DNA from: an uncultured delta proteobacterium
GTDB lineage: Bacteria > Myxococcota > Myxococcia > Myxococcales > Anaeromyxobacteraceae
Direction of reading: 5' to 3'
Assembly (NCBI GenBank): GCA_963828255.1
Contig: CAWHDZ010000031.1
Span: 64,001 to 128,000 of the forward strand
Length of the DNA: 64,000 nt
The translations under genes and the position numbers were made by a program. Position 1 is the first letter of the stretch; each line of letters opens with the position of its first letter. Below the pieces are notes generated by a model. That model was not told the DNA's origin. It worked only from the letters and a program-made list of their open reading frames with translations, and searched no databases. Below are positions 1 to 64,000 of this stretch, piece after piece.

Positions 1-425
1 GCAAGGCGACCAAGATCATGGCAGTGGCAGACCGCCATGGCCTTCCTATCGCCGTTGGGATTGCGAGTGGTCAGCGAAATGAGCAGAAGCTCGTCGTTGA
101 AACCCTGAAGGCTCGCTTCGTCGAGCCGTTGCCCGAGAAACTCATCGGCGACAAGGCCTACGACAGCGACCCGCTCGACGCAGAGCTCGCCCAGGTCGGC
201 GTCGAGATGATCTCGCCGCACCACCCTCGACGACGCCGCAAGACCCAGGACGGCCGGAAGCTACGCCGCTACCGTCACCGTTGGCGCATCGAGCGGCTCT
301 TCGCCTGGTTGCTCCGGCAGCGACGACTCGTCAGTCGATGGGAATGGAAGGCCGAGAACTTCCTCGGCCTTCTCCAACTCGCCTGCGCCCAGATCCTCTG
401 GAGGAGGTTCTGAGATGCGTTCTAG
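1..425 (+). mobile_element. IS5-family insertion sequence, 3' part (transposase C-terminal ORF ending at 413; right end near 412-425)
   Basis: Frame open from the window start; motifs LIGDKAYDSD and YRHRWRIERLFAWL are typical of IS5-family DDE transposases; ends GAGATGCGTTCTAG shortly after the stop. Left end lies outside the window. Confidence 0.85.
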
Positions 426-1144
426 TCGTTGCGCTTGTCGCCCCTGTCGTGATCGTCGCGCCTGTTGTCGTGGTCGTCGCGATCCGGCCCGCGCGACTGC
501 ATGTGCGGGCCCTGCCTGCGCAGCTCCTGGTAGGCCTGCTTCACCCTCGCGTCCCGCGGACGGTACTTGTACTGGGTGCCCTGGAGCGCCTGCTGGTGGA
601 TCCACTGCGGGTACTGGCCCCCCGCATACCGCCTCTGGTAGGTGGGGAGCGGAGCGGGCCGAGGCGCCGCCTGCCGGTCCCACCTGTTCCATCCTTTGCG
701 CTGCTGCTGCCATTCCTGGCCCCAGTGATCCCCCCATCGCGGCGCCGCGTCGGCGCGCCAGCCCTGGAAGTACGGCGGGGGCTGCCGGTAGTAGCGGACC
801 GGGACCCGGAGGACGAAGGCAGGAACGCCCTGGGGCGCCACCTGCGCCCACGGGCCGTTGTACCAGGAGCTCGCGTACCAGCTGTCGCCCTGGAAGACCC
901 AGTACATCCCGTCGTAGAAGAAGTAGTTCGAGTTCCCGTCCGGCGCGTAATAGACCGGGTAGCCGGGAACCCGGACCATCTGTGGATATTCCGGCTGGTT
1001 GATGCCGATCTGGACCGCAGGGAGGCCGATCTGCAGGCTGACCTGGGCGACCGCAGTGTCCAGCGGGACGAGCATCAATCCCGCCACGAGGAGCAGGGAA
1101 CCGACCCCTGCCCTTCCCTTCGCGTTCTTGATCGGGGCGGTCAT
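422..1144 (-). CDS. Exported hypothetical protein, Tyr/Trp/Pro-rich with a charged low-complexity C-terminus
   Basis: ATG at 1144, 2 nt after the upstream stop; signal-peptide-like N-terminus (LLLVAGLMLVPLDTAVA); PGYPVYYAP..YFFYDGMYW segment; only the 3' part of the listed 500-aa ORF looks coding. Confidence 0.75.
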   Translation of the reverse strand: MTAPIKNAKGRAGVGSLLLVAGLMLVPLDTAVAQVSLQIGLPAVQIGINQPEYPQMVRVPGYPVYYAPDGNSNYFFYDGMYWVFQGDSWYASSWYNGPWAQVAPQGVPAFVLRVPVRYYRQPPPYFQGWRADAAPRWGDHWGQEWQQQRKGWNRWDRQAAPRPAPLPTYQRRYAGGQYPQWIHQQALQGTQYKYRPRDARVKQAYQELRRQGPHMQSRGPDRDDHDNRRDDHDRGDKRND

Positions 1145-1146
1145 GG

Positions 1147-1683
1147 CTACCCGGTGATGGCGTCGTAGGTGAACTTCTGGCCGCCGACGCTGGCCTCTGC
1201 CATCAGGCCGCCCCTGGCAAGCGTGAAGACCGCCACGCCGTCCTTGTAGACGGCGTCGGCCGAGGCCCCGCTCTTGAGCGCAACCGCGCTCACCTGCGCG
1301 GCCATGGTCCACTCGCCCTTCTTGAAGGATGCGAGGGCCTCGGCGGTCTCGAAGTAGATGATCTCGGAATAGGACTGTCCGCCGATCTGCGCGCCGACGG
1401 TGACCTGGGAGAGCGTGGTCCTGCCCACGGCCTTGCCCTTCTCGAAGACGATGCCCGATCCGCCGGCGCCGCCGATGACCAGCCCACCCTTTGCGACACG
1501 GGGGAACACGGCATATCCGGCTGCGCTGTCGAGGAACTTCGCCTGGCCGGCATCGGCATTCCGGATCTCGGTGCGGGCCTGCTCGGCCTCCTGGACGGTG
1601 GCGTCTGCTGCGTGGACGGCGAGGGGCATCGCCAGGAATGCGGCGAGGCCGGCGACGATGGACAGCTTTCGAGTCACGTTCAT
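1147..1683 (-). CDS. Ysc84/SYLF-like lipid-binding domain protein, exported
   Basis: Signal peptide ending VHA; motifs GYAVFPRVAKGGLVIGGAGGSG, GAQIGGQ, GGLMAEASVGGQKF. Confidence 0.85.
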   Translation of the reverse strand: MNVTRKLSIVAGLAAFLAMPLAVHAADATVQEAEQARTEIRNADAGQAKFLDSAAGYAVFPRVAKGGLVIGGAGGSGIVFEKGKAVGRTTLSQVTVGAQIGGQSYSEIIYFETAEALASFKKGEWTMAAQVSAVALKSGASADAVYKDGVAVFTLARGGLMAEASVGGQKFTYDAITG

Positions 1684-1881
1684 GTGATCGCTCTCTCTCT
1701 GCGGACGTGGTGGGGGTGAGGTGCTTCGACCCGGCGGCCTTCGGACAGCGCCCGCAGCGTCGCGTGGGGTGTGAGGGTGTATGCCGGTTGGTCCGGCTCG
1801 CTGCAGGGGGCATCCGGGTCTGCGGGCTTGCCCCTACGCGCAGGGGGGGCTCGCGCTCGCGGGCGTGGTACGGTCGACCGG

Positions 1882-3546
1882 ATGCAGGCCGCACTGCAGG
1901 GACGGGAAAGGCTCCATGGAGCACTGCGGGTGATGGTCGCCCTCACCGGCCTCCTCATCCACGCCGGGGACCCGAACGAGAGCCCGGGCCGCAGGCCCTT
2001 TGTGCAGGCGGTGCTGCTGCTCTTCCTGGCGTACGCGCTCGTGGCGTACTTCCTGGCGGTTCGCCGCTCCCGACCCGTCCCGGCGTCGGTCGCTCCCTGG
2101 ATCGATCTCGCCTGGGTGACGCTCCTCGTCGCGGTGAGTGCCGGCACCAGCAGCCTCTTCTTTCCGCTCTACTTCTTTCCGATCCTGGAGGCCTCGTTCG
2201 GGCGCGGCTTCCGCTCCGGGATCGTGGTGGTCGTCGTGGCCGCGACCGGATTCGCGGTGGTGGGGTTCGCCACGGCTCCTCGTCATGCCGGGCTCAACCT
2301 CAGCACGTACCTCGTCTCGCCGCTCTACCTGCTCGTGCTCGGATACCTCGCGTCTGTCTGGGGCGCCGTCGAGGTCCGGTCCCGGGAACGACTGGCGCTG
2401 CTCCGGGACGTGACCCGTCTCTCCAATCCGCGGTTTGGCGTCGACCGGATGGTCGGGCGGTTCCTCGAGTCGATCCGCCAGTTCTATTCGGCCGACTCCT
2501 GTCGTCTGGTGGTGCACGAGACCCGGACAGGCCGCCGATGGATCCGGGGCACCCGCCAGGAGGCAACGGGTTCATCCGAGCAGGTGATGCTCCCGGGCAA
2601 ACTGGCCGAGCAGCTACTCCCCGAGCCGCAGGATGCGGCGATCCTCGTCCACGTCCGTCGACGCCCGTGGCACGGGCGCGAGGTCGTCGTGGAACGGCTC
2701 GACGTGGACGGTCACCCCCTCGCCCCCGATGACGCGCGCTCGGCGGAGGCCCTACTCGAGGCGCTCGACGCCGGGGCGGTCCTCTCCGTGCCTTTCCGCT
2801 ACCACGCCAGCGCGATCGGACGCCTCCACGTGGCGCGTCGGGAGCCGCGTCCCTTCGATCGGGTCGAGGCCGAGTTCATGCGCCACGTCCTGGAGCAGGT
2901 CGTGCCGGCACTGGAGAACCTCCGGTTGGTGGACCGCCTGGCCTCCGATGCGGCGGACGAGGAACGCCGCCGCATCGCCCGTGACCTCCACGATTCCGTC
3001 ATCCAGCCGTACCTGGGGCTCCGGATGGGTCTCTCGGCGGCACGCGCGACACTGGCCGCAGGCAGGCTCCAGGAGGGCGAGGCCCAACTCGGACGGCTCG
3101 CCGAGCTGACGGAGGGCGAGATCGAGACGCTCCGAGGCTACGTCCGCGCACTTCGCGGATACGAGGGAGAATCCGGCGGCGGCCTCCTCGATGCCGGCCT
3201 GAGGCGACTGTGCACCCGCTTCTCGGAGGCGACGGGCATCCACGTCGACGCCCAGGTGGAGGGCCAGCCCCTGCACAACGACCGCCTGGCGGCCGAGGTG
3301 TTCCAGATGGTGGCGGAGGCGCTTTCGAACGTCCGGCGCCACACGGCGGCCGCACAGGTGGACGTCCGGATCCGGACGGCCGACAACCGGGTCCTGCTCA
3401 CCGTTTCGAACGACGCCGCCCCGGCGGGGGGCGCATCCTTTCTCCCGCGTTCGCTCGCCGAGCGCACCGCATCGCTGGGGGGGACCCTCCGGGTCGCTCA
3501 ACCGGCTGCCGGCACCACCACGGTGGAGATCGCAATTCCGCTCTAG
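1882..3546 (+). CDS. Membrane sensor histidine kinase, HisKA_3 (NarX/UhpB) type with GAF-like region
   Basis: Several N-terminal TM segments; H-box ERRRIARDLHDSVIQ; N-box EALSNVRRH. Start uncertain (frame open from 1771). Confidence 0.85.
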   Translation: MQAALQGRERLHGALRVMVALTGLLIHAGDPNESPGRRPFVQAVLLLFLAYALVAYFLAVRRSRPVPASVAPWIDLAWVTLLVAVSAGTSSLFFPLYFFPILEASFGRGFRSGIVVVVVAATGFAVVGFATAPRHAGLNLSTYLVSPLYLLVLGYLASVWGAVEVRSRERLALLRDVTRLSNPRFGVDRMVGRFLESIRQFYSADSCRLVVHETRTGRRWIRGTRQEATGSSEQVMLPGKLAEQLLPEPQDAAILVHVRRRPWHGREVVVERLDVDGHPLAPDDARSAEALLEALDAGAVLSVPFRYHASAIGRLHVARREPRPFDRVEAEFMRHVLEQVVPALENLRLVDRLASDAADEERRRIARDLHDSVIQPYLGLRMGLSAARATLAAGRLQEGEAQLGRLAELTEGEIETLRGYVRALRGYEGESGGGLLDAGLRRLCTRFSEATGIHVDAQVEGQPLHNDRLAAEVFQMVAEALSNVRRHTAAAQVDVRIRTADNRVLLTVSNDAAPAGGASFLPRSLAERTASLGGTLRVAQPAAGTTTVEIAIPL

Positions 3547-3559
3547 GATCGAGGATGCT

Positions 3560-4210
3560 TTGAATCCCACCCGCCTGTTCGTCATCGACGATCACCCCGT
3601 CCTCCGGGAGGGCATCAAGATGCTCGCCGAGTCGGCCGGGGACGTTCACGTCGTCGGCGCCAGCGCCAGCGCCAGCGGTGCGATCGACTCGCTGGCGCGA
3701 CTCGAGCCCGACGTGGTGCTCCTGGACCTCGATCTGGGCGAGGAGGACGGGCTGGCCTGGCTCCCCCGCCTGGCCCAGGCGGCGCCCCGGGCGGCGATCC
3801 TGATCCTCACCGCCCTGCGAGACCGCGCCCGGGACGAGGAGGCCCTGCGCGCCGGTGCGCGCGGGCTCCTGCTCAAGGACGCTCCCCCAGACGTGCTCCT
3901 GAAGGCGATCCGATCCGTCGCCGCAGGTGCGCTCTGGTTCGATCCGCGGTCCCTCGCCGCCCAGCGGGCCGAGCCACCCTCCGTCCCGGAACCGGCCGGG
4001 ATCCTGGATCTCACCGCGCGTGAACGTGACGTCGTCGCCCTGGTCGCGGAGGGGATGCGGAACGAGGAGGTCGGACGCCGGCTCGGGATCTCCGAGAAGA
4101 CCGTACGCAACCACCTCACCGCCGCCTTCCAGAAGCTGGGTGTCTCGGGGCGACTCGAACTGGTCCTCCTGGCGGCCCGGCACGGGCTATCCACCGGCCG
4201 GCGGCCCTGA
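3560..4210 (+). CDS. NarL/LuxR-family response regulator
   Basis: Receiver motifs VIDDH and VLLD; LuxR HTH LTARERDVV..GISEKTVRNH; TTG start with GAGG RBS. Confidence 0.93.
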   Translation: MNPTRLFVIDDHPVLREGIKMLAESAGDVHVVGASASASGAIDSLARLEPDVVLLDLDLGEEDGLAWLPRLAQAAPRAAILILTALRDRARDEEALRAGARGLLLKDAPPDVLLKAIRSVAAGALWFDPRSLAAQRAEPPSVPEPAGILDLTARERDVVALVAEGMRNEEVGRRLGISEKTVRNHLTAAFQKLGVSGRLELVLLAARHGLSTGRRP

Positions 4211-4246
4211 TCGCCTCGACGGCGTGCCAGCCTGAATCCAGGACGA

Positions 4247-4414
4247 CGGGACGTTCGTCCCGGTAGCTGGAAGAAAATTTGCGGACCTGCAGATAAATAC
4301 TCTTGAATATCATTGCATTGAGTGTTTGACGCAGCGGTTGCGCGCATTTGTCGCGCCGAGACTTGCCCGCTTTGTCCCGGCGTGCTATTGGGACAGTATA
4401 GGTCAATTGTCCCG
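4247..4414. promoter_or_regulatory. Cluster of 7-2-7 inverted heptamers, candidate response-regulator operators
   Basis: Perfect CGGGACG-TT-CGTCCCG at 4247-4262; TAGGTCA-AT-TGTCCCG at 4399-4414; half sites at 4349-4355, 4373-4379 and 4389-4395, in an AT-richer intergenic region. Confidence 0.55.
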
Positions 4415-4473
4415 GTATCGATATTCCAGATCGAAATCTCACCCAGCCTTCAAGCCACTTCGAGGTGCACCCC

Positions 4474-4647
4474 ATGAAGACTTCCGCCACACGCATCGCC
4501 ATCGCAACCGCCGGCACCAGCCTCGCCACCTCAGCCCAGGCCGCCGAGACAACCTATGCCGGGATGAGTGTCGCGGCGTGGGGCTCGGTTCTCGCCGTCC
4601 TCGGCGTCGTCCTCGCCCTCGTATGGGTCTACAAGAAGACCAACTGA
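4474..4647 (+). CDS. 57-aa small protein: signal-peptide-like leader, one TM helix, basic tail
   Basis: GAGG RBS at 4462-4465; GC-biased codons; AQA|AE cleavage-like site; hydrophobic helix then KK; GC hairpin follows the stop. Confidence 0.7.
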   Translation: MKTSATRIAIATAGTSLATSAQAAETTYAGMSVAAWGSVLAVLGVVLALVWVYKKTN

Positions 4648-4699
4648 TCGGGCCTGCTCGCAAGGCGAGCCCGCACGCTGCAGGTAGGGGGGCCGCGGC

Positions 4700-5044
4700 T
4701 CAGATCACCTTGAGCCGCGCCCACCTGCTCCCGAGCCTCAGGCCTACCACGCCGGCCAGGATCAGCGCCGCCGATCCCACGCGGAGGGCAGTCGCCGCGT
4801 CGCCGAAGAAGAAGATGCCGACCGTGAACGCACCCACCGCGCCGATTCCCGTCCAGACCGCATAGGCGGTCCCCATCGGGATGGTCCGCTGCGCGAGGAA
4901 GAGGAGCACGCCGCTCGCGATCATGCAAAGGACCGCGAAGGCGATCCAGGTCGCGCGAACGCCCGAGGTGGTCCAGCCGAGTTTGAGGCCGATGGGCCAG
5001 CCGATCTCGCAGATGCCCGCAAGGAGGAGAAGTGTCCACGCCAT
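4700..5044 (-). CDS. sugE: SMR-family transporter, SugE/Gdx type
   Basis: MAWTLLLLAGICEIGW (membrane Glu) and IPMGTAYAVWTGIGAVG motifs; four TM segments. Confidence 0.85.
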   Translation of the reverse strand: MAWTLLLLAGICEIGWPIGLKLGWTTSGVRATWIAFAVLCMIASGVLLFLAQRTIPMGTAYAVWTGIGAVGAFTVGIFFFGDAATALRVGSAALILAGVVGLRLGSRWARLKVI

Positions 5045-5097
5045 CCGGGCAGGGAAGCAGAGCGCCTCGCCCGGTTGCGCCTCACCCGCGCCGCGGC

Positions 5098-5903
5098 TCA
5101 GCGCCCGAGCGCCTTCGCCAGCGACGCCACGAACCTGCGCACCCGCTCCGCCCGCGCCTTGCGCGCGCCCCCCTCGGCGACGCGCTGGACGATGGCGCTC
5201 CCCACCACGACCCCGTCGGCGATCTTGCCGACCGCCCGGGCCTGCGCCGGCGTTCCCACGCCGAAGCCCACCACCACCGGCACCGGGCTGCGCTTCCGTA
5301 CCGCCTTCACCTTCGCGCCCAGGTCGGCGGGGAGCGAGGTCCGCGCCCCGGTGACGCCGGCCACCGACACGAAGTAGACGAAGCCGGTGGCGGCGTCGCA
5401 GGCGGCCGCCACCCGGGCAGGCGTGGAGGTGGGAGCGAGCAGGAAGACCAGCTTCACGCCCCGTGCAGCGGCGGCGGCGCGAAACGGGCCGGCCTCCTCG
5501 GGCGGAAGGTCGGGCAGGATGAGCGCGTCCACGCCGGAGGCGACGCAACCGTCGAGGAAGCGCTCCTCGCCGTAGGCCAGCACCGGGTTCACGTAGCCCA
5601 TGAGGGCGATGGGGACGGGGGTGCGCTTCCGGACCTCGGCGGCGAGCTTCAAGCAGGAGGCGATGGTGGTGCCGGAGGCCAGCGCCCGCTCCCCCGCCCC
5701 CTGGATGGTCTTGCCGTCGGCGATGGGGTCGGAGAAGGGCATCCCGATCTCGAGGATGTCGGCGCCGCCGGCGGCGCAGGCGAGCGCCATGTCGCGGGAG
5801 GTGGCGAGATCGGGGTCGCCGGCCATGACGTAGGTGACCAGCGCAGCGGTGCCGCGATCCGAGGCGGCGCGGAAGGCGTCGGCGATGCGGTCGGGAGCCG
5901 GGG

Positions 5904-5907
<4 letters not shown>
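5098..5907 (-). CDS. trpA: Tryptophan synthase alpha chain
   Basis: [32 protein letters not shown] motifs; TTG start overlapping the trpB stop. Confidence 0.97.
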
Positions 5908-7186
<1,279 letters not shown>

Positions 7187-7190
<4 letters not shown>

Positions 7191-7810
7191 GGGATGAGGA
7201 CCTCGCGCACGGCGGTGACGAACCGGAGCATCCGGTCGGCGTCTTTCACTCCGGGTGACGACTCGACGCCGCTGGCCACGTCGACGGCCCAGGGGCGCAC
7301 GGCCCGGACGGCGTCGGCGACGTTCTCCGGTGTGAGGCCACCGGCCAGGATCACCGGCGCCGCCTCGGAGACCCCCTCGGCGAGCGACCAGTCGAAGGGA
7401 AGCCCGGTCCCGCCGTAGCCGCGCGACGGCGTGTCGAGGAGGAAGGCCTGGACCTCGTAGGAGAGGAGCTTCGAGAGGGTCGAGACCTGGTCGACCGGGA
7501 CGGCCTTCACCACGGGCAGGGGCAGCCGGGAGCAGAGCTCGGGCGGCTCGTCGCCGTGCAGCTGGAACACCTGGATGCCGGTCTCGGCGGCGATGGCGCG
7601 CATCTCCCCCTCGGACTGGTTCACGAAGACCCCTACCGGGGTCACGAAGGGCGGCAGGCGGGCGATGATCTGCCGGGCCGCGGCGGCCGTGACGTGGCGC
7701 TTCGACTTGGGCCAGAAGTTGAAGCCCAGTGCGTCGGCGCCGAGCCGGGAGGCGAGGAGCGCGTCCTCGATGCGGGTCACGCCGCAGATCTTGATGCGCA
7801 CGAACCTCAT
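7187..7810 (-). CDS. trpF: Phosphoribosylanthranilate isomerase
   Basis: [36 protein letters not shown] at 7810 overlaps the trpC stop. Confidence 0.96.
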
Positions 7811-8592
7811 CGCGCCGCCGCCATCTCCGCCAGGAGGACGCCCGGGTCGGGCGCGCGGACCAGCGCCTCGCCCACCAGGAAGTTCGCCGCCCCGGCGCGG
7901 CGCAGCCGGGCCACGTCGGCCGCGGTGCGGATGCCGCTCTCGGCGACGCCGCGCACCGCGGCCGGGAGCGCGGCCAGCACGACCTCGCTCGCCGAGAGGT
8001 CCACCCGGAAGGTCCGGAGGTCGCGGTTGTTGACCCCCACGATGCGGGCTCCGGCGCGGACCGCCATCTCCGCCTCCGGGAGGTCGTGGACCTCCACCAG
8101 GGCCGAGAGCCCGAGCGCGGCGCACTCGTCCAGGCGCCGGCGCAGGAGGTCGCCCGGGAGGGCGGAGACGATGAGCAGGGCTGCGTCCGCGCCCCAGGCC
8201 CGGGCCTCGAGGAGCTGGTAGCGGGAGAGCACGAAGTCCTTGCGGAGCAGGGGCACCTGGACCCGCGCCCGGGCGGCGGCCAGGTCGTCGAGGGAGCCCC
8301 CGAAGCCGGGGCCGTCGGTGAGGACCGAGACGGCGGCGGCTCCCGCGGTGGCGTAGCGTGCAGCCTGGGCCGGGGCGTCGAGCCCGGAATCGATGGCGCC
8401 GGCCGAGGGACTGGCCCGCTTCACCTCGGCGATGATGCGGACCGGGCCGCCGGGGGGCGAGAGGGCGTCCTCCAGCCGGCGCGGGCGCGGTGTGTCGAGG
8501 GCCCGGGCCTCCAGCTCCGGCTCGGAGAGCACCGCCCGGCGCTCCTCCACCTCGCGCGCCTTCCTTGCGAGGATCTCGGCCAGGATGGTCAT
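7807..8592 (-). CDS. trpC: Indole-3-glycerol-phosphate synthase
   Basis: [37 protein letters not shown] at 8592. Confidence 0.96.
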
Positions 8593-9596
8593 GCCCGGCT
8601 CACGGCGGCGAGCCGCTCGAGCTTCTCCGCGGCGGCGCCCCGGTCGATGGAGTCGGCGGCGAGGAGGACCCCGCTGCGCAGGTCGGGCGCAGCCCCCGCG
8701 GCGACCAGGGCGGCCGAGGCGTTGGCCAGCACCGCGTCGCGCGGCGCGCCCTTCGCGCCGGAGAGGACGTCGCGGGTGATGCGGGCGTTCTCCTCGGCGT
8801 CGCCGCCGGCCAGCGCCGCGGCGGGCCAGCGCGGGAGCCCCAGCTCCTCCGGCGTGATCTCGAAGGTCCGGACCGCCCCGTCCTTCACCTCGGCCACCTG
8901 GGTGACCCCGGTGACGGCGATCTCGTCGAGCCCCTCGCCGTGGACCACGAAGGCGTGGACCGAGCCCAGTGCGGCGAGCACCCCGCCGATGACGGGCACC
9001 CAGCGTGGCTCGTAGACCCCCATGACCTGGTGCCGTGCACCGGCCGGGCTGGCCAGCGGCCCGAGCAGGTTGAAGACGGTGCGGATGGCCAGCTCGCGCC
9101 GGATGCCGGCCACCGCCTTGAACGCGGGGTGAAGCCGGGGTGCGAAGAGGAAGCCGATGCCCACCTCGGCGATGCAGCGCTCCACCCGCTCCCGGGGCGC
9201 ATCGACGTCCACGCCCAGCGCGGCGAGCACGTCGGCCGATCCGCACCGGGAGGAGACCGAGCGGTTGCCGTGCTTCGCGACCACCACGCCGGCGCCGGCC
9301 ACGGCGAAGGCCGCGGTGGTGGAGATGTTGAAGGTGTTCTGTCCGTCGCCGCCGGTGCCGCAGGTGTCCACGAAGACCGCCTGATCCACCCGGACCCGCT
9401 CGGCGCGCTGCCGCATCACCTGGGCGGCGCCGGCGATCTCCTCGACCGTCTCCCCCTTGAGCCGCAGCGCGGCCAGGAAGGCGCCCACCTGGGCCGGCGT
9501 GGCGCCGCCGTCGGCGACCTCGCCCATGAGCTCCACCATCTCCGCGCGGGAGAGGTCCTTCCCGGCGACGAGCCGCCCGATGGCCTGCACGATCAC
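8589..9596 (-). CDS. trpD: Anthranilate phosphoribosyltransferase
   Basis: DTCGTGGDG, NISTT, KHGNRSVSSRCGSAD. Confidence 0.97.
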   Translation of the reverse strand: MIVQAIGRLVAGKDLSRAEMVELMGEVADGGATPAQVGAFLAALRLKGETVEEIAGAAQVMRQRAERVRVDQAVFVDTCGTGGDGQNTFNISTTAAFAVAGAGVVVAKHGNRSVSSRCGSADVLAALGVDVDAPRERVERCIAEVGIGFLFAPRLHPAFKAVAGIRRELAIRTVFNLLGPLASPAGARHQVMGVYEPRWVPVIGGVLAALGSVHAFVVHGEGLDEIAVTGVTQVAEVKDGAVRTFEITPEELGLPRWPAAALAGGDAEENARITRDVLSGAKGAPRDAVLANASAALVAAGAAPDLRSGVLLAADSIDRGAAAEKLERLAAVSRA

Positions 9597-10186
9597 GGCC
9601 GCCTCCCGGCCCGCACGCGGGCCAGCCAGTTGCCCAGCAGCGCCTTGCCGTGGCCGGTCAGCACCGACTCCGGGTGGAACTGCACGCCCTCCACGTCGAG
9701 CTTGCGGTGGGAGAGTCCCATCACCTCGCCCTCGCGCGTCCAGGAGGTCACCGACAGCACCCGGGGGAGCGAGGAGCGCTCGACCACCAGGGAGTGGTAG
9801 CGCCCGGCCTCGAACGGGGAGGGGATCCCGGAGTAGATCCCGTCGCCGCGGTGGAGCACCGGGCTCGCCTTCCCGTGGACGATGCGCTCGTTGCGGATCA
9901 CCTTGCCGCCGAAGGCCTGCCCGATGGCCTGGTGCCCCAGGCAGACGCCCAGGATGGGCAGCGACCCGGCGAGCTCCCGGATGGCCGTGAGGCTCACGCC
10001 CGCCTCGTCGGGGGTGCAGGGGCCGGGCGAGATGACCAGACCGTGCGGGCGGAGCTTCTCGATCCCGGCCACGTCGATGGCGTCGTTGCGGAAGACGCGC
10101 ACGTCTGCGCCCAGCTCGCCCAGGTACTGGACCAGGTTCCAGGTGAAGGAGTCGTAGTTGTCCACGAGGACGAGGCGCGGCTTCAC
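9593..10186 (-). CDS. trpG: Anthranilate synthase component II (glutamine amidotransferase)
   Basis: VDNYDSFT, SPGP, GVCLGHQ, GVQFHPES; GTG at 10186 overlaps the trpE stop. Confidence 0.96.
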   Translation of the reverse strand: MKPRLVLVDNYDSFTWNLVQYLGELGADVRVFRNDAIDVAGIEKLRPHGLVISPGPCTPDEAGVSLTAIRELAGSLPILGVCLGHQAIGQAFGGKVIRNERIVHGKASPVLHRGDGIYSGIPSPFEAGRYHSLVVERSSLPRVLSVTSWTREGEVMGLSHRKLDVEGVQFHPESVLTGHGKALLGNWLARVRAGRRP

Positions 10187-11715
10187 TTTCCGGCCCTCCC
10201 CCGGCGCCGCGTGCGCCGCACCGGCTCGGCGCCCCGCACCGGCGAGGCCTTGCCGTCGAGGTCGCGCGACTCGGCCTGGGCCACCGCCGTGAAGAGGGCG
10301 CGGGCCTTGTTGACCGTCTCCTGGTACTCGGCAGCCGGCTTCGAGTCGTAGACCAGCCCGGCCCCGGCCTGCACCGAGATGCGCCGACCCGACTGCATGA
10401 GCGTGCGGATGGCGATGCACATCTCCATGTCGCCGCCCCGGTCGAAGTAGCCCACCGCGCCGGCGTACGGTCCGCGCCGGGCCGGCTCCAGCTCGTCGAT
10501 GATCTCCATGGCCCGCACCTTGGGCGAGCCGGAGACGGTGCCGGCCGGGAAGCCGGCCCGCAGCACGTCCACCGAGTCGAGCCCGGCGGCGAGCCGCCCC
10601 TTCACCTCGGAGACCAGGTGCATGACGTGCGAGTAGCGCTCCACCGTCTTCAGCTGCGTCACCCGCACCGAGCCGGTGGCGCTCACCCGCCCCACGTCGT
10701 TGCGCCCCAGGTCCACGAGCATGACGTGCTCGGCGTTCTCCTTGGGATCGGCGCGCAGCTCCTCCTCGAGCCGCCGGTCCTCCTCGGGGTCCTTCCCGCG
10801 CTTCCGCGTCCCGGCGATGGGTCGGAGCGTGACCTCGCCGTCCTCGAGCTTGATGAGGGTCTCGGGCGAGCTGCCCACCAGCGCCTGCGTCCCGTTCTGG
10901 AGGTAGAAGAGGTACGGCGACGGGTTCACCCGCCGCAGCGCCCGGTAGACCTCGAAGGGCGGCACCGAGACCTCGGCGTCGAAGCGCTGGGAGAGCACGA
11001 TCTGCTGGCAGTCGCCGGCCTTGACGTACTCCTGGGCGCGCCGAACGGCCCGCTCGAAGGCCTTCCGCTCCACCCGGGGGCGCAGCTCGGCGGCGTGGCG
11101 GTTCGGGGGAGTCCGGCGGTCCCGGAGCGGACGGGAGAGCGCCGCCATGGTCCCGCCGATGCGGGCCAGCGCGGCGTGGTAGAGGGCGCGCGGGTCGTCC
11201 CCCGCCTCGCAGCGGACCTCGGAGATGACGTGCAGCGAGTGGCGCAGGTTGTCGAAGGCGACCACCTGGTCGAAGTCCATGAAGAGGGCGTCGGGGAAGC
11301 CGAGCTCGTCCTCCCGGGCCACCGGGACCCGGGGCTCGAAGAGCTTCACGGCGTCGTAGGAGAGGAAGCCGACGAGGCCGCCCGAGAAGCGGGGGGTGCC
11401 GGGGATGCGAACCGCCTGGTGGCCGGAGAGCTCGCGCCGGATCCAGGCGATGGGGTCGGCCGGTTGCCCGAGCCGCCAGGACATCGAACTCCTGGGGCCG
11501 GCGCCGAGGAAGCTGAAGCGCCCGGAGCGCTCGCCCCCCTCCACCGACTCGAGCAGGAAGGCTTGCCGCTTCCCGCGGGAGAGCTTCAGGAACGCCGAGA
11601 CCGGGGTCTCGGTGTCGGCCTCGATCTCGACGCGCACGGGGATGGCGCGCCCGGGCTTGCACAGGCTCTCGAACGTCGCGAGGTCGGGGGAGGCGCGCAG
11701 GGAGTCAGCGCCAAA
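10183..11715 (-). CDS. trpE: Anthranilate synthase component I; start unresolved (see findings; first canonical in-frame start is GTG at 11637)
   Basis: ETPVSAFLKL, FLLESVEGGE, SSPE, RPIAGTR, EHVMLVDLGRND, FPAGTVSGSPK; TrpE-like sequence (PDLATFESL..IPV) continues upstream of 11637. Confidence 0.95.
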   Translation of the reverse strand, partial: FGADSLRASPDLATFESLCKPGRAIPVRVEIEADTETPVSAFLKLSRGKRQAFLLESVEGGERSGRFSFLGAGPRSSMSWRLGQPADPIAWIRRELSGHQAVRIPGTPRFSGGLVGFLSYDAVKLFEPRVPVAREDELGFPDALFMDFDQVVAFDNLRHSLHVISEVRCEAGDDPRALYHAALARIGGTMAALSRPLRDRRTPPNRHAAELRPRVERKAFERAVRRAQEYVKAGDCQQIVLSQRFDAEVSVPPFEVYRALRRVNPSPYLFYLQNGTQALVGSSPETLIKLEDGEVTLRPIAGTRKRGKDPEEDRRLEEELRADPKENAEHVMLVDLGRNDVGRVSATGSVRVTQLKTVERYSHVMHLVSEVKGRLAAGLDSVDVLRAGFPAGTVSGSPKVRAMEIIDELEPARRGPYAGAVGYFDRGGDMEMCIAIRTLMQSGRRISVQAGAGLVYDSKPAAEYQETVNKARALFTAVAQAESRDLDGKASPVRGAEPVRRTRRRGRAGK

Positions 11716-11728
11716 GAAACACCGTCAT
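11705..11728 (-). other. Mini-ORF MTVFLWR* containing a candidate +1 frameshift site (CTT TGG) into trpE
   Basis: ATG overlaps the panD stop (ATGA); GGTG-TTT-CTT-TGG parallels the prfB site; TTT at 11715-11713 is in the trpE frame (78 nt = 26 codons from 11637). Confidence 0.6.
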
Positions 11729-12120
11729 GCGACCACCCGCCTGGCCGGGCCGGCGATCTCGACCACGTCCCTGGCGACCACCTTGTTCTCCGCGTCCACC
11801 AGCACCACCTTGGGGACGTGGGTGCGGGCCTCCGCCTCCTCGTACTCGGCGAAGGTGGCGAGGATGACCATGTCGCCGGGGCGGTTCAGGTGGGCCGCGG
11901 CCCCGTTGATGCAGATGACGCCGCTGCCGCGCGCGCCCTTGATGGAGTAGGTCTGGAGCCGCGTCCCGCGGGTGATGTTCCACACGTGGACCGCCTCGAA
12001 CTCCAGGATCCCGGCTGCGTCGAGCAGGTCCTCGTCGATGGAGACCGAGCCCTCGTAGTCGAGGTCTGCCTGGGTCACCGTCGCGCGGTGTATCTTGGAC
12101 TTGAAGAGCGTGCGGCGCAT
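11725..12120 (-). CDS. panD: Aspartate 1-decarboxylase
   Basis: [14 protein letters not shown] self-cleavage site, G.R..TY, NGAAA motif. Confidence 0.97.
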
Positions 12121-12128
12121 GATCGGGT

Positions 12129-12157
12129 TTTCTACCCGGAGGGAGGCTTTCGATCAA
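12129..12157 (-). promoter_or_regulatory. Candidate sigma70 promoter for panD-trp (possibly leaderless)
   Basis: TTGATC (12157-12152), 17-nt spacer, TAGAAA (12134-12129), 8 nt before the panD ATG; no SD before panD. Confidence 0.4.
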
Positions 12158-12314
12158 GGCATCCGGTGAAAGGGAGGCGGGGCAGGACCCGATCGCGGCC
12201 CGGCGGCTGCGCATCCTGGCCGAGGCCCGCGCGCGCGGAGAGCCCTTCCTGCGCCTCGATCCGGCGCGCCTGCGCTTCCAGCTGGGGACCTCCCACGCCG
12301 ACCTGCGGGTCCCG

Positions 12315-14849
12315 GTGGCGCTCTCCCCCGACGCCGCCGCGCTGGTCCGAGGGGCCGTGGACCAGCTGGGGCTGCTCCTCAGCATCCAGCACGGCCGCTT
12401 CCTCCCGGCCGACGAGCTCGACCGGCTCTACCTCCGGGAGGACTACGCCTCCCTCCCGGCCGTCGTGGACCGGCTCGCCCCCACCACCGGCGGGCCCGAC
12501 CTCCGGGGCGCCGCCCGGCTGGCCCTGGCGGCCCACCCCGCCCTGCACGGCGGGCTCTTCACCGCCTGGATGGGGCCGGGGGGCCGGGGGCGGTCCCTGA
12601 CCGCGCTCTGGATCGGGGCGCTCCGGGGCGCCGGCGTGGAGATGGAGTCCTCGCCCCGGCAGGAGGAGACCCCCTTCCTGGTCGCGCTGGCCCTCTCCGG
12701 AGCGCTCCAGGCAGCCGCGGCAGGGCTGCGGGACGTCCTTCCCCGGGCCCCCCACGACCGCCACCTGCGAACCGCCGCCCTCACCGCCCTCTGGGTGTCG
12801 GCGCGCACGGCGGTGTCGCGGTTCGCACGGGACGGCGGGCTCCGGGACGACGACCCAATGCTCCTGCGCATCGAGGCCGTGGTGAACCCCGCCGCGCTGG
12901 CCGGTGGCCGCGGCGGCCTCTCCGGTGGGGGCTCCACCCTCTACGGTCCGGAGCTCCTGGCCGGGATTCCCCGGGCCGAGGAGCTGGGGACGGGGCTCAT
13001 CGCCGGGGGGGAGCCGGACGTCGTCATCGGGGCGGTGGCGTCCGCGCTGGCCGAGGACGAGGAGGCCTCCCGCAAGGCCGAGGGGGCGGTGGCGCTCTGG
13101 AGGCTCAGGAGCCTGCTCGTCGCGGCCGGCCTGGCCGCCGAGGAGGCCCGGAAGGGCGCCGCGGCCGCCGACCTCCGGTCCGTGCTGCTCGCACCGGGGG
13201 GGCTCTCGCAGGCCATCTCCGACGAGTCGGGGCGACACGACCTGGCCGGCCGCATCCAGGGGGCGCTCTCCGGCGCGGTGGCCGGGGACGGCGCCGGCGC
13301 GCTCGAGCAGGCGCTGCGCGCCCTGCGGGCCTGGAAGCCGCGCGAGCCGGCCACGGCGGTCGGGCTCCGGCCCGACGAGGCGCGGCAGATCTACGGACTC
13401 GCGGCGGCCGGCCTGCTCGCCGACCAGACGCTGGAGCGGCTCGCCCTGCCGGCCCGCCGGGCGCTGGTCCCGCCGTCCGGGGCCGGCACCCCCGACGCGG
13501 AGTGGGAGGCGGGGCGGCTCTACCGGATCTCGGCCCGCCCGGCCCCCATCCTGGTGGCGGCCCGGGAGCTGCCCATCGCCCACCTGTTCGCCGACGTGAA
13601 GGACTTCACCCGGCGTACGAGCCTGCTGGGGCCGGCGTCCATGGCCGAGTTCCTCCGGCGCGAGTTCTACCTGCCCATCCTGTCCGCCGCCAAGGCCCGC
13701 TTCACCGGCATGGAGCACCTGGCCGACCGGGGCGGCGTCTCGGTGAACAACCTGCTCGGCGACGCCATCTCCCTCTCCGGCGACATCGAGGCGCTGGTGT
13801 CGCTCGCCGCCGAGATCCGGCGTCTGCTCTCCGCCTACGAGGAGCGGCTCACCCGGGAGGTCTCCACCACCGCCGTGGCCGGGAGGGTGACGGCGCTCGA
13901 GGAGCGGTTCCGCGGAGAGATCGCGCGGGCCCAGGCCGCGCGGAGCGAGGCCCGGGCCGCCGCCGAGCGGGCCGCGCCGGGCAGCCCGGAGCGCAGCGAG
14001 TCGCTCCGTCGCGCGGCGCTGCACGCCGCCGCCGCGGCGCGGCTCACCGCCGAGATGGAGCGCGACGTGTCGCGCACCCGCGGGGAGGGGCTGGAGGCCG
14101 GGGTCTTCGTCTCCTTCGGTCCGGCGCCGCTGGTGGTGTCGATCGACGACGAGGCCTTCGGCCACAACCGCGTGGCCATCGCCGAGAAGATCAACGAGTC
14201 GGCCCGTGGGACGGCCCGCGCCTCGCCGGCCCGCGCCCGCTCCGACCAGCTCCTCGCCGCCGCTCGCCTGGCCCAGGGCAACCCCGGGCTGCGCCACGCC
14301 TGGAGCCTCTTCATCGGCCAGCCCCTCACGCTCTCCATCCCGCCCGACGCGGCCGCCGACGTCCTCCGGGCGGCCCGGGCCGGCGACATGACCGCCGCGA
14401 TGCGGGCGGTGGCGAAGCCCGTCCGGCGGGCGCTGGAGGCGGCGGCACGGGCCGAGGACGAGGGGTCGGGCGACGTCTACAACGCCGGCGCCGCGCTCTC
14501 CGAGGAGGCGCTCACGGCCTGGCTCGAGGCGGTGGGGACGAAGCGCACCGTGCGCCGCGTGGAGATCGATCCGGCCGAGATCCCCCAGGAGGTCACGCAG
14601 CGCTGGTGGTTCGGAGTGGGGCCCCAGAGCCTGGTGGTCACCTTCCAGGCCGACGGGCGCCCCGCCGAGATGTTCCGGCACGTGGGGCGGGCCTGGTTCA
14701 AGGGGCTCGGCGAGGTGCCGGTCTGGGAGCTCGCCGCCGACACCGGCGGCCCCGCGGCGCTCTTCCAGGCCATGGGCGGGTCCTGGAAAAACGGGCGGGA
14801 GGGGCAGCCGTCCCGCCCGGAGGCGGTCAGCCCTTCGGCGGGTTCTTGA
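12315..14849 (+). CDS. Large protein with a class III nucleotidyl-cyclase-like region; true start probably further upstream
   Basis: HLFADVKDFTRRT, NLLGDAI and IAEKINESAR resemble the FxDxxxFT, GD and vN.AaR cyclase motifs; strong coding bias extends upstream of 12315. Confidence 0.6.
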   Translation: MALSPDAAALVRGAVDQLGLLLSIQHGRFLPADELDRLYLREDYASLPAVVDRLAPTTGGPDLRGAARLALAAHPALHGGLFTAWMGPGGRGRSLTALWIGALRGAGVEMESSPRQEETPFLVALALSGALQAAAAGLRDVLPRAPHDRHLRTAALTALWVSARTAVSRFARDGGLRDDDPMLLRIEAVVNPAALAGGRGGLSGGGSTLYGPELLAGIPRAEELGTGLIAGGEPDVVIGAVASALAEDEEASRKAEGAVALWRLRSLLVAAGLAAEEARKGAAAADLRSVLLAPGGLSQAISDESGRHDLAGRIQGALSGAVAGDGAGALEQALRALRAWKPREPATAVGLRPDEARQIYGLAAAGLLADQTLERLALPARRALVPPSGAGTPDAEWEAGRLYRISARPAPILVAARELPIAHLFADVKDFTRRTSLLGPASMAEFLRREFYLPILSAAKARFTGMEHLADRGGVSVNNLLGDAISLSGDIEALVSLAAEIRRLLSAYEERLTREVSTTAVAGRVTALEERFRGEIARAQAARSEARAAAERAAPGSPERSESLRRAALHAAAAARLTAEMERDVSRTRGEGLEAGVFVSFGPAPLVVSIDDEAFGHNRVAIAEKINESARGTARASPARARSDQLLAAARLAQGNPGLRHAWSLFIGQPLTLSIPPDAAADVLRAARAGDMTAAMRAVAKPVRRALEAAARAEDEGSGDVYNAGAALSEEALTAWLEAVGTKRTVRRVEIDPAEIPQEVTQRWWFGVGPQSLVVTFQADGRPAEMFRHVGRAWFKGLGEVPVWELAADTGGPAALFQAMGGSWKNGREGQPSRPEAVSPSAGS

Positions 14850-16269
14850 GGTTGTCGGCGCAGATCCGCTCGTAGAACGATCCGTCCACCTTTGCGCCGG
14901 TCTTGCGAAGCTCGGCGGTCCGCGTGAGCTGCTCGTCCACCATCTTCTGGAAGACCTCGTAGGGCTGGGCCCCGACCACCTGGCGGCAGTTCACGTAGAG
15001 TGTGGGGGTGCCCTGGGGCGCCACCTGGGCGCCGAGCTTGGCGTCCTCCTCGACGCGGGCCCGCGTGGCCGGGGCTGCGCTCGACGCCTGGAACTTCGCC
15101 ATGTCGAGCCCGAGCTTCCTCGCCTGGACGCCGTACTGGTCGGGGGAGAGCTGCGCCTGGTTCTGGAAGAGCGCCTCGTGCATCTCCCAGAACTTGCCCT
15201 GCTCGCGCGCCGCCTCGGCCGCCAGCGCCGCCGGCATCGCCTGCGGGTGCATGGCGAGCGGCAGGTGCTTCCAGACCACGCGGACGTCGGCGGGGTAGGC
15301 CTTCAGCAGCTGGGTGAGCGACGGCTCCACGCGGCTGCAGTACGGGCACTGGAAGTCGGAGAAGACCACCACCGTCACCGGGGCGTTGCGGGGACCCTTC
15401 TGCGGGTCGTCGGGGCGGAGCTCGATCTTCTGGACCTGCGGCGGCGGGGGCGGGGGGGCGGCCTGGGCCGCCTGCTGCCCGGCCGCGACCGGGAGCATCA
15501 CCGGTGCGCTGGCCGCACCCTCCATGATGCGGGCGTAGACGTCCTTCGCCGCGACGCCCGACCTCACCAGGGCCTCGGCCCTGGCCAGCTCCTCGTCCAC
15601 GACGGACTTGAAGGTCTCGTAGGGCACCGCGCCCGGGATCTTGCGGCCGTTCACGAAGAAGGTGGGGGTGCCGTTGGCCCCCAGGCCGGTGACGAGCGCC
15701 TGGTCGCGCTTGATGCGGGACTCGTGCCGCTTGTCGTCGAGGGCCTTGCCGAAGGCTGCCATGTCGAGCCCGGCGGCCTTCGCCACGGCCTCGAGGGCCG
15801 GGCGGTCGAGCGCCGGGGCCGAATCGAAGAGCCGGTCGTGCATCTCCCAGAACTTGGACGGGCCGCCCTGGGCGCGCCCCTCCTCGGCGGCGATGGCGGC
15901 CGGGAGCGCCTTGGCGTGGAAGGGGAGCGGGTTGTGCTTGAAGACGAAGCGCACCTTGCCGCGGTAGGCCTCCTCGATCTGCTTCGTGGCCGGACCGACC
16001 CGCTTGCAGAAGGGGCACTCGAAGTCGGAGGACTCGACGATGGTCACGAGTGCGTCCGCGGGACCGCGGGCCGGCGAGTCGTCCACCGGGACCTTGTAGA
16101 CCGCCTTGGGGTCCTCCTGGGGACGCGGGGGAGGGCGCTGCTGGGGAGGCAGCTCGGAGGGGCGGGCCGCAACCGGGCCGACCCGCGGGCCTCCTCCCGC
16201 CATCCGGTCGCCGACCACGCCCAGGACGATCCCCACGACCAGTGCCAGGATCCAGCTCGTGTGCTTCAT
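14827..16269 (-). CDS. DsbA-family protein with two tandem thioredoxin domains
   Basis: N-terminal TM anchor; SDFECPFC and SDFQCPYC, each followed by a GTPT cis-Pro motif. Confidence 0.92.
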   Translation of the reverse strand: MKHTSWILALVVGIVLGVVGDRMAGGGPRVGPVAARPSELPPQQRPPPRPQEDPKAVYKVPVDDSPARGPADALVTIVESSDFECPFCKRVGPATKQIEEAYRGKVRFVFKHNPLPFHAKALPAAIAAEEGRAQGGPSKFWEMHDRLFDSAPALDRPALEAVAKAAGLDMAAFGKALDDKRHESRIKRDQALVTGLGANGTPTFFVNGRKIPGAVPYETFKSVVDEELARAEALVRSGVAAKDVYARIMEGAASAPVMLPVAAGQQAAQAAPPPPPPQVQKIELRPDDPQKGPRNAPVTVVVFSDFQCPYCSRVEPSLTQLLKAYPADVRVVWKHLPLAMHPQAMPAALAAEAAREQGKFWEMHEALFQNQAQLSPDQYGVQARKLGLDMAKFQASSAAPATRARVEEDAKLGAQVAPQGTPTLYVNCRQVVGAQPYEVFQKMVDEQLTRTAELRKTGAKVDGSFYERICADNLKNPPKG

Positions 16270-16314
16270 CTGTATCGCTCCTGCGTGTTCGGGGCCGCCG
16301 GACGCGGCCCGGGT

Positions 16315-16830
16315 CTAGAAACGGGCGAAGGCGCCGCCGCGCACGATGAGGGGCGTGCCCGCTCCGCTCGAGAGCGGGAAGCCGCTGTCGGCCTCCAGCA
16401 TGAATCCCAGGGAGTCGGTGATCCGGAGGGCGGCCCCTCCTCCCAGGAGCATCCAGCGCCAGGCCAGGTAGCCGACCTGCGTGGAGGCGTCGAAGGCGGC
16501 GCGCAGGTAGAACGGGGTCTCGGGGATGAACCACGCCAGGCCCGGGCGGATGGCGAAGGAGGCCGTCGGAGCCATTCCCAGCGCCATCGAGAGCTGGGGC
16601 GCGAGCCCGAAGAAGACCTCGTAGGCCACCCCGACCTCGAGCTCGAAGATACCGGGCGGGTCGTAGGCCGAGCCGGTGCCGAGCTGGCCGCCGCCGCCCA
16701 GGTCCACCGAGAAGACGAGCCCCACAGGACGCGACTCGGCGGGGGGGTCGGCGGGGCGGGCCAGGCCGGGCGCGGCGAGGAGCGCGGCGGCAAGCACGCC
16801 GAGGAAGGGTCGAGCCAGGGGGTTCACCAT
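16315..16830 (-). CDS. Exported protein, probable small outer-membrane beta-barrel
   Basis: Signal peptide (LAAALLAAPGLA), alternating beta-strand pattern, C-terminal Phe. Confidence 0.6.
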   Translation of the reverse strand: MVNPLARPFLGVLAAALLAAPGLARPADPPAESRPVGLVFSVDLGGGGQLGTGSAYDPPGIFELEVGVAYEVFFGLAPQLSMALGMAPTASFAIRPGLAWFIPETPFYLRAAFDASTQVGYLAWRWMLLGGGAALRITDSLGFMLEADSGFPLSSGAGTPLIVRGGAFARF

Positions 16831-16922
16831 CGGGGGCCGGAAGTTACCGCCGCCCCCTCCTTTGGGCAAGGAACGCGTAGGGCGGTTGCCCCCTTCCCCG
16901 GGCGGGGATAAACGGTGCGGCG

Positions 16923-17177
16923 ATGCACGCGCCGCCTCTGCCCGCTCCCGACCTCACCCTCGACACCTCGGGGCGGCTCTGCCCGTACCCCATCGTCGAG
17001 ATCGCGCGCGCCATGAAGGGGCTCTCCGCGGGCGCGGTGGTCTGCGTCCTCGCCACCGACCCCGGCATCGCCACCGACATGCCCATGTGGTGCCGGGCCA
17101 CCCGCAACGAGCACCTGGGGACCTTCCGCGAGGGGGCCTCCTTCCGGAGCTGGGTGCGGAAGCGGGGGGCGCCGTGA
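16923..17177 (+). CDS. TusA/SirA-family sulfur carrier
   Basis: LDTSGRLCPYP (CPxP) and LATDPG motifs; 84 aa. Confidence 0.9.
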   Translation: MHAPPLPAPDLTLDTSGRLCPYPIVEIARAMKGLSAGAVVCVLATDPGIATDMPMWCRATRNEHLGTFREGASFRSWVRKRGAP

Positions 17178-18226
17178 AGGCGCGCAAGGCCATCGGGATG
17201 ATCTCGGGCGGGCTCGACTCCACCCTCGCGCTGGCGCTCATGAAGCGGCAGGGCATCGAGGTGAAGGCCGTCAACTTCTACACCGGCCTCTGCATCACCG
17301 AGACCCAGCGGCGCAAGGGCGGACGCCCCGACGGCAGCATGCCGCAGAACGAGGCGCTGCGCGCCGCCGCCGACCTCGAGGTGGACATCGAGTACGTGGA
17401 CGTCTCCGACCAGGGCTATCTGGAACTGATCGTGAACCCGCGCTACGGGTACGGGGCCAACGCCAACCCCTGCGTGGACTGCCGCATCTTCATGATGCGC
17501 AAGGCCCGCGAGATCATGGAGCGGGAGGGGGCCTCCTTCGTCTTCACCGGCGAGGTGGTGGGGCAGCGTCCCAAGAGCCAGCGGCGCGACACGCTGCGGG
17601 CCGTGGAGAAGGAGAGCGGCCTCACCGGCCGCCTGGTGCGCCCGCTCTCGGCGCGGCTCCTCGAGCCCTCCATCCCGGAGCGGGAGGGCATCCTCGACCG
17701 CTCGCTCCTGCTCGACATCAGCGGGCGCTCCCGGCAGCGGCAGATCCGCCTGGCCCGCGAGCTGGGAATCGCCGAGTGGCCCCAGCCCGCCGGGGGCTGC
17801 TGCTACCTCACCGACGCGTCCTTCTCCCGGAAGTTCTTCGACGTCCTCGACTCCCGCGAGGCCGCCGGCGAGGAGCGGCGCATCCGCAGGGAGGACCTGG
17901 TGCTGCTCTCCACCGGGCGTCACCTGCGCCTTTCACCAACCGTGAAAGTCGTGGTGGGCCGGAGCGAGCTGGAGAACTCCGTCCTCGACTCCTACGGCGA
18001 GGGGCGGGCCCGGGTGGCGGCCCGGGACCTGAACGGGCCGGTGGCGCTCGTCGAGGGCGACCCGACCTGGGAGGAGCGGCAGCTCATCGCCCGGATCGTG
18101 GCCCGCTACGGCAAGGGGAGGCACCTCCCCGAGGTGGTGATCGACTGGGCCGAGGAGGGGGTCGTCGAGGCGCTCACGGTCGCGCCGGAGCAGGACGAGG
18201 CGCGCATCGAGTCGATGCGGATCTAG
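17174..18226 (+). CDS. PP-loop ATPase, ThiI/MnmA-like tRNA thiolase
   Basis: SGGLDS PP-loop; NPCVDC, TGEVVGQRPKSQ, PAGGCC; GTG start overlaps the TusA stop. Confidence 0.8.
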   Translation: MKARKAIGMISGGLDSTLALALMKRQGIEVKAVNFYTGLCITETQRRKGGRPDGSMPQNEALRAAADLEVDIEYVDVSDQGYLELIVNPRYGYGANANPCVDCRIFMMRKAREIMEREGASFVFTGEVVGQRPKSQRRDTLRAVEKESGLTGRLVRPLSARLLEPSIPEREGILDRSLLLDISGRSRQRQIRLARELGIAEWPQPAGGCCYLTDASFSRKFFDVLDSREAAGEERRIRREDLVLLSTGRHLRLSPTVKVVVGRSELENSVLDSYGEGRARVAARDLNGPVALVEGDPTWEERQLIARIVARYGKGRHLPEVVIDWAEEGVVEALTVAPEQDEARIESMRI

Positions 18227-18398
18227 TCCATTTTCCACCTTTACACGCTCAACCCCCCGGCGGCACGGGACTTTGACAAAAGAAAGTTCCCCGGATTGAT
18301 GGGGGACAAGCCCGCAGGCACCCCCGAATCGCTACCACTCCGGGTGCACTCGCCCTCAAGGGGCGGTGCGAGGCGTACGATCCCGACGGGGGTTCCCC

Positions 18399-21269
<2,871 letters not shown>

Positions 21270-21299
21270 GTCCACCGGGGAGCGCATCACGCACGGGCG

Positions 21300-21334
21300 G
21301 AGCGCTCCACACAGGGGCGCTCTGCTCCATTTTT
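21300..21334 (+). terminator. Possible intrinsic terminator after ppdK
   Basis: GAGCGCTCC-ACACA-GGGGCGCTC imperfect hairpin, with a T5 run a few nt later. Confidence 0.3.
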
Positions 21335-21373
21335 GACGCTGTCCCGTCCTTCGACGACAATGGCGATATCTCG

Positions 21374-22681
21374 ATGACCAGCCCCCGACTCGCCTCCTGG
21401 CTGCTCGCCGCCTTCGGGGCCTTCCTCCTCTTCCTCGCTCTCCCCTGGCCGGCGCCCGCCGCCGGCATCGACGCGCCGCCCGGAGCGCTCATCCTCGCGG
21501 GAGGGCACGAGGCCGAGCCCGCGCCGCTGCCCGGCTCCCCCCCGCGGGTCGCGCCGGTGATGACGCCCGTCCCCTCCTCCGAGCTCCGCCTCGCCGAGGC
21601 CACCCTGGATCGGGTCGCCAACCGGTACGTGGCGCCGCTCGGCTCCGGGAGCGCGGTGCTGACCACGGTCCCGCGCCTGCAGGAGCGCATCGAGAAGGTG
21701 CTCGCCGACCACCGGGTTCCCTGGGCCGCGGCCGTGATGCTCGAGCCCTCCACCGGCCGCGTGCTCGCCATGGCCGAGCACTCGCAGCGCGAACCCGGCC
21801 GCCGCGGCCTGTCGCTCGAGGCCCGCGCGCCTGCCGCCAGCGTCTTCAAGATCGTCACCAGCTCGGCGCTGCTCCGGCGCGGCTTCGAGCCGGGCGCCGA
21901 GGTCTGCTTCCACGGGGGGCAGCACCGGGTGAAGCCCGCCCTCCTCGCCGACGATCCGCGGCGCGACCGGCGCTGCCTCTCGCTCTCCTCGGCGCTCGGC
22001 AAGAGCGCCAACGTGGTGTTCGCCAAGCTCGCCGACCGTGCGCTCAACGCCACGCTCCTGCGCGCCGAGGCCGACCGCTTCCTCTTCAACCAGCCCATCC
22101 CCTTCGCCCAGCGGGTCGAGACCTCGCGCGCCGAGATCCCCGAGGAGCCCTTCGCGCTGGCCACCACCGCCGCCGGCTTCGGCCCGGTGCGCCTGTCGCC
22201 GCTCCACGGCGCGATCGTGGCCGCCATCATCGCCAACGGCGGGGTCTTCGTGCCGCCCGACGTCGTGGCCTCGTCCTCGGGGGCCGTGCCGCACCTCTCC
22301 GAGGGGCCGCACCGCGTCCTCGATGCCCAGGTCGCCGCCGAGCTCTCCGCCATGATGCGGACCACCGTCACCGAGGGCACCGGGCGGCGCGCCTTCAAGG
22401 CGCCCCGCTCCCGGCAGTCGTCGATGCAGGGGCTCACCGTGGCCGGCAAGACCGGATCGCTCTCCGAGCCCGACCCCTTCCGCGACTACTCCTGGTTCGT
22501 GGGCTTCGCCCCCGCCGACAACCCGCGCGTCGCCTTCGCGGTGGTGGTGGTGAACGACCGCAACTGGAGGGTCAAGGCTCCCTGGGTGGCGCGCGCCGCG
22601 GTCGAGGCCTGGGCCGACTGGGAGGGGGGACGTCCCGAGGCGGTCACGCCGGTCAAGCGGGCCCGGGCCCGCAAGCCGTAG
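21374..22681 (+). CDS. Penicillin-binding protein, transpeptidase domain
   Basis: SVFK (SxxK), SAN (SxN) and KTG motifs; N-terminal signal/TM segment. Confidence 0.9.
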   Translation: MTSPRLASWLLAAFGAFLLFLALPWPAPAAGIDAPPGALILAGGHEAEPAPLPGSPPRVAPVMTPVPSSELRLAEATLDRVANRYVAPLGSGSAVLTTVPRLQERIEKVLADHRVPWAAAVMLEPSTGRVLAMAEHSQREPGRRGLSLEARAPAASVFKIVTSSALLRRGFEPGAEVCFHGGQHRVKPALLADDPRRDRRCLSLSSALGKSANVVFAKLADRALNATLLRAEADRFLFNQPIPFAQRVETSRAEIPEEPFALATTAAGFGPVRLSPLHGAIVAAIIANGGVFVPPDVVASSSGAVPHLSEGPHRVLDAQVAAELSAMMRTTVTEGTGRRAFKAPRSRQSSMQGLTVAGKTGSLSEPDPFRDYSWFVGFAPADNPRVAFAVVVVNDRNWRVKAPWVARAAVEAWADWEGGRPEAVTPVKRARARKP

Positions 22682-22692
22682 CCGGCGGTCCG

Positions 22693-23817
22693 TCAGGCCG
22701 CCCGCAACTCCACCACGCCCCGCTCGACGAAGCCGCGGAAGGCCTTCAGCACCTCCAGCTCGTCGAGGGGAGCGACCTGGGCGATCTGCCCGAGCGCGCG
22801 ACGCCCGTCGCAGCGGGAGAGCAGGTACTTCTGCGAGGCGTCGAGGCCGAGGCCTGCGATCTCGCCCGCGGAGAGCCGGACCACCGGGATGGCCCGCCGG
22901 TCGAGCGAGGCGCGGAGGGACGCCCCCAGCGCCTCCCGCGCCGAAGAGAGCGCCTTGCGCGCGTCGTCGGAGGAGGGCGCCGCGCCCAGCGCCCGCGCCG
23001 CCGCCAGCTCCGCCTCGGCCGGGCGACCCTCGGCGAGCAGCCGCGCCGATTCCTCGAGCACCGCGCCCACCTGCTCGGCGTCCTCCAGGACCGCGTCCTC
23101 GATGATCTCGATGTCGGCGGCGGTCACGACCCCCTGGCGCGCCAGGGCGTAGAGCCGCTGGTAGAGGTGGAACTCGGTGGCGTGGAGCGCGAGACCGATC
23201 TCGTCGATGGTGCGGCCGCTTGAGGCCAGCATGAGGAGCTTGCCGTCGATGGTGCCCTCGCCTGCGCTGGCGGGGATCCGCGACTCGTCCACGATCAGGG
23301 TGGCGCCGCTGCTGGGGAACTGGGACAGGAAGGCGTCCCAGGCCGTGGCCCGGAACTCGGCCTCCTTGAGGATGTCGGGGAGCGGCACCGAGACGGCCAG
23401 CTCGTCCTCGGTGGCGGCGGGAGGCTCCTCGTCCACGCGGAACACGCCCGACTCCCAGCGGAAGACGTCGAGCAGCGTCTCGCGGATCTTGATGGAGAGC
23501 GATTCGCGGAGGACCCGCGGCTGGACGAGCCCCACCATGGCGAGCACCTTGCCGAGCCGGATGCGGGTCTCCTGCTGGGTGCGGAAGGCCTTGGCGAGCT
23601 GCTCCTCGTCGATGTGGCCGAAGTTGATGAGCAGCTGCCCCAGGAACTCGCGCGGGTCGGTGGAGGCCGCGCCGACCGCGTTTCCTTCGCGCAGGTAGAC
23701 GGTCTTGCGGACCGCGCCGCGCTCGCAGGTCAGGGAGCCGGTCACCGTGCGGCGCCCCAGGAACTCCACGAGCTCCGGGAGCGGCATGAACGACAGGCTG
23801 CCCGCGAGGCCACGCAC
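22693..23817 (-). CDS. DUF4388 (PatA-N-like) domain protein
   Basis: [23 protein letters not shown]-terminus; LGQLL/LGKVL repeats; FRWESGVF. Start uncertain. Confidence 0.75.
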
Positions 23818-23882
23818 GCGGACGAGTTTCCCCGGAAAGAGCCGTGGCGGCAAGGAACGGACCGGGGTATGACCGGCGGCGC

Positions 23883-24518
23883 ATGGACGCCGCCGAGCAG
23901 AAGACCCCCGGGAAGAGCGGGAAGCGCACACCCGTCGTCGCCGCCGTCGCCCTCTTCGTCGCGGTGGCTGCCGGCTGGACCGGCTGGCAGCTCTGGGTCG
24001 AGGGACCGCGCCAGGCCGCGCTGGCCCGGGAGAAGGCCTTCGCCGTGACGCCGGTCGCCCGCCCGGCGCCCGCGCCGCCCGTCCTCGGCACGACCGCAGA
24101 CGGCACGCCGTTCACCCTGGCCGAGGCGCGAGGCCAGGTGGTCTTCGTGAACTTCTGGGCCACCTGGTGCCCACCCTGCCGGGAGGAGATGCCCTCCATG
24201 CTCCAGCTCGGGCGCGACCTCTCGGCGCGCCACCCCGGGAAGTTCCGGATGGTGGCGGTCACGGTGGACGACGGCTGGCCGGAGGTGATGCAGTTCTTCG
24301 GCGGTCGCCTCCCCTCCGGGATCGACGTCGTCCACGACCCCGAACAGAAGGCGACCCGGGATTACTTCTGCCTGGCGCGGGGCGCCTGCCCGGATTCCTT
24401 CAAGTTCCCGGAGACCTACGTCGTGGACGCTTCCGGGAAGCTCGTCTCCTACGTCGTCGGCCCCCGGGACTGGAACGATCCCGCCGCGCGGGCCTTCCTG
24501 GAGCGGCTGATTCCCTAG
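23883..24518 (+). CDS. TlpA/ResA-family thiol-disulfide oxidoreductase
   Basis: TM anchor; [21 protein letters not shown]. Confidence 0.92.
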
Positions 24519-24771
24519 GGACATCGCCGGGCCAGGCCGGACGGCTCCGACGCCCCACCAGGGTCTGGCGCTGCGGCGCCGGAAACGCTTCTCTGTAAAT
24601 GTTTGATTTCGCTATAATTTTCCAGATACGCGCATCCGCTGTCCTGCTCGGCCCGCCGGAAATTCACCCCCCGCGAACCGATCCTGTTGAAGGCTCTTGG
24701 AGTGATGCCATATAACTATCTGGATTTCCGTGAAATCTCGGCATTCCGGACCTGTGGAACGCGGAGGGAAC

Positions 24772-25758
24772 GTGGCGAAGGAAGCGACGGGCATCCCGGT
24801 CGTTGTGGCGGGCCTCGGCGAGGTCGGCCGCGCCATCGTGCGCGCGGTCCTCTCCTCCGCCGACCTGACGCTGGTCGGGGCGGTCGATCCCTCCTTCGCG
24901 AGGCAGGAGCTCGACGCGCTCGTCGGGCTGCCCACCGGTCTCGAGGTCGAGGCCGACCCGGCCCGGTCCTTCCGCGCCGCCCGCGGAGGGGTCCTCCTCC
25001 TCGCCACCTCCTCCCGGTTCCTCGAGGTGCTCCCGGCCATCGAGCAGGCGGTCCGCGCGGGACTCTCGGTCGTCTCCACGTGCGAGGAGCTCGGCTACCC
25101 CTGGCTCGCGCACGAGGCTGAGGCCGACGCCCTCGACGCGCTCTGCGAGAAGAACGACGTGGCCGTGGTCGCCGCCGGCGTGAACCCGGGGCTGGCGCTC
25201 GACCGGCTGCCGGCGCTCCTCTCCCAGGGCACCGGTGCGGTGCGCCGCCTCGAGGCCAGGCGCGTCGTCGATCTCTCCGGCGGGCGCGAGGCGCTCTGGC
25301 GGAAGGCCGGCGTCGGCCTCACCCCGGCCGAGTTCCAGAGGGCCGTGGAGGTGGACGCCATCGGCCACGTCGGGCTTGCCGAGTCGGCGACGCTGGCGGC
25401 GCTGGGCTGCGGCCTCGACCTCGACGAGCTCGAGGAGGAGGCCGAGCCGGTGCTGGCGACCCGCGACCTGGCCGGCGCGATGCTGGTGCAGAAGGGCGGC
25501 GTGGCGGGCATCCGGCAGGTCGCCCGCGGCTGGCAGGAGGGGCGCGAGGTGGTCCGGCTGGAGGTGGTGCTGGCGGTCGGCGCGGAGGACCCGCGCGACG
25601 AGGTCCGGATCGAGGCCGACCCGCCGCTCCGGCTCGTCGTCCCCGGCGGCTTCCCCGGCGAGGCCTCGACCGCCTGGTCGGTGGTCCACGCGGCCGCCGC
25701 CATTCCCCTGCTGCAGGGGCTCGTCACGGTGCTCGACCTCCCCCCGGGGCGGTCCTGA
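24772..25758 (+). CDS. DapB-N-like NAD(P)-dependent oxidoreductase (diaminopentanoate/amine dehydrogenase-like)
   Basis: GLGEVG Rossmann motif, VVSTCEEL, GVNPG, GHVGLAES; GGAGGG RBS before GTG. Confidence 0.75.
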   Translation: MAKEATGIPVVVAGLGEVGRAIVRAVLSSADLTLVGAVDPSFARQELDALVGLPTGLEVEADPARSFRAARGGVLLLATSSRFLEVLPAIEQAVRAGLSVVSTCEELGYPWLAHEAEADALDALCEKNDVAVVAAGVNPGLALDRLPALLSQGTGAVRRLEARRVVDLSGGREALWRKAGVGLTPAEFQRAVEVDAIGHVGLAESATLAALGCGLDLDELEEEAEPVLATRDLAGAMLVQKGGVAGIRQVARGWQEGREVVRLEVVLAVGAEDPRDEVRIEADPPLRLVVPGGFPGEASTAWSVVHAAAAIPLLQGLVTVLDLPPGRS

Positions 25759-25769
25759 GCGAGGTGCGC

Positions 25770-26207
25770 ATGCTCGACAAGACCCTCATCGGACGGGAGA
25801 GCGAGTCCACCATGGTCGAGGTGGAGAGGGGCGCCATCCGGCGCCTCGCCGACGCCGTCGGCGACGCCAACCCCATCCACACCGACGAGGCGGCGGCCCG
25901 GTCGGCCGGCTTCGCCTCCCTGGTGGCGCCGCTGACCTTCCCGGGGGTGCTCGCCCAGAACGAGCGCTTCCGCCACTCCCTCGACCTGGGCACGCGGTCG
26001 CTCCTGCTCGGCGAGGAGTCCATCGAGTACGGGCGCCCCATCGTCGCCGGTGATCGACTCACGGTGAAAACGAAGGTGGCCGACGTCCAGGAGCGCGCCG
26101 GGACCAGCGGCGCCACCGACGTCCTGATCCTCGAGACCGAGGGGCGCGGAGCCGAGGGCGAGTTCGTCTTCCGCACGCGCGAGACCTACATCCTGCGGCG
26201 CGGCTAG
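25770..26207 (+). CDS. MaoC-like dehydratase, N-terminal-type (HadA-like) subunit
   Basis: VERGAIRRLADAVGDANPIH..APLTF; hot-dog fold pattern; GAGG RBS. Confidence 0.85.
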   Translation: MLDKTLIGRESESTMVEVERGAIRRLADAVGDANPIHTDEAAARSAGFASLVAPLTFPGVLAQNERFRHSLDLGTRSLLLGEESIEYGRPIVAGDRLTVKTKVADVQERAGTSGATDVLILETEGRGAEGEFVFRTRETYILRRG

Positions 26208-26220
26208 GAAGGGGAACCCT

Positions 26221-27048
26221 GTGCTCCTGGCACGGCAGCTCTACTTCGAGGCGGTCAAGGTCGGCGACGAGCTCCCGCCGCTGGTGAAGCCGCCGGTGGA
26301 TCGCTCACAGGTCGCCCGCTTCTGCGGGGCCGCCGGGGACTACGGCCCGCTCCACGTGGACGAGCCCTTCGCGCGGAACGCCGGCTTCCCCAGCGTCCTC
26401 GTCCCGGGGATGCTCGCCATGGGCTTCCTGGGCGAGCTGGTGACCGACTGGCTGCGCGGGGCGCGGGTCCGGCGCTTCGGTGCACGGTTCGTGAAGATCG
26501 TCTGGCCCGGCGACGTGGTGACGGTGCGCGGCCGCGTGGTCGACCGGCGCTTCGAGGCCGGGGGGCGCTACGCGGTGGACATCGAGGTCTGGGGCGAGAA
26601 CCAGCGCGGGGAGCTGGTGGTGCGGGGCGCGGTGACGGCCCAGCTCTTCTACAGCGGCGACGACGAGACGCGGCAGCGCGGCGGCCAGCCGCCCCTCGTG
26701 GTGACTCCGGCCGAGGAGGAGGAGCGGCTCGCCAAGCTCTCCCGCAGCACCGCGCCGGCGCGACCGGCGGTGGGAACGCGCCCGGCCGCCGCCCCGGCGA
26801 AGGTCCAGCCAGCGAAGGTCCAGCCGGCGAAGCCCGCGGCCGTGGCGCAGAAGAGCGCGCCCCCGGGGCCGGCGCAGCAGAAGGTCCCGCCCCGGCCGGA
26901 GCCGGGGCCCGTCGCGAAGGCGGCACCGAAGGCGGCACCGAAGGCCGTCGCGAAGCCCACGAAGAAGGCACCCGTCAAGAAGGCTCCGGCGGGGAATCCC
27001 GCCCCGAAGAAGGCCGTCGCGAAGACGAAGGCCGGCAAGCGGCGCTGA
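26221..27048 (+). CDS. MaoC-like dehydratase (HadB-like) with long Pro/Ala/Lys tail
   Basis: GDYGPLHVD hydratase motif, PGMLAMG; AKP-rich C-terminus. Confidence 0.85.
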   Translation: MLLARQLYFEAVKVGDELPPLVKPPVDRSQVARFCGAAGDYGPLHVDEPFARNAGFPSVLVPGMLAMGFLGELVTDWLRGARVRRFGARFVKIVWPGDVVTVRGRVVDRRFEAGGRYAVDIEVWGENQRGELVVRGAVTAQLFYSGDDETRQRGGQPPLVVTPAEEEERLAKLSRSTAPARPAVGTRPAAAPAKVQPAKVQPAKPAAVAQKSAPPGPAQQKVPPRPEPGPVAKAAPKAAPKAVAKPTKKAPVKKAPAGNPAPKKAVAKTKAGKRR

Positions 27049-27869
27049 TGCTGCTCCTCGCGCTCGCCCTGCTCGGCGCGACCGCTGCGCCCGCGCCCCC
27101 GCAGCCCCACGGCGCCACCAGCCGGGCCGCCCGGATCGCGCGGGGAGACCTTGCGTTCGCCGAGCGCGGAGACCCGTCGCGCCTCGCCGAGGCCATCGCC
27201 GAGTGGACCGGCGCCGCCGAGCCCCACCGGCCGGACGACCCCGCCGTCGAGCTCCGCCTGGCCCGGGCCGAGGCCTTCCGGGCCCTGGCGGATCCCGCCT
27301 CGGCCGGCGCCGCCTGGGTCGCCTCCTCGCGCGCGGCCGAGCGTGCCCTGCGCCGCCTCTCGCCCGCATGGGTCGAGGCCGTGGAGAAGGGGGACCTCGT
27401 CGGCGCGCCCTCCCGTGTCGGGACGGAGGGGGCCGAGGCCCTCTACTGGCTGGCGCTCGCCACCTGGTCCTCGGCGCGCGAGAAGGGGCTCCCGGCGCTG
27501 CTCGCCGTGAAGGACCCGGCGCTCGCCGCGATGGAACGCGCCGCCTCGCTCGCCGGGGCGGTGGACTGCGGGGGCCCGCACCGTGCGCTGGGCGCCTGGG
27601 CCGCGTCGCTGCCGGCGGCGGTGGGTGGCGGCGTGGCCCGCTCGCGACGCCACCTCGAGCAGGCCCGCGCGCTCGGCCCGGGCTGCCTCCTCACCCCGGT
27701 CGCCGAGGCCGGTTCGCTCCTCGTCCTGCTCCAGGACAGGGCCGCCTTCGAACGGATGCTCGCCGAGGTGGAGGGGGCAGGGGACGCCGATCCGCGCTGG
27801 GCGCCCGAGAACGAGGTGGCGCGTCGCCAGGCCAGGGAACTCCGGGCGCGCGCCGCCCGGCTATTCTGA
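27048..27869 (+). CDS. Exported TPR-like protein, TatT-like
   Basis: Signal peptide; LYWLA, GPHRALG..LPAAVGG, PEN..AR motifs resemble TatT-family proteins. Confidence 0.55.
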   Translation: MLLLALALLGATAAPAPPQPHGATSRAARIARGDLAFAERGDPSRLAEAIAEWTGAAEPHRPDDPAVELRLARAEAFRALADPASAGAAWVASSRAAERALRRLSPAWVEAVEKGDLVGAPSRVGTEGAEALYWLALATWSSAREKGLPALLAVKDPALAAMERAASLAGAVDCGGPHRALGAWAASLPAAVGGGVARSRRHLEQARALGPGCLLTPVAEAGSLLVLLQDRAAFERMLAEVEGAGDADPRWAPENEVARRQARELRARAARLF

Positions 27870-27890
27870 ACCACGAGAGGGAGAAGGCAC

Positions 27891-28262
27891 ATGGCAGACC
27901 AGATCCGGGACAGCGAGAAGAGCCCGTCCGCGGCGCCCCCGACGCCCAGGGCGGACAAGGGGGGGCTCGCGGCGGCGATGGTGTGGATGCTCGTGCTCTC
28001 GCTGCTCCTCTTCTGGGTGCCGGTGCTGGGGATGTTCATCGCCGGACTGATCGGAGGGCGGAAGGCCGGGAGCGTGGGCACCGCCATCGCCGCGGTCCTG
28101 TTGCCGGCGCTGGTGGTGGCGGTGGTGATGTTCTTCATGGCGACCGCGCTCACCGGGATGCCCGTCCTGGGCGCCATCGCGGGGTTCGGGGCAGGGGTGC
28201 TCGTGGTGGCGAACGTGGTGCCGCTCCTCGTCGGGGCGGTCGTGGGCGGCATCCTGGCGTAG
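27891..28262 (+). CDS. Small integral membrane protein
   Basis: RBS plus ATG; mostly hydrophobic, with LLFWVPVLG..AGLIGG and internal repetition. Confidence 0.75.
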   Translation: MADQIRDSEKSPSAAPPTPRADKGGLAAAMVWMLVLSLLLFWVPVLGMFIAGLIGGRKAGSVGTAIAAVLLPALVVAVVMFFMATALTGMPVLGAIAGFGAGVLVVANVVPLLVGAVVGGILA

Positions 28263-28271
28263 GGTGTCGCC

Positions 28272-29447
28272 ATGAGCGAGCCGAAGCTGGGGACGCTGGC
28301 GGTCCACGCCGGCGAGGGCGAGACCCTCTCCGTCCCCTCCACCACCACCCCCGTCTACCAGGCCACCACCTACCGCTTCGAGAGCGCCGCCGACGCCGCC
28401 GCCTACCTCGACGCCCCGGAGGGGCGCTGGCTCTACGCGCGCCTGGAGAACCCCACCGTGGTCGCGGCCGAGCGGAAGATCGCCGCCCTCGAGGGGGCCG
28501 AGGCCGCGGCCTGCTTCTCCTCCGGGATGGCCGCCCTCACCGCGGCGCTCCTCTCCTCGCTGCGGGCCGGGGACGCGCTGCTCCTCTGCGACACCATCTA
28601 CGGGCAGACCACGCGGCTGGCGCGGGACGTGCTCGAGCGCTTCGGCGTCGAGATCCGCGTCGTCCCCTTCGACGGGCTGGCCGCGGCGGTGGCGGCCGCG
28701 CCGGGGAACGCCCGGGCGCTGGTCTTCGAGAGCCCCACCAACCCCATGCTGCGCGTCGCCGACGTCCCGGCCGTGGCGGCGGCCTGCCGGGCGCGCGGGA
28801 TCCGCACCGTCTTCGACGCCACCTTCGCCTCGCCCGTGAACCTCCGTGCCATTTCACTCGGAGTGGACCTGGTGGTCCACAGCACCACCAAGTTCCTGAA
28901 CGGCCACTCCGACCACCTGGGCGGGGTGGTGGCCGGGTCGCGCGCGCTCCTGGCCGGGGTCCTCGCCATGCGCCGCTCCACCGGCGGGAACCTGGACGCC
29001 GCGGCGGCCTACGACCTGCTGCGCGGCCTGAAGACCCTGGAGATCCGGGTCCTGCGCCAGAACGACACCGCGCTGCGCCTGGCCCGGGCGCTGGAAGGGC
29101 ACCCCCGGGTGGAACGGGTGGACTACCCGTTCCTGGAGTCCCACCCCGATCACGCCATGGCCCGGCGGCTCCTGCGCGGCGGGGGCGGGGTCCTGTCTTT
29201 CACCGTCCGTGGAGGGTACGAGGCCGTGGCCCGGGTGCACGACGCGCTGCGGCTGGTGGCCCGGGCCAGCTCGCTGGGCGGGGTGGAGAGCCTGGCCTCC
29301 ATCCCCGTCATCTCCTCCCACCGCAACGCCACCGACGCCGAGCTCCTCGCCCAGCGGATCGGGCGTGGCACGCTCCGGGTCTCGGTCGGCCTGGAGGACC
29401 CGGACGACCTCCTGGCCGACCTGCTCCAGGCGCTGGAGCGGGCGTGA
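28272..29447 (+). CDS. PLP-dependent Cys/Met metabolism enzyme (cystathionine gamma-synthase/gamma-lyase family)
   Basis: YARLENPT, SSGMAA, ESPTNP, HSTTKFLNGHSD, SLGGVES, RVSVGLED. Confidence 0.93.
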   Translation: MSEPKLGTLAVHAGEGETLSVPSTTTPVYQATTYRFESAADAAAYLDAPEGRWLYARLENPTVVAAERKIAALEGAEAAACFSSGMAALTAALLSSLRAGDALLLCDTIYGQTTRLARDVLERFGVEIRVVPFDGLAAAVAAAPGNARALVFESPTNPMLRVADVPAVAAACRARGIRTVFDATFASPVNLRAISLGVDLVVHSTTKFLNGHSDHLGGVVAGSRALLAGVLAMRRSTGGNLDAAAAYDLLRGLKTLEIRVLRQNDTALRLARALEGHPRVERVDYPFLESHPDHAMARRLLRGGGGVLSFTVRGGYEAVARVHDALRLVARASSLGGVESLASIPVISSHRNATDAELLAQRIGRGTLRVSVGLEDPDDLLADLLQALERA

Positions 29448-30277
29448 CCAGGAGACCCCTCCTGGCGGCGGGGGTGGCCGTTGCCGCCGCCGCGCTCCTC
29501 ACGGGCTGCGTCCGGGCGCCGCCCCCCGACCTCTCCCGCGACCCCGCCCCGCTCCTCGCGCAGGTCCGGGCGGCACAGGAGCGCGTCACCTCCTGCCGCG
29601 GCTCGGCGCGCCTCTCGATCTCCTCGCCCGACCTCTCCGGCTCGCTCGATGCCTGGGTCGCCGCCGAGAGCCCTGGCCGGCTCCGGGTGGAGGTCTTCGA
29701 CTTCTTCGGGAACCCGGCGGCGGTGCTGGTCGCCGGCGGCGGCCGCTTCGCCCTGCTCGACGCGCGGGCCGGGACGCTTCACCGCGGCGCGGACACGCCC
29801 GAGAACCTGTCGCGGCTCCTCCCGGTGCCGCTCGGCGCCCGCGAGCTGGCCCGCGTGGTCTGCGGCAGCGTGCCCCTCCTCGACGGGCGGGCGGTGGCCG
29901 CCGAGCCGGGGGACGGCGTGGTGCTGCTCGAGATCGCCGGTGCCGGTGGGCGGCAGGTCCTGGCGGTGGGCGACGGCGCCTCGATCGTCACCGCGAGCCA
30001 GCTGCCCGGCGTCCGGGGCGGGACTCCCTGGAGGGCCGCCTTCTCCGTCTTCCGGCACCCGGGCGGCCGCCGCTTCCCCACCGAGGTGGAACTGCGCGGC
30101 GGCGGCGCGGAGATCGGGCTGCGCTGGAGGGACGATCTCGAGGTGAACGGCGCGCCCGACGAGCCCCTCTTCACGCTCGATCCCCCGCGCGGCGTCCGGG
30201 TGATCGACCTCGAGCCGGGAGCGCCTCCGCCCCCGCTCGCGTTGCCGATCCGTCCCGCGCCCCCTGGCCAGCGATGA
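29444..30277 (+). CDS. Lipoprotein, LolB/DUF4292-like
   Basis: GTG start overlapping the upstream stop; lipobox LLTGC; PGRLRVEVFDFFG and FTLDPP segments. Confidence 0.7.
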   Translation: MTRRPLLAAGVAVAAAALLTGCVRAPPPDLSRDPAPLLAQVRAAQERVTSCRGSARLSISSPDLSGSLDAWVAAESPGRLRVEVFDFFGNPAAVLVAGGGRFALLDARAGTLHRGADTPENLSRLLPVPLGARELARVVCGSVPLLDGRAVAAEPGDGVVLLEIAGAGGRQVLAVGDGASIVTASQLPGVRGGTPWRAAFSVFRHPGGRRFPTEVELRGGGAEIGLRWRDDLEVNGAPDEPLFTLDPPRGVRVIDLEPGAPPPPLALPIRPAPPGQR

Positions 30278-30386
30278 CCCGGGGATCCGGGAACACCGGG
30301 GCCCCCCGGGCGGTTCGCCTTGAATCCACCGGGAAATCGGCTAGCTTTTCCCCTCCCCGGACCCCGAAAGGCGCGCAGACGTGAAC

Positions 30387-31040
30387 ATGGAACTCCTCAC
30401 GGTCCTCAAGACCGGTGGTGTCGCGATGTGGATCATCGCGCTCTTCTCGGTCCTGGCCGTGGCCGTCGCGGTCGAGCGGGTCCTCGCGCTCTGGCGCTTC
30501 ACCGACAACGCCCGCAGCCTGGCCGACGCGGTGACCCGCTCGCTTCTCCGCGGCGACGCCGAGGACGCCCGCGCCCAGGCCGAGCGCTCCACCTCGCCCG
30601 CCGCGGAGGTCTTCCTGGCCGCCCTCGTGCCCACGCCTCCGGGCAAGCGGCCGGCCACCGACGCCCGGATCGAGGCCGCGGTGGAGAGGCAGCGGCAGGA
30701 GGCCAACCAGAAGCTCAGGGCCCGACTCTGGATCCTCGGGACCATCGGCGCCACCGCCCCCTTCATCGGCCTCTTCGGAACCGTGGTCGGCATCATGCGC
30801 GCCTTCCACCAGATGGGCGTGACCGGCCAGGGCGGCTTCAGCGTGGTCGCCGCCGGCATCTCCGAGGCCCTCATCACCACCGCCGGCGGCATCGCGGTGG
30901 CCATCGAGGCGGTCATCCTCTACAACATGCTGAACGTCCTTGCCGGACGGCTGCAGCTCCAGCTCAAGCTCCTCACCGAGGAGTTCCTGGAGATCGTGAA
31001 GGAAGTCCGCGCCGGTCCCGCCGGAACCCAGGAGCCCTGA
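30387..31040 (+). CDS. exbB: MotA/TolQ/ExbB proton channel protein
   Basis: APFIGLFGTVVGIM and GISEALITTAGG motifs. Confidence 0.92.
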   Translation: MELLTVLKTGGVAMWIIALFSVLAVAVAVERVLALWRFTDNARSLADAVTRSLLRGDAEDARAQAERSTSPAAEVFLAALVPTPPGKRPATDARIEAAVERQRQEANQKLRARLWILGTIGATAPFIGLFGTVVGIMRAFHQMGVTGQGGFSVVAAGISEALITTAGGIAVAIEAVILYNMLNVLAGRLQLQLKLLTEEFLEIVKEVRAGPAGTQEP

Positions 31041-31041
31041 C

Positions 31042-31491
31042 ATGTCGATGAACACACCCGAGGACGAGGGCGGCACCGGGACGGGCGCGGGGATCTTCGC
31101 CGACATCAACATCACCCCGCTCACCGACATCTTCCTCGTCCTCCTCATCATCTTCATGGTGACCACCACCGCCATCGCCGAGGCGGGCGGGCAGAACGGC
31201 GGGATCAAGGTCAGCCTCCCCAAGGGAGGCCAGGCCAACGCCGTGAAGGAGGTCCACGACCTCGCCATCGCCGTCCTCTCCGACGGCCGGGTCGTGGTGC
31301 AGGGCAAGGTGGTGGATCAGGACGCGCTGAAGAAGGTCCTCGAGAAGGCCCGCGCCGAGAACCCGGAGACCCTGGTGCTCGTGCAGGCCGACGAAGGGGT
31401 GGCCCACGGCAAGGTCGTGGCCGTGATGGACATGGCCCGGCGCGAGGGGCTGCCGCGCCTGGCCATCGCCACCCGCGCCGACGCACCCTGA
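31042..31491 (+). CDS. exbD: ExbD/TolR protein
   Basis: INITPLTDIFLVLLIIFMV; AD..V.HG.VV.VMD. Confidence 0.93.
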   Translation: MSMNTPEDEGGTGTGAGIFADINITPLTDIFLVLLIIFMVTTTAIAEAGGQNGGIKVSLPKGGQANAVKEVHDLAIAVLSDGRVVVQGKVVDQDALKKVLEKARAENPETLVLVQADEGVAHGKVVAVMDMARREGLPRLAIATRADAP

Positions 31492-31559
31492 TCGGTCGGA
31501 CGGACTCCCCGTGGGGGCGGCGGCTCGACCCGGGCCGCGCGTCCGGGTACAGTCCAAGC

Positions 31560-32507
31560 GTGGCGAATCCACAGAGAAAGCGCCTCGGCGAGATCCTGCT
31601 CGAAGCCGGGACCATCGACGGCACGCAGCTCCAGGCGGCCCTCGGCCACCAGCGCCGGTGGGGTGGAAGGCTCGGCCAGGCGCTCATCGACCTCAAGATG
31701 GCCAGCGAGGAGCAGATCGTCTCCACGCTGGCCGCCAAGATGGGGTTCGAGCGGGCCCCGGTCGAGTCGATCGAGTTCGGCCCCGGGCTCGAGCTGGCGC
31801 TGCGCCTCGTGCCCCACGAGTTCGCCGAGCGCAACCAGCTCCTCCCCTTCGCAGCCGACGCGGCGAGCCTGTGGGTCGCCATGGCCGACCCCACCAACAT
31901 GGGGGTCATCGACGAGCTGGCCTTCCGCACCGGCCGCAACGTCAAGCTCTCCATCGCCGGCGACCGCGAGATCGCGCGCGCCATCCGCCGCCTCTACCTG
32001 GGCGACAAGAGGGGCGTGGAGGCCATCGCGCTCGACGAGCTGGACGACGGACCGGTGGAGATGGTCGGGCCGCTCGACCCGGGGTACACGCAGGGTCTAG
32101 ACGACTACTTCACCCGGAGGCCTGCACCCGGGGCGCTCCCCGCCATGCCTCCCCGTCCCGAGCCCCCCGCCACCGGCCCGGAGGCGCGCCTCGCCGCCGC
32201 GGTCCGCGGGCTGCGGGGCGAGGAGGAGATCCCGCCGCCGGTCCGCACCGCGCTGCCCGCTGATCCCCCGGAGCTCATCGTCGAGGTGACGCCCGAGGAC
32301 GAAGGCGACGGCGATTTCGCGCCGCGGGTCGAGGCCATCCTCGACGGACTGGAGCGCATCGGCAACGACACCACCACGCCGGAGCTGGCCCGCCTGTCCC
32401 GCTTCTCCGCGGCGCTGGTCCGGATCCTGGTGAAGAAGAGGCTGGTGACCGAGGACGAGCTCGCGAACGCCTTCATGAAGGCGGAGCGCCGCGCCAAGCA
32501 GCGATAG
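31560..32507 (+). CDS. GspE/PilB N-terminal (MshEN) domain protein without ATPase
   Basis: RLGEILLEAGTI..QLQAAL..Q and RLGQAL repeats; VAMADP; no Walker A motif. Confidence 0.85.
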   Translation: MANPQRKRLGEILLEAGTIDGTQLQAALGHQRRWGGRLGQALIDLKMASEEQIVSTLAAKMGFERAPVESIEFGPGLELALRLVPHEFAERNQLLPFAADAASLWVAMADPTNMGVIDELAFRTGRNVKLSIAGDREIARAIRRLYLGDKRGVEAIALDELDDGPVEMVGPLDPGYTQGLDDYFTRRPAPGALPAMPPRPEPPATGPEARLAAAVRGLRGEEEIPPPVRTALPADPPELIVEVTPEDEGDGDFAPRVEAILDGLERIGNDTTTPELARLSRFSAALVRILVKKRLVTEDELANAFMKAERRAKQR

Positions 32508-32567
32508 GGCGTCTCTCGCAGGCGGGAATGCTTCGCCGCAGTAGGCTGCGGGGTTGTGGGATGCGCT

Positions 32568-32951
32568 TTAGTTGAGCGCGGCCGGCACGGCCAGCGCGAA
32601 GGGCGCGATCTCCGCCTCGAAGGTGTTCCCGTCCTCGCGCGCCATCGTGTAGGTCCCGCGCATCTGGCCGAGCGGCGTGCGCAGGATGCAGAAGCTCGTG
32701 TACTGGAAGGACTGGCCGGGCGCGAGGTCCGGCTGCTGGCCGACCACGCCGTCGCCACGCACCTCCTCCCGTTCGCCGCGGGCGTCGGTGATGATCCAGT
32801 GTCGGGAGACGAGTCGGGCGCTCGACGGGCCGCCGTTCAGGATGCGGACGGTGTAGGTGAAGAGGAAGCGCGACTGGGCCGGGAAGGACCGGTCGGGCCG
32901 GAACTCGCTCTGCACGGAGACCTCGATGCCGTCGGTGGTTGCGCGGGACAC
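32568..32951 (-). CDS. apaG: ApaG protein
   Basis: SRHWIITD, VRGDGVVGQQP, FQYTS, G.M.G.Y.M. Confidence 0.95.
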   Translation of the reverse strand: MSRATTDGIEVSVQSEFRPDRSFPAQSRFLFTYTVRILNGGPSSARLVSRHWIITDARGEREEVRGDGVVGQQPDLAPGQSFQYTSFCILRTPLGQMRGTYTMAREDGNTFEAEIAPFALAVPAALN

Positions 32952-32996
32952 GGGAGAGGGTTAACCGCCGGAGGGGGCGCGTGCCACAATGGCCGG

Positions 32997-33821
32997 ATGG
33001 CACTCGAGCCCCGTCTGCGGGAGATCCTGGACGAGGTGCGGGGCTCCGGAGGGCGCGTGGTGGCGCTCACCGGCGCCGGCATCTCCGCCGAGAGCGGCAT
33101 CCCCACCTTCCGCGGCAAGGAAGGGTACTGGGTGGTCGGTTCCCGGAACCACATGCCGCAGGAGATGGCCACCCACGCCATGTTCCTGATGGAGCCCGGG
33201 GAGGTGTGGCGCTGGTACCTCTACCGGTTCGGGGTGGTCCGCCACGCCGCTCCCAACGCCGGCCACGAGGCGCTGGTCCGTCTCGAGCGCGCGCTGGGCG
33301 ACCGCTTCACGCTGGTCACCCAGAACATCGACGGCCTGCACCGGCGCGCCGGGGCCTCGGAGTCGCGGACCTACTGCATCCACGGCGACGCGGCCTGGGT
33401 GCGCTGCAGCAACGACTGCGGCGTGGGGCTGCTCCCGCTCCCCGACCTGGGACCGCGCGACGCCGGGACCCCGCTCTCCGCCGGGGACCGCGCCCGGCTC
33501 ACCTGCGCCCGGTGCAGGGGCTGGCTCCGCCCCCACGTCCTCTGGTTCGACGAGTGCTACGACGAGGAGAACTACCGCTTCGAGTCCACGCTGCGGGCCG
33601 CCGCCGAGGCCGACCTGCTGCTCGTGGTGGGGACGAGCGGCGCCACCAACCTGCCCATGCGGGTGGGGCAGCTCTGCTTCTCCGGCGGTTCGGCGCTGGT
33701 GGACGTGAACCCCGAGGAGAACCCGTTCTCCGAGCTGGCGGAGCGCAGCGCACGCGGGTTCTTCGCCCGGGGCTCGGCCAGCGCCCGGCTGCCCGGGATC
33801 GTGGAAGCCCTGGCGGGTTAG
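32997..33821 (+). CDS. cobB: Sirtuin-family NAD-dependent deacylase
   Basis: GAGISAESGIPTFRG, QNIDGLH, HG, Zn-binding Cys pairs, RPHVLWFDE, GTS. Confidence 0.93.
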   Translation: MALEPRLREILDEVRGSGGRVVALTGAGISAESGIPTFRGKEGYWVVGSRNHMPQEMATHAMFLMEPGEVWRWYLYRFGVVRHAAPNAGHEALVRLERALGDRFTLVTQNIDGLHRRAGASESRTYCIHGDAAWVRCSNDCGVGLLPLPDLGPRDAGTPLSAGDRARLTCARCRGWLRPHVLWFDECYDEENYRFESTLRAAAEADLLLVVGTSGATNLPMRVGQLCFSGGSALVDVNPEENPFSELAERSARGFFARGSASARLPGIVEALAG

Positions 33822-33836
33822 GGTCCGCCCGGCCGG

Positions 33837-34361
33837 TCAGCGACGCAGCGCCTCGAGCCGGGCGATCCAGGCCGGCGAGAGCCCGCAGGCACGGGCGCCG
33901 CGGATCATCACGTCGAGGTAGGCCGGGGACGGGGGACCGTCCCCGGCGAGCCGGCGCGCCGCCGCCACCCGGAAGGCCAGCGCCGGGGCCGGGCCGCCGG
34001 CGGTCTCGAGGGTCACGGCCACGGCCTCGTAGAGCCCGGACACCGCACCCTCCTTGTGATCCACCAGGCCGCGGGCCTCCCCGGGCATGGGCGCCGCGAG
34101 CCCCTCCACCTCGTCCGCCGGCGCCTCGGTGAGGCTCGCCACCGGGCCGCCCCACATCCGGCTGGGGGCGTCGAAGGTGAGGCGCCAGCCGGGGAGCCGC
34201 GCCGGCCGGGCCGCCGAGAAGTCGGGGACGCGGTAGCCGTGGTCGCGCGCCCAGCCGGCGAAGGCCTCGGCGTCGAGCGAGGAGCCGTAGACGAACCACG
34301 TGAATCCGGGGCCTGCCCCGGCCTGGTGGGCCCGGCCGACGACGTTCAGGGGATTGGACAT
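33837..34361 (-). CDS. Gamma-glutamylcyclotransferase family protein
   Basis: WFVYGSSL, WRLTF, VEG, D.KEG, PSPAYL..GA. Confidence 0.85.
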   Translation of the reverse strand: MSNPLNVVGRAHQAGAGPGFTWFVYGSSLDAEAFAGWARDHGYRVPDFSAARPARLPGWRLTFDAPSRMWGGPVASLTEAPADEVEGLAAPMPGEARGLVDHKEGAVSGLYEAVAVTLETAGGPAPALAFRVAAARRLAGDGPPSPAYLDVMIRGARACGLSPAWIARLEALRR

Positions 34362-34386
34362 GCGGGCTCCGGCGCCGCGGCGGCGC

Positions 34387-35586
<1,200 letters not shown>

Positions 35587-35664
35587 GGAGGAGAGCTAAC
35601 CGGGAAGACCCCCCTCCGCCACGTGGGGCATGGCGGAAGGGGGCAGCGGCCGGGGGGAGCCGCT

Positions 35665-36075
35665 TCAGTCGTCGTGGCCGCGGCCCCAGCCGTTCCCGTA
35701 GCCATGCCCGCGCCCGTTCCCGTCGCGGCGGGCCCAGGCGACGGGGCCGCGGGGGGCGTACCGGGCGTCCAGCCCGGCCCGGTAGGCGCCGTACCAGGCG
35801 TCGTAGCGGGCCACCCGCCAGGGGTTCCAGCCCCAGCGGGCCAGGTAGGCGGCGCGGTTCGCGTCGAGCCACCGGTAGTGCACGGCGGGTGAGGGTCCGC
35901 CCCATGCCCTGGGCGGGGGCAGCACGGCGGCCACCCAGGGCGGCGGGAGCGGCGGGAGCGCCACCGAGACCGCGAAGCCCGGGGCAGGAGCGCGGTCGTG
36001 GGCGGAGGCGGGACGGGGAGCGGCGGCGGCGAGGGCGACGAGGACGGCGGCGAAGGCGACGGGACGGTGGCTCAT
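35665..36075 (-). CDS. Exported hypothetical protein
   Basis: GGAGG RBS; signal peptide; Pro-rich segment then aromatic/Arg-rich region. Confidence 0.65.
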   Translation of the reverse strand: MSHRPVAFAAVLVALAAAAPRPASAHDRAPAPGFAVSVALPPLPPPWVAAVLPPPRAWGGPSPAVHYRWLDANRAAYLARWGWNPWRVARYDAWYGAYRAGLDARYAPRGPVAWARRDGNGRGHGYGNGWGRGHDD

Positions 36076-36141
36076 GGATTCCTCCGGTCTGGTCTCTGGA
36101 GGAAGGACGGGGCGGGGAGCCCCGGAATTCACGGTGGGTCG

Positions 36142-36477
36142 TCAGGAGGGCAACGGCCCCGGGATCCGGTCGATCTTCGCCGCCAGGATGAAGTCGTTCT
36201 CGGTGAGCCCGCCCACGGCGTGGGTCCAGATCTCCACGTCCACCGTGGAATAGTGGACCGAGAAGTCGGGGTGGTGTCCCTCCGCCTCGGCGACGTCGGC
36301 CACCGCGTTCAGGAAGGCCATGGCGGCGCGGAAATCGCGGAACCGCAGCTGCTTGCGGATGCGGTCGCCGGCCAGGCCCCAGCCCTGCACGGAGGCGAGG
36401 AGCGTCTCGAGCGCGGCGCCCTCCACGCGCGGGACGCCGCCCTCGCAGGGGACGCACTTCTTCCGGGAGAGGTCCAT
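36142..36477 (-). CDS. phhB: Pterin-4-alpha-carbinolamine dehydratase
   Basis: KCVPCEGG, AEAEGHHPD, WTHAVGGLTENDFILAAKID. Confidence 0.93.
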   Translation of the reverse strand: MDLSRKKCVPCEGGVPRVEGAALETLLASVQGWGLAGDRIRKQLRFRDFRAAMAFLNAVADVAEAEGHHPDFSVHYSTVDVEIWTHAVGGLTENDFILAAKIDRIPGPLPS

Positions 36478-36538
36478 GGCGAACCGATAACCCGGGGCGC
36501 GGCGCTGCGCCGCCCCGCCCGCTAGATCCCCGACCACC

Positions 36539-36907
36539 ATGGAAAGAACCTTTTTCGCGCTGGGAGCGATCTCGGCCTGCATCGCGGTGGGGACCGGCGC
36601 CTTCGGGGCCCACGGGCTGAAGACGCGGGTCACGCCGGAGATGGTCGCGGTCTTCGACACCGGCGCGCGCTACCAGATGTACCACGCGCTGGCGCTCATC
36701 GCGGCCGCATGGGCCGCCGCGCGCTGGCCCGGACCGGCAGTCACATGGGCCGGATGGCTCTTCGTGGCCGGCACGGTGATCTTCTCGGGGAGCCTCTACG
36801 CGCTCGTGCTCACCGGGGTGAAGGGGCTGGGGGCGGTCACGCCGGTGGGCGGGTTGCTCTTCCTGGCCGGCTGGCTCGCGCTGGCCTGGGGCGCGCTGCG
36901 CGCCTGA
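36539..36907 (+). CDS. DUF423 (YgdD/TMEM256) membrane protein
   Basis: GAFGAHGL, YQMYHALA, FSGSLY, TPVGG. Confidence 0.93.
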   Translation: MERTFFALGAISACIAVGTGAFGAHGLKTRVTPEMVAVFDTGARYQMYHALALIAAAWAAARWPGPAVTWAGWLFVAGTVIFSGSLYALVLTGVKGLGAVTPVGGLLFLAGWLALAWGALRA

Positions 36908-36922
36908 GGCGGGCCGGGGCGG

Positions 36923-37246
36923 CTAGCCTCGCTCGATGGGCAACCCGGCGTCGGCCCACGCCACCACGCCGCCGTCGAGGCTGTAGGCCTTCTCGCACCC
37001 GCGCTGCGACGCCGCGGCGGCCGCGGTGAGGCTGCGGATGCCGTGGGCGCAGACGAAGATGGCCCGCTCTCGCCCGCTGCGCAGCCCGCGCTGCGGGTCG
37101 CGCAGGAGCGATCCCAGCGGCAGGTGTCGCGCGCCCGGGATGTGGCCCGAGTCCCATTCGTGCGGCTCCCGCACGTCCACCAGGTCCACGTCGTCGTGCG
37201 CGAGGAGGTGGACCGCCTCCTCGGGGGTGATGCGGTGTACCGGCAT
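36923..37246 (-). CDS. Rhodanese-like domain protein
   Basis: VDVREPHEW..GHIPGA, CAHGIRS, LDGG..AW. Confidence 0.92.
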   Translation of the reverse strand: MPVHRITPEEAVHLLAHDDVDLVDVREPHEWDSGHIPGARHLPLGSLLRDPQRGLRSGRERAIFVCAHGIRSLTAAAAASQRGCEKAYSLDGGVVAWADAGLPIERG

Positions 37247-37330
37247 GTGGGTGGATGCATAATCGGCCCCGCGCGCCTCCTCCCGCGAATCTGCGTGGGA
37301 CGTCCTTCCGGGCTAGACTGTGCCCCGCCC

Positions 37331-38716
37331 ATGAGCCGACCGCCGCAGGACCGCTTCCCACCGCAGATCCGGTACCTGGCCTGGAACGAGGGATGCGAGC
37401 GCTTCTCGTTCTACGGGATGACCTCGATCCTCACCATCTACATGGTGCAGTTCCTGGGAGTCCGCGAACCGGACGCCGAGGCCAACTACCACTTCTTCGT
37501 CTTCGCCGTGTACCTGACCCCGCTCGTGGGGGCCTGGATCGCCGACCGCTTCCTGGGGCGCTACCGGGTCATCCTCTGGCTGTCGCTGGGCTACGTCTTC
37601 GGCCACGCCGCCATCGCCATCTGGGACTCGCCGGCCGGGCTCGTGCTCGGCCTCGCGCTCATCGCCATCGGCGCCGGCGGGATCAAGCCCACCGCGGCGG
37701 CCTACGTGGGCGACCAGTTCGACGCCCGGAGCCAGCACCTGCTCGAGAAGGTCTACGACCTCTACTACTGGATGATCAACCTGGGGTCGTTCACCGCGAT
37801 GCTGGTCATCCCCGAGCTGCTGGCCCGCTTCGGCCCCTGGGTGGCCTTCTCGGTCCCGGGCGTGCTCATGGCCTTCGCGCTCGTCATCTTCTGGCGCGGC
37901 CGCAGGCTGTACGTGAACGTCCCGCCCACCGGCCCCAACCCGAACGGCTTCTTCCGGGTGGTGAGGCTGGCCCTCCAGAAGCTCGGGACCACGCGCCCCG
38001 GCGAGCACTGGCTCGACCCCGCCCGCGCCCAGTTCCCCGCCGAGGCGGTGGACGGGGCCAAGGCGGTCTTCCGCATCGTGGGGGTCTTCGCCCCCATCGC
38101 CGCCTTCTGGGCCCTCTTCTTCCAGTACGGGTCGTCCTGGGTGCTCCAGGCCGAGCGCATGAACCGGGAGGTCCTCGGCTACACCGTGAAGGCCTCGCAG
38201 ATGGGCTCGCTGAACGCCATCTTCGTGCTCACCACCATCCCCGTCTTCGCCGGCCTGGTCTACCCGGCCCTCCAGCGACGGGGAGTGAAGACGCTGGCGC
38301 TCCAGAAGATGCAGATCGGGATGTTCGTCACCGTGCTCTCGTTCCTGTGGATCATGGGGGTGCAGCTGGCGCTCGACGCGGGGCTGCGGCCCCACGTGGC
38401 CTGGCAGGTCCCCGCCTACCTGTTCCTCTCCATCGGCGAGGTGCTGGTGTCGGTGACCGCGCTGGAGTTCGCCTACACCCAGGCGCCCCCGTCGATGAAG
38501 AGCGTGATCATGAGCCTCTGGTACGTGACCATCGCCGCGGGGAGCCTCCTCACCGCCGGGGTGGCCAAGCTGAACCGCTTCCACGGGGTCTGGTACTTCG
38601 CCTTCTTCGCGGTGCTCATGCTCCTCGGCGCCATGGCCTTCGCCTGGGTGGCGCGGCGCTACCAGCCCACCTCGTTCGCGGTCGCCCCCGGCCCGGCGCC
38701 CGAGGGCTCGCCGTGA
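37331..38716 (+). CDS. POT/PTR proton-coupled oligopeptide transporter (copy 1)
   Basis: EGCERFSFYG (ExxERF), GAGGIKP, YYWMINLG, LEFAYTQAP. Confidence 0.93.
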   Translation: MSRPPQDRFPPQIRYLAWNEGCERFSFYGMTSILTIYMVQFLGVREPDAEANYHFFVFAVYLTPLVGAWIADRFLGRYRVILWLSLGYVFGHAAIAIWDSPAGLVLGLALIAIGAGGIKPTAAAYVGDQFDARSQHLLEKVYDLYYWMINLGSFTAMLVIPELLARFGPWVAFSVPGVLMAFALVIFWRGRRLYVNVPPTGPNPNGFFRVVRLALQKLGTTRPGEHWLDPARAQFPAEAVDGAKAVFRIVGVFAPIAAFWALFFQYGSSWVLQAERMNREVLGYTVKASQMGSLNAIFVLTTIPVFAGLVYPALQRRGVKTLALQKMQIGMFVTVLSFLWIMGVQLALDAGLRPHVAWQVPAYLFLSIGEVLVSVTALEFAYTQAPPSMKSVIMSLWYVTIAAGSLLTAGVAKLNRFHGVWYFAFFAVLMLLGAMAFAWVARRYQPTSFAVAPGPAPEGSP

Positions 38717-40113
38717 GCGCTGCGGCCGCACCGGCCGCGCGCGACCGGTTCCCGCCGCAGGTCCGCTGGATCATGGCCTCCGAGGGGGCCGAGCGCTTCT
38801 CGTTCTACGGGATGCGCAACGTCCTCGTCATCTACATGGTCCAGTTCCTGCTGGTCTCGGCCGCCGATGCCAAGGCCAGCTACCACTACTTCGTGATGGC
38901 GAACTACCTCATGCCGCTCGTGGGCGGGTGGCTCGCCGACCGCTTTCTCGGGCGCTACCGGGTCATCCTCTTCCTCTCCTTCGGTTACGTGATCGGGCAC
39001 GCGGTGGTGGCCGCGGTGGAGACGCGGATGGGGCTCCTCGCCGGCTGCGCCCTCATCGCCATCGGGGCGGGCGGCATCAAGCCCTGCGTATCGGCCTACG
39101 TGGGCGACCAGTTCGCCGCCGACCAGAAGCACCTGCTCGCCAAGGTCTACGGCCTTTTCTACTGGATGGTGAACCTGGGGAGCGTGACGGCGTCGCTGCT
39201 CATCCCCTGGCTCCTCAAGGCGTACGGTCCCGCCGTCGCATTCGGCGTGCCCGGAGTGCTCATGGCGCTGGCGCTCGTCTTCTTCGTGGCCGGGAGGCGC
39301 CAGTACGTGAACGTGCCCCCCACCGGCCCCAATCCGCACTCGTTCGTGAAGGTCGTGGCCACCGCCCTGGCCCGCCGCGGCGCGCGCGCGCCCGGTGACG
39401 ACTGGCTGGAGCCCGCGCGGGCGGTGCACCCGGCCGAGGCGGTGGACGGGGCCCGCGCCGTGGTCCGCATCTCCGGGGTCTTCGTGATGGTGGCCGGCTT
39501 CTGGGCGCTCTTCGACCAGAAGGGGGCGGCCTTCATCCTGCAGGCGAAGCAGATGAACCTCGACGTGGGGACCTTCGACCTCCTGGGGATGAGGCTGGGC
39601 GGGTTCCGGCTGGCCGAGTCGCAGATGAACGCGGTGAACCCGTTCCTGGTGCTGATGATCATCCCGCTCTTCCAGGGAGTGGTCTACCCAGGGCTCGTTC
39701 GACTGGGCGTGAAGGTGACGCCGCTCGGCCGGATGAGCGTGGGGATGTTCCTCACCATGCTCTCCTTCGTCATCATGGCCGGCATCCAGGCCGTCATCGA
39801 CGGCGGGGCCCGGCCCCACGTCTTCTGGCAGGTCATCCCCATCCTGGTCATCACCATGGGCGAGGTCATGGTGTCGGTCACCGGCCTCGAGTTCGCCTTC
39901 ACCCAGGCCCCGAAGACCATGAAGAGCACGGTGATGAGCTTCTGGCTGCTCACCTCCGCGGTGGGGAACTTCATCGCCGCCGTGGTCTCCCAGTGGAACC
40001 GATTCCACGGCGCCGCCTACTTCCTCTTCTTCGCGGCGCTCATGCTGGTCGCGTCGGTGGCGTTCGTGATCCTGGCCAGGCGCTACCGGCCCGTCCAGTC
40101 CGTGTCCGGGTAG
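38713..40113 (+). CDS. POT/PTR proton-coupled oligopeptide transporter (copy 2)
   Basis: EGAERFSFYG, GAGGIKPC, FYWMVNLG, LEFAFTQAP; GTG start overlaps the copy 1 stop. Confidence 0.93.
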   Translation: MSAAAAPAARDRFPPQVRWIMASEGAERFSFYGMRNVLVIYMVQFLLVSAADAKASYHYFVMANYLMPLVGGWLADRFLGRYRVILFLSFGYVIGHAVVAAVETRMGLLAGCALIAIGAGGIKPCVSAYVGDQFAADQKHLLAKVYGLFYWMVNLGSVTASLLIPWLLKAYGPAVAFGVPGVLMALALVFFVAGRRQYVNVPPTGPNPHSFVKVVATALARRGARAPGDDWLEPARAVHPAEAVDGARAVVRISGVFVMVAGFWALFDQKGAAFILQAKQMNLDVGTFDLLGMRLGGFRLAESQMNAVNPFLVLMIIPLFQGVVYPGLVRLGVKVTPLGRMSVGMFLTMLSFVIMAGIQAVIDGGARPHVFWQVIPILVITMGEVMVSVTGLEFAFTQAPKTMKSTVMSFWLLTSAVGNFIAAVVSQWNRFHGAAYFLFFAALMLVASVAFVILARRYRPVQSVSG

Positions 40114-40132
40114 CGCGGCCGCCATCCCCACG

Positions 40133-43100
40133 TCACCCGCCGTGAATGGCGGGGGCTGCCTCCACCGGCACCGGGATCCCGTCCACGTACGCCACCCGCG
40201 CGCCGAGCGTGGCCGGCACCCTCGCCCCCGGCAGGATCCCGCCCACCAGGTTGAGCGGGTCGGCCCCGGAGAGCTCCACCCGCTCGCCGCCACCGGGCGT
40301 GCGCCGCACCGCGCGCAGCGACTCGACCGCCGCGGGCAGCGCGTACTGCTCCCCCGAGAGCCCGGCCACGAAGCGCCCGCCGCGGATCTCACCGCGCGCC
40401 TCCAGCGCCCGGTAGACGGGGAGGAGCTCCCGCCACGGCGGAGCCAGCGGTTCGCGCCCGAGGAGGTCGCGGAAGACCACGCCCCACCGGGCCAGGAGCT
40501 GACGGGCCACCGGCTCGAGATGGGACGGCTCCGTTGCGCCCTCGGGGCGCGGGGGGCGCAGGAGCGCCCATCGGCCGCCGCCCTGTCCCGGGCGCCGGGG
40601 CCGGTGGCGCGGCGGAGGGTCGAGGAGCCCGCGCAGGCCGGCGAAGCCGTCGCAGGTGACGAGCCCGGCGGAGACCAGTTCCCAGAGCGCGCCCTCCGCC
40701 TCGCCGGGAAGCCTCCCGGTCATGGCGGCGATGTCGGGGAGGAAGCAGGCCCCGCATCGCGCCAGAAGATCTACGAGCGCGCGTGCCGAGGCGCCGAGCG
40801 GCGGCGGATCGCCCTTCGCCGCCGAGAGGAGCCAGGGAAGGTCGGCGCGCAGCGCCAGCGTCACCGGAGCGTGGCGGGTGGGCGCGGCCCGTCGGCGCAC
40901 CTTCTCCTCCGGATCGGCGGTGACGGCGAGCCTTCCCCAGGCCACCTCCCCGGAGAGGCAGAGCGCGTCGAGGAGCCCCGGCTCGTAGCCGGCCACGCGC
41001 GAAGGCAGGATCTGCCGCTCCCAGGCCCCGGCCGCGGCGTGGAATCCCTGCAGCTGCCCCACCACGTCGGCGAGCCCGCGCGCGCCGTGGAGCCGCACCC
41101 CCGGCGCGGCATGCTGCCAGCGGAGCAGGAAGCGCACCAGGTCGGCGCCGGAGACCGGCTCGATCTCGCGCCGCAGCCGGCCCAGCGTGAGCCGGTGGAT
41201 GCGGGCGAGCAGGCCCCGGTCGCACCAGTCTTCGCCAGGCTCGCCGCCGGGGAGGAAGGAGCCGCGGAGCACGACTCCCTCCGACTCGAGCCGGTGGAGC
41301 GCCGCGACGACCAGCGGCTTGGGCAGGCCGAGCCTCCCCGCCAGCGCCGGAGCGGTGACCGGCCCGGCCCGCGCCAGGAAGCCGCGCAGCGCCCGCGCCG
41401 CCGCCTCGTCGGGGGAGGCGGGGACGTCCTCGCCGGCGAGCCCCGCGAGCGGAGGGTCGAGCGGCGAGGCGTCGATGCCCGGCTCGGCGCGGAGCACCCG
41501 CCAGGCCTGGGCCCGCTCGGCCGCCACCCAGGCTTCCCTTCCCCCGATCCGGGCGCGCGCGGCGCGGCCGGACGCCGCGAGCGCGTCGAGGAATCCCCGC
41601 CAGGGCTCCCCCTCCGCCGCCGGCAGGAAGCCCACGTCGAGGAGCAGGTCGTGCAGCTCGTCGGCGTCGCGCGGCTCGGGTCGCGCCTGATCGATCACCT
41701 CGCGGATCGCCTCCGGGTCGAGCGCGCCCATCCCCGTCGCCTCGGTGGCGGGCAGCGAGCGGCGCAGCACCACCGCGCGGGCCCTCCGCTCCTCGAGGGG
41801 CGCGTCGTCGAGGAAGGCCCAGGGCTTCGCCCCCAGGATCTCATGGGCGAACGGCGAGGGTTCGGCGAGGTCGCGGGCCACGAGACGGACCTCTCCCGCC
41901 TCGATCCTCCGCAGCAGGCGCTCGAGCCCCGGCGCGTCCATGGCCTCGGTCAGGCAGTCGCGGAGCGCCTCGGCCACGAGCGGGTGGTCGGGCGGCTCGA
42001 TCGGCCCCGCGTGCTGGTCGGCGTTGTCCTGGCAGGCCACCGCCATGGGGAAGACCGCGGCGAGCAGGTCGTCCGCGCGCATTCGGGCGATGGGGGGCGG
42101 CACCTTGCGCCCGCCCAGCACGCGGGGCAGCGCCAGCGCCCGGGTGGCGTCCCAGCGCCAGCGGATGGGGAACATGGGGGACTGGAGCGCGGCCTGGGTG
42201 AGCACCTCCACGACCCGCTCCGACGAGAGCATCTCGAAGATCGAGGCCAGCGGGAAGGAGTGCTGTGGCCCGAGCGAGAGCAGCACCCCGTCGTCGTTGG
42301 CGGCGGCCTGCAGCTCGAAGTCGAAGGCCCGGCAGAAGCGCTTGCGGAGCGCCAGCCCCAGCGCCCGGTTCTGCCGGGCGCCGAACGGCGCGTGCAGGAC
42401 GAGCTGCATCCCCCCTGCCTCGTCGAAGAAGCGCTCGGCGACCAGAGTCTCCTGGGTGGGGAGCACCGAGAGCACGCCGCGCCCGGCGGCGAGGTAGTCC
42501 ACCGCCTGCCGCGCGCCGGCCTCCGGCATCGCCCCCTCGGCCACGAGCCACGCGATGGCCCCGTCCCGGTCGGCGAGGCGCGGCTCGATCTCCGCCCGCA
42601 GCCGCGACACCTCCGCCGACAGGGCCCCGCTCCGACCCGGTGCCTCGCCGTTCCAGAAGGGGATGCCCGGGGCCGCGCCGCCCGCGTCCTCGACCCGGAC
42701 CACGCCGGACTCGATGCGCCGGATGCGCCAGGCGGTGTTGCCGAGCAGGAACACGTCGCCGGCCATGCTCTCGACGGCGTAGTCCTCGTCCAGCTGGCCG
42801 ACCACCACGCCCTCGGGCTCGGCGACCACCTGGTACTGGGCGTTGTCGGGGATGGCGCCGCCGCCGGTGAGCGCGGCGATCCGCGCCCCGCGCCGGCCGC
42901 GGACGACGTGGTTCACCTGGTCCCGGTGGAGGAGCGCGCCCGAGCGCCCCCGGCGCGTGGCCACCCCCTCCGAGAGCATCCCCACGATGGCGTCGAACTC
43001 GGCACGGGGAAGATCGCGGTACGGCCAGGCACGGCGAAACAGCGCGAAGAGGTCGTCCTCGCCGAGGGGGCGCGAGGCCGCCTCGGCCACGATCTGCTGC

Positions 43101-44350
43101 GACAGCACGTCGCGCGGCCAGGGCGGGGGAGCGACGGTCTCGAGCCGTCCGGCCTGGAGGCCGCGGACGAGCGCCGCGCACTCGAGGAGCTCGTCGCGGC
43201 TCATGGGGAAGAAGCGGGCCTTCGGCGTCGCGCCCCTCCAGTGGCCGGAGCGTCCGGCTCGCTGCAGCGCCACGTGCAGCGCGCCGGGGCTTCCGAGCTG
43301 GGCCACCAGATCCACGGTGCCGATGTCGATGCCCAGCTCCAGCGAGGCGGTGGCGACGATGGCCTTGAGCGTCCCCGCCTTGAGCCGATCCTCGGCGTCG
43401 AGCCGCCGCGCCCGGGAGAGGCTCCCGTGGTGGGCGGCCACCAGCCCCTCGCCGAGCCTCTCGGAGAGGGCGTGGGCGGCTCGCTCGGCCATCTTGCGGG
43501 TGTTCACGAAGACGAGCGTGGTCCGGTTCTCGCGGGAGAGCTCCGCGAGCCGGTCGTAGGTCTCGGCCCACTGCTCCTTCGAGGCCACCGAGGAGAGCTC
43601 GTCCCTCGGGATCTCCACGCCCAGGTCGAGGACGCGGCCCCGCCCCACCTCGACCACCGCGCACTCCGCCGTCCCGTGCCGGACCCGACCGGCCCCCACC
43701 AGGAAGCGGGCAATCTCCTCGACCGGGCTCACGGTCGCCGAGAGCCCGATGCGCTGCGGCCTCCGGGTGCAGAGCGCCTCGAGCCGCTCGAGCGAGAGCG
43801 CGAGGTGGCTGCCCCGCTTGTCGCGGGCCACCGCGTGGATCTCGTCCACGATCACCTTGCGGACCGTGGCGAGCGACCGCCGCCCCTTCTCGCTCGTGAG
43901 GAGGAGGTAGAGCGACTCGGGCGTGGTGACGAGGACGTGGGGCGGCCGCCGCATCATGGCCTGGCGGCGCGAGGAGGGCGTGTCGCCGGTGCGGACCTCG
44001 GCCCGGATGGCCGGGGGGCGAAGGCCCGCCGCGCGGGCCTCCTCCCGCAGCGCGAGGAGCGGCTCGCGCAGGTTCTTCTCGATGTCGTTCGAGAGCGCCT
44101 TGAGGGGCGAGACGTAGAGGATGCGGGTCTCGTCGGGAAGCTCGCCGTCGAGCCCCTCGCGGAAGAGCGAGTCGAGACCGGAGAGGAAGGCGGCGAAGGT
44201 CTTGCCAGAGCCGGTGGGCGCGGAGAGGAGCACGTCCCTGCCCGCCTGGATCTCCGGCCAGCCCGCCGCCTGGGGCTCGGTGGGGGAGCCGAAGCGGGAC
44301 TCGAACCAGTCCGAGACCAGCGGGTGGAAGCCGGGGAGCACCCCGTTCAT
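40133..44350 (-). CDS. lhr: Lhr-family ATP-dependent helicase, long form
   Basis: APTGSGKT, DEIH, GLSAT, HHGSLS, LELGIDIG, QR.GRSGH, plus a long C-terminal region. Confidence 0.93.
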   Translation of the reverse strand: MNGVLPGFHPLVSDWFESRFGSPTEPQAAGWPEIQAGRDVLLSAPTGSGKTFAAFLSGLDSLFREGLDGELPDETRILYVSPLKALSNDIEKNLREPLLALREEARAAGLRPPAIRAEVRTGDTPSSRRQAMMRRPPHVLVTTPESLYLLLTSEKGRRSLATVRKVIVDEIHAVARDKRGSHLALSLERLEALCTRRPQRIGLSATVSPVEEIARFLVGAGRVRHGTAECAVVEVGRGRVLDLGVEIPRDELSSVASKEQWAETYDRLAELSRENRTTLVFVNTRKMAERAAHALSERLGEGLVAAHHGSLSRARRLDAEDRLKAGTLKAIVATASLELGIDIGTVDLVAQLGSPGALHVALQRAGRSGHWRGATPKARFFPMSRDELLECAALVRGLQAGRLETVAPPPWPRDVLSQQIVAEAASRPLGEDDLFALFRRAWPYRDLPRAEFDAIVGMLSEGVATRRGRSGALLHRDQVNHVVRGRRGARIAALTGGGAIPDNAQYQVVAEPEGVVVGQLDEDYAVESMAGDVFLLGNTAWRIRRIESGVVRVEDAGGAAPGIPFWNGEAPGRSGALSAEVSRLRAEIEPRLADRDGAIAWLVAEGAMPEAGARQAVDYLAAGRGVLSVLPTQETLVAERFFDEAGGMQLVLHAPFGARQNRALGLALRKRFCRAFDFELQAAANDDGVLLSLGPQHSFPLASIFEMLSSERVVEVLTQAALQSPMFPIRWRWDATRALALPRVLGGRKVPPPIARMRADDLLAAVFPMAVACQDNADQHAGPIEPPDHPLVAEALRDCLTEAMDAPGLERLLRRIEAGEVRLVARDLAEPSPFAHEILGAKPWAFLDDAPLEERRARAVVLRRSLPATEATGMGALDPEAIREVIDQARPEPRDADELHDLLLDVGFLPAAEGEPWRGFLDALAASGRAARARIGGREAWVAAERAQAWRVLRAEPGIDASPLDPPLAGLAGEDVPASPDEAAARALRGFLARAGPVTAPALAGRLGLPKPLVVAALHRLESEGVVLRGSFLPGGEPGEDWCDRGLLARIHRLTLGRLRREIEPVSGADLVRFLLRWQHAAPGVRLHGARGLADVVGQLQGFHAAAGAWERQILPSRVAGYEPGLLDALCLSGEVAWGRLAVTADPEEKVRRRAAPTRHAPVTLALRADLPWLLSAAKGDPPPLGASARALVDLLARCGACFLPDIAAMTGRLPGEAEGALWELVSAGLVTCDGFAGLRGLLDPPPRHRPRRPGQGGGRWALLRPPRPEGATEPSHLEPVARQLLARWGVVFRDLLGREPLAPPWRELLPVYRALEARGEIRGGRFVAGLSGEQYALPAAVESLRAVRRTPGGGERVELSGADPLNLVGGILPGARVPATLGARVAYVDGIPVPVEAAPAIHGG

Positions 44351-44417
44351 CTACCGCGGGAGGCGTCCGGGCGCACCTTGCGCCGGTCGCAGCACGAAAC
44401 CCGGTGGAGCGTCTCGC

Positions 44418-44431
44418 CGAACGTCCGTTCC
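44418..44431. promoter_or_regulatory. Candidate LexA box (GAAC-N4-GTTC)
   Basis: CGAAC-GTCC-GTTCC about 70 bp upstream of lhr, in the lhr/HNH divergent region. Confidence 0.35.
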
Positions 44432-44663
44432 GCGGCCCATGCGGCCAGCTGGGGCGTAAGGAAACGCTGCATTGACAGGTATTTTGGGAGATTCGCGTTC
44501 CGTGAAGCGGTCGTCGCGGGAATGCCCCTGTCGCTTCGCCAGGGGCTCATGCGTGCCCTTCAGGAATTCCTGGCGAGGTTCGAGATCACCCGGTGAATGG
44601 ACGCGGTGGCGAGGATCCTCGCGCGTTCCAGGAGGCCCGAAGATCACGTGAGACAGTATTTTC

Positions 44664-45929
44664 ATGAACAACGACACACTTCTCGAGGCCCGCTCCTTCC
44701 ACTCCCGGCTCATCGACCTCCTCCGGGTCGAGTTCGTCTCGCTGGGCGCCTTCCTCGAGGCCCTGGCCGAATTCGACCGGCAAAAGCTCTTCCGCACCCT
44801 CGGCCACGCGGACCTCTTCGCGTATCTCCACAGGGGGTTGAAGCTCTCCCGCGCCGCGGCTCATCACCGGCGCGCCGCCGCCTGGCTCGTCCAGCGATTC
44901 CCCGAGGTGCTGGAACCGATCCGCGAAGGGAAGCTGTGCTTCACCACCGCGTCGGTGCTGGCCTCGGTTGCGACGGAGGAGAACCTGACCGCGGTGCTTC
45001 CGCGATTCTACGGCCTCTCCAAGCAGGAGGCGCTGGAACTGGCGGCGGAGTTGAGGCCCCGGACGGTGGTCCCGACGAGGACTGTGGTCACCCGTGTGCA
45101 ACCGTCGCGGCCGGTGGGCCCGGCCGCGGACGTGAACCAGCCGGATCCGGAAATTCGCCCAGGCGAACTTTGGGCGCCCCGGACGGGGGTGGATCGAACG
45201 AAGGTGGAGCGGACGGTCGTCGAGCCGATGACCGCCGCGTCGAGCCGGATGCACGTCACGGTCTCGCGGGAGTTCCTGGCTCTCTTGAAGAAGGCAAAGG
45301 CGGGGGACTCCCACCGGAGGCCAGGAGCGAGCGACGAGGAAGTGCTCACGGCGGCGCTGCACTTGCTCATCGAGAAGCAGGCGAAGAGGAAGGCCTGCGT
45401 GCCGGCCAGGGTGAAGCGGGAGGTCGTGAAGCGGGACGGTGGGAGGTGCCAATGGCCCGTGGCCTCGGGGGGCGTCTGCGGCTCGACGGTGCGGCTGGAG
45501 GTGGACCACGTGGTCCCGCGCGGGAAGGGCGGACCGTCGACGGTCGAGAACTGCAGATTGCTCTGCAAGGGGCACAACCTCGAGGCAGCTCGCCAGGCCT
45601 ACGGCGACGCGCACATGGGCTTATTCACCAGCGGTGTACTCAAGGACGGCGCCCCCCTGGCGCGGGAGGACGTCGCGCCTTACGGGGCGGGTCGCCGGTC
45701 GCTGCCTGGCGACCGCCACAATCCGATCGCGCCCACGCCCGCCGCCGGGGTAGGTTGCCCGCCATGCTCTGGAAGGAAACCGCCGCGGTCCGGCTCCTCA
45801 GCCTGCGGATCCCGCTCCTCCTCTTCGTCGGCCCCCGGGTCCTCGAGCTCGACGACGACGGCGCGGCCGTGGGGGTGCCGCTCGGCTGGCGCACGAGGAA
45901 CCACGTGGGGTCGATGTACGTGGGGGTGA
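44664..45929 (+). CDS. HNH endonuclease with long helical N-terminal region
   Basis: RDGGRCQW..C..LEVDHVVP..GG..ENCRLLCKGHN; the 3' end overlaps the next gene by 166 bp. Confidence 0.85.
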   Translation: MNNDTLLEARSFHSRLIDLLRVEFVSLGAFLEALAEFDRQKLFRTLGHADLFAYLHRGLKLSRAAAHHRRAAAWLVQRFPEVLEPIREGKLCFTTASVLASVATEENLTAVLPRFYGLSKQEALELAAELRPRTVVPTRTVVTRVQPSRPVGPAADVNQPDPEIRPGELWAPRTGVDRTKVERTVVEPMTAASSRMHVTVSREFLALLKKAKAGDSHRRPGASDEEVLTAALHLLIEKQAKRKACVPARVKREVVKRDGGRCQWPVASGGVCGSTVRLEVDHVVPRGKGGPSTVENCRLLCKGHNLEAARQAYGDAHMGLFTSGVLKDGAPLAREDVAPYGAGRRSLPGDRHNPIAPTPAAGVGCPPCSGRKPPRSGSSACGSRSSSSSAPGSSSSTTTARPWGCRSAGARGTTWGRCTWG

Positions 45930-46231
45930 TGGCCGCCGCCGCGGACCTGGCCAGCGGGATGAACGCCTTCTCGCTCATCCGCTCCCGGTACCGGAGGGTC
46001 GTGCCGGTCTTCAAGTACGCCAGCATGGAGTTCCTGAAGCGCGCCGACGGCTACACGGTCTTCCGCACCCGGCAGGGCCGGCGCATCGCCGAGGCCATGG
46101 AGGAGACCGTTCGCACCGGGCAGCGGGTCACGCTCCCGGTGGAGGTGGTGGCGACCGTGCCGGACCGCTACGGGGACGAGCCGGTGGCCCGGTTCACCAT
46201 GGGACTGTCGGTGAAGGAGCGGAAGGGGTAG
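45764..46231 (+). CDS. Hot-dog fold protein (DUF4442/YiiD-like thioesterase)
   Basis: TRNHVGSMY.G..AAD, EFLKRA motifs. Confidence 0.8.
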   Translation: MLWKETAAVRLLSLRIPLLLFVGPRVLELDDDGAAVGVPLGWRTRNHVGSMYVGVMAAAADLASGMNAFSLIRSRYRRVVPVFKYASMEFLKRADGYTVFRTRQGRRIAEAMEETVRTGQRVTLPVEVVATVPDRYGDEPVARFTMGLSVKERKG

Positions 46232-47420
46232 CCACGGCGGCGCCGGCCGCGGCGCCTCCGATGCGGACCGGCGACGCGTCCGGGAAGGCGTGGCAACCCC
46301 GGGTGCGCAGCCGTGCGATGGCCTCGCCCAGCCCGCCCCCCAGCGCGGATCCGGCCGGAGCGCGGCAGAACGGGCAGGCGTGGACGGCGCCCTCCGCGTC
46401 CACGAACAGGTACCGGTCCCCCGCCCCGAAGCAGCCCACCGTTCGCTGGCTCCGCGCCGGGAACTCGACGAGGGGGAGGTACGAGGCCCCGGCGCTGGAG
46501 GTCCGGGCGAACCGCAGCAGGAGCTCCACCTGCTCCGGCCGGAGGGAGACGTCCTGGCCGGCCCAGCGACCGACTGCGCGAGGCTCGAGGATCCGCAGGA
46601 ATCCCGCCCCGAGATCCCGGCCCAGCCGGGCCACGCGCTCCAGGTCGTCGGTCGTGGTCTCGCGCGTCGCCGTGAACGAGAGCCCCACGACCAGCCCGGC
46701 CTCGGCTGCGGCCCGCGCGCCCCCGACCACACGCTCGAACGTCCCCTTCACTCCCCGGAATGCATCGTGGCGGGCCGGGTCCCAGTGGTCGAGGCTGACC
46801 AGGGTCCCGACGACGCCTGCCTCCCGCAGCCGACCGGCGGAACGCGGGTCGAGGCCGACGCCGCTCGTCAGCACCCAGACGTCCACCCGGGGTCCGAGGG
46901 CGCGGGCCACCGCCTCGACCGCGTCGGGTCGCAGCATCGGCTCGCCGCCGGTCAGCTCCAGGTGACAGACCCCGAGCCCGCAGAGCGCCTCGGCGATCCC
47001 GACGATCTCTCCGACTGGCAGCGCCTCCTCGGCGCGAAGCAGGTCCCAGTCGGAGCAGTGCTGGCATCGCAGGGGGCAGCGGCGTGTCACCGCCAGGATC
47101 GCCAGGTGCAGCGGCGGCGGGCCGGGCCGGGTGGGCGAGATGCGTTCGAGCTCCCCCTCGAGAAACCGGTCCAGGGCCGGGGAGGGCCAGCCCGGGATCG
47201 TCGGGTCGAGGAAGGCGCGTCCCCCGGCGCGGACCCATCGTGCCGGGAGCGGGAAGCCCCTGCGCCGCTCGACGGAGAAGGCCAGTTCGCGGGCCGCCAG
47301 GGCCGCCGAAACCGGGCCCCGGTCCCGGAGGGCGAGGCGCGCCGCGCGCAGTGCGGTTGCGCCCCGGGCCGCCCAGACCGGGGGGCCCCACACCATCGGG
47401 GATCGGACCGGAGGGTTCAC
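46194..47420 (-). CDS. Radical SAM protein with twitch/SPASM-like C-terminus
   Basis: CPLRCQHC (CxxxCxxC), TGGEP, SLD..HDAFRG, GC.AG..G.VHACPFC. Confidence 0.88.
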   Translation of the reverse strand: MNPPVRSPMVWGPPVWAARGATALRAARLALRDRGPVSAALAARELAFSVERRRGFPLPARWVRAGGRAFLDPTIPGWPSPALDRFLEGELERISPTRPGPPPLHLAILAVTRRCPLRCQHCSDWDLLRAEEALPVGEIVGIAEALCGLGVCHLELTGGEPMLRPDAVEAVARALGPRVDVWVLTSGVGLDPRSAGRLREAGVVGTLVSLDHWDPARHDAFRGVKGTFERVVGGARAAAEAGLVVGLSFTATRETTTDDLERVARLGRDLGAGFLRILEPRAVGRWAGQDVSLRPEQVELLLRFARTSSAGASYLPLVEFPARSQRTVGCFGAGDRYLFVDAEGAVHACPFCRAPAGSALGGGLGEAIARLRTRGCHAFPDASPVRIGGAAAGAAVATPSAPSPTVPW

Positions 47421-48958
47421 GGGACCGCCGCCACCGGCCTGGACATGACCTCCAGGGTCCGGCGGTAGAGCTCCACCGAGAAGAGCGAGAGGCTGCCCGG
47501 ATCGTCGCGCAGCGTGTAGAGGGTGCCCACCGAGAGCTCGGACTGGGGTGGCGTGTGGACGCGGTAGTAGCCGGAGGTGTGGAGGAAGGCGTCGCGGACC
47601 AGGCCGGGCGCCGGGGGCGGGATCTCGAACGCCAGGTCGGCCCGCTCGCCCCGGACGGCGAGCACCTGGTAGTTCCCGTCGGTTGCCCAGAGCTGGCGGC
47701 GGACGTCCTCGCCGTCCAGCTGCACCGCCCGCGTCGGCGCGAACCGCCGGCTCGGGGGATCGGCCGCCGCGACGGGCGCGAGGGCGACCCGGTCGGCGAC
47801 GAGGAACCCGACCCCGCCGCTCAGCCGGACCCGGGTCGACGGGGCACTCGTCACCGGGAGTGGAACGGCGAACCGGCGGAGGGATGCAGGCCCCACCGTC
47901 GGCACCACGGCGACCCGTTCCCAGCTCCCGTTCCGCTCCACCTCGACGCGCAGATCAACCCCCTCGCGCTCGCGCCAGGCCAGGGAGAACGCGCGCGACT
48001 CGGGCCGGTCCTCCTCGTCGAGGTACGTCTCGAGCTCCTCGCCCAGCAGCGCGAAGAAGCGACCGAAGACCACGTCCAGCCAGGGGGTGTTCCCGGCGTC
48101 GAGCTCGAGCGCCATCGGGCCTCCGCCCGGCGGCGTGGGGAAGGTCAGGACCAGCCCCTCGCGCACCGGCGGGGACGGGCGGCGGGAAACCTCGTCGAGG
48201 TCGGTCTGCCAGGCCTGGCCGTCGGCGTCGCGGAGCAGCGGAAGGACGTCGCGTCCCTCGAGATCGGTGGCCGAGAGCGGGGGCCTGGAGTCTCCGACGA
48301 GGAGCAGCCGGGCGTCGTGGGTGGCCAGGGTCCGCCGTCCCGGGGCCCTGTCGACCAGGACGAGCTCGGCGAGGTCGGTGAACTGCGTCTCCCGGGCCTC
48401 GTTGGAGAGGATGACCTTCGGGCGGGCCCCGAGCGCCGGCAGGGGCAGGAGGTCGTCCCGCTGGGTGGCCCGGGAGGTCGCGCCGGAGTAGGCCTCCCCC
48501 ACGAAGCGGAGACCGTCGCCGCCGTCCACGTAGACGAACGGGCAGGAGGTCTTGGTCGTCGCCACGACCACGGCCGCGATCCCTGCCACCAGGAGGAGCG
48601 TCCCCAGGACGATGCCGGTGACCAGGAAGGCCGTGCGCCAGCCATCGAGCGACCGGACCTCCACCTGGGTGACCTCCCGGAGGTCCAGGGTGACGACGTT
48701 CGGCTCTCCCTCCGGAGCGTCGACCAGGATCCCGGTGACCGTGGGGAGATCGACCTTCCTCACGTCGATGGTGACGGGCGCGCCGCCGTCCTTGGGATGC
48801 ACGCGGATGCGCGTCGACCCGTCCACGACCTCTCCGGTCTCGATCTCCTTGAGGGGGACGACGGACCAGGAATGGCAGGCCGAGGAGAAGGCCAGGAGGG
48901 TGGCGACGGCGACGAGACGGAACCAGACGGGTCGGTTCGAGGAGGAACGGCACGGCAT
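47417..48958 (-). CDS. Lipoprotein with internal TM helix and SCPFVY-initiated domain
   Basis: GGAGG RBS; lipobox FSSAC; hydrophobic helix followed by KTSCPFVY..GEAYSGA; GYY near the C-terminus. Confidence 0.75.
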   Translation of the reverse strand: MPCRSSSNRPVWFRLVAVATLLAFSSACHSWSVVPLKEIETGEVVDGSTRIRVHPKDGGAPVTIDVRKVDLPTVTGILVDAPEGEPNVVTLDLREVTQVEVRSLDGWRTAFLVTGIVLGTLLLVAGIAAVVVATTKTSCPFVYVDGGDGLRFVGEAYSGATSRATQRDDLLPLPALGARPKVILSNEARETQFTDLAELVLVDRAPGRRTLATHDARLLLVGDSRPPLSATDLEGRDVLPLLRDADGQAWQTDLDEVSRRPSPPVREGLVLTFPTPPGGGPMALELDAGNTPWLDVVFGRFFALLGEELETYLDEEDRPESRAFSLAWREREGVDLRVEVERNGSWERVAVVPTVGPASLRRFAVPLPVTSAPSTRVRLSGGVGFLVADRVALAPVAAADPPSRRFAPTRAVQLDGEDVRRQLWATDGNYQVLAVRGERADLAFEIPPPAPGLVRDAFLHTSGYYRVHTPPQSELSVGTLYTLRDDPGSLSLFSVELYRRTLEVMSRPVAAVP

Positions 48959-49191
48959 GGTGGCCTCCGGGGAAGGAAGGCGAACGGGCGCCTCGCGTCT
49001 TCCAGACCGTCCTCGGAGCCCCCTGTGACATCATCCGCCTCCGGGAAGCGGGCGGCATGGTGCTTCGGGGAGAGCCCGTACGGGGAGTCACCAGGAGGGC
49101 GTGACCGTGTTCACGGGGGGTTGAGGGAGTCGACCGGGGAGGTCGACGTTGCGTTCTTGCGCGGGCATTGCGCCGGCTGAAGCCGGCGCCG

Positions 49192-50367
49192 TCAGCGGAA
49201 CGCGCCGATCCCCGTGACCGCCTCGCCGATCACCAGCATGTGCATCTCGTGGGTCCCCTCGTAGGTGTAGACGCTCTCGAGGTTCGCCATGTGGCGCATG
49301 ATCGGGTACTCGCCGAGGATGCCGCTCGCGCCCAGGATGGTCCGGGCCCGCGCGCAGATCTCCCGGGCCACAGAGACGTTGTTCATCTTGGCCATGGAGA
49401 TCTGGGCCGGCGTCACCGTGCCGACGTCCTTGCGCCGGGCCACGTGGAGCGCCAGCAGCTGCCCCTTGGCCAGCTCGGTCACCATCCAGGCGAGCTTCTC
49501 CTGGGTGAGCTGGAATCCGGCGATGGGGCGGTCGAACTGGACGCGGGACCTGGCGTGATCGAGCGCGCACTGGTAGCAGGCCTCGGCCGCGCCGAGCACC
49601 CCCCAGGCGATGCCGAAGCGGGCCTGGTTGAGGCAAGAGAGCGGCCCCTTCAGGCTCTTCACTCCGGGCAAAAGGCTCCGCTCCTCGTCCACCAGCACGT
49701 CGTCGAGGACCAGCTCGGAGGTCACCGACGCCCGCAGCGACCACTTCCCCTTCATCTCCGGCGCCGTGAAGCCGGGAGTCCCCTTCTCGACCAGGAACCC
49801 CCGGATGCCATCGTCGGTGCGGGCCCACACCACCGCCACGTCGGCCACCGAGCCGTTCGTGATCCACATCTTGGAGCCGTTCAAGCGCCAGCGGCCCCCC
49901 TCGCGGACGGCCCGGGTGCGCATGCCGGATGGGTTCGACCCGAAGTCGGGCTCGGTGAGGCCGAAGCAGCCGATGGCCTCGCCGGAGGCGAGGAGCGGAA
50001 GCCAGTGGTCCTTCTGCGCGTCCGACCCGTAGGCGAAGATCGGGTACATGACGAGCGAGCCCTGCACCGAGGCGAAGCTGCGCAGCGCCGAGTCGCCCCG
50101 CTCCAGCTCGTACATGAGCAGGCCGTAGGCCGCGCTGGAAAGCCCGGCGCAGCCGTAGCGCGCGGGGAGGGTGGGGCCGAGGAACCCCAGCTCCCCCATG
50201 GGGCGCACCAGCGCCGAGGGGAAGGTCTGGTCCTGCGCGTGGCGCTCGATCACCGGGAGCACCCGCTCGTTGACGAACTGGCGGGCCTGGGCCTGGACCA
50301 TCCGCTCCTCGTCGGTGAGGAGCTCGCGGACCTCCAGGAAGTCGGTCATCTGGCTCGAGCCGCTCAT
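49192..50367 (-). CDS. gcdH: Glutaryl-CoA dehydrogenase-like acyl-CoA dehydrogenase
   Basis: ELERGDS, SVQGSLVMYPI, CFGLTEPDFGS, LRASVT, YTYEGTH. Confidence 0.9.
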   Translation of the reverse strand: MSGSSQMTDFLEVRELLTDEERMVQAQARQFVNERVLPVIERHAQDQTFPSALVRPMGELGFLGPTLPARYGCAGLSSAAYGLLMYELERGDSALRSFASVQGSLVMYPIFAYGSDAQKDHWLPLLASGEAIGCFGLTEPDFGSNPSGMRTRAVREGGRWRLNGSKMWITNGSVADVAVVWARTDDGIRGFLVEKGTPGFTAPEMKGKWSLRASVTSELVLDDVLVDEERSLLPGVKSLKGPLSCLNQARFGIAWGVLGAAEACYQCALDHARSRVQFDRPIAGFQLTQEKLAWMVTELAKGQLLALHVARRKDVGTVTPAQISMAKMNNVSVAREICARARTILGASGILGEYPIMRHMANLESVYTYEGTHEMHMLVIGEAVTGIGAFR

Positions 50368-51164
50368 CCGCCCTCCACCTCCCGGTCGGGTGAGAGCCCG
50401 GATCTCACGTTTCCGAGCAACGCCAGGAGCCGCGGCCCCACGTCCCGCTTGAGCAACTCGGGCTCGAGCTGGAAGGCCGCGCCGGAGACCCCCACCACGA
50501 TGGGGCCGGCTCCGTCCGGCAAGAGGAGCGGCGCCGCCACCGCGTTGATCTCGCGCCGCCAGTCGCCCAGGCCGAAGCAGAAGCCGTGCGCGTCGAAGTC
50601 GCGGAAGGCCTGCTCCATGCGCTTCCGGTTCACCGGCCAGTCGGCCGGGCGGGCCACCCGCATGGCCTCGAGGATGCGCTTGCGCTCCGGTGCGGGGAGC
50701 GACGAGACCCAGGCCCGCCCCAGCGAGGTGGTGGCCACCGGGACGCGGGAGCCGATGTCGATGACGAAGGAGGCGCTGTTCCAGTAGGTGTCCACCACCT
50801 GCATGGAGAGCCGGTCGTTCACCGCCAGGTGGACCGAGGCCTTGGTGTACTGGGAGAGCTCCTGCAGGAAGGGGCGGGCCACGCGCCGCACGTCCATCTG
50901 CCCCAGGGCCGCGAAGCCCAGGCCGATGGCGGCGCTGCCCAGCGCGTACTTGCTGGTGGACTCGGAGGCCCGCAGGTACCCGAGCCGGGTCAGCGTGTAG
51001 GCCAGGCGGGAGACGGTGGGCTTGGCGAGCCCGGTGCGCCGGGCGATCTCCTGGTTGGCGAGCCAGCGGTCGCGCGGGCCGAAGCAGCGCAGCACCTCCA
51101 GCCCGCGCGAGAGCGCGGTCACGAACTTCCGGTCCGAGGGGGACCTGCGCTTCGCCGCGGCCAC
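50364..51164 (-). CDS. IclR-family transcriptional regulator
   Basis: FVTALSRGLEVLRCF, HTH with KPTVSRL, TSLGRA, NAVAAP. Confidence 0.93.
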   Translation of the reverse strand: MAAAKRRSPSDRKFVTALSRGLEVLRCFGPRDRWLANQEIARRTGLAKPTVSRLAYTLTRLGYLRASESTSKYALGSAAIGLGFAALGQMDVRRVARPFLQELSQYTKASVHLAVNDRLSMQVVDTYWNSASFVIDIGSRVPVATTSLGRAWVSSLPAPERKRILEAMRVARPADWPVNRKRMEQAFRDFDAHGFCFGLGDWRREINAVAAPLLLPDGAGPIVVGVSGAAFQLEPELLKRDVGPRLLALLGNVRSGLSPDREVEGG

Positions 51165-51214
51165 GCCGGCACCCTAGCAGAACGCGCGACCCACGTGCTA
51201 CGGTGCGGCACCTC

Positions 51215-51231
51215 GTTTCGTACCGCGAAAC
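51215..51231. promoter_or_regulatory. Candidate IclR operator 1
   Basis: GTTTCG-TACCG-CGAAAC inverted repeat between the divergent iclR and oxidoreductase genes; same arms as at 56542. Confidence 0.7.
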
Positions 51232-51234
51232 CCC

Positions 51235-52218
51235 GTGCGCGCCCTCCTCTGCAAGGAATTCGGTCCGGTCCCGGGCCTCCAGGTCGCCGAGGTCCCCGAC
51301 CCGGTTGCCGGCGACGGTGAGGTGCTGGTCCGCGTCGAGGCGGCCGGCCTCAACTACCCGGACGGCCTCATGGTCCAGGGCAAGTACCAGGTCCGGCCGC
51401 CGCTCCCCTTCGTGCCCGGCATGGAGCTGGCCGGGGTGGTCGATGCGGTCGGCAAGGGGGTGGACGCCTTCGCCCCCGGTGACCCGGTCATGGCCACCAC
51501 CGGCACCGGCGCCTTCGCCGAGCGCTGCGCGGTCCCCGTCGAGCAGGTCCTCCCGCGCCCCGCCTCGCTCCCCGCCGACGTGGCGGCCGCCGCGCTGCTC
51601 ACGTACGGCACCACCCTCCACGCCCTCGAGGACCGGGCCCGGCTCCGCCCCGGCGAGACGCTGCTCGTCCTCGGCGCCGCCGGTGGAGTGGGCACCGCCG
51701 CGGTGGGGATCGGCAAGATCCTCGGGGCCCGGGTCATCGCCGGCGCCTCGTCGCCGGAGCGGCTGGAGCTGTGCCGGCGGCTCGGGGCCGACCTCACCGT
51801 GGACTACGCCGCCGAGGATCTCCGGGAGCGGGTCAAGGCCCTCACCCAGGGGCGCGGCGTGGACGTGGTCTACGACCCGGTGGGCGGCGCCCTCTCCGAG
51901 GCGGCGCTGCGCTCCACCGGCTGGGGCGGCCGCTTCCTGGTGGTGGGCTTCGCCACCGGCGAGATCCCGCGCATCCCCCTCAACCTGGTCTTGCTCAACG
52001 CCCGCTCCATCCTGGGCGTCTACTGGGGCGACTGGTCGCGCCGCGAGCCGCGCAAGTCCGCCGACGCCCTCTCCCGCATCGCCGCCTGGATCTGCGAGAA
52101 GCGCCTGTCACCCGTGGTGACGGCCCGCCTGGGCCTGGCCGAGGTCCCGGCCGCCCTCGAGGACCTGCTCTCCCGCCGGGCCCACGGCAAGCTCGTGGTC
52201 CTGCCCGGCAAGCCGTGA
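51235..52218 (+). CDS. NADPH:quinone oxidoreductase (MDR/zeta-crystallin family)
   Basis: NYPD..GKYQ, PGME, GAAGGVG, YDPVGG, VGFATG. Confidence 0.92.
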   Translation: MRALLCKEFGPVPGLQVAEVPDPVAGDGEVLVRVEAAGLNYPDGLMVQGKYQVRPPLPFVPGMELAGVVDAVGKGVDAFAPGDPVMATTGTGAFAERCAVPVEQVLPRPASLPADVAAAALLTYGTTLHALEDRARLRPGETLLVLGAAGGVGTAAVGIGKILGARVIAGASSPERLELCRRLGADLTVDYAAEDLRERVKALTQGRGVDVVYDPVGGALSEAALRSTGWGGRFLVVGFATGEIPRIPLNLVLLNARSILGVYWGDWSRREPRKSADALSRIAAWICEKRLSPVVTARLGLAEVPAALEDLLSRRAHGKLVVLPGKP

Positions 52219-52604
52219 CCCTCTCCGAGCTCATCGGCCGGCCGGTCCCCTTCGCCGAGTTCCTGGGGATCCAGATCGTCGGGAACGAGCCCGGGAACGC
52301 CCGGCTCGAGCTGGCGCTGCGCCCCGAGCTCATGAACAGCTTCCACGACGCCCACGGGGGCGTGGTGATGGCGCTCGCCGACGTGGCGCTGGCCGTGGCG
52401 GCCATCACCCGGGACGGCTCGGCCCGGGGGGCCATCACCGTGGACCTGTCGGTGAGCTTCCTCGGCCCCGGCAAGGGGACGCTGCGGGCCGAGGCGCGCT
52501 GCCTGCGGGCCGGAAGGTCGCTGGCCTTCTCGGAGGGGGAGATCCTCGACGCCAGGGGAAACCTGGTCGCGAAGGCGCTGGGGACCTTCAAGCTGCGGCG
52601 TTGA
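52215..52604 (+). CDS. PaaI-family thioesterase
   Basis: N...AHGG..ALAD, TVDLSVSFL; GTG start overlaps the upstream stop. Confidence 0.88.
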   Translation: MTLSELIGRPVPFAEFLGIQIVGNEPGNARLELALRPELMNSFHDAHGGVVMALADVALAVAAITRDGSARGAITVDLSVSFLGPGKGTLRAEARCLRAGRSLAFSEGEILDARGNLVAKALGTFKLRR

Positions 52605-53310
52605 CGAGCCGCCCCCCGCGCAGCTCCGGCACCACCGGCGTGTGGTCCTTCCGCGCCGCCCACTCCACGTCCTCCCGGAGCCCGCGCGCGATCATCATCC
52701 GCCCCACCCGGCTCAGGGACAGGCAGTCGAGCGCCTGGCTCCCATCGTGGAGGATGAGGGCCGCCAGCGCCGTGTCGGAGAGCTCGATCCCCGCGTCTCG
52801 CCGGGTGAACAGCGAGACCAGGTGGCCGGCGCCGTAGAAGTCCTCCAGGTTGAAGGAGTCCACCGATCCGGAGCAGACGACGAGCACGGTCTCCCCCCGG
52901 GACGTCCGGCAGACGTGCTCGACCACCGCCGCCCCGTTGGAGAGCGCGGCGGTGAAGACCCGGGTCGCACCGGCGGCCTTGTGGATGGCCACCGTGCCGT
53001 TCGTCGTGGAGTAGACGAGCGCCCGTCCGTGGAGCGGCTCCTGGATGAGCGCCATGGGGGTGGGGTGGGCGAAGCCGGGGAGGGTCTCGGCGCCGTACTC
53101 CCCGGCCAGCACGAAGGACCCGGCCGGAAGCCCCGCCGCGACGGCCCGCGCGGCGTCGCCGTCCAGGGTGGGGATCACCGCGGTGGCCCCGTGGGAGAGC
53201 GCCGCGGCGATGCTGGTGGTGGCGAAGAGCACGTCGAGGACCACCACCACCTTTCCCGGCAGGCGCTGCCCGTCGAGCTCCTCCTTCTTCACGAGGACGT
53301 GGAGCTTCAT
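52588..53310 (-). CDS. 2-phosphosulfolactate phosphatase (ComB) family protein
   Basis: VVLDVLFATT, LAGE, STTNGT, FNLED..AG. Confidence 0.88.
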   Translation of the reverse strand: MKLHVLVKKEELDGQRLPGKVVVVLDVLFATTSIAAALSHGATAVIPTLDGDAARAVAAGLPAGSFVLAGEYGAETLPGFAHPTPMALIQEPLHGRALVYSTTNGTVAIHKAAGATRVFTAALSNGAAVVEHVCRTSRGETVLVVCSGSVDSFNLEDFYGAGHLVSLFTRRDAGIELSDTALAALILHDGSQALDCLSLSRVGRMMIARGLREDVEWAARKDHTPVVPELRGGRLVNAAA

Positions 53311-54401
53311 CCCAGGCCGTGGATGCGCCGGCGGTCGAGGGCTCGGCTGGCCTGGGTGCCGAGGATCCGCACCATGTGGATGAGCGGGGCGAAGCGGGGG
53401 TCGCTGGTGTGGCCGTCCCGGTAGCGCCGGTAGATCTGCTGGACGATGACGGCCAGCTTGAAGAGGGCGAACACGTAGTGGAAGAGCACGTCGTCCACGG
53501 CCCTCCCCGACCGCTCCCCGTAGCGTTCCAGCACCTCGCGCCGCGAGAGCCCGCCCGGCAGGTGGGTGGGGCCGAAGGCGCTGGCCCGCAGGGGCTCCGG
53601 GTCGTCCGGGTCGGTCCAGTAGCCGAGCGCCGTGCCCAGGTCCATGAGCGGGTCGCCGATGGTGGCCATCTCCCAGTCGAGCACCGCCACCACCCGCGAC
53701 GGGTCGACGGGGTCGAGGACCACGTTGTCGTACTTGTAGTCGTTGTGGACCAGGGTCACGCCGCTCTCCGCCGGCATGTGGGCCGCGGCCCAGGCCGCCG
53801 CCGCCTCGATCTCCGGCACCTCGTCGGTCCTGGCCGCGAAGTAGCGCTCGGTCCAGCCCTTCACCTGCCGTGCAACGTAGCCGGCCGGCTTCCCCAGCGC
53901 GGCCAGCGGGGTGCCCGCGACCGGGACCGCGTGGAGGTCCACCAGGTTGTCCACCAGCGCGGTGGAGGTGGCGCGCAGGACCCCGGGGGTGAGCGAGAGG
54001 CCCGCGCTCGATCCGTCGCCGCGCAGGATGAGCCCCTGCACCCGCTCCATGAGGTAGAAGCGGGCGCCCAGGACGGATTCGTCGTCGCAGAAGGCCAGCG
54101 GACGGGGGGCGCGCGCGTAGACCCCTCGCAGCGCCGAGAGCAGGTTCCACTCCCGGGCCATGTCGTGGGCGCTCTTCACCCTGGCGCCGAAGGGGGCCCG
54201 CCGGAGCACCGCCTCGTGGTCGCCGATGGCCACCAGGTAGGTGAGGTTGGAGTGCCCCTTGCGGAACTGCCGGGCCAGGATGGGCCCCTCCGACCCCGGG
54301 AAGGCCTGGACCAGCCAGGGGCGGATGCGCTCCGGGTCGAAGCGCTCCTCCTCCCGGACCTCGTCGGCCTCGTCGAGGCGCGGTGGGGGCCCCTCGCTCA
54401 C
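53307..54401 (-). CDS. APH-family phosphotransferase (ACAD10/LvaA-like kinase)
   Basis: GHSNLTY, SAHDMARE, FYLME, HNDYKYDN, LDWEM. Confidence 0.9.
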   Translation of the reverse strand: MSEGPPPRLDEADEVREEERFDPERIRPWLVQAFPGSEGPILARQFRKGHSNLTYLVAIGDHEAVLRRAPFGARVKSAHDMAREWNLLSALRGVYARAPRPLAFCDDESVLGARFYLMERVQGLILRGDGSSAGLSLTPGVLRATSTALVDNLVDLHAVPVAGTPLAALGKPAGYVARQVKGWTERYFAARTDEVPEIEAAAAWAAAHMPAESGVTLVHNDYKYDNVVLDPVDPSRVVAVLDWEMATIGDPLMDLGTALGYWTDPDDPEPLRASAFGPTHLPGGLSRREVLERYGERSGRAVDDVLFHYVFALFKLAVIVQQIYRRYRDGHTSDPRFAPLIHMVRILGTQASRALDRRRIHGLG

Positions 54402-55609
54402 GCGTCGCCCCGTGCCTTGGCGTACCCGGCCAGGATGCGCTTGGCCACGCTCGCGATGTGCACCTCGTCGGCGCCGTCGTAGATGCGCCCGGCCCGCTCG
54501 TGGGCGAACCAGAAGGCCAGCGGCGTGTCGTCGGTCATGCCCAGCGCGCCCAGGGCCTGGATGGCCCGGTCGAGGACCCGCTGCAGGGTGCGGGCCACGG
54601 TGAACTTGATGATGGAGATCTCCTGGCGGGCCGCCGGCGCCCCCTCCCGCTCGATCTTCCACGCGGCGTGGAGGACGAGCAGGCGGGCCTGGTCGATCTC
54701 GGCGCGGCTCTCGGCGATCCACTGCTGGACCATCTGCCGGCTGCCCAGCAGGTCGCCGGGCGCGAGCTGCCGGGTGGAGGCGTGGGTGCAGAGGATGTCG
54801 AAGGCACGCTCGCAGATGCCGATCCAGCGCATGCAGTGGTGGATGCGCCCGGGCCCGAGCCGGTGCTGGGCCAGCACGAAGCCGCCGCCCTCCGGGCCGA
54901 GCAGGTTGGCGAGCGGGACGCGGGCCCCGTGGTACATGACCTCGCCGTGGCTCTGCCAGTCGGAGCCGCGGTGCCCCATCACCGAGATGTTGCCGACCAG
55001 CTCGAAGCCCGGCGTCCCGGTGGGCACGATGATCATGCTGGCGCGCTTGTAGGGATCCTTCTCGGCGGGGTTGGTCACCGCCATGCACACCGCGAAGGCT
55101 GCGCCGTCGGCCGAGGAAGCGAACCACTTGTGGCCGCGGATGACGTACTCCCCGCCGTCCTTCAGGGCGCTGGTCCCCATCCAGACCGGGTTCGACCCGG
55201 CGAACTCCGGCTCGGTCATGGTGAAGCAGCTGCGGATCTCGCCGCGGGAGAGCGGCCCGAGCCAGCGCTCCTTCTGCTCCCCGGTGCCGTGCTCGAGGAT
55301 GAGCTCCATGTTGCCGATGTCCGGCGCCTGCACGTTGAAGCAGTAGTGGCCGAGCGGGCTCTTCCCCAGCTCCTCGGAGAGGTGGGCGAACTCGGTGAGC
55401 GGCAGGTGGGCGCCGCCGTATTCGGGAGGCATGTGGGCGGCGAAGAGGCCCGTCTCCCGCGCCTTCTCCCGCACCCGGCGCAGCTCGGGCAGGATGGCCG
55501 CGAACCCGCCGTGCCGGAAGCGCTGCTCGAGCGGGTGGACCTCCCTGCGCATGAACTCGCGGACCAGCCCCTGGAAGCTCTTCACCCGCTCCGACGTCGA
55601 GAAGTCCAT
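54398..55609 (-). CDS. Acyl-CoA dehydrogenase (ACAD10/11, LvaC-like)
   Basis: FNVQAPDIGNME, RSCFTMTEP, RLGPGRIHHCMR, RIYDGADEVH. Confidence 0.92.
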   Translation of the reverse strand: MDFSTSERVKSFQGLVREFMRREVHPLEQRFRHGGFAAILPELRRVREKARETGLFAAHMPPEYGGAHLPLTEFAHLSEELGKSPLGHYCFNVQAPDIGNMELILEHGTGEQKERWLGPLSRGEIRSCFTMTEPEFAGSNPVWMGTSALKDGGEYVIRGHKWFASSADGAAFAVCMAVTNPAEKDPYKRASMIIVPTGTPGFELVGNISVMGHRGSDWQSHGEVMYHGARVPLANLLGPEGGGFVLAQHRLGPGRIHHCMRWIGICERAFDILCTHASTRQLAPGDLLGSRQMVQQWIAESRAEIDQARLLVLHAAWKIEREGAPAARQEISIIKFTVARTLQRVLDRAIQALGALGMTDDTPLAFWFAHERAGRIYDGADEVHIASVAKRILAGYAKARGDA

Positions 55610-55621
55610 GGGGTTCTCCGC

Positions 55622-56395
55622 TCAGTAGGAGGTGGCGCCGCCGTCCACCACCAGGCACTGCCCGGTGACGTGGCGGGAGGCCTCGCTGGCCAGGAAGGCC
55701 ACCGCGCCCTTCAGGTCCTCGTCCCCGCCCAGCCTCCCGAGGGGAGTGGCGGCGAGCACCATGTCTCCGATGACGCCGAGCAGGGCGTGGGTCATCTTGG
55801 TGGGGAAGAAGCCGGGGCAGACGGCGTTCACGTTGATGCCGTGCCTGCCCCATTCCACCGCGAGTGCGCGGGTCAGGTTCACCGCGGCGCCCTTGCTGGC
55901 GTTGTAGGCGATGGTGTTCATGCCGGGCGGGTTGCCCCCGAGCCCCGACACCGAGGCCACGTTCACGATCTTCCCGGAGCGGCGCGGGATCATGAAGCGG
56001 CGCCCCACCTCCTGGGAGAGGAAGAACATGGCGTCGACGTTGAGCCGCATCACCTTGTCCCAGGCCTCGGCCGGGTGATCCTCGGCGGGCGCGCCCCAGG
56101 TGGTGCCGGCGTTGTTGACCAGGATGTCCACGGTCCCGAAGCGGGCCGCCACCGCGTCCACGGTGCCGGGGATGTTCTCGCGCCTTCCCAGATCGACCGG
56201 GACGGCCATGGCCTCCACGCCCAGTGCGGCCAGGTGCTTCACCGCCAGGTCCAGCTCGGCGGCCTTGCGGGCGGTGAGGGCCACCCGCGCACCCAGCTCG
56301 CCGAGGGCCTCGGCCGCCTGCAGCCCCAGGCCGCGGGAGCCGCCGGTCACGAGGGCCACCTTTCCCGAGAGGTCGAGCAGTTTCTTGAGGCTCAT
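55622..56395 (-). CDS. Short-chain dehydrogenase/reductase
   Basis: TGGSRGLG, NNAG, YNASK, PGFFP. Confidence 0.93.
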   Translation of the reverse strand: MSLKKLLDLSGKVALVTGGSRGLGLQAAEALGELGARVALTARKAAELDLAVKHLAALGVEAMAVPVDLGRRENIPGTVDAVAARFGTVDILVNNAGTTWGAPAEDHPAEAWDKVMRLNVDAMFFLSQEVGRRFMIPRRSGKIVNVASVSGLGGNPPGMNTIAYNASKGAAVNLTRALAVEWGRHGINVNAVCPGFFPTKMTHALLGVIGDMVLAATPLGRLGGDEDLKGAVAFLASEASRHVTGQCLVVDGGATSY

Positions 56396-56541
56396 CGGGG
56401 GGGTCTCCTCCGGGTAGGCGCTGGGTTTCGAGAAGGGCTATTCTCCACCGCTGCGAGGCCCGGGATCCTGGCACCGCCGCCTTGCCAGCGTCAACAGCCT
56501 CGTGTTACGGGGTGGTTCTCGGTTACGCTAGTCGGACCATT

Positions 56542-56558
56542 GTTTCGCAGAGCGAAAC
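56542..56558. promoter_or_regulatory. Candidate IclR operator 2
   Basis: GTTTCG-CAGAG-CGAAAC in the SDR/pimC divergent region; degenerate copy GTTACG-CTAGT-CGGACC at 56522-56538. Confidence 0.7.
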
Positions 56559-56594
56559 GACGATCGGGGCCGCCGGACCCCCGATGGAGGGCCC

Positions 56595-57791
56595 ATGGAC
56601 CTCACCTTCACAGAGGAGGAGCGGCGCTTCCGCGACGAGGTGCGGGCCTTCCTGGACGAGAGCCTCCCCGCCGCCATGCGCCACACGGTGCTGGAGGGGC
56701 TGCACATCCCGCCGGAGGACACGGTGGAGTGGCAGCGCATCCTCTTCCGCAAGGGCTGGGGCGGGCCCAACTGGCCGGCCGCGTTCGGCGGCACCGGCTG
56801 GGACCCGGTGCGGCAGTTCATCTTCGAGGAGGAGTGCGCCGCCGCCGGCACCCCGCGCCTGCTCCCCTTCGGCCTCAAGATGGTCGGGCCGGTGATCCAG
56901 CGCTTCGGCAACGCCGCCCAGCACGCCCGCTTCCTGCCCCGCATCCTCTCCGGCGAGGACTGGTGGTGCCAGGGCTACTCCGAGCCCGAGTCGGGCTCCG
57001 ACCTGGCCTCGCTGCGGACGCTGGCCGTCCGGCAGGGGGACCAATATCTGGTATCCGGCCAGAAGACCTGGATCACGCTGGCCCAGCACGCCGACTGGAT
57101 CTTCTGCCTGGTCCGCACCGACCGCACCGGCAAGGCCCAGGCCGGCATCTCCTTCCTGCTCATCGACATGAAGTCACCAGGAGTGGAGGTCCGCCCCATC
57201 ACCATGCTCGACGGCGGCCACGAGGTGAACGAGGTCTGGTTCGAGGACGTCGAGGTGCCGGTGGAGAACCTGGTGGGAGAGGAGAACAAGGGCTGGACCT
57301 ACGCCAAGTTCCTCCTCGGCCACGAGCGGGCCAACATCGCCGGCATCGGCGGGTCGAAGCGCGAGCTCATCCGGCTGAAGCGCATCGCCGCGGAGGAGCG
57401 CAAGCACGGCCGCCCGCTCTCCGAGGACCCGCTCTTCGCGGCGCGCCTGGCCCAGGTGGAGATCGACCTCATGGCCCTCGAGATCACCAACCTCCGGGTG
57501 CTCTCCGCCGAGGCCGAGAAGCGGGCCCCCGGGCCGGAGGCCTCGCTGCTCAAGATCAAGGGCACCGAGATCCAGCAGGCCCTGACCGAGCTCATGGTCC
57601 AGGCCGTGGGGCCCTACGCGCTGCCCTTCCGGATCGAGGCCCTCTCCGACGGGTTCGCCGGGCCCCCGGTGGGGCCGGAGTACGCGGCGCCGCTGGCCGC
57701 CACCTACTGCAACATGCGCAAGGCCTCGATCTACGGCGGCTCGAACGAGATCCAGAAGAACATCATCACCCAGATGATCCTGGGGCTCTAG
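56595..57791 (+). CDS. pimC: Acyl-CoA dehydrogenase, pimeloyl-CoA dehydrogenase large subunit-like
   Basis: WWCQGYSEPESGSDLASL, GQKTW.TLAQ.ADW, SIYGGSNEIQKNII. Confidence 0.85.
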   Translation: MDLTFTEEERRFRDEVRAFLDESLPAAMRHTVLEGLHIPPEDTVEWQRILFRKGWGGPNWPAAFGGTGWDPVRQFIFEEECAAAGTPRLLPFGLKMVGPVIQRFGNAAQHARFLPRILSGEDWWCQGYSEPESGSDLASLRTLAVRQGDQYLVSGQKTWITLAQHADWIFCLVRTDRTGKAQAGISFLLIDMKSPGVEVRPITMLDGGHEVNEVWFEDVEVPVENLVGEENKGWTYAKFLLGHERANIAGIGGSKRELIRLKRIAAEERKHGRPLSEDPLFAARLAQVEIDLMALEITNLRVLSAEAEKRAPGPEASLLKIKGTEIQQALTELMVQAVGPYALPFRIEALSDGFAGPPVGPEYAAPLAATYCNMRKASIYGGSNEIQKNIITQMILGL

Positions 57792-57802
57792 GGGCCGACG
57801 CC

Positions 57803-58935
57803 ATGCACTTCAACCTCACCGACGAGCAGCGCGCCCTCTCCGACATGGTCCAGCGCTTCCTTTCGCAGGAGTACGCCTTCGACGCGCGCAGGAAGATCCT
57901 GCGGTCCCCCGAGGGGTGGAGCCGGGAGATCTGGGGAAAGCTGGGCGAGATGGGGCTCATGGCCCTGCAAGTTCCCGAGGAGCAGGGCGGGATGGCGCCG
58001 GCCACGGTGGAGACCCTCCTCACCATGGGTGCAATGGGGAAGGCGCTGGTCGTCGAGCCCTACCTCTCCTCCGCCGTCATCGGGACCGCGCTGGTGCGCG
58101 GGCTCGGGACCCCGGCCCAGCGCGACGCGCTGCTCCCCGCCATGGCCACCGGCGAACGCATCGCCGTCCCGGCCCACGGCGAGGCCGGCTCCCGCCACGA
58201 CCTCTCCCGCGTCGCCACCACGGCGCGCCGGGGCGGGTCCGGTTGGATCCTCGACGGGCGGAAGGCGGTGGTGCTCCACGCGCCCGCCGCCGACCTGCTC
58301 CTCGTCACCGCCCGCACCTCCGGCGCCGGGGACGCAGAGACCGGCCTCTCGGTCCTCGTGGTCCCCGCGGCTGCACCAGGGGTGAAGCTCATCCCCTACC
58401 CGACCATCGACGGGCAGCGCGGCGCCGACGTCGTCCTCTCCGGGGTGGAGCTCCCCGCCGATGCGCTGCTGGGGCAGGAGGGGCAGGCCTACGAGGGGAT
58501 CTCGGCGGCATTCGACCTGGGCGTGGCCGCCCTCTGCGCCGAGGCGGTCGGGGTGCTGCAGGCCACCCTCGACGCCACCACCGAGTACACCCGCACCCGC
58601 AAGCAGTTCGGGGTTCCCATCGCCCGCTTCCAGGCCCTGCAGCACCGCATGGCCGACATGCTCATGCACGTCGAGCAGGCCCGCTCGATGAGCTACCTGG
58701 CCGCCATGCACGCCTCCTCGGCCGACCCGAGGGAACGGCGCCGGATGGTCTCGGCGGCCAAGGTCACGGTGGGTCAGGCCTGCCGCTACGTGGGGCAGCA
58801 GGCGGTCCAGCTCCACGGCGGCATGGGCGTCACCGACGAGGTCGCGGTGAGCCACTGCTTCAAGCGGCTCTTCGCCATCGAGCTGTCGCTCGGCGACACC
58901 GAGCACCACCTGGAGCGCTTCATCACGGAGAGCAA

Positions 58936-58939
<4 letters not shown>
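57803..58939 (+). CDS. pimD: Acyl-CoA dehydrogenase, pimeloyl-CoA dehydrogenase small subunit-like
   Basis: LVVEPYL, RKQFGVPI..FQALQHRMADM, QLHGGMG; paired with the pimC-like gene. Confidence 0.85.
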
Positions 58940-61026
<2,087 letters not shown>

Positions 61027-61038
61027 ACGGAGATCGCC

Positions 61039-62217
61039 ATGTCCGACGCCGTCATCGTCTCCACCGCCCGAACCGGCCTCGCCAAGTCGTGGCGGGGAGC
61101 CCTCAACATGACCCACGGCGCCACCCTGGGCGGCCACGTGGTCAAGGCCGCGGTGGAGCGCGCCCGCATCGACCCCGCCGAGGTGGAGGACGTGATCATC
61201 GGCTGCGGGCTGCCCGAGGGCACCACCGGCGGCAACGTGGCGCGGCAGATCGCGCTGCGGGCCGGACTCCCGGTCACCACCGCGGGTCACACGGTGAACC
61301 GATTCTGCTCGTCCGGGCTGCAGTCCATCGCCATGGCCGCCCACCGGGTCATCGTCGACAAGGTGCCGGTGCTGGTGGCCGGCGGCATCGAGCAGATCTC
61401 CTGCGTCCAGCAGGAGCTGAACCAGCACATGTTCGCCGACCCCTGGCTCGTCGAGAGCAAGCCGGCCATCTACATGAACATGCTGGAGACCGCCGAGGTG
61501 GTGGCCAAGCGCTACGGGATCCCGCGCGAGAAGCAGGACGAGTACGGGGTGCGCAGCCAGGCGCTTGCCGCCGCCGCCCAGGCCGAGGGAAAGTTCAAGG
61601 ACGAGATCGTCCCCTTCAAGACGGTGATGGGGGTGGGCGACAAGGCCACCGGGCGCCTCTCCATGAAGGAGGTCACCCTCGACGCAGACGAGGGCATCCG
61701 CGCCGATACGACCTACGAGGGCGTGGCGAAGATCAAGCCGGTCGTCCCCGGTGGCACCATCGCCGCCGGAAACGCCAGCCAGTTCTCCGACGGGGCCTCG
61801 GCCGTGGTGGTCATGGACGCGAAGCTGGCCGGGAAGAAGGGGCTCGCGCCGCTGGGCATCTTCCGCGGCTTCGCGGTGGCCGGCTGCGAGCCGGACGAGA
61901 TGGGCATCGGCCCGGTCTTCGCGGTGCCGCGGCTCCTCGAGCGCGCCGGCGTGAAGATGGCCGACGTCGGGCTCTGGGAGCTCAACGAGGCCTTCGCGGT
62001 GCAGGTCATCTACTGCCGCGACCGGCTGGGCATCCCCGACGATCGACTGAACGTGAACGGCGGCGCCATCGCCGTGGGGCACCCCTACGGGATGTCCGGC
62101 GCGCGGCTGGTGGGGCACGCCCTCATCGAGGGGAAGCGGCGCGGCGTGAAGCTCGTGGTGGTCACCATGTGCATCGGCGGCGGGATGGGCGCGGCGGGGC
62201 TCTTCGAGGTCGCCTGA
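61039..62217 (+). CDS. Acetyl-CoA C-acyltransferase (thiolase, PimB-like)
   Basis: NRFCSSG, NEAF, GHPYG.SG, CIGGG. Confidence 0.95.
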
Positions 62218-62235
62218 CCGGGGCCGGGGCCACTC

Positions 62236-63435
62236 GTGCTCGACGCCTACCTCCACGACGGGCTGCGCACCCCCTTCGGCCGCCACGCCGGGGCGCTCGC
62301 CCCGGTACGGCCCGACGACCTGGCCGCCGGCGTGATGCGGGCGCTCCTGGCCCGCTCGCCCTGGAGGCCGGAGGAGCTCGAGGACGTCTACCTGGGATGC
62401 ACCAACCAGGCCGGCGAGGACTCCCGCAACGTGGCCCGCCACGCGGCGCTGCTGGCGGGGATCCCGGCCACCATCCCCGCCCAGACCCTCAACCGGCTCT
62501 GCGCCAGCGGCCTCGCGGCCGTCGTCGAGGCGGCGCGCGCTATCACCGTGGGTGACGGTGACCTGTACCTGGCCGGCGGGGTGGAGAGCATGAGCCGGGC
62601 CCCCTTCGCCATGGCCAAGGCCGAGACCCCGTACTCCCGGGAGGCCCGGGTCTTCGACACCACGCTCGGCGCCCGCTTCCCCAATCCACGCCTGGTGAAG
62701 CTGTACGGCTCGGACAGCATGCCCGAGACCGGGGACAACGTGGCGCGGGAGCAGGGCGTCTCACGCGAGGAGTGCGACCGCTTCGCGCTGCGGTCGCAGG
62801 AGCGCTGCGAGAGGGCCCGGGCCACGGGATTCCTGGCCGGGGAGATCGCGCCGGTGGAGGTGCCCGGCCCCGGCAAGGGAACGACGGTGGTGCGCGAGGA
62901 CGAGCACCCCCGCCCCAAGACGACGCTCGAGGCGCTCTCGCGCCTCCCGCCCCTCTTCACGGGCGGCGTGGTCACCGCGGGGAACGCCTCCGGCGTGAAC
63001 GACGGCGCCGCCGCGCTGCTCGTCGGCTCGCGCGCCGCCGGCGAGCGGGCCGGGGTCCGGCCGATGGCGCGGATCCTCTCCTCCGCCGCGGTGGGGGTGG
63101 AGCCGCGGGTGATGGGGATCGGCCCGGCCTTCGCCATCCCCAAGGCCCTCTCCCGCGCCGGCCTCACGCTGGCGCAGATGGACGTCATCGAGGTGAACGA
63201 GGCCTTCGCGAGCCAGGTGCTGGCCTGCCTCGCGATCCTCGGCCTCCCCTTCGACGACCCGCGCGTGAACCCGAACGGCGGGGCCATCGCGCTCGGCCAC
63301 CCGCTCGGTGCGTCCGGGGCGCGGCTGGCGCTGACCGCGGCCCGCGAGCTCCGGCGGCGCGGGGGCGGGCGCGCGGTGGTGAGCCTGTGCATCGGGGTGG
63401 GGCAGGGACTGGCGATGGTCATGGAGGCAGACTGA
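62236..63435 (+). CDS. 3-oxoadipyl-CoA thiolase-like (PcaF/PaaJ family)
   Basis: RPDDL, NQAGED.RNVAR, NRLCASG, GHPLGASG, CIGVGQG. Confidence 0.9.
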   Translation: MLDAYLHDGLRTPFGRHAGALAPVRPDDLAAGVMRALLARSPWRPEELEDVYLGCTNQAGEDSRNVARHAALLAGIPATIPAQTLNRLCASGLAAVVEAARAITVGDGDLYLAGGVESMSRAPFAMAKAETPYSREARVFDTTLGARFPNPRLVKLYGSDSMPETGDNVAREQGVSREECDRFALRSQERCERARATGFLAGEIAPVEVPGPGKGTTVVREDEHPRPKTTLEALSRLPPLFTGGVVTAGNASGVNDGAAALLVGSRAAGERAGVRPMARILSSAAVGVEPRVMGIGPAFAIPKALSRAGLTLAQMDVIEVNEAFASQVLACLAILGLPFDDPRVNPNGGAIALGHPLGASGARLALTAARELRRRGGGRAVVSLCIGVGQGLAMVMEAD

Positions 63436-64000
63436 TGTCCTCGAACGTGAAGACGACCACCGCCGACCGGGTGGTGGAGATCGAGATCCACCGGCCGGAG
63501 AAGAAGAACGCCCTCACCGGCGAGATGTACGACGCCATGTCGGCCGCCTTCGACCGGGCCGACGCGGACCCGTCGGTCCACGTGATCTTCCTGCACGGCC
63601 AGGCCGACTGCTTCACCGCGGGGAACGACCTCGCCGACTTCCTCTCGGCCGGGCGCGGCGAGGGGGTGGCCTCGCCCGCGGCCAACTTCCTCGCGGCGAT
63701 CCGCACCGCCCGGAAGCCCGTCGTCGCCGCGGTGGGGGGCGTGGCGGTGGGCATCGGCACGACCATGCTGCTCCACTTCGAGCTGGTCTTCGCCGCGCCC
63801 CACTCCCGCTTCCAGATGCCCTTCGTGCCGCTGGGGCTGGCGCCGGAGGGCGGGTCGAGCCTGCTGCTCCCCATGCTGGCCGGATACCAGCGCGCCGCCG
63901 AGCTGCTGCTGCTCGGCCGCCCCTTCGGCGCCGAAAAGGCGATGGCCGCCGGGCTCGTGAACGACGTGATCCCGGCGGAGCGGCTGCTCACCCACGCGCG
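63435..64000 (+). CDS. Enoyl-CoA hydratase/isomerase family protein (runs off the window end)
   Basis: ATG overlapping the upstream stop; reads RPEKKNAL, FTAGNDL, GIGTT, PF..LGLAPE. Confidence 0.88.
   Translation, partial: MSSNVKTTTADRVVEIEIHRPEKKNALTGEMYDAMSAAFDRADADPSVHVIFLHGQADCFTAGNDLADFLSAGRGEGVASPAANFLAAIRTARKPVVAAVGGVAVGIGTTMLLHFELVFAAPHSRFQMPFVPLGLAPEGGSSLLLPMLAGYQRAAELLLLGRPFGAEKAMAAGLVNDVIPAERLLTHA

Follow-up and report, generated by a model that had tools for sequence, protein, structure and literature searches.

Anthranilate synthase component I (TrpE) of the Anaeromyxobacteraceae is probably the product of a programmed +1 frameshift at CUU-UGG-C of a seven-codon leader, a shift that a shortage of charged tRNA-Trp would set off. 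Comparison of related genomes supports such a frameshift before trpE, and we infer that its frequency would depend on the charging of tRNA-Trp. The site lies in a 64,000-nucleotide stretch (the window) from an uncultured member of this family (GenBank assembly GCA_963828255.1, contig CAWHDZ010000031.1). The features that bear on it, in coordinates of the window, are as follows.

11725..12120, minus strand: panD, aspartate 1-decarboxylase (Pfam PF02261, E 3e-49, and sequence)
11705..11728, minus strand: leader mini-ORF of seven codons, 0 frame, ATG ACG GTG TTT CTT TGG CGC TGA (MTVFLWR*)
11720..11723, minus strand: Shine-Dalgarno (SD)-like GGTG, 3 nt 5' of the slip codon CTT
11717..11719, minus strand: putative E-site codon, TTT in the host, variable among relatives
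11710..11716, minus strand: shift heptamer CTT TGG C, with P-site CUU (11716-11714), A-site UGG and 3' C
11705..11707, minus strand: 0-frame stop TGA, one codon past TGG, which terminates the leader for non-shifting ribosomes
11698..11700, minus strand: CTG, four residues ahead of P-D-L, an ordinary Leu codon or a weak auxiliary start
11635..11637, minus strand: GTG start assigned by the gene caller (484-aa product), within conserved TrpE sequence; protein P0110 starts MRVEIEAD
10183..11712, minus strand: TrpE body, +1 frame, from GGC to the stop (Pfam PF04715 and PF00425)
5098..10186, minus strand: remainder of the trp operon, trpG to trpA
10186-9593, minus strand: trpG (Pfam), whose GTG overlaps the trpE stop
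9596-8589, minus strand: trpD (Pfam)
8125-7187, minus strand: ORF with a PRAI (trpF) domain (Pfam)
7190-5904, minus strand: trpB (Pfam)
5907-5098, minus strand: trpA (Pfam)

The end of panD reads GCA TGA, and its stop (TGA 11727-11725), which is in the TrpE frame, overlaps the leader ATG (11728-11726) as ATGA. The TrpE frame is also the frame of panD and is +1 to the leader, reading *RCFFGADSLRASPDLATFESLCKPGRAIPVRVEIEADTETPVSAF. On translation, a single four-base step at CTTT (L5) yields an unbroken TrpE of 514 aa, MTVFLGADSLRASPDLATF..., the five leader codons included. From the panD TGA to GTG 11637 (codon V26), no ATG, GTG or TTG is present in the TrpE frame, and CTG 11700 is the sole near-cognate codon. 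The position of GTG 11637 is GTA, GTT or GTC in many relatives, and coding periodicity of the +1 frame begins at P-D-L or earlier, with entropies of 0.38, 0.24 and 0.93 by codon position. The sequence-only reading had described the stop of panD overlapping the ATG of the MTVFLWR* ORF, a TrpE frame lacking a start ahead of GTG 11637, a location of that GTG inside TrpE-like sequence, and a slip from CTT to TTT that leads continuously into TrpE; each of these was borne out. Gene callers assign these TrpE proteins at least four different N-termini, mostly truncated. Adjacent ORFs of the trp operon overlap by 4 nt at the junctions that were read.

The junction DNA is real and not an assembly artefact. 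Logan contigs from four DNA runs in four studies bridge the site (11528-11748, 11552-11950, 11563-11832 and 11681-11827) with zero indels throughout and zero substitutions across 11681-11751; one of the runs may be the source sample. Bases 11700-11730, which had been singled out for checking in raw reads, were unchanged in the contigs of all four runs. A 1-nt indel placing the leader ATG in the trpE frame, named beforehand as evidence against a shift, occurs neither among relatives nor in these contigs.

Selection on the shift site is apparently exerted at the nucleotide level. CTTTGGC was unchanged in 67 of 67 verified Anaeromyxobacteraceae genomes from 11 genera, a comparison set in which counts are taken over relatives and hence are non-independent. 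The pattern kept in the family is ATG (or GTG)-ACG-GTG-NNN-CTT-TGG-C. Apart from the NNN codon, the leader block forms a zero-entropy island of 19 nt in the 29 ungapped genomes, with flanks that vary freely. ACG GTG is invariant in most genomes, though ACG makes up 29.5% of Thr codons and GTG 52.6% of Val codons. The codons TTT and CTT had been judged rare by eye, and counts over 1827 long ORFs, a crude gene set from the host genome, agree: TTT accounts for 374 of 22,903 Phe codons (1.6%), and among 67,851 Leu codons 1667 are CTT (2.5%).

The SD-like word, reported earlier as GGTG 3 nt before CTT, is found both in this sequence and in the relatives, as GGTG in 66 of the 67 genomes and GGGG in one, always with a 3-nt spacing to CTT. 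GGTG is complementary to CACC within the 16S tail GGATCACCTCCTTTCT, which carries the canonical anti-SD. The resulting GGUG pairing with CACC comprises 4 bp in a register two bases off that of the GGGGG of prfB, and its stimulatory role is assumed. The putative E-site codon varies, yet is chiefly U-rich and rare (TTT in 40 genomes, TTG in 8, CTA and TTC in 5 each, CTT and CGT in 3 each, and TGT, TTA and CGG in one each). It contains at least two A/T in 63 of 67 genomes, compared with 17.8% of all codons in the genome.

The adjacent 0-frame stop also appears to be under selection. It falls one to three codons past TGG in 63 of 67 genomes and seven to eight codons past in the other four, and elsewhere in trpE the 0 frame has only 13 stops per 20,238 codons. 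Indels between the shift site and the TrpE body were multiples of three in the first 23 junctions. Conservation of CTT-TGG, of the +1 offset and of a nearby 0-frame stop, which the sequence-only reading had proposed as a check, thus extends family-wide, with CTT-TGG in 67 of 67. With both strands of the 4.31-Mb genome counted, the motif GGTG-NNN-CTTTGG occurs a single time, at the trpE site. The in-frame dicodon CTT-TGG was found 10 times in the crude gene set, where 23.4 were expected, so the dicodon alone is tolerated; the deficit is not taken as avoidance, because CTG-TGG is likewise depleted (111 vs 379 expected). Each leader peptide has one TGG in the first 40 family genomes; G326, of a neighbouring family, has TGG-CTT-TGG.

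The trpE site is predicted to work like that of prfB but outside the RF2 autoregulatory family. Both have an SD-like word, a 3-nt spacer, CUU followed by U (so that CUU could re-pair on UUU), a UGN codon that would be read slowly, and a 3' C. In each case the 0-frame ORF is short and the functional protein is encoded in +1, at trpE without a start of its own, a point qualified by NTG codons in 57 of 67 genomes; a shortage of the decoder would raise the output of either gene. The host's own prfB site reads CGG GGG TCG CTT TGA C, so that the earlier description of a prfB-like site with UGG in place of UGA holds and the likeness (GGGGG-TCG-CTT-TGA-C) is closer than first claimed. In contrast to prfB, the A site at trpE has the sense codon TGG in 67 of 67 genomes rather than the RF2-specific UGA, and the molecule sensed would be charged tRNA-Trp, not RF2. 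The trpE shift also lies 5 codons from the start, compared with about 22 in the host prfB, its SD-like word is GGUG, and its product is a biosynthetic enzyme heading an operon. Curran and Yarus, and Sipley and Goldman, reportedly swapped the UGA of prfB for sense codons and measured decoding rates.

The genome encodes the decoding parts that such a site would use, namely tRNA-Leu(GAG), a single-copy tRNA-Trp(CCA) and tRNA-Gly(GCC). The genome was scanned for an SD-like word, a spacer of 2-4 nt and CTT-T at places where the 0-frame ORF is short and the +1 ORF long; of the four sites obtained, two are prfB and trpE. The remaining two were rejected, having a start in the +1 frame 4 and 7 codons downstream. 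Cassettes with other codons in the host genome (CTT-TAC, CTT-TGT and two CTT-TGA) were also set aside, as the SD-like word was absent or a +1 start was near. The convincing cassettes in the host genome are prfB and trpE only.

Elements acting at the RNA level were looked for around the site. An Rfam search of 10800-12800 at E<=1 gave no match, T-box included. The single-sequence fold around the site was no more stable than shuffles (z +1.11), and alifold of 39 distinct sequences gave -2.4 kcal/mol with no covariation and no consensus structure; on these folds, a downstream stimulatory RNA structure was rejected. The features of a trpL-type attenuator are also lacking, as the leader overlaps the TrpE coding sequence, there is no sign of terminator or antiterminator hairpins, and the leaders of the first 40 family genomes have no tandem Trp codons. 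The suggestion that control would operate without an attenuator or T-box is consistent with this lack of a hairpin signal and of an Rfam match.

In the mechanism that we propose, initiation at the leader AUG would bring the ribosome to a point where CUU occupies the P site and UGG the A site. If Trp-tRNA arrives promptly, W-R would be read, followed by termination and release of MTVFLWR. With the A site left vacant, peptidyl-tRNA-Leu(GAG) would instead re-pair from CUU to UUU, helped by the SD-like pairing and by a weakly bound E-site tRNA. Gly-tRNA would then decode GGC, the next +1-frame codon after the heptamer, and translation would continue into TrpE. Basal shifting may be low, since a sense codon is usually decoded fast. 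Because trpG, trpD, trpB and trpA each share 4 nt with the ORF upstream, translational coupling may possibly lift the downstream genes too, which would be an inference upon an inference. The regulatory logic resembles that of prfB, in that the A-site codon is the sole codon for the end product of the pathway and a shortage of its decoder would give more product.

The cassette appears to travel with trpE rather than with panD. Of 92 family genomes, 87 carry the word GGTGNNNCTTTGGC, as do all 54 of high quality; the five genomes without it are 70-87% complete. By eye, four genomes (G090, G093, G104 and G127) keep the cassette but lack a PanD C-terminus upstream. In neighbouring family f6, CTTTGGC and the layout are kept in two genomes from two genera. 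One of these, G427, has ATGACGGTGCGTCTTTGGC without panD, and the other, G326, has GGAG instead of GGTG at the same 3-nt spacing. None of 14 trpE gene starts from other families of the order had the cassette, and those 5' ends start with ATG or TTG. Pattern scans at wider range were discarded: across the phylum, matches in G329, G191 and G248 were chance occurrences in unrelated genes, and the matches listed for TGACGGTGNNNCTTTGG across the genome collection include unrelated phyla, as chance expects for 14 fixed bases.

A constitutive programmed +1 frameshift, either set-ratio or 'corrective' and insensitive to tryptophan supply, is an unlikely explanation, though all the structural evidence for shifting is just as compatible with it. 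Since Trp has no codon but UGG, the invariance of UGG could reflect any need for a moderately slow codon read by a single-copy tRNA. However, the gene that carries the cassette is the first of the Trp pathway, with a Trp codon in the A site in 67 of 67 genomes and in two genomes outside the family, and nothing comparable is seen at other host genes save prfB, a sensor in its own right. Without a regulatory benefit, it would be hard to explain why an essential biosynthetic gene keeps a fixed handicap, with a selected stop next to it, across 11 genera.

It is more doubtful that TrpE starts at an NTG codon (CTG 11700 in the host) through termination and reinitiation, in which case the leader would be a normal coupled uORF that resembles prfB by coincidence. 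At the position of CTG 11700, 57 of the 67 genomes have NTG; 33 of these have CTG alone, and 24 offer a canonical start, counting the upstream ATG/GTG of G127. The 0-frame stop lies a few nucleotides upstream in a suitable geometry, and public annotations start TrpE there in A. diazotrophicus (MTPKPDL) and A. paludicola (MKPLPDL). Leu codon usage predicts CTC over CTG at this position, contrary to the NTG excess. Given this excess and the canonical starts in 24 of 67 genomes, TrpE there could start, partly or wholly, at NTG, and this codon may serve as an auxiliary start. In G127, where ATGA is changed to ACGA, and in G326, an upstream ATG or GTG is in the TrpE frame, so the shift is not strictly needed in those two.

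Against reinitiation, the aligned codon is a non-start (CTC, GTC, GCG, CGC or CCG) in 10 of 67 genomes with intact trpE, and these 10, from three genera, have no ATG, GTG, TTG, CTG or ATH anywhere between the upstream stop and P-D-L. No clear SD precedes the codon in the 33 genomes with CTG alone, and CTG is a very poor initiator. Reinitiation also leaves unexplained why the rare CTT and the 3' C are invariant, why the E-site codon is U-rich, and why the word complementary to the anti-SD changes among GGTG, GGGG and GGAG yet keeps its 3-nt spacing. Its logic would be inverted, with more TrpE made when Trp allows the leader to be completed, and the NTG would lie beneath any ribosome that had stalled at UGG.

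Read-through of the panD UGA (context UGA-C) into a PanD-TrpE fusion is very improbable, even though panD and trpE share a frame with only the TGA between them and database protein P0006 is such a fusion ORF, with Cys replacing the stop. The cassette is kept without an upstream panD in the four family genomes named above and in G427. The fusion frame would read C-x-F-G with a rare TTT, giving no reason for an invariant CTTTGGC, and the selected 0-frame stop would be left without a role. An assembly or sequencing error, a recent frameshift mutation (pseudogene) or transcriptional slippage restoring the frame is scarcely credible: the host assembly is in 40 contigs with an estimated contamination of 6.6%, but the same arrangement is present in 67 independent assemblies, single-contig genomes among them, the contigs of four studies have no indel, trpE is intact with coding periodicity, and an RNA-level indel is improbable because polymerase slippage of the known kind needs a longer T run than the 3 nt present.

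The proposed tryptophan-responsive shift at trpE can be set beside other known systems. As in trpL attenuation of proteobacteria, a short leader ORF with a Trp codon directly precedes trpE, and the speed of the ribosome at UGG would sense charged tRNA-Trp. It differs from attenuation in that there is no room for or sign of hairpins, one UGG is present vs a tandem pair, and trpE output would come from a change of frame fusing the leader to TrpE, not from transcription read-through. The 'hungry-codon' shifting of starved E. coli described by Gallant and co-workers likewise involves an empty A site with one aminoacyl-tRNA limiting, but is known as an error or laboratory phenomenon. To our knowledge, sensor use of programmed +1 frameshifting is textbook for two circuits only, RF2 in bacteria and antizyme in eukaryotes.

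The Ty1 and ABP140 site of yeast, CUU_AGG_C, shares the heptamer form CUU-NGG-C and a peptidyl-tRNA-Leu that slips while a sense codon awaits a scarce tRNA (PMC5009743). It is eukaryotic, has no SD element and owes its slowness to a rare tRNA; it is not described as a reporter of amino-acid supply and is not known to control an amino-acid pathway. Antizyme, which responds to polyamines, is also both sensor and effector of metabolite feedback, with a short ORF1 and the product in +1 (PMC5009743). It differs in being eukaryotic, in shifting at a stop codon and in a metabolite that acts via the nascent peptide and the ribosome; there a high level of metabolite induces the shift, whereas the trpE site would respond to a low one. 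At CCC_UGA of E. coli pheL, a +1 shift occurs within the leader ORF of an amino-acid biosynthetic operon, but that shift takes place at the stop codon, is not the means by which the enzyme is made, and was regarded as incidental by the authors of the report (PMC3082878).

The pheL report calls a role of frameshifting 'unknown in biosynthetic operon expression' (PMC3082878). In a 2016 review, it is said of functional trans-frame proteins from starvation-induced frameshifting that 'no examples are known' (PMC5009743). Our own literature search, with subscription journals mostly outside its scope, returned no trpE frameshift and no amino-acid-sensing frameshift in bacterial biosynthetic genes, and within that literature the earlier statement that no natural case is described holds. 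The terms anthranilate, trpE and Anaeromyxobacter are absent from the main text and two supplementary files of the GeneTack paper, a further file of which may bear on the matter (PMC3711429).

Taken together, we lean towards the view that tryptophan synthesis in the Anaeromyxobacteraceae is under a natural 'hungry-codon' switch, a prfB-style cassette with UGG in place of the stop, by which the ribosome would gauge charged tRNA-Trp and respond by making TrpE. If true, the switch would add another class of amino-acid sensing to attenuation, T-boxes and Trp-binding proteins, and would provide a first example of what the 2016 review lists as missing, a functional trans-frame protein made by starvation-induced shifting (PMC5009743). 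The switch has few parts, each of them mutable (the SD-like word, the E-site codon, CUU, UGG, the 3' C and the adjacent stop), and the family includes named, apparently cultured species of Anaeromyxobacter, which makes the cellular use of hungry-codon frameshifting directly testable. A 19-nt amino-acid-responsive translational switch could also serve synthetic biology. For annotation, the consequence would be that the N-termini of TrpE in this family are mostly truncated by gene callers.

The minus strand of the window carries a short leader between panD and trpE that lies out of frame with TrpE. The features are as follows.

12120-11725, minus strand: panD (Pfam Asp_decarbox, E 3e-49), last codons GCA TGA.
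11728-11705, minus strand: leader ORF ATG ACG GTG TTT CTT TGG CGC TGA (MTVFLWR*), with its ATG at 11728-11726, read from the sequence.
Downstream of trpE, minus strand: trpG, trpD, an ORF with a PRAI domain, trpB and trpA, from ORF coordinates and Pfam.

The panD stop and the leader ATG overlap by a shared A. PanD and TrpE occupy a common reading frame, +1 relative to the leader, which after the panD TGA reads RCFFGADSLRASPDLATFESLCKPGRAIPVRVEIEADTETPVSAF... and reaches its first ATG, GTG or TTG only at GTG 11637; the sole near-cognate codon ahead of this is CTG 11700. The leader, the offset and the missing start were all described in the sequence-only reading and were confirmed here. With a single four-base step at CTTT, the frame encodes an anthranilate synthase component I of 514 aa without interruption (Pfam PF04715 and PF00425). 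Divergent from panD is an 844-aa ORF (12315-14849, plus strand) without a Pfam family at E<=1e-5.

The comparison originally drawn to the prfB frameshift site, with UGG in place of UGA, is borne out by the prfB gene of the same genome, G000 (NCBIfam TIGR00020, 478 bits), which has the classical site CGG GGG TCG CTT TGA C and a protein that continues in the +1 frame. The trpE site, ACG GTG TTT CTT TGG C, differs from it by one letter of the heptamer and shares the 3-nt spacer and the 3' C. The prfB site is located outside the window (G000:C12:66,580-66,700; locus L031, about 1413-1540), 22 codons past the start ATG. The 16S rRNA of G000 has an anti-SD tail ending GGATCACCTCCTTTCT, and the word upstream of the slip site varies only among words complementary to it: GGTG, GGGG (in G160) and GGAG (in G326, from the neighbouring family f6). 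GGUG can form just 4 bp, and its register is shifted by two bases from that of the GGGGG of prfB. The shift at the RF2 gene is promoted by weak pairing in the E site, and the codon just before CTT contains at least two A/T in 63 of 67 family genomes, versus 17.8% of codons genome-wide (TTT 40, TTG 8, CTA 5, TTC 5, CTT 3, CGT 3, and TGT, TTA and CGG once each). Matching tRNA genes are present in G000, namely tRNA-Leu(GAG), a single tRNA-Trp(CCA) and two tRNA-Gly(GCC). ARAGORN also identified two tRNA-SeC(tca) genes among the 59 tRNAs of the whole genome, one of which may be foreign given the 6.6% estimated contamination of the assembly. No RNA structure was found at the trpE site by Rfam, folding or multi-genome consensus, as is true of prfB. 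A scan of G000 for the general architecture returned four sites, and only prfB and trpE had no nearby +1-frame start. Elsewhere on the contig, a four-codon ORF at C31:47,871 (plus strand, outside the window), ATG GGG ATT CTT TGA T, has the prfB-like arrangement GGGG-N3-CTT-TGA and directly precedes a 479-codon +1 ORF with its own ATG 7 codons downstream; this is probably chance.

The arrangement is conserved throughout the family, identified as Anaeromyxobacteraceae from the names attached to some database proteins. Searching 41 related genomes at the DNA level gave 23 panD-trpE junctions, G000 included, all with CGGTG-NNN-CTTTGGC or a close variant, and all indels that lie past the site and ahead of the TrpE body were multiples of 3 (23/23). 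No relative showed the 1-nt indel that would rejoin the frames. In wider samples the site was read in 67 family genomes from 11 genera. CTTTGGC was present in all 67, and the tetranucleotide separated from CTT by 3 nt on its upstream side was GGTG in 66 and GGGG in one. The 0-frame (leader-frame) stop falls 1-3 codons past TGG in 63/67 genomes and 7-8 codons past it in the other 4 (TGA 61, TAG 5, TAA 1). The conservation of CTT-TGG, the +1 offset and the nearby stop that had been predicted for relatives was therefore found. The pattern GGTGNNNCTTTGGC occurred in 87/92 family genomes, including 54/54 of high quality, the five without it being 70-87% complete; these counts are an upper bound on true sites, as a reversed-pattern control gave about one chance match per genome. 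Among 29 ungapped genomes, the 19-nt block ATGACGGTG-NNN-CTTTGGC has zero entropy except at the NNN codon, while entropy at third codon positions in the two flanks is about 0.9-1.3 bits. Leader starts show some variation, with ATGA replaced by ACGA in G127 (L182) and G158 (L223), both of which have a 0-frame ATG further upstream, and by GTGA in G117 (L168) and G174 (L228); the leader of G148 (L218) has ATG in place of ACG.

The bases around the site are correct. Logan contigs from four DNA runs in four studies, which may include the assembly's source sample, bridge it without inserted or deleted letters and with zero substitutions across 11681-11751, and 66 other family assemblies have the identical arrangement.

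The codon four residues before the conserved P-D-L residues near the TrpE N-terminus (CTG 11700; 11698-11700, minus strand) could be proposed as the TrpE start. It is NTG in 57/67 genomes, CTG alone in 33, and 24 have a canonical start (GTG or TTG there, or the upstream ATG/GTG of G127). This preference runs against CTC as the commoner Leu codon (CTC 56%, CTG 40% in G000). However, in ten of the 67, which represent three genera, this position is CTC, GTC, GCG, CGC or CCG with no other candidate available, and a start here leaves the prfB-like letters unexplained and would invert the regulatory logic. The NTG codon therefore cannot be the general start, and may instead be a weak auxiliary one, used by ribosomes directly after termination a few nt upstream and setting basal TrpE, or may reflect some other constraint. 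In G127 the TrpE frame has an ATG 15 codons further upstream, and G326 has in-frame GTGs upstream, so the shift is not strictly required in these two. One public record, P0006, is a PanD-TrpE fusion ORF with Cys at the panD stop position (...RRVLACRCFFGAAAV...) and the slip-site letters still present; either natural variation or a sequencing error could account for it.

Conservation of the peptide alone fits the codons poorly. The rarity of CTT and TTT, earlier judged by eye, was confirmed by counting (2.5% of Leu and 1.6% of Phe codons in G000), and ACG is a minority Thr codon (29.5%), so peptide-only conservation would drift to CTC/CTG and ACC. Nor is the stop incidental: every genome has a 0-frame stop beside the site despite the near-absence of stops in that frame elsewhere in trpE (13 in 20,238 codons of 40 genomes), the frame in the window runs without a stop over 226 codons upstream, and the nearby stop is under selection. 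The G-A-D or G-A-A-[DE] that follows in the +1 frame is largely set by this embedded stop (GCT GAN). Periodicity in the +1 frame is clean from P-D-L on (0.38/0.24/0.93 bits by codon position), therefore the protein must begin upstream of P-D-L. GTG 11637, the gene-caller start (P0110, MRVEIEAD), was rejected, being GTA, GTT or GTC in many relatives.

The leader is kept in four genomes in which the upstream sequence, judged by eye from DNA and not by family search, is not a PanD C-terminus (G090, G093, G104 and G127), and the cassette of SD-like GGTG, spacer, CTT TGG C and nearby stop appears to belong to trpE. None of 14 trpE 5' ends from other families of the order has it at the gene start; these open with ATG or TTG near an L-x-x-F helix, e.g. 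MSLASFERL. A pattern scan of 401 genomes of the phylum matched G000, 63/67 other family genomes and 4/171 of f6. G427 (f6) has ATGACGGTGCGTCTTTGGC, encoding MTVRLWPR*. G326 (f6, L210) has a diverged cassette, ATG TCG GAG TGG CTT TGG C, in which the E-site codon is also Trp; its 0 frame is open far upstream, with a possible 32-aa leader MNDANRSAG...MSEWLWRSTI*. The match in G329 was a chance hit, as were those in other families (G191, G248), and G319 was the fourth f6 match, by pattern only.

Frameshifting in trpE, or amino-acid-sensing frameshifting in any bacterial biosynthetic gene, did not appear in the full-text literature searched. The available part of one review treats prfB, antizyme, Ty1 CUU_AGG_C and hungry codons, and states of starvation-specific functional trans-frame proteins that "no examples are known" (PMC5009743). 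In the available part of another paper, frameshifting in pheL is considered incidental and a role for frameshifting in biosynthetic operon expression is called unknown (PMC3082878). Term searches of the main text and two supplementary files of PMC3711429 (part of the supplement) gave no hit for trpE, anthranilate or Anaeromyxobacter, and in the available part of a prfB survey (PMC12421855) none for a prfB site with a sense codon. Twelve public protein records, from the best 120 listed, have inconsistent starts, and none has the trans-frame N-terminus.

As far as sequence comparison goes, these results support the original interpretation of the trpE site as a prfB-type sensor frameshift with a Trp codon replacing the stop. 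TrpE is very probably made by the +1 shift, and that the shift acts as a Trp sensor seems reasonably likely. In this mechanism, ribosomes would initiate at the leader AUG and reach CUU in the P site with UGG in the A site. If Trp-tRNA then came slowly, tRNA-Leu could re-pair on UUU, GGC would be read next, and TrpE would be made; with ample Trp, the ribosome would read W-R and then stop. Overlaps of 4 nt at trpE/trpG (GTGA), trpG/trpD, PRAI-ORF/trpB and trpB/trpA may in turn hand this effect on to the downstream genes of the operon.
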